Source of the DNA: a virus
Taxonomy: Duplodnaviria; Heunggongvirae; Uroviricota; Caudoviricetes
DNA: 9,587 nucleotides
Direction: 5' to 3' (one strand)
Virus record (IMG/VR): IMGVR_UViG_3300011888_000033
Location: 1-9,587 of that record
Shown here: one piece after another, positions 1-9,587 of the stretch
Numbering within the stretch: position 1 is the first letter of the stretch
How the letters are laid out: every line of letters starts with the position of its first letter
Translations under genes and position numbers: made by a program
Notes under the pieces: model-generated
The model's database searches: none
Told to the model about the DNA's origin: nothing
The model's input: the letters and a program-made list of their open reading frames with translations, nothing else

Positions 1-153
1 GCATGTTTTTGTGGTCAGGTTACGAATATATAGTTTTCGCTTTTTAATATTGTTTGCCGAGGCAATATATGTCCGGCCTTCATGAAGAACATAATCGCCA
101 GGAGTCACACACTGACGTGGTATTTCATCAGTTCCGAAGTGATGTGCAATCAT
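1..153 (-). CDS. kilR: KilR-like killing protein (FtsZ inhibitor of Rac prophage); 3' end lies beyond the window
   Basis: Reverse complement of 1..153 translates from the ATG at 153..151 as [51 protein letters not shown] and runs off the window edge; this matches my recollection of the Rac KilR N-terminus. An in-frame ATG four codons upstream (165..163) is an alternative start. Absent from the ORF track because it is partial. Confidence 0.7.
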
Positions 154-594
154 AATTATCTCCATTTTTACAAATGAACTTTGTTGATGCGGTGCCTGGT
201 GCCTCCAGGTGACTGCAACCAGTTAACAATTACAGTCGGCTTTCCCACCCAAACCAATAAGGACTAACATGACTTTTAACTGTGCCACGTGCGCTTAGCC
301 GCATTCACCGCATCACAAAATTCACTTTAAAAAGGGCGGACATCAGCCGAACTTCAAGAAAAAAACTGATGCCGCCAGGACTACACACAGCAATGTCGTT
401 ATTTACAACCGGAGGCGCACTCCCTCCATTTAAATTTAACAGACAAGACCGACTCTTTATGGATATCGGAAATGCGCCTTCGTGTTGTGCCCGGTTTTAT
501 TTCACCACCTCCGGGCTTCGGTGGTCTCGGCTATACCCCTACAGCGAGAGCTTGTGTTAACATTTCAATACCCTTACAGTTGAGAGTTATTGAT

Positions 595-1077
595 ATGTTG
601 GATGTATTTACTCCATTGTTGAAATTTTTTGCTAACGAGCCACTCGAAAGACTTATGTATACGATTATCATTTTTGGTCTCACTCTCTGGCTGATACCGA
701 AAGAGTTTACTGTCGCATTCAATGCTTATACTGAAATACCTTGGCTCTTTCAGATTATCGTTTTTGCCTTTTCTTTCGTGGTCGCCATTTCCTTCTCAAG
801 ATTGCGAGCACATATTCAAAAGCATTATTCATTACTACCAGAGCAACGAGTATTGCTTCGTTTATCTGAGAAAGAAATCGCTGTATTTAAAGATTTCCTT
901 AAAACAGGAAATCTTATTATCACTTCTCCTTGCCGTAACCCGGTTATGAAAAAATTAGAACGGAAGGGCATCATTCAACATCAGAGTGATAGCGCAAACT
1001 GTTCTTATTATCTCGTCACCGAAAAATACTCCNNNNNNNNNNCATTTTATGAAGTTATTCTGGAACAGCAGGAGTAG
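595..1077 (+). CDS. sieB: SieB-like superinfection exclusion membrane protein (160 codons, interrupted by an N-run)
   Basis: Part of track ORF 472..1077. The ATG at 595 is preceded by GAGAG about 8 nt upstream. The product has hydrophobic segments (IIIFGLTLWLIP, IIVFAFSFVVAISF) typical of a small inner-membrane protein. It is divergent from kilR, as in Rac. Stop TAG at 1075..1077. Contains 10 N at 1033..1042. Confidence 0.65.
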   Translation: MLDVFTPLLKFFANEPLERLMYTIIIFGLTLWLIPKEFTVAFNAYTEIPWLFQIIVFAFSFVVAISFSRLRAHIQKHYSLLPEQRVLLRLSEKEIAVFKDFLKTGNLIITSPCRNPVMKKLERKGIIQHQSDSANCSYYLVTEKYSXXXXFYEVILEQQE

Positions 1078-1089
1078 ACGTTTTAATCG

Positions 1090-1245
1090 TTAGCTTACTG
1101 TGTGCTTCTCCAACCATCGGCGCGCACCAGTTTCGGTTTTAAATGTTTTGCTTTTGGTATACGTCATGGCAGTGAACGTTCCATCCTGGTTGGGGAACAC
1201 GCCGCACACCAGGGATTCGTTGTTGCCGAGGTCGATTTTTTGCAT
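1090..1245 (-). CDS. ydaF: Small protein, 51 aa, YdaF-like
   Basis: Hand translation of the minus strand from ATG 1245..1243 to stop TAA 1092..1090 gives MQKIDLGNNESLVCGVFPNQDGTFTAMTYTKSKTFKTETGARRWLEKHTVS. Length and position (convergent with sieB) match Rac ydaF as I recall it. Not in the ORF track (below its length cutoff). Confidence 0.6.
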   Translation of the reverse strand: MQKIDLGNNESLVCGVFPNQDGTFTAMTYTKSKTFKTETGARRWLEKHTVS

Positions 1246-1255
1246 TTTGCGAATC

Positions 1256-1390
1256 TCACATCTTGTTGCTACGTATAGCGACTTCTGCCTGCCAGAGATC
1301 CCAGTCGTTGCTGCGTAAAGCCTGCACAGCCTGGTTGTAAGTGATACCGCAACAATCCATCAAATACTGAACTACTTCGTAATGCACCAT
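1256..1390 (-). CDS. ydaG: Small protein, 44 aa, YdaG-like
   Basis: Minus strand ATG 1390..1388 to stop 1258..1256 gives MVHYEVVQYLMDCCGITYNQAVQALRSNDWDLWQAEVAIRSNKM. AAGGGG lies about 9 nt upstream of the ATG. Its stop is 10 nt before the ydaF start. Length matches Rac ydaG (44 aa) as I recall it. Confidence 0.55.
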   Translation of the reverse strand: MVHYEVVQYLMDCCGITYNQAVQALRSNDWDLWQAEVAIRSNKM

Positions 1391-1555
1391 CTTATCTATC
1401 CCCTTAACGCCGGGTGGCGGAACTAACTGCTGCACTGCAAAATTTGAATCCCGCCGTCATGTTCATACGCCTCGGGCTGGCTACTTAACCCCTGACCACT
1501 GCCTGGTAACTCGAAGTATTGCCCGGCGTTCTGTGGGGCGGGGTGGGTTGGTAGG

Positions 1556-1606
1556 TATATAATGTACTTTGTGTTCATCATTGTAAAGTACTTTAAGTAC
1601 ATTTTA
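1556..1606. promoter_or_regulatory. OL-like operator/promoter region left of the repressor gene
   Basis: AT-rich block with a perfect TATAAT (1558..1563). Dyad elements: AATGTACTT (1561..1569), the perfect 10-bp palindrome AAAGTACTTT (1585..1594), and AAGTACATT (1595..1603), which is the reverse complement of the first. The same ATGTACT 7-mer recurs twice in the racR-ydaS intergenic region. Confidence 0.4.
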
Positions 1607-1677
1607 TGTATAAAAAAATGAGACGGGATAAAGTGAAGCACAAACCCGGAGGGGGACGCTACCGGATTTATGCTGGT

Positions 1678-2097
1678 TTAAGAGGCTTTTTGTTTTTTCT
1701 TTCGTGCTAACTCTTCGTAAATTGCATTGTACTTCTGTTTTTTCTCCTCAAGAGTTTTTAAAAGTTCATCTGTCTCACTGTCAGGGAGCTCGTCCAGAAG
1801 GTCAATGATGATTTTTTGTCTTGGATTTAACTCCTGATAGAAACGTATCTGTCCACTTTCTTCTGTATCCTCTCCCAAAAGATAGGTTGGTGTTGTTCCA
1901 ATGAGTGTTGCTAATTCCCTTAATTTCTCTCGGCGAGGAATTGTTTCACCATTAAACCATTTGCTAACCGCTTTTGGTGTTAATTTCATTCGACGGGCAA
2001 TTTCTGCCTGCCTTCCATGTTGTTCATAACCAGCGTTTTCACAGGCTAGCGCAAGCCTACTGGCGAACTCTTTACGCGCTTTATCTTCATGAACCAT
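1678..2097 (-). CDS. racR: Prophage immunity repressor, HTH (XRE-like), RacR-like
   Basis: Track ORF, 139 aa. HTH-like segment QAEIARRMKLTPKAVSKWFNGE. Divergently arranged with the Cro-like gene across a short operator-bearing spacer. Acidic/basic C-terminal tail. Confidence 0.7.
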   Translation of the reverse strand: MVHEDKARKEFASRLALACENAGYEQHGRQAEIARRMKLTPKAVSKWFNGETIPRREKLRELATLIGTTPTYLLGEDTEESGQIRFYQELNPRQKIIIDLLDELPDSETDELLKTLEEKKQKYNAIYEELARKKKQKAS

Positions 2098-2176
2098 AAG
2101 TTCAATGATATTCGCTCTTGAATGTACTGTCAGTTCTGTTATAGCATGTACTCAAAGTTCACATTGTGAGGGTGAT
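2098..2176. promoter_or_regulatory. OR-like divergent promoter/operator region between racR and ydaS
   Basis: 79-bp spacer between divergent starts. ATGTACT appears at 2122..2128 and 2146..2152 (direct repeat, 24 bp apart). Small dyads ACTGtCAGT (2126..2134) and CACAtTGTG (2160..2168). GAGGG RBS sits just before the ydaS ATG. Confidence 0.45.
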
Positions 2177-2431
2177 ATGAACCAGAAAACACTTGAAGAT
2201 GTAATCAAAACTGTTCGCGTTTCTGTTGTGGCCGACGTTTGTGGTGTCAGCCAAAGAGCAATCTACAAATGGATGGATAACGGAAAATTGCCTCGCACAG
2301 AATATACCGGCGAAACAAATTACGCTGAAAAAATCGCTCATGCATCAAACGGATTATTTTCTGCCGATGCAATTTTAACTATTGGCAGAAATAAAACTAC
2401 TACGAAAAAGCTGATGGGAGTTGATTCATGA
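2177..2431 (+). CDS. ydaS: Cro-like HTH regulator, YdaS-like (84 aa from the chosen start)
   Basis: In-frame part of track ORF 2105..2431. I prefer the ATG at 2177 (GAGGG RBS), because the ATG at 2105 would place the start 8 nt from the racR start with no room for a promoter. HTH-like VADVCGVSQRAIYKWMDNGKLP. Its stop overlaps the ydaT start (ATGA at 2428..2431). Confidence 0.6.
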   Translation: MNQKTLEDVIKTVRVSVVADVCGVSQRAIYKWMDNGKLPRTEYTGETNYAEKIAHASNGLFSADAILTIGRNKTTTKKLMGVDS

Positions 2432-2850
2432 AAATCAAGCATGAGCACATCGAATCAGTGTTGTTAGCCCTGGCAGCCGAGAAAGGGCAGGCGTGGGTCG
2501 CTAACGCAATTACTGAAGAATATCTGCGCCAGGGGGGCGGCGAATTGCCCCTGGTACCAGGCAAGGACTGGAACAATCAGCAGAATATCTATCATCGTTG
2601 GTTGAAAGGTGAAACGAATGCGCAAAGGGAAAAAATTCAGAAACTGATCCCTGCGGTTCTGGCAATTCTTCCTCGCGAGCTGCGTCACCGACTCTGCATC
2701 TTCGATACCCTGGAACGCCGTGCATTACTGGCGGCACAGGATGCACTGAGTACGGCAATTGATGCGCATGATGATGCAGTCCAGGCCGTTTACCGTAAAG
2801 CACATTTCAGCGGCGGCGGTTCTCCTAGCGATTCTGTCGTAGTGCATTGA
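2428..2850 (+). CDS. ydaT: YdaT-like protein (toxic partner of the RacR-YdaS-YdaT cassette)
   Basis: Track ORF, 140 aa, which matches the Rac YdaT length as I recall it. Translationally coupled to ydaS through the ATGA overlap. Synteny racR / ydaS-ydaT. Confidence 0.65.
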   Translation: MKIKHEHIESVLLALAAEKGQAWVANAITEEYLRQGGGELPLVPGKDWNNQQNIYHRWLKGETNAQREKIQKLIPAVLAILPRELRHRLCIFDTLERRALLAAQDALSTAIDAHDDAVQAVYRKAHFSGGGSPSDSVVVH

Positions 2851-2895
2851 TTGAAATTAATCGTACCGAACTGTTTTGTTCGGTATCAGTTAAAT

Positions 2896-2914
2896 GTAAC
2901 GCTGCGAGCGTTAC
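2896..2914. repeat. 19-bp dyad-symmetric repeat GTAACGCT-gcg-AGCGTTAC, copy 1 (non-coding, just upstream of the ydaU RBS)
   Basis: Perfect 8-bp inverted arms around a 3-bp spacer, followed by ACAA. Same motif at 3088..3106 and 3295..3313. Confidence 0.6.
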
Positions 2915-2927
2915 AAGGTGAAAACAA

Positions 2928-3716
2928 ATGGCTTCAAACTGGATAAAGCTCGAAGTTATTACGCCGGATAAGCCGGAAATATTCAGGCTTGCTGAGATTC
3001 TGAATATTGATCCAGATGCCGCATTAGGGAAAGTCATTCGCTTCTGGGCCTGGGCGGATCAACACATGATAGACGGTAACGCAGAGTGTAACGCTCGCGG
3101 CGTTACAAAAAGTGCAATAGATCGCATCACTTTTATGGCTGGTTTTGCTGATGCGTTAATTCAGGTTGGATGGCTGGTCGAAACTAATGGTGTGTTGTCG
3201 CTTCCTAACTTTGAGCGCCATAACGGGAAAAGCTCTAAAAAACGGGCGGTTACAAACGAGAGAGTAACAAAAATACGAGAACTGAAACGAAAAGGTAACG
3301 CTGCCAGCGTTACAAAAACGGATCAAAAAGCGTTACCAGAGGAAGAGAAAGAGGAAGATATAAATACTTATCTCCCCCTAAATCCCCCTCGCCAAAAACG
3401 AGCGTCTAAAAAATTCGAACCGGAGGCTATCGAGCTGCCTGACTGGTTGCCGGAAACACTCTGGCATGAGTGGGTTCAGTTCAGGCAGGCATTGCGAAAA
3501 CCGATTCGAACGGAGCAGGGCGCTAACGGGGCGATACGGGAGCTGGAAAAATTCCGCCAGCAGGGTTTTTCACCTGAGCAGGTGATTCGACACAGCATCG
3601 CCAACGAATACCAGGGCTTGTTCGCGCCGAAAGGTGTTCGACCTGAGACGTTACTCCGACAGGTTAACACCGTCTCGTTACCGGATAGTGCGATCCCGCC
3701 AGGCTTCAGGGGGTAA
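2928..3716 (+). CDS. ydaU: Replication initiation protein (O-like / YdaU-like)
   Basis: Track ORF, 262 aa. Sits immediately upstream of the DnaC-like loader gene. Has a central low-complexity basic/acidic linker (KSSKKRAVTNERVTKIRELKRKGNAASVTKTDQKALPEEEKEED). The dyad repeats lie inside and just before the gene, recalling lambda ori inside gene O. Confidence 0.65.
   Translation: MASNWIKLEVITPDKPEIFRLAEILNIDPDAALGKVIRFWAWADQHMIDGNAECNARGVTKSAIDRITFMAGFADALIQVGWLVETNGVLSLPNFERHNGKSSKKRAVTNERVTKIRELKRKGNAASVTKTDQKALPEEEKEEDINTYLPLNPPRQKRASKKFEPEAIELPDWLPETLWHEWVQFRQALRKPIRTEQGANGAIRELEKFRQQGFSPEQVIRHSIANEYQGLFAPKGVRPETLLRQVNTVSLPDSAIPPGFRG
3088..3106. repeat. 19-bp dyad repeat GTAACGCT-cgc-gGCGTTAC, copy 2 (inside ydaU)
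   Basis: 7 of 8 arm positions are symmetric. A left half-site GTAACGC lies at 3076..3082. Followed by ACAAAAAG. Confidence 0.55.
3295..3313. repeat. 19-bp dyad repeat GTAACGCT-gcc-AGCGTTAC, copy 3 (inside ydaU)
   Basis: Perfect 8-bp arms. Right half-sites GCGGTTAC (3246..3253) and AGCGTTAC (3329..3336) nearby. Followed by an A-rich stretch. Confidence 0.55.
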
Positions 3717-3722
3717 CTGACC

Positions 3723-4412
3723 ATGAAAAATATTGCGACAGGCGACGTTCTTGAACGTATCCGCAGACTGGCCCCGTCACATGTAACCGCGCCATTCAAG
3801 ACGGTAGCGGAGTGGCGCGAGTGGCAACTTTCCGAAGGCCAGAAACGTTGTGAGGAGATCAACCGTCAGAATCGTCAGTTGCGGGTGGAAAAAATTCTGA
3901 ATCGCTCTGGCATCCAGCCATTGCACCGCAAATGCTCGTTTTCGAATTACCAGGTGCAGAACGAAGGGCAGCGATACGCGTTGAGTCAGGCGAAATCCAT
4001 CGCTGATGAACTGATGACCGGGTGTACAAATTTTGCGTTCAGCGGAAAACCTGGTACCGGGAAGAACCACTTAGCGGCAGCTATCGGGAATCGCCTGCAC
4101 GCCAGCTATGACGACGGGCAGTCAGGCGAAAAATTTTTGCGGGAACTGTGCGAAGTGGATCTGCTGGTTCTTGATGAAATTGGCATTCAGCGCGAGACGA
4201 AAAACGAGCAGGTGGTACTGCACCAGATTGTTGATCGCCGGACAGCGTCGATGCGCAGCGTGGGGATGCTGACAAACCTGAACTATGAGGCCATGAAAAC
4301 ATTGCTTGGCGAGCGGATTATGGATCGCATGACCATGAACGGCGGGCGATGGGTGAATTTCAACTGGGAGAGCTGGCGTCCGAATGTCGTCCAGCCAGGA
4401 ATTGCGAAGTAA
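3723..4412 (+). CDS. ydaV: DnaC-like helicase loader (IstB/DnaC AAA+ ATPase), YdaV-like
   Basis: Track ORF, 229 aa. Walker [16 protein letters not shown], Walker [10 protein letters not shown], and a DnaC-like C-terminus ([22 protein letters not shown]...[10 protein letters not shown]). The ATG is 6 nt after the ydaU stop. Confidence 0.8.
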
Positions 4413-4434
4413 TTTTTACCGGGAGAAAAATTTA

Positions 4435-5184
4435 ATGGAGACTGTTTTTGACGCACTGAAAGCAATGGGAAAAGCCACATCCATAGAACTTGCTGCGCGA
4501 CTTGATATCAGTCGTGAAGCAGTGCTGAACGAACTATGGGAACTGAAAAAAGCTGGTTTCGTTGATAAAAGCGCGTACACCTGGCGTGTGGCTGATAACA
4601 ACGTTCAGCAGGAACAGCCAATGCAGGCAGAACTGCCGGAAGAAACCACCACGGCAACTGTAGTGAAAATCTCAGAGTGCGATTTAACCGCGACGATTGA
4701 ACAACGCGGACCACAAACGGCGGATGAACTGGCTACGCTGTTCGGTACAACACCCCGCAAAGTTGCTTCAACGCTGGCAATGGCAATCAGCAAAGGACGC
4801 CTGATTCGCGTAAACCAGAACGGTAAATTTCGTTACTGCATACCGGGCGATAATTTACCAGCAGAGCCGAAAGCTGCATCGGTAACGGAAACTGATTTTA
4901 AAGCCTTTCCTCAGCCAGCAGGTGTTGCGTTACCGGTACAGAAAGATGCAACACAGGAAGATATTAAAACAGAAACTGTAGCGGACATTGTGCAGTCGCT
5001 GCCATCGTTTACTGCAACGCGAGAAGATGATTTGATTTTGCCATCGCTGCATATGGCAAACCGCGAACTGCGTAGGGCGAAGAATCATGTCCAGAAGTGG
5101 GAGCGAGTCTGCGCCGCGCTGCGGGAGCTGAACAAGCACTGGGATATTGTCCATAAAGTTATTGCAGCAGGTATGGAGAAATAA
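4435..5184 (+). CDS. Conserved prophage protein, possibly DUF1627-like, with an N-terminal winged-helix-like segment; function unknown
   Basis: Track ORF 4384..5184. I prefer the ATG at 4435 (GGGAG about 9 nt upstream; 249 aa), because the ATG at 4384 lies inside ydaV. N-terminus [43 protein letters not shown] resembles a MarR/winged-helix fold. Family name is from memory, not searched. Confidence 0.5.
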
Positions 5185-5369
5185 ATACTCCTGATTATAT
5201 GAGTCATCCTGCTGCAGTTGTGACCAATATGATCGGTTGTGCAGAGTTCTTCAGATAGGGGTAATGAAAACTGCGGTGATTTGTATTCGCTGCAGTTAAT
5301 ATAAACTCGTCGAATTTTTTCATGAAATGTGATCTTAGTCATATTTATATCACGTCTATTTATCAGGTT

Positions 5370-5385
5370 CTGATGAAATCATCAG
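5370..5385. promoter_or_regulatory. Perfect 16-bp palindrome CTGATGA-AA-TCATCAG upstream of the 689-aa gene (candidate operator)
   Basis: 7+2+7 perfect dyad, 52 bp upstream of the ATG at 5438, within an AT-rich leader. ATCAGG also appears at 5362..5367 and 5380..5385. Confidence 0.3.
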
Positions 5386-5437
5386 GTGTTAAGATACTAT
5401 TTGTGCTGTCACCTCAATGGGTTAAAAAGGAATCTGG

Positions 5438-7507
5438 ATGAAAGGTAATATTCTTGGGGATATCCGAGCTGAACATGACGAAAAGATGTTGGAAGCTTCA
5501 TTTTGGCAAACAACTGATTATAAAGCTCTTCTCGAATCCTACGATCGATGCATCATTGTTGGCCGCAGAGGAACAGGAAAAAGTGCTCTGGTGCATATGC
5601 TTTCCAAACATTGGCATGCTAAGCCAAAAACCTATGTGATGACTATTAGTCCGGTTGAAGAACAAATTATTGGATTAAGGGATGTTATTTCTTTATTTGG
5701 TGAAAATTACTTACATATAAAAGCCGGTAGCAAGTTAGCATGGCGATATGCTATTTATATGGAGCTGCTTTCTGAGATCGCAAGTCATTACAAGATGAAA
5801 AACGATCTTGACTACAAAAGTGTAGAGTCGCATTTATTATCTTGGGGACCGAAGAGACAAAATATAAGTAGCAAAATAAGAAAAAAATTGAACGCTATTC
5901 TCGATGATAACAAAAATATAAAACCAGCTACAAGAATAGCCGAATTATCCGATAAATTTGAACTTGACTTATTGGAAGAGGTGATAGAAGAAGCAATTTC
6001 GAAGTCAAATAATCAATTTGTTATTTTTGCTGATAGGCTTGATGAAGGCTATACACCGGATAATCTTGGTGTTGCAATAGTTGATGGTTTCATTCAGGCT
6101 GTGATTGATATAAAACAAAATATGAATGAAAAGGTTATTGCCTTTGCATTTGTTAGAGATAATATTCATCGAGCCATATCAAAAATGGACCCTGATTTTA
6201 CTCGAAATATTGAAGGGCAAGTACTGAGATTACATTGGGATGAATATAACTTGTTTAATCTTGTATGCAATAGAATGAGGGTCGCTTTTAACTCAACCAT
6301 TGAGAACAACACGAGGGTGTGGAATGCTTACACCGCAAATGAATTACAGTCTAATACCGGTTTTAAAGAAACATTGAAACTGACTCTATATAGGCCAAGA
6401 GATATTTTGGTTTTGTTAAATAATGCATTCTTGCGAGCAAACACACATGATCGTAATCGTATTGTCATTGATGACATTCAAGCAACAGCGAATACTATTT
6501 CACAAAATAGACTCAATGATTTGTTAAAAGAATATGAGAATGTATTTCCTGCATTAGATATATTTACATCGCAATTTGCTAATAGCAAACCTTACTACAG
6601 TGTTTCTGAAGCGTCATCTAAGATACAATATGCCCTTGATCTCAATGGCGTTATTGACAAGATGAAAATGCAGGATTTACTTCTTTTTGAAGGGCCAATC
6701 CAGGTGATTCAACGACTTTACAGTGTTGGATTTATTGGGTTGTATAACCAGCAGTCATCTTCATATGTATTTTGCCATGACGGTAAGGAACCTGAAAAAG
6801 AATTTACACCAGATTCAAAATTGCTATTGCATCCATGCTACTGGCTAGCATTAAGTGTTCATGAATCAGAGATGACTCCCGATGCTGCTGATGATATTCA
6901 TGATGAATATGATATTGAGGTCAGCTCTGTTTCCGAAGAGCAGAGGAAACAACGAATCGGTTCGTTGCTCCAAGAACTACATAATATACCTGAAGGACCT
7001 GAAGGTGCTGTCGATTTTGAAGCATGGGCGCTCAAAACTATAAAGTTACTATTTGCTACGAATTTAACGAACATTGAGTTGCATCCCAATAAAAATGGGT
7101 TGCAGCAAAGAGATATTATAGCGACAAATATAGCTGACACTCCAGTTTGGAAGAGAATTCTGACAGATTATCAGACACGGCAAGTTGTTTTTGAAGTGAA
7201 AAACTATAAAACATTAGGTGCTGCAGAATATAGACAGGTAAATTCCTATTTGTTTAAAGACTATGGGCGGATAGCTTTTATCATAAATAGAGATCACACA
7301 GAGAATTTAGAAAAACATAAAGAGCTTACGTGGGTAAAAGAAATTTATGATAATCATAATAAATTAGTTGTGAAGTTACCCTCTAAGTTCCTTGAAAGGC
7401 ATCTGTCAAAAATGAGAAGCCCGCAAAAACATGACGAAGTTAATAAACAATTAGGTAAACTGCTCGATCAGTACATAAGGGTCTATTTAAATAATAAATG
7501 TAAGTAA
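5438..7507 (+). CDS. Candidate anti-phage defence protein: N-terminal P-loop ATPase fused to a C-terminal PD-(D/E)xK-like nuclease (689 aa); family not assigned
   Basis: Single long track ORF with AAGGA RBS 6 nt upstream. Visibly AT-rich relative to flanking prophage genes. Walker A GRRGTGKS (aa 42-49, nt 5561..5584). Walker B-like VIFADRLDE (nt 6020..6046). C-terminal motif DFE(528)AWALK ... RD(559)IIATN ... VVFE(586)VK(588)NYK (nt about 7013..7201) fits the E/D/ExK catalytic pattern of restriction-endonuclease-fold nucleases. Followed by an intrinsic terminator. Confidence 0.75.
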   Translation: MKGNILGDIRAEHDEKMLEASFWQTTDYKALLESYDRCIIVGRRGTGKSALVHMLSKHWHAKPKTYVMTISPVEEQIIGLRDVISLFGENYLHIKAGSKLAWRYAIYMELLSEIASHYKMKNDLDYKSVESHLLSWGPKRQNISSKIRKKLNAILDDNKNIKPATRIAELSDKFELDLLEEVIEEAISKSNNQFVIFADRLDEGYTPDNLGVAIVDGFIQAVIDIKQNMNEKVIAFAFVRDNIHRAISKMDPDFTRNIEGQVLRLHWDEYNLFNLVCNRMRVAFNSTIENNTRVWNAYTANELQSNTGFKETLKLTLYRPRDILVLLNNAFLRANTHDRNRIVIDDIQATANTISQNRLNDLLKEYENVFPALDIFTSQFANSKPYYSVSEASSKIQYALDLNGVIDKMKMQDLLLFEGPIQVIQRLYSVGFIGLYNQQSSSYVFCHDGKEPEKEFTPDSKLLLHPCYWLALSVHESEMTPDAADDIHDEYDIEVSSVSEEQRKQRIGSLLQELHNIPEGPEGAVDFEAWALKTIKLLFATNLTNIELHPNKNGLQQRDIIATNIADTPVWKRILTDYQTRQVVFEVKNYKTLGAAEYRQVNSYLFKDYGRIAFIINRDHTENLEKHKELTWVKEIYDNHNKLVVKLPSKFLERHLSKMRSPQKHDEVNKQLGKLLDQYIRVYLNNKCK

Positions 7508-7516
7508 TTCAATCTT

Positions 7517-7548
7517 TACCGAAAGATCATGTATCTTTCGGTATTTTT
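7517..7548 (+). terminator. Rho-independent terminator of the 689-aa gene
   Basis: Perfect 11-bp stem TACCGAAAGAT (7517..7527) / ATCTTTCGGTA (7533..7543) with 5-nt loop CATGT, then TTTTT (7544..7548). Begins 10 nt after the stop codon. Confidence 0.6.
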
Positions 7549-7639
7549 AAGTGAGAGTAATCAAAATCGTAATGAGAGCTATATAATAATCTGTATAGAT
7601 TAATTTACGAACGATTCAACATTTACCGTTATTATGACG

Positions 7640-7765
7640 GTGCAGGTTGCAAGGAAAGACCTCTGCGAGGTACGAATCCGAACCGACCAGACGGAGGTCG
7701 CTGTCTTCACAGCTTACGAACTTGGGGAGTAAGAGGACCAGCGGGGAGAAATCCCCGCAACCTCT
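7640..7765 (+). other. GC-rich hairpin-dense non-coding element inside the AT-rich island (candidate structured RNA); strand and function unknown
   Basis: No credible ORF. 7-bp stem with GAAA tetraloop (7741..7758). Hairpin GACCTC.../...GAGGTC (7658..7665 with 7692..7699). Hairpin CTTAC/GTAAG (7713..7717 with 7729..7733). Possible closing helix AGGTT/AACCT (7644..7648 with 7759..7763). A perfect TATAAT sits at 7582..7587 upstream. Confidence 0.25.
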
Positions 7766-8195
7766 GATGTATTATGCATCCTCAACGCAGCCACAGTTAA
7801 CCTGATTGGCGGGTTTACTTCATCTGTAAATATTTTTATAAAAATAATGCCCACGCACAGCATAAAACAAAAAGTATTACAGATAAAAAAGGAACGTAAT
7901 GTACAGATTTGTTGTTTTCCATATTTACTCACCTTAATATGATTAACCCTGATAGGGCTGTTATTTCAGCGGTTTTCAAATGAGATATTATGGTGATCTG
8001 ACAAATTTGCATAACATTAAAATTTAATTTGTTTAACCGCTTTTAATAATAAGCGTTGTTTGTATCCCAGCAATCTGTTGTTTGGTCTTTATTCCATTAA
8101 GGTGGGGGCTTTACACTGGAACCAGTTTATTTATACTTTATACGTCAGCCTGAACAACTGGCATCTGCTGCACTGCGCCATCGAGAGATTGAGAA

Positions 8196-8894
8196 ATGGC
8201 GCATATACAACTGGTCAAACAAACTTCTTCTGGTTTACTTCTCCCGGCGACGCCGGAGAGTTGCGATTTTCTGCATCAAATCAAAATAGGTGAGTGGATA
8301 CACGCAGACTTTAAGCGTGTGCGTAACTACGCATTCCACAAGCGTTTTTTCAAACTCCTGCAACTGGGATTCGATTACTGGACTCCGGTCGGTGGGGCGA
8401 TCACGCCTCGCGAACGAGAACTGCTGTCTGGTTTCGTTGATTACCTGTGCGAATCAGTTGGTCGGGAACACACGCCAGCCCTGAGTGATGCCGCAGAGCA
8501 ATACCTTAACACCGTTGCGACTCGTAGAACCCGGGATACGGCGTTGCTAAAGTCGTTTGAGGCTTTCCGCGAGTGGGTAACCATTCAGGCCGGATTTTAC
8601 ACCGAGCATATTTATCCGGACGGTAGCCGTGGGCGTCGGGCAAAATCCATCGCTTTTGCGAATATGGACGAAGTCGAGTTTCAGCAGGTTTATAAATCTG
8701 TACTGAATGTGCTGTGGAACTGGATTCTGTTCCGTAAATTCTCCTCTCAGGAGGAAGTTGAAGATGTGCCAGATCAGAATCCCTGGCTACTGCAATCACA
8801 ATCCCGAAACCTCTGTGCTGGCGCATTACAGGCTGGCGGGGACGTGCGGAACAGCGACAAAACCACACGATATGCAGGCGGCGATAGCCTGTAG
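8196..8894 (+). CDS. Conserved lambdoid nin-region protein (possibly DUF1367-like); function unknown
   Basis: Track ORF, 232 aa, normal GC content. Position upstream of a YbcO-like gene and a Q-like gene fits a nin-region gene. Its 3' end overlaps the next gene by 131 nt, so the true stop may be earlier or there is a frame problem. Confidence 0.45.
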   Translation: MAHIQLVKQTSSGLLLPATPESCDFLHQIKIGEWIHADFKRVRNYAFHKRFFKLLQLGFDYWTPVGGAITPRERELLSGFVDYLCESVGREHTPALSDAAEQYLNTVATRRTRDTALLKSFEAFREWVTIQAGFYTEHIYPDGSRGRRAKSIAFANMDEVEFQQVYKSVLNVLWNWILFRKFSSQEEVEDVPDQNPWLLQSQSRNLCAGALQAGGDVRNSDKTTRYAGGDSL

Positions 8895-9021
8895 CTCATG
8901 CCACGATCTAATCGACGGGCGGGTAAAAACCAGCGATTACACCAAAGAAGAATTGCGCCTGATGCATGCTGAAGGGGTTTTTCGCACACAAGAAATCTGG
9001 AGAAAGAAAGGTCATTTATGA
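8764..9021 (+). CDS. YbcO-like small Cys-rich putative nuclease (DUF1364-like)
   Basis: Part of track ORF 8707..9021. AGGAGG lies 8 nt before the ATG at 8764. MCQIRIPGYCNHNPETSVLAHYRLAGTCGTATKPHDMQAAIACSSCHDLIDGR resembles DLP12 YbcO as I recall it (CQVRIPGVCNGNPETSVLAH...TKP...IACSACHD). Alternative start at ATG 8707. Stop overlaps the next gene (ATGA at 9018..9021). Confidence 0.55.
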   Translation: MCQIRIPGYCNHNPETSVLAHYRLAGTCGTATKPHDMQAAIACSSCHDLIDGRVKTSDYTKEELRLMHAEGVFRTQEIWRKKGHL

Positions 9022-9560
9022 TTTACCCAACGAATACAGGAAAAAGCGGAGAACACCTTCGCCTCACCACGCTGGAAAGTGTCTGGATTCAGGGAAAACT
9101 ACGTATGTGGGGGCGCTGGTCGTATATTGGCGGTGGCAGGTCAGGGAATATGTTCAATCAGTTGTTGGCATCCAAAAAACTGACGAAAACAGCCATTAAT
9201 GAAGCCCTGCGCAGAATGAAAAAAGCGGGAATAGAGAAAGCTGAGCTGGAAGCGTTTTTGCGAGAGATGATCAACGGCAAGCAAAAGAGCTGGCTGGCGC
9301 ATTGTACTGATGCAGAGGCGTTATGTATTGATCGAGTCATAAGTGAGGTGCTGGCAGAGCATCCAGGATTGATTTGCATTCTCCGGCAACGCTATGAAGG
9401 GCGGGGGATGGCTAAGCGCAAAATGGCTGAATTGCTAAATGATGCACACCCAGAGTGGTGTTTTAGCACATGCGAAAAACGGATTGCTAATTGGTTAGCT
9501 GTTGCTGAGTATGCCCTATATATTCCCATGCGTGAATCATTTGCTGAGAAAATGGCTTGA
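9018..9560 (+). CDS. Putative late-gene antiterminator Q-like protein
   Basis: Track ORF, 180 aa, translationally coupled to the YbcO-like gene. It is the last gene before the window end, where a lambdoid Q would sit. RMWGRWSY resembles the RWGAW motif near the N-terminus of Q21/QuuD-type antiterminators. C-terminus is HTH-like. Assignment is by position and weak motif only. Confidence 0.45.
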   Translation: MIYPTNTGKSGEHLRLTTLESVWIQGKLRMWGRWSYIGGGRSGNMFNQLLASKKLTKTAINEALRRMKKAGIEKAELEAFLREMINGKQKSWLAHCTDAEALCIDRVISEVLAEHPGLICILRQRYEGRGMAKRKMAELLNDAHPEWCFSTCEKRIANWLAVAEYALYIPMRESFAEKMA

Positions 9561-9587
9561 TTTCTTACGTATAAACTGCTTCAATTT

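Follow-up and report, generated by a model that had tools for sequence, protein, structure and literature searches.

Five predicted HK022-type operators flank the immunity repressor gene of a Rac-like lambdoid prophage

The window (the whole stretch of 9,587 nucleotides analysed here) contains a repressor gene flanked by two short AT-rich regions in which the heptamer ATGTACT recurs. This raises the question of whether the gene has one and the same operator sequence to its left and to its right, in the manner of the OL and OR of lambda, and whether the repressor would also control a leftward promoter, as the initial annotation had proposed. From the comparisons described below, we consider it very probable that the window derives from a Rac-like lambdoid prophage with an HK022-type immunity module, whose repressor would act on five 15-bp operators at OL and OR.

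Exact copies of ATGTACT, considering both strands, were located at 1562 to 1568 (+), 1596 to 1602 (-), 2122 to 2128 (+), 2146 to 2152 (+), and 7470 to 7476 (-). These 5 copies compare to 1.04 expected, and 5 were reached in none of 200 dinucleotide-preserving shuffles of the window. Four of them, and not three as initially counted, lie in the two flanking regions, together with the near-copy AAGTACT (1586 to 1593), which had been correctly noticed. The fifth falls inside the open reading frame of a 689-amino-acid ATPase, so that the copies are not all confined to the two regions, contrary to what had been claimed. The G+C contents of the two regions are 23% and 37%. When their AT-rich cores (1556 to 1625 and 2098 to 2176) were shuffled locally 200,000 times, four copies were never obtained and three copies were obtained once. 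However, the 7-mer with one mismatch was barely enriched (35 occurrences compared to 23.8 expected), which makes the bare heptamer a weak descriptor of the repeat.

The repeat proved to be real, but ATGTACT, which had been taken for its half-site, is not the unit. The true unit, TGWAC-N5-GTWCA, is an inverted repeat of 15 bp, and ATGTACT consists of its half-site TGTAC plus flanking bases. An unbiased repeat finder paired positions 1556 to 1577 with 2140 to 2161, 1560 to 1578 with 1584 to 1602 (24 bp apart), and 1561 to 1576 with 2121 to 2136. The operator pattern was derived from the annotated sites of HK022, and the window was scanned with it allowing at most one mismatch. Under these conditions TGWACNNNNNGTWCA was found 6 times, compared to 0.89 expected, a number not reached in any of 200 shuffles, and five of the occurrences fell in the two regulatory regions. 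The isolated match outside them (GGAACGTAATGTACA, 7891 to 7905), with one mismatch to TGWAC-N5-GTWCA, was taken as a chance occurrence.

Two of the predicted operators lie on the left side of the repressor gene. OL1 (1563 to 1577; TGTACTTTGTGTTCA) has no mismatches, overlaps the -10 box of the leftward promoter, and is the homologue of the HK022 oL site at 2201 to 2215 (TGTACTTAAAGTTCA). OL2 (1587 to 1601; AGTACTTTAAGTACA) starts 24 bp from it, has one mismatch, overlaps the first base of the -35 box of PL, and corresponds to the HK022 oL site at 2225 to 2239 (AGTACCAATAGTACA). On the right side, the three predicted sites start at 2090, 2123, and 2147, which gives spacings of 33 and 24 bp. OR3 (2090 to 2104; TGAACCATAAGTTCA), with no mismatches, covers the repressor start codon (2097 to 2095) and the expected start of the PRM transcript, and its sequence is identical to those of HK022 oR at 3000 to 3014 and 3057 to 3071 (OR3 and OR1 of that phage). 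This site does not contain ATGTACT and was missing from the site list of the initial annotation, where it was overlooked because its half-sites are TGAAC. OR2 (2123 to 2137; TGTACTGTCAGTTCT), with one mismatch, lies between the -35 and -10 boxes of PR and over the -35 box of PRM, and is the homologue of HK022 oR at 3033 to 3047 (TGTACTATCAGTTCC). OR1 (2147 to 2161; TGTACTCAAAGTTCA), with no mismatches, lies over the expected start of the PR transcript, near 2152, and corresponds to HK022 oR at 3057 to 3071.

All five sites, as well as the pL and pR boxes, are thus positional homologues of elements annotated in HK022. Its record (X16093; Oberto et al. 1989) annotates oL, with two sites, together with the -10 and -35 boxes of pL, and oR, with three sites, together with the -35 and -10 boxes of pR; the HK75 record carries a like annotation at homologous positions. 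The window therefore shares with HK022 the operator consensus, the number and the 33/24-bp spacing of the OR sites, the 24 bp between OL1 and OL2, and the placement of the sites over the pL and pR boxes. A search of phage genomes for distant DNA matches to positions 1550 to 2176 matched Rac-like phage records and phage Tritos over the full length. HK022 and relatives with annotated oR1 to oR3 were matched at approximately 72% identity, across the intergenic region and the part of the repressor gene that encodes the N-terminal half. The DNA homology to HK022 falls into two blocks, 1558 to 1616 (OL and PL) and 1937 to 2347 (N-terminal domain, OR, and cro), with the unrelated C-terminal half of the repressor gene between them (1617 to 1936, without homology to HK022), which indicates that both operator sets go with the DNA-binding domain. 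There are also differences. HK022 has OL3 and OFR sites, whereas in the window no OL3 equivalent starting in 1601 to 1700 was found at up to three mismatches and no OFR equivalent was found downstream of cro at up to one. The distance between the starts of OL1 and OR1 is 584 bp in the window versus 856 bp in HK022, and the flanks are of the Rac type (ydaG, kilR, and recET on the left; ydaT and ydaU on the right), in contrast to nun, put, and cII in HK022.

The same layout, with 24 bp on the left and 33/24 bp on the right, was found in HK022, HK75, Tritos, ETEC1730, Citrobacter phage Omnitron, and Klebsiella phage 2 LV-2017. Loci that had been retrieved by means of the motif would make any conservation statistics circular; such statistics were excluded as evidence, and alignments anchored on gene homology, not on the motif, were used for OL (alignment A2) and OR (alignment A3). 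In the OL alignment, 20 of 20 half-site columns were invariant compared to 16 of the 76 other columns (Fisher's exact test, p = 3e-11); in the OR alignment, the values were 25 of 30 and 15 of 73, respectively (p = 4e-9). The central N5 spacers and the flanks vary while the half-sites are invariant, even between copies that are approximately 87% identical. An independent test of the coupling between both sets was provided by a scan for the OL-doublet pattern in one genome per species, in which 14 loci were found. In 10 of the 14 genomes, an OR triplet with the 33/24-bp spacing was present 527 to 2,161 bp to the right, whatever lay in between, and the OL and OR sets therefore co-occur across genera. 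The proposal that the repressor gene stands between copies of one operator sequence, as in lambda, is supported by this co-occurrence, by the conservation, and by the site-for-site homology to HK022. That homology also supports the leftward promoter.

To locate promoters, positions 1400 to 2300 were scanned for consensus matches. Exactly two were found, both leftward, corresponding to the predicted PL and PRM. This number is not above that of shuffled sequences (1.6 ± 1.3), and for this reason the scan alone was not relied upon and the assignments were based on positional homology. The PL-like promoter (1559 to 1587, minus strand; 9 of 12 scan matches) comprises a -35 box TTTACA (1587 to 1582), a 17-bp spacer, and a -10 box CATTAT (1564 to 1559). 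Both boxes coincide with the annotated -35 (TGTAAA on the plus strand) and -10 of HK022 pL, and TGTAAA and AT.ATG are invariant in the OL alignment. Transcription from PL would be expected to start near 1552, reading towards ydaG, ydaF, and kilR, as the initial annotation had implied. The PRM-like promoter (2105 to 2133, minus strand; 10 of 12 matches) has a -35 box CTGACA (2133 to 2128), a 17-bp spacer, and a -10 box TATCAT (2110 to 2105), a geometry that is kept in HK022 (CTGATA, 17 bp, TATAGT, 7 nucleotides, ATG). Its location only 7 to 8 nucleotides upstream of the repressor ATG, in a stretch without a Shine-Dalgarno sequence, suggests that the repressor mRNA is leaderless, with its start expected at or beside the ATG. 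Leaderless repressor mRNAs have been described for paaR2 (PMC8630535) and racR (PMC9638921).

The rightward promoter, PR (2118 to 2145, plus strand), is what we infer from homology only: its -35 box TTGAAT (2118 to 2123), 16-bp spacer, and -10 box TATAGC (2140 to 2145), with a TG at 2137 to 2138, align with the annotated -35 TTGACT and -10 CATAAT of HK022 pR. It is weak by consensus, given its poor -10, and was absent from the results of the scan of 1400 to 2300. Two other elements pointed out in the initial annotation, the 10-bp palindrome AAAGTACTTT (1585 to 1594) and TATAAT (1558 to 1563, plus strand), are both present. The palindrome was rejected as an operator since HK022 (AAAGTACCAA) does not preserve its right arm, and it is incidental, formed where the pL -35 box overlaps the left half of OL2. 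Similarly, the plus-strand TATAAT was rejected as a -10 box: no -35 lies upstream of it, transcription from it would run antisense to the repressor gene, and in HK022 the homologous pL box is carried by the opposite strand. It shares five bases with the minus-strand -10 of PL. The region downstream of the repressor gene yielded no intrinsic terminator.

The immunity repressor gene (1678 to 2097, minus strand) encodes a protein of 139 amino acids (WP_000233319.1), with an N-terminal helix-turn-helix (HTH) domain resembling that of HK022 cI (approximately residues 1 to 75) and an unrelated, all-helical C-terminal domain. BLASTP gave 46% identity to HK022 cI over the first 99 residues (E = 9e-32), and no homology to HK022 cI was detected beyond approximately residue 100. 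Pfam matched HTH_3 in the repressor and no S24 peptidase domain (PF00717). Unlike this protein, HK022 cI carries an S24/LexA-like domain and has 235 residues in the translated X16093 coding sequence (208 according to the record note). The stretch TPKAVSKWFNGE in the HTH region aligns with TPKAISKWFNGE of HK022 cI, with one difference in 12 residues, and is invariant across the homologues aligned (A4 and A5), S24-type relatives included. Judging from its position, it is likely to be the recognition helix. Database homologues sharing the N-terminal domain are either short forms of the 139-residue type or forms of 235 to 240 residues with the S24 domain (PF00717). In an AF2 model (mean pLDDT, 83.7), an HTH domain of five helices was followed by a flexible linker and by three further helices at residues 81 to 138. 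Fold searches with the model returned HTH matches, and its full-length matches to SinR, 5d4z (a Salmonella phage repressor), and 9iaq (an arbitrium-system repressor) were weak, with high rmsd, and were rejected as assignments of the C-terminal domain for that reason. A sequence search of the PDB retrieved only the HTH domain of P22 C2 (E = 0.006). The failure to detect an S24 domain makes RecA-mediated self-cleavage of this repressor seem unlikely. The gene on the other side of OR (2177 to 2431, plus strand), which is a RefSeq coding sequence in the near-identical strain H10, encodes a Cro-like protein of 84 amino acids with 62% identity to HK022 Cro over 73 residues (E = 1e-34).

The surroundings of these genes are those of a Rac-like prophage. 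The window is 99.8% identical to sequences of Escherichia coli strain H10 and others, at least 80% of it being covered in only 39 genomes. The gene order in the H10 RefSeq annotation is kilR, sieB, ydaF, a ydaG-like open reading frame, the 139-amino-acid HTH protein (minus strand), the 84-amino-acid HTH protein (plus strand), ydaT, and replication genes. In blastn comparisons with K-12 Rac, positions 3 to 1553 showed 99% identity and positions 2422 to 2848 (ydaT) showed 92%, and no homology was detected in 1554 to 2421; in pairwise alignment with K-12, divergence starts directly after GGGGTGGGT. Positions 1554 to 2421 thus form a heteroimmune cassette that stands in place of racR-ydaS and their operators, and both ATGTACT clusters lie inside it. 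The whole cassette is found in 1,047 of 5,426 complete E. coli genomes (approximately 19%, or about one in five) and is also kept whole in deposited phage genomes. In phage Tritos it adjoins a different left arm, of the dicB/DicF type.

The label racR given to the repressor gene in the initial annotation does not hold. The protein has 36% identity to K-12 RacR over only 33 amino acids (E = 1e-4), and the Cro-like protein is unrelated to K-12 YdaS (33% identity over 18 amino acids; E = 0.028). These values, together with the absence of homology to K-12 in the cassette, indicate that the gene, although located in the racR slot, is part of a heteroimmune cassette, and K-12 RacR would therefore be the wrong protein for gel shift assays with these fragments. 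The K-12 RacR/YdaS module (PMC5700373, PMC9638921) shares with the window its genomic slot and its junctions (on the left the region where PL starts, on the right the start of ydaT), and a short repressor without an S24 domain whose gene is flanked by two operator sets. It differs in its non-homologous repressor and cro genes and in its operator motif. The published RacR operator, (T/A)TAGGC-n3-GCCTA(T/A) (PMC9638921), had no good match in the window: one match with two mismatches was found, compared to 2.3 expected. In K-12 Rac, all six TAGGC-n3-GCCTA matches in 8 kb adjoin racR. Four are within the intergenic region between racR and ydaS or at its edge, and the other two (L002:3631-3643 and 3656-3668) bracket a near-consensus leftward promoter, TTGACA-17-TATAGT, in the interval that separates ydaG from the 3' end of racR. 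No TGWAC-N5-GTWCA sites were found near racR in K-12 Rac. Silencing of racR has been reported to derepress ydaG, kilR, ydaE, racC, recE, and recT (2026 preprint; bioRxiv 10.64898/2026.09.06.749655).

A further parallel is the PaaR2/YdaS/YdaT module of CP-933P in E. coli O157:H7 (PMC8630535), a lambdoid cryptic prophage with ydaS-ydaT in which the repressor mRNA is likewise leaderless. Experiments on that prophage demonstrated that PL/OL analogues downstream of its repressor operon are under the control of both the repressor and the Cro analogue (PMC8630535). CP-933P differs from the window in using GTTTAGTAA-type repeats as the operator and in the cotranscription of its repressor gene with the paaA2-parE2 toxin-antitoxin pair, which is absent from the window. 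Taken with K-12 Rac, this parallel indicates that in the group the immunity repressor as a rule controls the leftward early operon.

Four other explanations of the repeats were weighed against the HK022-type operator reading. That an AT-rich word recurs here by chance is hardly credible: the regions are AT-rich and the one-mismatch heptamer is hardly enriched, but the results of the local shuffles, the excess of the 15-bp unit, and the site-for-site conservation across genera rule it out. Equally improbable is that the sites are operators for K-12 RacR. The gene does stand where racR would be, between ydaG and ydaT, and the prophage is Rac-like; nevertheless, the protein comparisons and the missing RacR operator motif exclude this reading, and K-12 Rac in turn lacks the window's motif near racR.

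The remaining two explanations accept the homology to HK022. The sites could be inherited relics that no longer work here, for instance if the repressor with its replaced C-terminal domain no longer bound OL or if PL were dead. The lack of OL3 and OFR and the weak -10 of PR would fit such decay, as would the fact that Rac-like prophages are frequently cryptic; indeed, this prophage may be defective in some hosts. We regard this as unlikely, since the repressor and cro reading frames are intact, TPKAVSKWFNGE is invariant in the aligned homologues, the half-sites have stayed invariant while spacers and flanks varied, even between close copies, and the cassette is whole in the 1,047 genomes and in deposited phage genomes. 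A little less probable still is that true repressor operators are confined to the right cluster and that the left one is mainly a target for the Cro-like protein or another factor, or a mere promoter element. Cro shares the operators of the repressor in lambdoid phages, and the overlap of the OL sites with promoter hexamers could explain part of their conservation. However, OL and OR follow one consensus that extends outside the hexamers (into the right half of OL1 and, apart from the first base, into both halves of OL2), and the OL doublet co-occurs with the OR triplet across genera. In addition, the HK022 repressor is reported to bind its sites at both OL and OR and to repress pL and pR (PMC8053113, citing Carlson & Little 1993), with cooperative binding at adjacent sites within OL and within OR and with looping between OL and OR.

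Under the HK022-type operator reading, the 139-amino-acid repressor, presumably as a dimer, would bind the five TGWAC-N5-GTWCA repeats through its HK022-cI-like HTH domain. Its binding at OL1 and OL2 would switch PL off and silence the early left operon (ydaG-like, ydaF, kilR, ydaE, racC, recE, and recT), while at OR1 and OR2 it would cover the PR start site and spacer, blocking cro-ydaT and the replication genes. At OR3 it would cover the start of the leaderless repressor transcript, so that negative autoregulation would limit repressor synthesis. By analogy with lambda, the Cro-like protein probably competes at the same sites. Repressor binding, the order of occupancy, cooperativity, and OL-OR looping are here what we infer from sequence, and because HK022 CI has a C-terminal domain of a different, unrelated kind, neither cooperativity nor looping can be transferred from that phage to the window.

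As in lambda, operator clusters of one consensus flank the repressor gene and overlap divergent early promoters, three sites form OR, one of them over the repressor's own promoter, and the repressor mRNA is probably leaderless. On the other hand, the operators show no sequence similarity to those of lambda, which are 17 bp long versus 15 bp in the window, and lambda has three OL sites versus two detectable ones here. In lambda OR2 abuts the -35 box of PRM, whereas in the window it overlaps it, and activation of PRM cannot be assumed for this reason. The lambda repressor also has a RecA-cleavable domain, which the repressor of the window lacks. The switch is thus of a known kind, with textbook lambdoid control logic, embodied here in an HK022-type cassette within a Rac-type prophage. 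Literature searches did not retrieve a description of this particular cassette. What the analysis provides is a testable map of the switch, with five predicted operators, three predicted promoters, and the cassette boundaries, for a Rac-like variant present in approximately 19% of complete E. coli genomes. It also offers a case of lambdoid mosaicism in which operators and DNA-binding domain move together while the C-terminal domain of the repressor and both prophage arms have been exchanged.

Only the swapped C-terminal domain of the repressor is mildly unusual. A possible interpretation, which we put forward tentatively and with the balance slightly against it, is a natural domain swap that joined a DNA-binding domain of HK022 specificity to a short helical C-terminal domain devoid of the RecA-cleavage module. 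Such a repressor would be insensitive to the SOS response and, if it still bound HK022-type operators, would confer cross-immunity with HK022. If this were true, about one-fifth of complete E. coli genomes (those 1,047) would carry an SOS-insensitive repressor giving cross-immunity against phages of HK022 immunity. Pairwise cooperativity, and perhaps OL-OR looping over approximately 0.5 kb, would then depend on a different oligomerization domain, and control by an antirepressor would be possible, as in SinR or SPC32H Rep.

Finally, the PL transcript would begin with a conserved untranslated leader (1391 to 1553, minus strand) upstream of the ydaG-like open reading frame. A scan of the window against Rfam gave no match, and the RNA fold of the leader was not convincing (z = -1.83). 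Its sequence is nonetheless near-invariant in K-12 Rac, Tritos, and ETEC1730, despite their differing immunity cassettes or first downstream genes.

In K-12 Rac (locus L002, the MG1655 Rac region), the sequence also predicts a left operator set (OL) of its own, located between ydaG and the racR 3' end at L002 3627-3668 (NC_000913.3, about 1419626-1419667). Two RacR-type inverted repeats, TAGGTAATGCCTA (L002 3631-3643) and TAGGCTATGCCTA (3656-3668), were found in this region with starts 25 bp apart, and together they bracket a leftward promoter of near-consensus sequence, TTGACA-17-TATAGT. RacR operators were defined in a study confined to the racR-ydaS intergenic region, in which ydaG is nowhere mentioned (PMC9638921).

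Downstream of the leftward promoter of the window, PL, a leader of approximately 150 nt (window 1391-1553, minus strand) was near-invariant across K-12 Rac, phage Tritos and E. coli ETEC1730, being kept despite a different immunity cassette in K-12 or a different first downstream gene in Tritos and ETEC1730. The homology stopped where the first gene's ribosome-binding site is reached. The indels observed in the comparison, of 3, 3 and 1 nt, argue against a coding role. A function in antitermination or in RNA processing is possible for this leader. Its RNA fold z-score was only -1.83, and an Rfam scan of the window gave no match.

Exact HK022-type OL1/OL2 doublets were also found beyond Enterobacterales, in two Pseudomonas loci (L011 and L013), a Rheinheimera MAG (L015) and a Bacillota MAG (L021). 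The OR triplet was not found in the available flank of any of these four loci; in L013, a terminator-like hairpin comes after the doublet, together with an ORF for an IS transposase.

For its part, the C-terminal portion of the window repressor (approximately residues 75 to 139, encoded by 1678-1875) is predicted to be short and all-helical, and it bears no relation to the S24 peptidase domain that HK022 cI has at its C-terminus. An S24 domain was found in relatives sharing the DNA-binding domain of the window repressor. This repressor represents a natural domain swap, and SOS (RecA) induction is unlikely as a result.

Outside the operators, an isolated operator-like 15-mer with one mismatch, GGAACGTAATGTACA (7891-7905), and a fifth ATGTACT (7470-7476) were taken as chance occurrences, because both lack a partner site. 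The left half of OR3, ATGAACCATAA (2089-2099), overlaps the start of the repressor gene, which is read from the other strand. It recurs where cro begins, at the start codon, as ATGAACCAGAA (2177-2187), probably a coincidence.

The fifth ATGTACT lies inside a 689-aa ORF (5438-7507) annotated as "P-loop ATPase, Sll1717 family" in the near-identical strain H10. By blastn, the window showed no homology to K-12 Rac past 4884, and the ATPase region may represent accessory or defence cargo. In the H10 annotation, this ORF is followed by a partial hok/gef pseudogene.

Follow-up and report, generated by a model that had tools for sequence, protein, structure and literature searches.

Is the three-gene segment at positions 1678-2850 of this Rac-family prophage, in which a leftward repressor gene diverges from two overlapping rightward genes, the repressor-toxin cassette of E. 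coli K-12 Rac, or an immunity region of another type? K-12 studies published in 2017 reported that racR is essential and that ydaS and ydaT are toxic, and a sequence-only reading of the present DNA named the three genes accordingly, proposing that the repressor must silence two toxins and that the ensuing addiction helps to retain the prophage and its cargo. In later work (Jobling 2018, Jurenas 2021, Gucwa 2023, Wons 2025), YdaS is taken as an analogue of Cro and YdaT as an analogue of CII. Here we conclude that the segment is very probably an intact, ordinary lysis-lysogeny (immunity) region of a Rac-family lambdoid prophage, with an immunity type unlike that of K-12 Rac. The lambdoid bistable switch as such is textbook biology. 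The window referred to below is the whole stretch of DNA analysed (9,587 nucleotides).

Gene layout and integrity of the segment

The segment comprises the following genes:

1678..2097, minus strand: cI-type prophage repressor, 139 aa, with an HK022 cI-like HTH and a DicA-like helical C-terminal domain, no S24 peptidase
2177..2431, plus strand: Cro-type regulator, 84 aa, HK022 Cro-like, outside the YdaS family
2428..2850, plus strand: ydaT, 140 aa, Rac-type CII functional analogue (Pfam, PHROG, K-12 orthology)

All three ORFs are full length, and the ORFs, their divergent layout and the ATGA stop/start overlap between the 84-aa gene and ydaT (2428-2431) are real, as first described; RefSeq annotates the same ORFs in strains 7/2 and H10 and flags none of them as a pseudogene. 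The segment is the H10 sequence except for one synonymous change in ydaT (position 2481). Near-identical relatives hold a full-length prophage, including lysis, terminase, capsid and tail genes, at the ttcA site. Downstream of ydaT lie replication genes (2928-4412; O-like and DnaC-like), so that the whole has the make-up of a lambdoid cI/cro/cII region: a divergent repressor/Cro-like pair, a predicted multipartite operator over both promoters, a pL operator set, a CII-like gene, and then replication genes. A search for RNA families (Rfam, gathering thresholds) returned none anywhere in the window, and among the three proteins toxin-antitoxin families gave no match other than a legacy Pfam name.

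Identity of the repressor

The N-terminal part of the repressor (Pfam HTH_3, 37.9 bits) is 46% identical to residues 3-99 of HK022 cI (E 9e-32), and the protein also aligns over 112 aa with K-12 DicA (28% identity, E 8e-15), the homology lying above all in the C-terminal domain. Within the repressor, the segment TPKAVSKWFNGE is invariant among homologues, its HK022 counterpart being TPKAISKWFNGE. Among homologues that share this DNA-binding domain, some have an S24 domain and others a short helical one; the present protein is of the latter kind, with an all-helical AF2 model (pLDDT 82) and no match to Peptidase_S24 (HK022 cI, 69.5 bits). Because this autocleavage domain is missing, RecA should not flip the switch directly, and the repressor is probably unresponsive to RecA.

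The proposal that this protein is RacR does not hold. BLASTP aligns the two over only 33 residues, 12 of them identical and all within the HTH, and the NCBIfam RacR equivalog model NF049929 (cutoff 200 bits) gave no match at E<=0.01; K-12 RacR, one of the K-12 proteins used as positive controls for the curated HMMs, scores 244.6 bits. The DicA subfamily model NF007257 matches residues 29-137 at 56.4 bits (E 2.7e-15), under its 101-bit cutoff, so that the repressor is homologous to DicA yet outside the DicA subfamily as the curated cutoff defines it. Foldseek comparison of the model with the PDB gave matches to the N-terminal HTH only; full-length resemblances to SinR, an arbitrium-system repressor, a Salmonella phage repressor and DdrO were weak and non-significant (all E>1e-3). 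The C-terminal domain has no solved relative, and its role in oligomerisation is putative. PADLOC returned generic HTH matches only (RmrA, CapH).

Identity of the Cro-like protein

The 84-aa protein, whose ATG is preceded by a Shine-Dalgarno GAGG 5 nt upstream, is 62% identical to HK022 Cro over 73 aa (E 1e-34). It had been taken for YdaS, a name that finds no backing here: BLASTP against K-12 YdaS gave an 18-residue alignment with six identities, and neither the 84-aa protein nor a 108-aa extended ORF matched Pfam YdaS_toxin PF15943 (gathering cutoff 30 bits) at E<=0.01, K-12 YdaS itself scoring 107.7 bits. A PDB sequence search with the Cro-like protein gave nothing meaningful, and it does not align with DicC.

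Replacement of the immunity module

The genes sit in a block with the following limits:

1554..2421, no strand: swapped immunity module, its flanks 92-99% identical to K-12, the module without detectable K-12 Rac similarity

By blastn, the window matches K-12 Rac at positions 3-1553 (99.0%) and 2422-2848 (92.3%), with no match between. By the sequence comparisons above, a repressor and partner of HK022/DicA type have taken the place of RacR and YdaS, and ydaT is the sole true orthologue of K-12 Rac among the three genes. Krishnamurthi 2017 read the occurrence of "ydaT without racR" as loss of the intergenic region; in this case the alignment identifies it as a clean swap of immunity modules. 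Consequently, racR and ydaS names copied by position from K-12 would be wrong in the window, as would conclusions on essentiality or toxicity derived from them.

The right-hand junction of the swap coincides with a predicted binding site for YdaT:

2421..2438, no strand: YdaT-box TTGATTCATGAAAATCAA, a perfect inverted repeat (TTGATT, spacer CATGAA, AATCAA) over the ydaT start codon, with the cro stop TGA in the spacer

Because the swap ends on this box at the ydaT start, it created the ATGA overlap. The earlier comparison with the Rac arrangement therefore stands for layout, position and the intact Rac-type ydaT, and fails for the overlap, since in K-12 the ydaS stop lies 22 nt before the ydaT ATG. 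K-12 Rac is otherwise alike in prophage family, in the ttcA integration site (as seen in the relatives), and in the gene order repressor, Cro-like gene, ydaT, replication genes, whereas its repressor and Cro-like proteins are unrelated to those of the window beyond the HTH and its operators differ.

The module is carried by 1047 of 5426 complete E. coli genomes. In 618 genomes the HK022/DicA-type module is joined at the YdaT-box junction to a Rac-type ydaT, in 410 the same junction joins it to a ydaT of only 32% identity, and in K-12 a different module is joined at the same point. Tritos (prophage 3 of E. coli LF82) has an identical YdaT-box junction sequence. Tentatively, the YdaT-box together with the first eight codons of ydaT, roughly 30 bp in all (TGATTCATGAAAATCAAGCATGARCACATC), could be a conserved recombination linker for the exchange of whole immunity modules among E. 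coli lambdoid prophages; on the same tentative footing, the chimaeric non-cleavable repressor (HK022-specificity DNA-binding domain plus DicA-type C-terminal domain) would give about a fifth of E. coli strains constitutive, SOS-independent immunity to HK022-type phages.

Predicted operators and promoters

A scan with the operator half-site pattern TGWAC-N5-GTWCA found six sites in the window (0.89 expected; none of 200 shuffles reached six), five of which flank the repressor gene. Together with promoter-like sequences, the features are, from left to right:

1559..1587, minus strand: pL-like promoter (TTTACA-17-CATTAT), 9/12 in the consensus scan, overlapping both oL sites; putative function, from position
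1563..1577, no strand: oL-type operator TGTACTTTGTGTTCA, exact match to the half-site pattern; the HK022 oL is TGTACTTAAAGTTCA
1587..1601, no strand: second oL-type operator AGTACTTTAAGTACA, centred 24 bp from the first; the second HK022 oL is AGTACCAATAGTACA, also at 24-bp spacing
2090..2104, no strand: oR3 TGAACCATAAGTTCA, over the repressor start codon; 15-mer identical to oR3 and oR1 of HK022 and HK75
2105..2133, minus strand: pRM-like promoter (CTGACA-17-TATCAT), 10/12 in the consensus scan; putative function
2118..2145, plus strand: pR equivalent (TTGAAT, 16-nt spacer, TATAGC), placed by alignment with the annotated pR of HK022 and the pR region of HK75
2123..2137, no strand: oR2 TGTACTGTCAGTTCT, two differences from HK022 oR2 (TGTACTATCAGTTCC); 33 bp from oR3, as in HK022
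2147..2161, no strand: oR1 TGTACTCAAAGTTCA, fits the half-site pattern exactly; distance to oR2 24 bp, the HK022 value

The predicted sites thus form the HK022-type arrangement of three operators at oR and two at oL, with the HK022 centre-to-centre spacings (33/24/24 bp), and in an alignment of the oR region with HK022 and HK75 the mean column identity is 88%. In HK022 and HK75, as in the window, oR3 overlaps the repressor start codon. The operator and promoter assignments are predictions from homology and consensus; the pR equivalent, a weak match below the consensus-scan threshold, is assigned by homology only. Only 7 nt separate the end of the -10 element of the pRM-like promoter from the repressor ATG, so the mRNA would be leaderless or nearly so. 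The half-site scan found no OFR-like site downstream of cro.

The enrichment of operator sites also bears on the reading that the three genes have no regulatory role and are ORFs by chance or decayed pseudogenes. That reading is already refuted by conservation and expression data: the ORFs are full length with matches to RefSeq proteins in hundreds of genomes, ydaT has a dN/dS of 0.096 relative to K-12, and the CI of Tritos, identical to the present repressor at 138 of 139 residues, is expressed in the lysogen 24-fold over local background.

ydaT and its predicted binding sites

YdaT is 94% identical to K-12 YdaT (132/140 aa) and matches Pfam PF06254 (43.1 bits; cutoff 21 bits) and PHROG 163, a CII-like activator (5.4e-36), with 8bt1 and 3c4r as PDB relatives; PADLOC gave no match. 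The low dN/dS indicates that the gene is under purifying selection. H56 and R57 (with W58), assigned to DNA binding by Wons 2025, and L107 and A110, assigned there to the tetramerisation helix, are all kept. As to inactivating changes relative to K-12, ydaT is intact, and the 84-aa gene is not ydaS.

The YdaT-box is the sole zero-mismatch site in the window. K-12 has a box likewise on the ydaT start codon, ATGATTCATGAAAATCAA, footprinted by Wons 2025, which begins with A where the window box begins with T; the CP-933P consensus is TTGATTN6AATCAA. Further candidate sites with two or three mismatches occur at chance level (17 vs 10.6 expected). No YdaT site was found in the repressor-cro intergenic region: the footprinted K-12 racR-ydaS sites have no counterpart there, and K-12 PracR4, which lies inside ydaS, is likewise missing. 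A consensus scan near the YdaT-box found no pRE-like or YdaT-dependent leftward promoter. Two terminator-like minus-strand hairpins (2864-2885 and 2932-2955) were considered as an oop-like antisense element; hairpins of this kind are present at chance level.

Proposed working of the switch

In the switch that we propose, the repressor, with its HK022-type DNA-binding domain and DicA-type helical C-terminal domain, would bind the three oR (2090-2161) and two oL (1563-1601) operators, shutting off pR (cro, ydaT and the replication genes) and pL (kilR, recET, xis and int) while keeping up leaderless transcription of its own gene from the pRM-like promoter. Counter-repression would fall to the 84-aa HK022-type Cro. 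YdaT, as the CII analogue, would bind the perfect inverted repeat that spans the start of its own gene and presumably raise leftward transcription of the repressor gene while lysogeny is being established. The switch would be SOS-independent, with no direct flip by RecA. Loss of the repressor would harm the host, as in any lysogen, because the whole prophage would be derepressed (lytic genes, KilR, YdaT), the action of YdaT on the host RcsA regulon being one contributor.

Toxicity, essentiality and retention of the prophage

How much of the K-12 cassette, with a repressor essential for silencing two toxins and addiction as the means of retention, can be carried over to this locus? We consider that reading very improbable. 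It draws on the fit of layout and position to K-12 Rac, on the orthologous and intact ydaT, on the 2017 reports of racR essentiality and ydaS/ydaT toxicity, and on the finding that K-12 YdaT at high level kills cells through RcsA; given that the key K-12 residues are present, K-12-like toxicity of this ydaT allele on derepression is plausible, the rcsA region of the host lying outside the window. Against it, the repressor is not RacR and the Cro-like gene is not ydaS, so that the K-12 essentiality data transfer by analogy only; YdaS proved non-toxic on re-test (Gucwa 2023), as is the YdaT of CP-933P; later studies give YdaS and YdaT Cro and CII roles; and there is no sign of the defining traits of toxin-antitoxin addiction, namely differential stability or protein-protein neutralisation.

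The idea that addiction retains the prophage runs against what is known of K-12, where low RacR induces int/xis, excision of Rac relieves YdaT toxicity and rescues the cells, and deletion of the whole of Rac is viable. Loss of the whole element is therefore unpenalised there, and such a module would at most penalise loss of the repressor alone. Anyone who sets out to engineer or cure this prophage has to deal with a repressor of the DicA/HK022 type that is probably RecA-unresponsive.

Comparison with related systems

The HK022/DicA-type immunity region is a mosaic with respect to the systems that it resembles. HK022 and HK75 share its operator half-sites along with the repressor DNA-binding domain and Cro, whereas HK022 cI (235 aa as translated here) carries the S24 autocleavage domain that the 139-aa window repressor lacks, and HK022 has a lambda-type cII in place of ydaT. 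With DicA of K-12 Qin (135 aa) the repressor shares a two-domain architecture, a similar length and a homologous C-terminal helical domain, but its partner gene is not DicC-like and its DNA-binding domain is nearer to that of HK022 cI.

Tritos has essentially the same module (97.5% DNA identity). Its downstream YdaT, in contrast, is of the CP-933P type and only 32% identical to that of the window, and its left arm is Qin-like (dicB, DicF) where that of the window is Rac-like. Tritos forms both virions and plaques. In LF82, CRISPRi against the prophage repressors had a reported detrimental effect with each of the four prophages, Tritos included, and Tritos was absent among the prophages induced by ciprofloxacin or trimethoprim, a single negative at one dose and time point. 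The records vB_EcoS-666R9, 673R7 and 613R10, whose module is 100% identical to that of the window, were also considered as evidence of a viable phage; the title of the sole paper naming them places them in carbapenemase-producing clinical isolates. As these are prophage sequences, they were left unused for this purpose and Tritos was taken instead.

The logic of a divergent repressor, a Cro analogue and a CII analogue is shared with PaaR2-YdaS-YdaT of CP-933P and with cI-cro-cII of lambda. In both, a multipartite operator lies over pR and pRM, and the cI and PaaR2 mRNAs are leaderless, as proposed for the window. In CP-933P, YdaT has its binding site, TTGATTN6AATCAA, where the Cro-like gene ends. 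The operators of both systems differ from those of the window, and CP-933P has a paaA2-parE2 toxin-antitoxin pair behind the repressor, which is missing in the window. Apart from the recognition helix, lambda CII and YdaT have unrelated structures.

State of the prophage

Two deletions in the window are not present in H10, 7/2 or K-12: ydaV (DnaC-like) has lost 57 bp in frame directly behind its Walker A region, and 64 bp are missing from the DUF1367/DUF1364 junction, including the DUF1367 stop and the DUF1364 start. On their account the prophage may be defective and the switch may no longer yield phage. They are also what speaks for a domesticated remnant, defective in replication or packaging, whose repressor is kept only because derepression would express YdaT, KilR and Xis/Int; the result would be a K-12-like cryptic state with filamentation and excision and no phage release, and K-12 Rac behaves in exactly this way. 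We judge this unlikely for several reasons. The window covers only 9.6 kb, with the late genes out of view, and a run of 10 inserted N points to a draft assembly, in which both deletions could be artefacts. Moreover, apparently complete prophages carry the identical module and the viable phage Tritos a near-identical one, and a remnant would alter only the downstream consequence and not what the module is.

Gene content relative to K-12 Rac

The segment is an intact, ordinary lambdoid immunity region of the HK022/DicA type (named after phage HK022 and the Qin prophage repressor DicA of K-12), joined to a Rac-type ydaT. It holds three open reading frames (ORFs).

Open reading frames of the segment.
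1678-2097, minus strand: repressor ORF, 139 aa
2177-2431, plus strand: Cro-like ORF, 84 aa, Shine-Dalgarno GAGG 5 nt upstream
2428-2850, plus strand: ydaT ORF, 140 aa

The sequence-only reading had described an intact RacR/YdaS-YdaT cassette with a divergent repressor and a coupled gene pair. Both intactness and layout are borne out: the minus-strand repressor faces two plus-strand ORFs joined by an ATGA stop/start overlap (2428-2431), RefSeq calls the same three proteins in near-identical genomes (WP_000233319, WP_001072342, and WP_000693803; none flagged as a pseudogene), and the only difference from E. coli strain H10 is a synonymous base at 2481 in ydaT. Two of the three gene names, however, were wrong. 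Protein comparisons were made against Rac of K-12 MG1655, with the K-12 proteins as positive controls for the curated models. YdaT kept its name, being identical to K-12 YdaT at 132/140 residues and passing Pfam PF06254 (43.1 bits vs. a cutoff of 21); judged by these alignments, it is the only orthologue of K-12 Rac among the three proteins. Alignment of the repressor with K-12 RacR was confined to 33 helix-turn-helix residues (12 identities), and it did not match the NCBIfam RacR equivalog (cutoff 200 bits), on which K-12 RacR scores 244.6 bits. Likewise, the 84-aa protein aligned with K-12 YdaS over 18 residues and did not match Pfam PF15943 (K-12 YdaS, 107.7 bits). DNA identity with K-12 is 99% over 3-1553 and 92% over 2422-2848 (ydaT), while the DNA between 1553 and 2422 has no similarity to K-12. 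Given that K-12 ydaS stops 22 nt before the ydaT ATG, the ATGA overlap is a product of this swap, and does not reproduce the Rac arrangement as had been proposed.

An HK022-type immunity module

Comparison with phage genomes (blastn) revealed ~70% identity between window 1937-2347 and the cI-oR-cro region of phages HK022 and HK75. HK022 cI is 46% identical to repressor residues 4-102 (E 9e-32), and HK022 Cro is 62% identical to the 84-aa protein (E 1e-34). On alignment, the annotated HK022/HK75 operators and the window intergenic region share 88% mean column identity.

Putative operators and repressor promoter.
2090-2104: oR3, TGAACCATAAGTTCA, 15-mer identical to HK022
2123-2137: oR2, TGTACTGTCAGTTCT, 2 differences from HK022
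2147-2161: oR1, TGTACTCAAAGTTCA, half-sites as in HK022
1563-1577: oL, TGTACTTTGTGTTCA, half-sites as in HK022
1587-1601: oL, AGTACTTTAAGTACA, half-sites as in HK022
2133-2105, minus strand: pRM-like promoter, CTGACA-17-TATCAT

Downstream of the repressor gene, a pL-like promoter overlaps the two oL sites, and operator centre-to-centre spacing (33, 24, and 24 bp) is exactly that of HK022. TGWAC-N5-GTWCA occurs six times in the whole window, and five of these occurrences are the putative operators (0.89 matches expected; 0/200 shuffles reached six). We infer that the repressor binds these operators and that the promoters are used. Because only 7 nt separate the end of the pRM-like promoter from the start codon of the repressor and no Shine-Dalgarno sequence is present, a leaderless repressor mRNA is implied, as for lambda cI and PaaR2.

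Whereas HK022 cI carries an S24 autocleavage domain (69.5 bits), profile searches found none in the window repressor. Its C-terminal 50 residues are instead homologous to DicA (28% identity over 112 aa, E 8e-15), and the NCBIfam DicA model aligns with residues 29-137 at a score under its cutoff. Database homologues share the DNA-binding domain with invariant TPKAVSKWFNGE; those with an S24 domain (235-240 aa) occur in Raoultella and Klebsiella, and those with a short helical domain, as here, in E. coli and Salmonella. The AF2 model is all-helical (pLDDT 82), and Foldseek returned HTH-domain matches only, the C-terminal domain having no significant match. A repressor of this architecture would be SOS-independent.

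YdaT and the module junctions

On its right-hand side the swap ends at 2421/2422, at the left edge of a perfect inverted repeat.

2421-2438: YdaT-box, TTGATT-CATGAA-AATCAA, sole zero-mismatch match in the window

The YdaT-box of CP-933P has been defined as TTGATTN6AATCAA (Prolic-Kalinsek 2023), and that of K-12 footprinted as ATGATTCATGAAAATCAA, across the ydaT ATG (Wons 2025). In the window the cro stop codon falls inside the box spacer, hence the ATGA overlap. YdaT retains H56, R57, W58, L107, and A110, with a ydaT dN/dS vs. K-12 of 0.096 (22 synonymous and 8 non-synonymous codon differences); the allele is plausibly toxic. K-12 additionally has a reverse promoter, PracR4, within ydaS, and YdaT sites in the racR-ydaS intergenic region; site and consensus scans of the window found counterparts of neither.

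The box plus the first eight ydaT codons (MKIKHEHI; window 2421-2452, L001 3678-3709, L006 3868-3899) is conserved at the DNA level between YdaTs otherwise only 32% identical and coincides with module breakpoints, and may therefore be a recombination linker. The other mosaic joint has a second box-like site, an imperfect one (2847-2864, TTGATTGAAATTAATCGT, 2 mismatches) overlapping the ydaT stop; 2-mismatch matches in the window are at chance level. This joint lies directly downstream of ydaT, such that swapped segments flank the gene on both sides: K-12 ydaU is 93.5% identical to the C-terminal half (3343 onward) of the O-like replication initiator ORF at 2928-3716 but shows no similarity to the N-terminal half (window 2849-3342).

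Toxicity and prophage retention

In papers of 2017, racR was reported to be essential and both ydaS and ydaT to be toxins. Jobling (2018) argued that the ydaS and ydaT products are analogues of Cro and CII, and that no lysogen can do without the repressor of its prophage. CP-933P was subsequently found to follow CI/Cro/CII logic with a non-toxic YdaT (Jurenas 2021), and Wons (2025), mapping YdaT sites, described YdaT as a CII analogue. In K-12, YdaT is toxic via RcsA and YdaS is not toxic; RacR shortage raises xis/int about 100-fold, leading to Rac excision and rescue of the cells (Gucwa 2023). The repressor is thus probably required to keep harmful genes silent, as had been suggested, but this is ordinary and true of any lysogen, and the K-12 data transfer to the window for YdaT only. 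Retention of the prophage through addiction, the further idea, is unsupported, since losing the entire element carries no penalty and, in K-12, is the escape route.

Distribution and relatives

The module alone occurs in 1047/5426 complete E. coli genomes (K-12 racR-ydaS type, 1085), joined to a Rac-type ydaT in 618 and to a Tritos/CP-933P-type YdaT (32% identical) in 410, with identical junction sequence in both joinings. Strains with ydaT but without racR were interpreted by Krishnamurthi (2017) as having lost the intergenic region; judging from the window, what they carry is a replacement immunity module. In near-identical genomes (H10 and others, 99.8%) a full-length prophage lies at ttcA, with int/xis, recET, kilR, sieB, replication, Q-like, lysis, terminase, capsid, and tail genes. 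Tritos (E. coli LF82 prophage 3) has a module 97.5% identical to the window (CI, 138/139); it yields virions and, on MG1655, plaques, and imaging shows a siphovirus. Expression of the Tritos CI is 24-fold over local background, and silencing of LF82 prophage repressors by CRISPRi was reported to be detrimental "across conditions and phages". The prophages that ciprofloxacin or trimethoprim induced did not include Tritos, a single negative observation that fits a non-cleavable repressor.

Possible defects and neighbouring cargo

Relative to all close relatives, the window has two deletions and an insertion. A 57-bp in-frame deletion in ydaV (3723-4412), not present in K-12, strain 7/2, or H10, lies at 4094-4098 between CCTGC direct repeats, just past the Walker A motif, and shortens the DnaC-like loader YdaV from 248 to 229 aa; it could render the prophage replication-defective, or else be an assembly artefact. 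A 64-bp deletion at the DUF1367/DUF1364 junction (8762-8768, between ATGTG repeats; ORFs 8196-8894 and 8707-9021), which takes out the stop of DUF1367 and the start of DUF1364, is not present in H10 or 7/2. Finally, a 10-N run within sieB (1033-1042), an insertion vs. H10, where the flanks are contiguous, shifts the reading frame; it appears to be masking or the placeholder for a scaffold gap and not biological. The copy in the window may thus be defective, or its source a draft assembly; in either case only the consequence of derepression is altered, and the nature of the module stays as described.

A low-GC island (0.30-0.40) carries a gene (5438-7507) whose 689-aa product is a P-loop ATPase of the Sll1717 family (NCBIfam NF047389, 254.7 bits). 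The C-terminal region of the ATPase has a match in PADLOC to the candidate defence protein PDC-M36A (3e-11). The gene is probably a moron with anti-phage function, the "cargo" of the sequence-only reading. The island occupies the position of the DUF977/KilA-N/hok block of strain 7/2, and just past the ATPase gene (window 7647-7780 vs. L007 27672-27779) H10 is annotated with a 5'-truncated Hok/Gef pseudogene, a remnant of the hok locus found in 7/2, which suggests that the island inserted beside, or into, a hok/sok module.

Follow-up and report, generated by a model that had tools for sequence, protein, structure and literature searches.

The initiator gene of this phage contains and is preceded by copies of a 19-bp dyad, which we propose to be the cognate binding sites of the encoded initiator and which, together with an adjacent polypurine tract, most likely form a replication origin inside the initiator gene; judged from sequence comparison, we give this reading a probability of roughly 0.6. 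The predicted initiator sites are possibly also autoregulatory.

Dyads, half-sites and the gene that carries them

The initial annotation of the analysed stretch of DNA (9587 bp, referred to as the window) had placed three full copies of GTAACGCT-N3-AGCGTTAC and three half-sites within 2896-3336. Reading the sequence at the coordinates and searching the whole window both recovered the three full copies exactly where they had been described (Table 1). At a tolerance of up to 3 mismatches, they were the only matches in the window, compared to an expectation of 0.01, and three dyad copies were reached in 0 of 200 shuffles. The heptamer GTAACGC occurs nine times in the window, eight of them inside 2896-3336 (about one expected), and no repeat family in the window ranks above that of the GTAACGC dyad; other iteron-like clusters were not found. 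The symmetry is near-perfect as described, with a single departure in site 1, and one copy, site U, is indeed non-coding; it ends 13 bp ahead of the initiator ATG, and the AAGGTG ribosome-binding site follows directly. Site 1 is part of the N-terminal domain's coding sequence, where it corresponds to aa 54-60 in a loop between helices. The full copies are spaced by 192 and 207 bp, with only lone half-sites nearby, at offsets -12 and +36. Two of the three half-sites were confirmed as exact copies at offsets that recur in relatives, and the one at 3076-3082 goes back to a 4-codon duplication-like insertion (ECNA), as judged from the alignment and the DNA of relatives. The third, at 3246-3253 (GCGGTTAC), did not hold up, as it matches at 5/8 positions and its offset is not recurrent in relatives.

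Table 1 Features of the replication region (coordinates refer to the window).
Feature	Position	Strand	Description
Specificity cassette	2849-3342	.	494 bp; without DNA homology to K-12 Rac
Site U (upstream dyad)	2896-2914	.	GTAACGCTGCGAGCGTTAC; perfect symmetry, non-coding; between ydaT stop (2850) and initiator ATG (2928)
Replication initiator gene	2928-3716	+	262 aa; PHROG 2509 match
Lone half-site GTAACGC	3076-3082	+	exact; 12 bp upstream of site 1
Site 1 dyad	3088-3106	.	GTAACGCTCGCGGCGTTAC; symmetry broken once
Site 2 dyad	3295-3313	.	GTAACGCTGCCAGCGTTAC; perfect symmetry; in linker coding sequence
Lone half-site AGCGTTAC	3329-3336	-	exact at 3330-3336; +36 from site 2 start
Polypurine AT-rich tract, candidate DNA-unwinding element	3337-3420	+	base composition
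ydaV, DnaC/IstB-like helicase-loader gene	3723-4412	+	Pfam IstB_IS21 and Bac_DnaA

The initiator matches PHROG 2509 'replication initiation protein', a name that is itself a bioinformatic annotation, over residues 1-262 (profile positions 1-277, E=4.5e-88). This family includes the initiators of Escherichia phage TL-2011b and its relatives and, more distantly, those of epsilon15, SPN1S, Xanthomonas CP2 and Pseudomonas PAN70. In the protein, a linker connects a winged-helix-like N-terminal domain (aa 1 to ~115) with the C-terminal domain at aa 139-262. The winged-helix matches of the N-terminal domain, obtained with an AF2 model, are weak; a Foldseek search of this domain against the PDB gave nothing significant, and neither a solved structure nor a Pfam or NCBIfam family was found for it. 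The entire 262-aa protein matched no Pfam family at E<=0.01, and the match to PHROG 678 ('O-like') covers aa 76-236 only. In RefSeq, the window protein is named 'hypothetical protein' and other alleles 'YdaU family / DUF1376'. The C-terminal domain is 81% identical to aa 162-285 of K-12 YdaU, but aa 1-138, whose codons contain every coding dyad copy, gave no alignment to K-12 YdaU and are unrelated to YdaU/DUF1376, so that the earlier designation 'YdaU-like' applies to aa 139-262 only. The window's initiator allele is carried by about 680 of 5426 complete E. coli genomes. On plasmids the initiator family is almost absent, with two records, both phage-sized, and plasmid occurrence was therefore dropped as a sign of autonomous replication. 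In the downstream ydaV, 19 codons directly behind Walker A are deleted in frame relative to K-12 YdaV.

By blastn, the window aligns to K-12 Rac only at 2422-2848 and from 3343 on. The cassette in between replaces the N-terminal region of K-12 Rac ydaU and comprises every dyad and half-site along with the intergenic spacer, the linker and the sequence that codes for the N-terminal domain. No GTAACG-N7-CGTTAC was found in K-12, where the equivalent stretch has GATGTTCAAAC repeats of its own; six of the nine locus matches of this K-12 ydaU repeat family fall within 2088-2506 of the gene. The alignment with K-12 Rac ydaU that had been suggested for recognising lost copies thus reveals no such loss, as it compares two different cassettes.

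Other DNA-binding proteins of the region were considered as well. The recognition site of the CII-like protein YdaT is TTGATT-N6-AATCAA (PMC9986795, PMC11879457); it is present at 2421-2438 and, in degenerate form, at 2847-2864, and differs from the dyads. A role as operators for the immunity repressor or a Cro-like protein was rejected as well: the GTAACG motif is absent from 2098-2176, the divergent intergenic region, and conservation of these regulators does not extend across the phyla in which the dyad occurs. RacR or YdaS, named in the initial annotation as possible binders, are unlikely because the repressor-cro intergenic region lacks the dyad motif. DnaA boxes were not found above chance.

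Conservation of the sites and of the polypurine tract

We compared 55 non-redundant loci sharing the N-terminal domain of the initiator, which range from Enterobacterales to Verrucomicrobia and Planctomycetes. Across these relatives, the dyad recurs at two fixed places, one where the N-terminal domain is encoded and the other in the linker. An equivalent of site 1, with no more than 2 of the 12 arm positions mismatched, is present in 49/55 relatives at +148 to +160, and an equivalent of site 2 in 47/55 at +334 to +424. Both are found together in 45/55, belonging to several phyla, at a spacing of 189-264 bp (median 211 bp); helical phasing of this distance was uninformative, R being similar for all periods of 10-11.5 bp (p=0.12 for unique spacings). 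Of 54 non-redundant relatives, 11, from Enterobacterales and Verrucomicrobia, have an upstream copy located at -21 to -60; among E. coli alleles its arms are invariant and its central three nucleotides are GCG, TAC, GTG, CAC or CTG. As for the half-sites, offset -12 on the plus strand is where lone ones occur most often among the relatives, and the minus-strand copy at +36 recurs in 10 of them.

The viable phage TL-2011b has two canonical dyads, at +148 and +357. In one subfamily both copies have changed together to GTCACG...CGTGAC, and phage epsilon15 carries GTCCGC...GCGGAC twice, 279 bp apart, with the two-site layout kept. The dyad of one locus (L032) is imperfect, with mismatches at 2 arm positions, and no repeated perfect dyads were found in five relatives without a canonical site (L058, L063, L069, L072 and L015). 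Among metagenomic viral contigs, the dyad pattern alone identifies the replication module in 76 of 80. The dyads co-vary with the N-terminal domain and are diagnostic for it.

These data bear on two alternative explanations of the repeats. The first, suggested in the initial annotation by the term 'partly deleted iterons', is that the sites are the remains of a decayed tandem iteron array or a chance cluster. Although the spacing of ~200 bp does differ from that of the tandem iterons of lambda, the conservation of the two-dyad layout across several phyla and in the viable phage TL-2011b marks it as ancestral, and with 0.01 copies expected by chance we regard this explanation as practically negligible. 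According to the second, the palindromes act as RNA or single-stranded DNA hairpins, for example in mRNA stability, in translation control or as a primosome-assembly-type hairpin, rather than as double-stranded protein sites. This is improbable: the arm sequence itself, beyond mere pairing, is kept across phyla, and the only compensatory variant among loci with a recognisable dyad is GTCAC/GTGAC, next to GTCCGC/GCGGAC in epsilon15, whereas a structural stem would drift through many complementary pairs. Moreover, asymmetry is frequent at the inner stem positions 7/13 and 8/12, and the lone half-sites 3076-3082 and 3330-3336, which are unpairable, sit at conserved fixed offsets.

The repeat also encodes the peptide motif NAxxVTK, as had been noted, within GNAECNARGVTK at aa 50-61 and GNAASVTK at aa 123-130. 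The DNA repeat could thus be a by-product of a peptide required by the protein, and G50, N51, A52, V59 and T60 are in fact nearly invariant in the protein alignment. We nevertheless consider this highly improbable. Besides the existence of a non-coding copy, site 2 is read in three frames among the relatives (frame 1, n=35; frame 0, n=7; frame 2, n=5), which yields unrelated peptides, and the motif of site 1 lies in a lower-confidence loop of the AF2 model (aa 49-60, pLDDT ~61) that tolerates the 4-aa insertion. In addition, serine at the dyad is encoded exclusively by AGC (31/31, compared to 79/411 elsewhere, by plain codon counts), and GGT and GTT are strongly preferred. Because the linker copy occurs in three frames and synonymous positions are fixed, the repeat is a signal at the level of DNA, as originally proposed, and the dyads are under purifying selection as such. 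This is an unusually clean case in which selection on DNA overrides codon choice and even fixes a peptide loop.

The DNA following site 2 is conserved in composition. In the window, purines make up 87% and A+T 67% of the core of the tract (3337-3366), and GC stays low up to ~3420; from 3343 onward the tract is common to the window and K-12 Rac. In 47 relatives, the region +30 to +80 from site 2 has an A+T content 15-17 points above that of the locus and is ~85% purine. Arginine codons in the tract are AGR in 67/82 cases versus 143/859 elsewhere in the gene (p=1e-33). The polypurine tract after site 2 is selected at the DNA level.

A putative origin inside the initiator gene

The suggestion that these are lambda-like sites inside an initiator gene fits because of the co-variation with the N-terminal domain, the downstream loader or helicase gene and the adjacent polypurine AT-rich tract; what it does not share with lambda is a tandem array. 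In the mechanism that we propose, dimers of the winged-helix-like N-terminal domain would bind each GTAACGC-N5-GCGTTAC dyad, and extra protomers would occupy lone half-sites spaced from the dyad arms by ~12 bp or multiples thereof. Assembled at site 2 (3295-3336), this complex would destabilise the adjacent tract from 3337 to ~3420, and the C-terminal domain would bring in the DnaC-like loader YdaV with the host DnaB. Site 1 and site U, each ~200 bp off, may serve as auxiliary sites that increase the local initiator concentration via looping, and site U, being located beside the ribosome-binding site, may also mediate negative autoregulation.

The main alternative is that the initiator-bound dyads only regulate expression, by autorepression or as a transcriptional roadblock at site U and within the gene that limits initiator and loader synthesis, with the true origin located elsewhere. 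In its favour, perfect dyad symmetry is a typical feature of operators, iteron-plasmid Rep proteins autorepress through inverted repeats, the upstream copy is close to the start codon and the ribosome-binding site, and just one full dyad adjoins the AT-rich tract. Still, we consider regulation alone rather unlikely. A simple consensus scan of 2851-2927 revealed no sigma-70-like promoter, and the initiator is probably transcribed from an upstream early promoter; the upstream copy is present in a minority of relatives but both intragenic copies are near-universal. Furthermore, the DNA-selected polypurine AT-rich tract after site 2 would be superfluous for an operator, the window offers no second iteron-like cluster, and the joint swap of sites and DNA-binding domain resembles that of lambdoid ori/O.

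More tentatively, and with less than even confidence, we suggest that the putative origin is self-embedded, with the dyad written into the loop G-N-A-x-S-V-T of its own DNA-binding domain and again into the linker. In this case, a change in specificity must alter both DNA copies and the protein together. Such a mutual lock would explain why the 19-bp site is near-unchanged from Enterobacterales to Planctomycetes and Verrucomicrobia, in contrast to the fast-diverging iterons of lambdoid phages, and also why the origin would work by 2-3 initiator dimers ~200 bp apart in a looped complex without a tandem array.

Rac has been reported to have an active origin, oriJ (PMC3945230, Fig. S3 legend); a sequence-level definition of it was not found in the papers searched. 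Literature searches on oriJ, ydaU, the motif and the replication regions of non-lambdoid Stx phages turned up no account of the dyad sites, nor did we find a description of binding sites or an origin for any PHROG 2509 member. The initiator family has a wide distribution among temperate phages and prophages, spanning several bacterial phyla, and a precise, testable cis-element is now defined for it, made up of the 19-bp dyad, the polypurine tract and half-sites in ordered positions. The natural variants GTAACG, GTCACG and GTCCGC are ready-made specificity controls for binding work, and the dyads could define replication-specificity (incompatibility-like) groups among Rac-like prophages.

Comparison with known systems

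The window shares with K-12 Rac the prophage type and the gene order repressor, cro-like gene, ydaT, initiator and ydaV. The DNA flanking the cassette is 92-99% identical, the C-terminal initiator domain 81%, and ydaU of K-12 also has a repeat family. The two differ in the N-terminal region, which in YdaU is of the DUF1376 type and unrelated to that of the window initiator, and in the repeats, which in K-12 are GATGTTCAAAC-like direct and inverted copies instead of GTAACGC dyads. Within PHROG 2509, TL-2011b has the same two canonical dyads.

Rep proteins of iteron plasmids, such as pPS10 RepA, F RepE and R6K pi, repress the rep gene as dimers on an inverted repeat and initiate replication as monomers on iterons. 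They are winged-helix initiators (a putative fold in our case) and, as here, have inverted-repeat sites plus lone or direct half-site copies of one sequence, and the dyad near the start of the window gene would fit an autorepression element. In contrast, the window has no predicted promoter at the upstream dyad, its other sites are inside coding sequence, and the initiator has no sequence relation to Rep_3-type proteins (no Pfam match).

In phage lambda, ori lies inside gene O and consists of 19-bp dyad-symmetric repeats in the linker-coding part, followed by an AT-rich strand-asymmetric tract; the N-terminal domain of O binds DNA and its C-terminal domain engages the helicase loader. Several ori/O pairs are known from lambdoid phages (lambda, 434, 21, 82, phi80, and P22 with gene 18), and their iterons differ between close relatives. 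The window resembles lambda in having 19-bp repeats with internal dyad symmetry inside the initiator gene (with predicted binding in our case), in the linker-coding position of site 2 and its half-site, in the AT-rich strand-asymmetric tract that comes next and in the helicase-loader gene immediately downstream. As in lambdoid phages, the N-terminal domain and the repeats are exchanged as a cassette, with the C-terminal part and the loader gene remaining constant. The window initiator differs in having no sequence match to lambda O (Pfam Phage_rep_O N-terminal domain), and instead of a tandem array of at least four 18-19-bp iterons at short, regular intervals there are single dyads ~200 bp apart, flanked by half-sites ~12 bp from the dyad arms. 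Site 1 additionally lies within the very stretch that encodes the DNA-binding domain, and, whereas lambdoid iterons diverge among close relatives, the dyad sequence of the window is kept across bacterial phyla.

Dyad repeats in and upstream of the initiator gene

The initial annotation had described three full copies of a 19-bp dyad, plus three half-sites, in and upstream of the initiator gene. Upon re-reading and searching of the window, the coordinates of the full copies proved exact (see table), as did two of the half-sites (3076-3082 on the plus strand and 3330-3336 on the minus strand), but the third one (3246-3253, GCGGTTAC) matched at only 5 of 8 positions and lacks support. With up to three mismatches allowed, the 9587-bp window contains these three full dyads and no others, compared to 0.01 expected, and 0 of 200 shuffles reached three. 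The heptamer GTAACGC occurs nine times in the window, eight of them inside 2896-3336, as opposed to an expectation of about one, and the dyad family is the top-ranking repeat across the entire window.

Features of the window, a segment of a Rac-type prophage, referred to in the text
Feature	Coordinates	Remarks
sieB	472-1077	
HTH repressor gene	1678-2097	minus strand
cro/ydaS-like gene	end at 2431	
Perfect YdaT box	2421-2438	TTGATTCATGAAAATCAA; overlaps ydaT start codon
ydaT	2428-2850	
Two-mismatch YdaT box	2847-2864	TTGATTGAAATTAATCGT; overlaps ydaT stop codon
Spacer hairpin	2863-2886	TACCGAAC-N6-GTTCGGTA
Upstream dyad	2896-2914	GTAACGCTGCGAGCGTTAC
Initiator gene	2928-3716	262 aa
Site 1 dyad	3088-3106	GTAACGCTCGCGGCGTTAC; symmetry broken at one position
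R112-V113-T codons	3263-3271	AGA GTA ACA
Site 2 dyad	3295-3313	GTAACGCTGCCAGCGTTAC
Polypurine tract core	3337-3366	87% purine, 67% A+T
ydaV	3723-4412	DnaC/IstB-like
DUF1627 gene	4384-5184	
689-aa ORF	5438-7507	N-terminus P-loop/STAND/ORC-CDC6-like

Further elements lie at either end of ydaT and in the spacer between it and the initiator gene. The perfect YdaT box agrees with the published YdaT/CII-like site TTGATT-N6-AATCAA (PMC9986795, PMC11879457); the two-mismatch box follows 426 bp away, some 30 bp ahead of the upstream dyad. Since YdaT reportedly forms a tetramer with room for two DNA sites, the two boxes could bracket ydaT in a loop. The spacer hairpin directly precedes the upstream dyad; folding of the 90-nt intergenic RNA gave two adjacent hairpins (z=-3.5), and no T-run on the plus strand accompanies them.

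Conservation of the dyads as DNA

Conservation was assessed on 55 representative loci, at most 85% identical to each other, in which a site was called if the dyad had no more than two mismatches among the 12 outer arm positions. Site 1 was present in 49/55 representatives at +148 to +160 relative to the start codon and site 2 in 47/55 at +334 to +424, compared to about 0.005 chance matches per locus by our own calculation for the windows searched. Both sites were found in 45/55, with a spacing of 189-264 bp (median 211), an analysis that is silent on looping. A third dyad, which is non-coding and sits upstream between -21 and -60, was detected in 11 of 54 representatives, from Enterobacterales and Verrucomicrobia. 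The main rival explanation, a purely autoregulatory role of the dyads, would be in keeping with their symmetry and with the position of this upstream copy beside the ribosome-binding site, but no promoter is predicted at the upstream copy, and the two intragenic copies are both better conserved.

Site 1 encodes the peptide G-N-A-x-S-V-T with fixed synonymous positions. In Fisher tests ignoring phylogeny, the codons in the site 1 dyad differed from those elsewhere: GGT for Gly in 42/51 versus 53/216 in other conserved Gly columns (p=2e-14), GTT for Val in 44/53 versus 63/208 (p=3e-12), AGC for Ser in 31/31 versus 79/411 (p=5e-21) and AAC for Asn in 43/43 versus 82/108 (p=8e-5). Third positions in the dyad carry 1.0-1.7 bits of information, whereas four-fold sites elsewhere in the alignment carry about 0.1-0.2 bits. 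At this level the background is saturated, and common descent therefore fails to account for the dyad signal. Site 2 is read in frame 1 (n=35), frame 0 (n=7) or frame 2 (n=5) among the relatives, yielding the peptides xNAxSVT, VTxxAL and xSRxxRD, and its constant part is the DNA alone. The use of three frames at site 2 and the fixed synonymous positions of site 1 bear out the earlier view that the repeat is a DNA-level signal.

Arm positions 7, 8, 12 and 13 are also conserved, although they were outside the criteria for site selection, and extend the arms to 8 bp (GTAACGCT and AGCGTTAC); E. coli alleles have invariant arms and variable central three bases. Lone half-sites, defined as GTAACG or CGTTAC outside full dyads, occur in the relatives at 2.99/kb between -100 and +500 compared to 0.31/kb in the flanks (9.5x). 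Their preferred offsets from the dyad start are -12 (plus strand), +24/25 and +36 (minus strand), which puts them outside the inner arms by 11-12 bp or by roughly double that distance. The lone half-sites of the window sit at two of these offsets, one at -12 from site 1 and the other at +36 from site 2. The former arose via a four-codon insertion (ECNA) that is also present in other Enterobacterales. For the intergenic copy, a hairpin in RNA or single-stranded DNA is a possible explanation, but it fits poorly with arms conserved at the sequence level and with conserved unpaired half-sites.

The conserved peptide R112-V113-T gives GTAAC on the plus strand of the window; in many relatives, it is encoded by CGC GTT ACx, which creates a half-site in the opposite orientation (GCGTTAC, at +335), perhaps only by coincidence.

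The N-terminal domain as partner of the dyad

The window stretch is found at ≥80% coverage in about 680 of 5426 complete E. coli genomes. Its initiator aligns over its full length with PHROG 2509, 'replication initiation protein' (E=4.5e-88), is named 'hypothetical protein' in RefSeq, and has no match in Pfam or NCBIfam in its N-terminal part. The label 'YdaU-like' was too simple: alignment to K-12 YdaU is limited to aa 139-262 (81% identity), and the protein is not a DUF1376 YdaU. An AlphaFold2 model of the whole initiator has a mean pLDDT of 68, but its N-terminal domain is predicted confidently (blocks 11-40 and 61-90 at ≥85). That domain comprises helices 16-25, 29-48, 61-68 and 73-80 plus a beta-hairpin (84-91), with the site 1 peptide in a lower-confidence loop (49-60); its structural assignment is weak.

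A search with aa 1-140 revealed relatives of 40-74% identity joined to varied C-terminal domains, e.g. the DnaT-like domain PF17948, and scans of genome and viral collections yielded 151 loci from Enterobacterales, Pseudomonas, Burkholderiales, Akkermansia and other Verrucomicrobia, Planctomycetes and Ignavibacteria. The domain also occurs in sequenced phages, including TL-2011b, epsilon15, SPN1S, Xanthomonas CP2 and Pseudomonas PAN70. Immediately downstream, distant loci have a lambda-P-like gene (L060, L066, L053) or DnaB (L017, L031), and the window a DnaC-like one; in every case, the domain thus stands at the head of a module pairing an initiator with a loader or a helicase. C-terminal domains and neighbour genes differ, and the sole constant partner of the dyad is the N-terminal domain. 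In the reverse direction, 80 viral contigs were retrieved by the exact pattern GTAACGCTNNNAGCGTTAC alone and then matched to the domain profile: 76 have the dyad in or next to a matching ORF, and two were unjudgeable, the dyad being too near the contig end. The other two contigs, L212 and L225, lack a recognisable ORF of this kind near the dyad and may be chance matches or carry an unrecognised initiator variant.

Domain and dyad also vary together. In a subfamily with His for Asn51, the dyad is GTCACG-N7-CGTGAC, both arms being changed symmetrically. This variant is found at both sites in loci L060, L044, L065 and L066, at site 2 in L064, whose site 1 is GTCAC...GTGAC (3 mismatches), and at site 1 only in L035. 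TL-2011b has canonical dyads at +148 and +357. The initiator of Salmonella phage epsilon15 (34% identity) lacks the GNAxSVT loop, and its gene (locus L154) contains two perfect GTCCGC-N7-GCGGAC dyads at +65 and +344 (1566-1584 and 1845-1863; 279 bp apart), with the same 6-N7-6 geometry as in the window but a different sequence. The second one just precedes a REEKRRED-coding tract, and the pair is a candidate for the origin of this phage. These sequence comparisons suggest, with a probability of roughly 80%, that the N-terminal domain of the initiator binds the dyads as its cognate sites, which is the best-supported part of our interpretation.

An exchanged cassette and a putative origin

DNA homology between the window and K-12 Rac covers 2422-2848 (ydaT) and resumes at 3343. 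The intervening 2849-3342, which approximates the interval of the initial annotation and contains all dyads and half-sites, is non-homologous, and K-12 lacks the GTAACG-N7-CGTTAC dyad. The comparison with K-12 ydaU gives no sign of lost copies; a different repeat, GATGTTCAAAC, is found there. It has nine matches in the 4.6-kb locus, compared to 1.7 expected in the whole locus, and six of them are in ydaU. In the K-12-type Rac of strain DH1 (L001), these repeats span 2088-2506 within ydaU, with a mid-gene cluster at +390 to +460 including an inverted copy and weaker copies at +146 and +231; they are a candidate for oriJ, the reported Rac origin, at the sequence level. The cassette boundaries and the two different repeat sets indicate that N-terminal domain and repeats were exchanged together, and the AT-rich tract, C-terminal domain and loader gene are common to both prophages.

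This tract, at +30 to +80 from the start of site 2, is on average 15-17 points higher in A+T than its own locus in 47 relatives, and purines make up about 85% of its coding strand; in the window, the low-GC stretch runs on to about 3420. Arg codons in the tract are AGA/AGG in 67/82 cases versus 143/859 in the rest of these genes (p=1e-33, Fisher test ignoring phylogeny), so the composition reflects a DNA-level choice and not the peptide alone.

That the dyads form the prophage origin is less certain than the binding, but appears reasonably likely on four counts: the dyads lie in a replication module, the cassette is exchanged, a polypurine AT-rich tract under selection as DNA adjoins site 2, and the 9587-bp window has no other iteron-like cluster. 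An in-frame deletion of 57 bp (junction near 4098) distinguishes ydaV of the window from its counterparts in K-12 and strain L73 and removes 19 residues (LKDGQTVIVVTVADVMSAL) directly after Walker A. The YdaV loader is probably inactive in the window's strain, and the replication module may therefore be inactive there, with its cis-elements intact.

The 689-aa ORF further downstream weakly matches the PADLOC candidate defence family PDC-M36A (E=3e-11), and its position holds different genes in strain L73; it may be a prophage-borne anti-phage defence gene.

We found no published description of these dyad sites in the literature searched. The putative recognition site is embedded in the coding sequence of the very DNA-binding domain that presumably reads it, and both the site, across phyla, and its dispersed layout of about 200 bp are conserved, all of which is unusual. 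The tandem iteron array of lambda ori is absent, and homology to the N-terminal part of lambda O is undetectable in the initiator, but the system would otherwise work like lambda ori/O and like the oriJ module of Rac. The O gene and ori of lambdoid phages are organised likewise, with N-terminal domain and repeats exchanged and the remainder shared.

What the first reader, a model, noticed from the sequence alone, without database searches (positions are those of the whole stretch)
7640..7765. GC-rich multi-hairpin element downstream of the defence gene: possible structured RNA
Within otherwise AT-rich non-coding DNA there is a roughly 125-nt GC-rich block that can form three local hairpins (one a 7-bp stem capped by a GAAA tetraloop) enclosed by a terminal helix (7644..7648 with 7759..7763). 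A perfect TATAAT lies about 55 nt upstream (7582..7587), and the defence gene's terminator precedes it, so it could be an independent small transcript. It might be a regulatory or cofactor RNA linked to the adjacent system, an sRNA, or a gene remnant. The fold is hand-derived and unverified.
Basis: seen in the sequence. Interest (0 to 1): 0.45.

Follow-up and report, generated by a model that had tools for sequence, protein, structure and literature searches.

The report
Truncated hok toxin gene remnant
The GC-rich hairpin block is the leftover rear two-thirds of a hok toxin gene (type I toxin-antitoxin) in a Rac-like E. coli prophage; its front half was replaced by the neighbouring ATPase gene cassette, so most of its hairpins are inherited hok-mRNA structure, not a new RNA gene.

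Summary
Window 7640-7765 is 57% GC between 29% and 35% GC flanks. It folds into the described hairpins better than all 200 shuffles (z = -2.97).

It is not a new structured RNA. It is a 5'-truncated hok (Hok/Gef) pseudogene with its 3'UTR, spanning 7622 to about 7825:
- Pfam HOK_GEF matches the translation (E 1.6e-14, profile positions 11-42 of 42).
- NCBI's PGAP pipeline already annotates the identical locus as "Hok/Gef, missing N-terminus".
- Alignment with intact hok/mok/sok loci at the same prophage position shows homology starting at 7622.

The hok promoter, 5' regulatory elements, sok gene, hok start codon and first ~15 codons are absent from the window.

Two of the three hairpins are well conserved across 42 hok loci from five genera (95-98% paired), and the middle one less so (84%). 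The enclosing helix is not conserved (57%, with central pairs present in 2-3 of 42). It arises because the block joins two hok lineages, with a crossover between 7652 and 7685.

Homologues of the ATPase gene elsewhere carry no hok remnant, so the block is not a cofactor of that gene. This is ordinary and already annotated.

The parts
7517..7543 (+). Intrinsic terminator of the upstream 689-aa Sll1717-family P-loop ATPase gene (5438-7507). Part of the cassette that replaced the hok 5' half.
   Evidence: The terminator scan finds an 11-bp stem, 5-nt loop and T run. The sequence is shared at 97% with sister locus L010 and absent from intact hok loci.
7582..7587 (+).
   Evidence: Read from the sequence. 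Not listed among promoter-like sites.
7622..7732 (+). 5'-truncated hok coding remnant, equivalent to Hok codons ~16-51 plus the TAA stop at 7730-7732. The frame is open from 7604, but there is no start codon for a full-length Hok and no Shine-Dalgarno sequence.
   Evidence: Pfam HOK_GEF E 1.6e-14, profile 11-42 of 42. PGAP pseudogene 'missing N-terminus' at window 7625-7732. Alignments A1 and A2. Translation FTNDSTFTVIMTVQVARKDLCEVRIRTDQTEVAVFTAYELGE*.
7622..7656 (+). Diverged 5' edge of the remnant, which travels with the ATPase cassette.
   Evidence: 91% identical to L010 but only 77% to the intact EC1639 allele, whereas 7657-7816 is 99-100% identical to EC1639. A 17-mer from this piece occurs with hok context only in the four cassette loci of IMG/VR. 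No closer allele was found in 5426 E. coli genomes.
7625..7641 (+).
   Evidence: RNAalifold consensus columns 13-15 / 21-23 of A4. One pair switches CG to UA in 14 sequences.
7644..7763 (+). Enclosing helix AGGTTGC (7644-7650) with GCAACCT (7757-7763). Perfect only in this allele combination.
   Evidence: Only 57.5% of cells are paired across 42 hok loci. The central pairs are present in 2-3 of 42. L010 has two mismatches. The two strands come from different hok lineages.
7658..7699 (+). Hairpin 1, a conserved hok-mRNA stem-loop inside the coding region (GACCUCUGC...GGAGGUC).
   Evidence: Outer stem 95.5% paired and inner stem 86% paired in A4. Recovered by RNAalifold.
7700..7742 (+). Hairpin 2, spanning the end of the hok ORF and its stop codon.
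   Evidence: 83.8% of cells are paired for this helix. The family consensus keeps a shorter 7701-7712 hairpin instead.
7741..7758 (+). GC hairpin GCGGGGA-GAAA-UCCCCGC directly after the hok stop codon. By position it corresponds to the last 3' stem-loop of processed hok mRNA. It also matches the IS186 target motif GGGG(N6)CCCC.
   Evidence: 98% paired across the family, with an AU to GC switch in 8 sequences. The role of the last stem-loop of processed hok mRNA in protecting against 3' exonucleases is described in PMC9841398. An IS421-like element is inserted exactly here in L008, L009 and L006. The target motif is from PMC5009759.
7777..7795 (+). Orphan fbi-equivalent element (CATCCTCAACGCAGCC). 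In intact loci this segment pairs with the tac element at the mRNA 5' end. The tac partner is missing here.
   Evidence: RNAduplex of the 5' end against this 3' segment gives -29.3, -32.2 and -17.6 kcal/mol in intact L003, L005 and L007. The tac/fbi model is from PMC9841398. The 5' region is absent from the window.
7800..7825 (+). Position of the hok terminator. It is degenerate in this allele (AACCTGATTGGCGGGTTTAC against AACCCGCTTCGGCGGGTTTTT in Rac and K-12 hokD).
   Evidence: Alignment A1. Not called by the terminator scan. The intact EC1639 allele has the same sequence.

Best explanation

Related prophages carry an intact hok/mok/sok locus between a variable cargo region (downstream of the DUF1627 gene) and the DUF1367-DUF1364-Q genes. 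Here a cassette consisting of an AT-rich Sll1717-family P-loop ATPase gene and its terminator has replaced the cargo and the front of the hok locus. The missing parts are the hok promoter, the tac and ucb elements, the mok start, the Sok target and sok gene, the hok Shine-Dalgarno sequence, the ATG and about 15 codons of the transmembrane helix.

What remains is hok codons ~16-51, the 3' stem-loop, the fbi-equivalent element and a degenerate terminator.

They are GC-rich because hok is GC-rich relative to the AT-rich cassette and downstream spacer. The enclosing helix is an accident of mosaicism. Its 5' strand (7644-7650) belongs to a diverged hok piece that travels with the cassette. Its 3' strand (7757-7763) belongs to an EC1639-type hok allele joined by homologous recombination inside the conserved hok core (7652-7685).

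Shown: identity, truncation point, absence of the 5' half, family conservation of two hairpins and partial conservation of the third, non-conservation of the enclosing helix, the mosaic structure, and the lack of linkage to ATPase homologues.

Inferred: that the remnant has no function of its own today, and that hok served as the right-hand crossover site when the cassette spread.
For: - Similar DNA is annotated hok, hokD, hokW or mok in 78 phage records and in 5425 of 5426 E. coli genomes.
- The 100% identical locus in FDAARGOS_497 is annotated by PGAP as 'Hok/Gef family protein; incomplete; missing N-terminus'.
- Pfam HOK_GEF scores 53.6 bits against a cut-off of 22 and covers only profile positions 11-42.
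- Alignments with intact loci show homology starting at 7622, with unrelated sequence upstream. The loci are Rac 442/2, Rac-SA53, 933W hokW, Ec1120 and EC1639, all in the same position before DUF1367.
- Rfam RF01794 models the hok mRNA 5' region. It scores 99-113 bits on intact loci and gives nothing in the window.
- blastn finds no hok 5' half anywhere in the window, so this was a replacement and not a simple insertion.
- Family conservation: hairpin 1 is 95.5% paired, the GC hairpin 98%, hairpin 2 83.8% and the enclosing helix 57.5%.
- The identity pattern is mosaic.
- ATPase homologues at 65-78% nucleotide identity share only the ORF and have no hok remnant.
- No -35 accompanies the TATAAT. 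There is no Shine-Dalgarno sequence before the internal ATG at 7634.
Against: - No expression data were available, so transcription of the remnant cannot be excluded. It could come from the weak TATAAT or from read-through of the early-right operon.
- The exact junction is 100% identical in 41 E. coli genomes. This fits recent spread but gives no information on selection.
- The fold is significantly better than shuffles. That would also be expected of a functional RNA, although it is fully explained by hok ancestry.
Confidence: 0.88

Rival explanations
1. An independent small structured RNA (sRNA, or a cofactor or regulator of the adjacent ATPase). It would be transcribed from the TATAAT at 7582-7587 and fold as a three-hairpin domain closed by the 7644-7650 / 7757-7763 helix.
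For: The fold z-score is -2.97. A perfect -10 hexamer lies 55 nt upstream and the preceding gene has its own terminator. The TATAAT is retained in sister locus L010.
Against: - The promoter has no acceptable -35 or TG extension.
- The downstream terminator is degenerate.
- No Rfam family matches, even at E <= 10 on the 341-nt stretch.
- The closing helix has two mismatches in L010 and is unsupported in the family.
- ATPase homologues in eleven other loci have no such element.
- Every well-conserved stem is accounted for as inherited hok mRNA structure.
Confidence: 0.04
2. The remnant is retained because it is useful in cis. One possibility is that the conserved hok core acts as the right-hand homology arm that lets defence or cargo cassettes move between Rac-like prophages. 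Another is that its stable 3' stem-loops act as RNA-stabilising or pausing structures within the early-right transcript running towards Q.
For: - The same cassette and 5' edge are joined to two different hok 3' alleles (window and L010), with the crossover inside the invariant AGGAAAGACCTCTGCGAGGT core.
- The region upstream of hok holds different cargo in every related prophage examined: L003, L004, L006 and L007.
- The remnant has the same orientation as the early-right genes.
Against: Use as a crossover site describes history rather than a selected function. Any conserved flank would serve, and only two allele combinations were seen. Nothing tests an effect on transcript stability or termination.
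Confidence: 0.07
3. A shortened Hok-derived peptide is still made: 32 aa, MTVQVARKDLCEVRIRTDQTEVAVFTAYELGE, from the ATG at 7634.
For: An in-frame ATG at 7634 is created by a G to A change relative to intact alleles. The C-terminal Hok domain is intact.
Against: There is no Shine-Dalgarno sequence upstream (tttaccgttatt). Most of the transmembrane helix is missing. The ATG lies inside a conserved hairpin. PGAP calls the locus a pseudogene.
Confidence: 0.01

Closest known systems
Intact prophage hok/mok/sok loci at the same genomic position (Rac 442/2, Rac-SA53, E. coli EC1639 and Ec1120; hokW-sokW of 933W/Sp5)
   Same: - The Hok C-terminal coding sequence is the same: 100% identity to EC1639 over 7657-7733 and 81-86% to the Rac and 933W alleles.
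- The 3' stem-loop and the fbi-equivalent element are the same.
- Except for 933W hokW, which sits in a different neighbourhood, these loci share the downstream neighbours DUF1367, DUF1364 and Q.
   Different: The window lacks everything 5' of codon ~16: the promoter, tac/ucb, the mok start, the Sok target and sok gene, and the hok SD and ATG. RF01794 scores 99-113 bits on the intact loci and gives nothing here.
hokD (relF) of the Qin prophage, E. coli K-12
   Same: Another chromosomal prophage hok locus that has lost its 5' regulatory region to an upstream replacement (relBE). It is about 85% identical to the window over 7622-7816.
   Different: In hokD the breakpoint lies just upstream of the hok SD, so the full 51-aa ORF survives. 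Here the breakpoint lies inside the ORF, so no Hok can be made.
hok/sok of plasmid R1 (the reference system for hok mRNA folding)
   Same: The architecture described for R1 is a structured mRNA with a tac/fbi 5'-3' fold-back and a protective last 3' stem-loop in the processed form (PMC9841398). It maps by homology onto the retained 3' elements. The tac-fbi duplex is computed for intact relatives.
   Different: R1 hok is a distant family member and was not aligned here. The window copy retains only the 3' partner elements, so the fold-back switch cannot operate.
IsrK Hfq-binding sRNA (Rfam RF01394, Salmonella Gifsy-1)
   Same: The hok 3'UTR of the Rac 442/2 allele (GC hairpin plus terminator) gives a sub-threshold match: 33.2 bits against a gathering score of 50.
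   Different: The window gives no match even at E <= 10. The match is below threshold and is probably a generic hairpin-plus-terminator resemblance. The IsrK paper PMC4825925 shows zero occurrences of 'hok' in the search table.

Membership tests
Hok/Gef toxin gene family (by descent) | Protein-level homology to the Hok/Gef domain | tested here: met
   Pfam PF01848 scores 53.6 bits (cut-off 22), E 1.6e-14, but only over profile positions 11-42 of 42. NCBIfam Hok models score below their cut-offs because of the truncation.
Hok/Gef toxin gene family (by descent) | Nucleotide homology and synteny with annotated hok loci | tested here: met
   81-100% identity to hok, hokD and hokW over 7622-7816. 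Same position upstream of DUF1367, DUF1364 and Q.
[quoted passage not shown] | Complete Hok ORF (about 50 aa) with a start codon and N-terminal transmembrane helix | tested here: not met
   The frame opens after a stop at 7601-7603 and homology begins at codon ~16. There is no start codon for a full-length protein. PGAP states 'missing N-terminus'.
[quoted passage not shown] | Sok antisense RNA gene and its target, the mok leader, and the tac/ucb 5' elements | tested here: not met
   RF01794 gives no hit in the window at E <= 1 (whole window) or E <= 10 (7560-7900). The positive controls score 99-113 bits. blastn finds no 5' half in the window.
[quoted passage not shown] | 3' stem-loop and an fbi element able to pair with the mRNA 5' end | tested here: inconclusive
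   The 3' stem-loop (7741-7758) and the fbi-equivalent segment (7777-7795) are present by alignment. The tac partner is absent, so the defining 5'-3' pairing cannot form.
Independent structured small RNA gene | Own promoter and terminator | tested here: not met
   The TATAAT has no -35 and no TG extension and is not called. No terminator is called between 7544 and 8037 on the + strand.
Independent structured small RNA gene | The structure that defines the domain (enclosing helix) is conserved or covaries in related sequences | tested here: not met
   57.5% of cells are paired. The central pairs are present in 2-3 of 42 sequences. There are two mismatches in the only diverged copy of the truncated locus, L010.
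Independent structured small RNA gene | Detectable discrete transcript | not testable with these tools
   No expression data are available.
Cofactor or regulatory RNA of the Sll1717-family ATPase | Co-occurrence with the ATPase gene across contexts | tested here: not met
   Eleven IMG/VR loci have ATPase homologues at 65-78% nucleotide identity. They share only 5438-7511 with the window and have no hok-like sequence downstream.
Known Rfam families, tRNA and tmRNA | Covariance-model or ARAGORN match | tested here: not met
   No tRNA or tmRNA. No Rfam match in the block.

The most novel reading that the evidence does not exclude
The orphan hok 3' domain might be transcribed and act in trans. It has stable hairpins and an fbi-equivalent element but no tac partner. 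It could pair through that element with the 5' tac of the other hok mRNAs that E. coli carries (median two hok-like places per genome), modulating their activation. It could also act as an Hfq- or ProQ-bound sRNA. That would make a toxin-gene fragment a regulator of its paralogues.
Probability: 0.03. Interest if true: 0.5.

Novelty: already known. Interest (0 to 1): 0.07.

Why it matters
Mainly as a negative result. A strong RNA-fold signal in a GC-rich island next to a candidate defence gene turns out to be the fossil of a highly structured toxin mRNA, and RefSeq already labels it a Hok/Gef pseudogene. It shows that remnants of structured mRNAs can mimic novel non-coding RNAs in fold-based scans.

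A secondary point is that the remnant marks the right-hand boundary of a cargo replacement in a variable region of Rac-like prophages. The invariant hok core was the crossover point that joined the same cassette to two different hok alleles.

Tried and rejected
- tRNA or tmRNA: none.
- Any Rfam family in the block: none at E <= 1 on the whole window, none at E <= 10 on 7560-7900.
- IsrK-like sRNA: a sub-threshold hit exists only on the Rac 442/2 hok 3'UTR, not on the window.
- Sigma-70 promoter at the TATAAT: no -35, not called. Promoter-like sites in the region are no more frequent than in shuffles.
- Simple insertion splitting hok: rejected, because no hok 5' half is present elsewhere in the window.
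- Linkage of the block to the ATPase gene: rejected.
- Search for an intact hok carrying the diverged 5' piece 7622-7656: none in 5426 E. coli genomes, where the next best is 86% identical. None in IMG/VR, where the other matches to the 17-mer are unrelated sequences. The source allele remains unknown.
- 'The hok mRNA family' (PMID 23324554) could not be retrieved. The element names therefore rest on PMC9841398 and on my own alignments.

Full report
**Observation**

The block exists as described.
- Window 7640-7765 is 57% GC. The flank to the left (7508-7639) is 29% GC and the spacer to the right (7766-8195) is 35% GC.
- RNAfold of 7630-7775 on the + strand gives -51.6 kcal/mol against -40.1 +/- 3.9 for dinucleotide shuffles (z = -2.97, 0 of 200 as good).
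- The - strand also folds better than chance (z = -2.59).
- The MFE structure has three stem-loops (7658-7699, 7700-7742, 7743-7756) enclosed by a 7-bp helix, 7644-7650 with 7757-7763.
- The 7-bp GAAA-capped hairpin is at 7741-7758.
- The TATAAT at 7582-7587 and the upstream gene's terminator at 7517-7543 are both present.
- The TATAAT has no acceptable -35 and was not called as a promoter.

**Identity**

The window is a Rac-like lambdoid prophage of E. coli. It is 100% identical to strain FDAARGOS_497, where the gene order is racR, ydaS/T/U/V, DUF1627, a 689-aa 'P-loop ATPase, Sll1717 family', then the block, then DUF1367, DUF1364 and DUF1133/Q.

Evidence that the block is a hok fragment:
- blastn of 7560-7830 hits sequences annotated hok, hokD, hokW, mok, gef or relF in 78 phage records and in 5425 of 5426 complete E. 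coli genomes. The matches always start at query position 63, which is window 7622.
- In the identical genome, PGAP annotates window 7625-7732 as 'Hok/Gef family protein; incomplete; missing N-terminus'.
- The in-frame translation of 7604-7732 is FTNDSTFTVIMTVQVARKDLCEVRIRTDQTEVAVFTAYELGE*. It matches Pfam HOK_GEF at 53.6 bits (cut-off 22), covering profile positions 11-42 of 42.

**What is missing**

Intact hok/mok/sok loci sit at the same place, before DUF1367-DUF1364-Q, in Rac 442/2, Rac-SA53, Ec1120 and EC1639. They were aligned together with hokW of 933W and hokD of K-12, which lie in other neighbourhoods. Homology to the window begins at 7622 and everything upstream is unrelated.

The Rfam model RF01794 ('sok') actually covers the first 157 nt of hok mRNA, from tac to the hok start. 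It scores 99-113 bits on three intact loci. It gives nothing in the window at E <= 1, or at E <= 10 on 7560-7900.

blastn of the upstream parts of four intact loci against the window finds only the DUF1627 gene. The hok 5' half was therefore deleted or replaced, not displaced.

No full-length Hok can be made. The internal ATG at 7634 has no Shine-Dalgarno sequence and would lack most of the transmembrane helix.

**The hairpins are hok-mRNA structure, but the enclosing helix is not**

I aligned the equivalent segment (hok nucleotide ~40 to 110 nt past the stop) from 42 distinct loci. They come from Escherichia, Kluyvera, Pseudocitrobacter, Citrobacter, Pantoea and Photorhabdus.

RNAalifold recovers a small hairpin at window 7627-7638 (one pair switches CG to UA in 14 sequences), hairpin 1, a short hairpin at 7701-7712, and the GC hairpin after the stop codon (AU to GC in 8 sequences).

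Scoring the window's own MFE structure on that alignment gives:

| Helix | Cells paired |
|---|---|
| Hairpin 1, outer stem | 95.5% |
| Hairpin 1, inner stem | 86% |
| Hairpin 2 | 83.8% |
| GC hairpin | 98% |
| Enclosing helix | 57.5% |

The two central pairs of the enclosing helix are present in only 2-3 of the 42 sequences.

According to PMC9841398, hok mRNA is held inactive by a 5' tac / 3' fbi fold-back, and the last 3' stem-loop of the processed form protects it from 3' exonucleases. The GC hairpin at 7741-7758 corresponds to that stem-loop by position, which is an inference from homology.

In intact relatives the 5' end and the segment homologous to 7777-7795 form duplexes of -29.3, -32.2 and -17.6 kcal/mol. 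In the window this fbi-equivalent element has no partner.

**Mosaic origin**

IMG/VR holds four copies of this cassette locus and eleven more distant ATPase homologues.

The distant homologues (65-78% nucleotide identity) share only the ORF 5438-7511 with the window and have no hok-like sequence downstream. The remnant therefore belongs to the prophage backbone and not to the ATPase module.

One copy, L010, has the same junction and the same 5' hok piece, joined to a different hok 3' allele. Identities by segment:

| Window segment | Window vs L010 | Window vs intact EC1639 |
|---|---|---|
| 7480-7621 | 97% | unrelated |
| 7622-7656 | 91% | 77% |
| 7657-7733 | 92% | 100% |
| 7734-7816 | 69% | 98.8% |

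The crossover therefore lies between 7652 and 7685, within or just past the near-invariant AGGAAAGACCTCTGCGAGGT core. In L010 the helix has two mismatches. In intact EC1639 the 5' strand reads GGTAAC and also mismatches.

No intact hok with the diverged 5' piece was found in E. coli genomes or in IMG/VR. The exact junction occurs at 100% identity in 41 E. coli genomes.

**Mechanism and verdict**

The best-supported account has three steps.
1. A cargo replacement in the variable region upstream of hok removed the toxin's promoter, its regulatory RNA elements, its antitoxin and its N-terminus. That region holds different genes in each related prophage examined.
2. The surviving 3' two-thirds is an inert pseudogene whose RNA-folding signal is inherited.
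3. The conserved hok core later acted as a homology arm, joining the cassette to different hok alleles.

Transcription of the remnant cannot be excluded without expression data. However, there is no called promoter or terminator, no family match, no conservation of the domain-defining helix, and no linkage to the ATPase gene. An independent RNA gene is therefore unlikely.

The feature is already annotated in RefSeq and belongs to a long-studied family. K-12 hokD is a comparable 5'-truncated locus with a different breakpoint.

Interest is low.

Noticed in passing
window 7743-7756; L008 5305-6670; L006 3120-4480: The post-stop hairpin GGGG(AGAAAT)CCCC matches the IS186 target motif GGGG(N6/N7)CCCC (PMC5009759). 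An IS421-like IS4-family element is inserted exactly there, with a GGGAGAAATCCC duplication. This is seen in two IMG/VR copies of the truncated locus (L008, L009) and in the intact hok of strain Ec1120 (L006). The hok 3' hairpin therefore appears to be a recurrent IS target.
   Followed up: partly
window 334-389 (-) and 146-332 (-): Sub-threshold Rfam matches to DicF (39.1 bits, gathering score 48, E 8e-6) and STnc100 (35.5 bits, gathering score 47, E 7e-5). Both lie on the minus strand at the left end of the window, between kilR and sieB of the Rac-like prophage. They are probably the Rac counterparts of the Qin dicF region.
   Followed up: no
L003 2620-2700 (Rac 442/2 hok 3'UTR): The Rfam isrK model (Salmonella Gifsy-1 Hfq-binding sRNA) gives a weak match to the hok 3'UTR of an intact Rac allele: 33.2 bits against a gathering score of 50. 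The window allele gives none. It may be a generic hairpin-plus-terminator resemblance, or a hint that IsrK descends from a hok 3'UTR.
   Followed up: partly
window 5438-7507: The 'defence gene' is an Sll1717-family P-loop ATPase (NCBIfam 254.7 bits) with an ORC/CDC6-like, STAND-like N-terminus. PADLOC gives only weak partial hits to the candidate families PDC-M36A and PDC-M28C, so a defence role is plausible but not established. The gene is AT-rich (31-40% GC) relative to the prophage backbone (45-55% GC). Homologues in other viral contigs share only the ORF.
   Followed up: partly
window 5185-7621 compared with L003, L004, L006 and L007: The interval between the DUF1627 (ydaW) gene and hok carries different cargo in each Rac-like prophage examined: lygF plus small ORFs; IS1 plus CII-like and other genes; DUF262 plus a TPR protein; DUF977, a Q-family antiterminator and a nucleoid-associated protein. 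It looks like a cargo hotspot.
   Followed up: no
window 7622-7656: This 35-nt 5' edge of the remnant differs at 8 positions from the otherwise identical EC1639 allele. It has no closer intact relative in 5426 E. coli genomes or in IMG/VR, so its source hok lineage is unknown.
   Followed up: yes
window 7766-8195: The AT-rich spacer between the hok remnant and DUF1367 has no annotated gene here or in EC1639. Rac 442/2, Rac-SA53 and Qin carry the small rem gene at the corresponding position.
   Followed up: no
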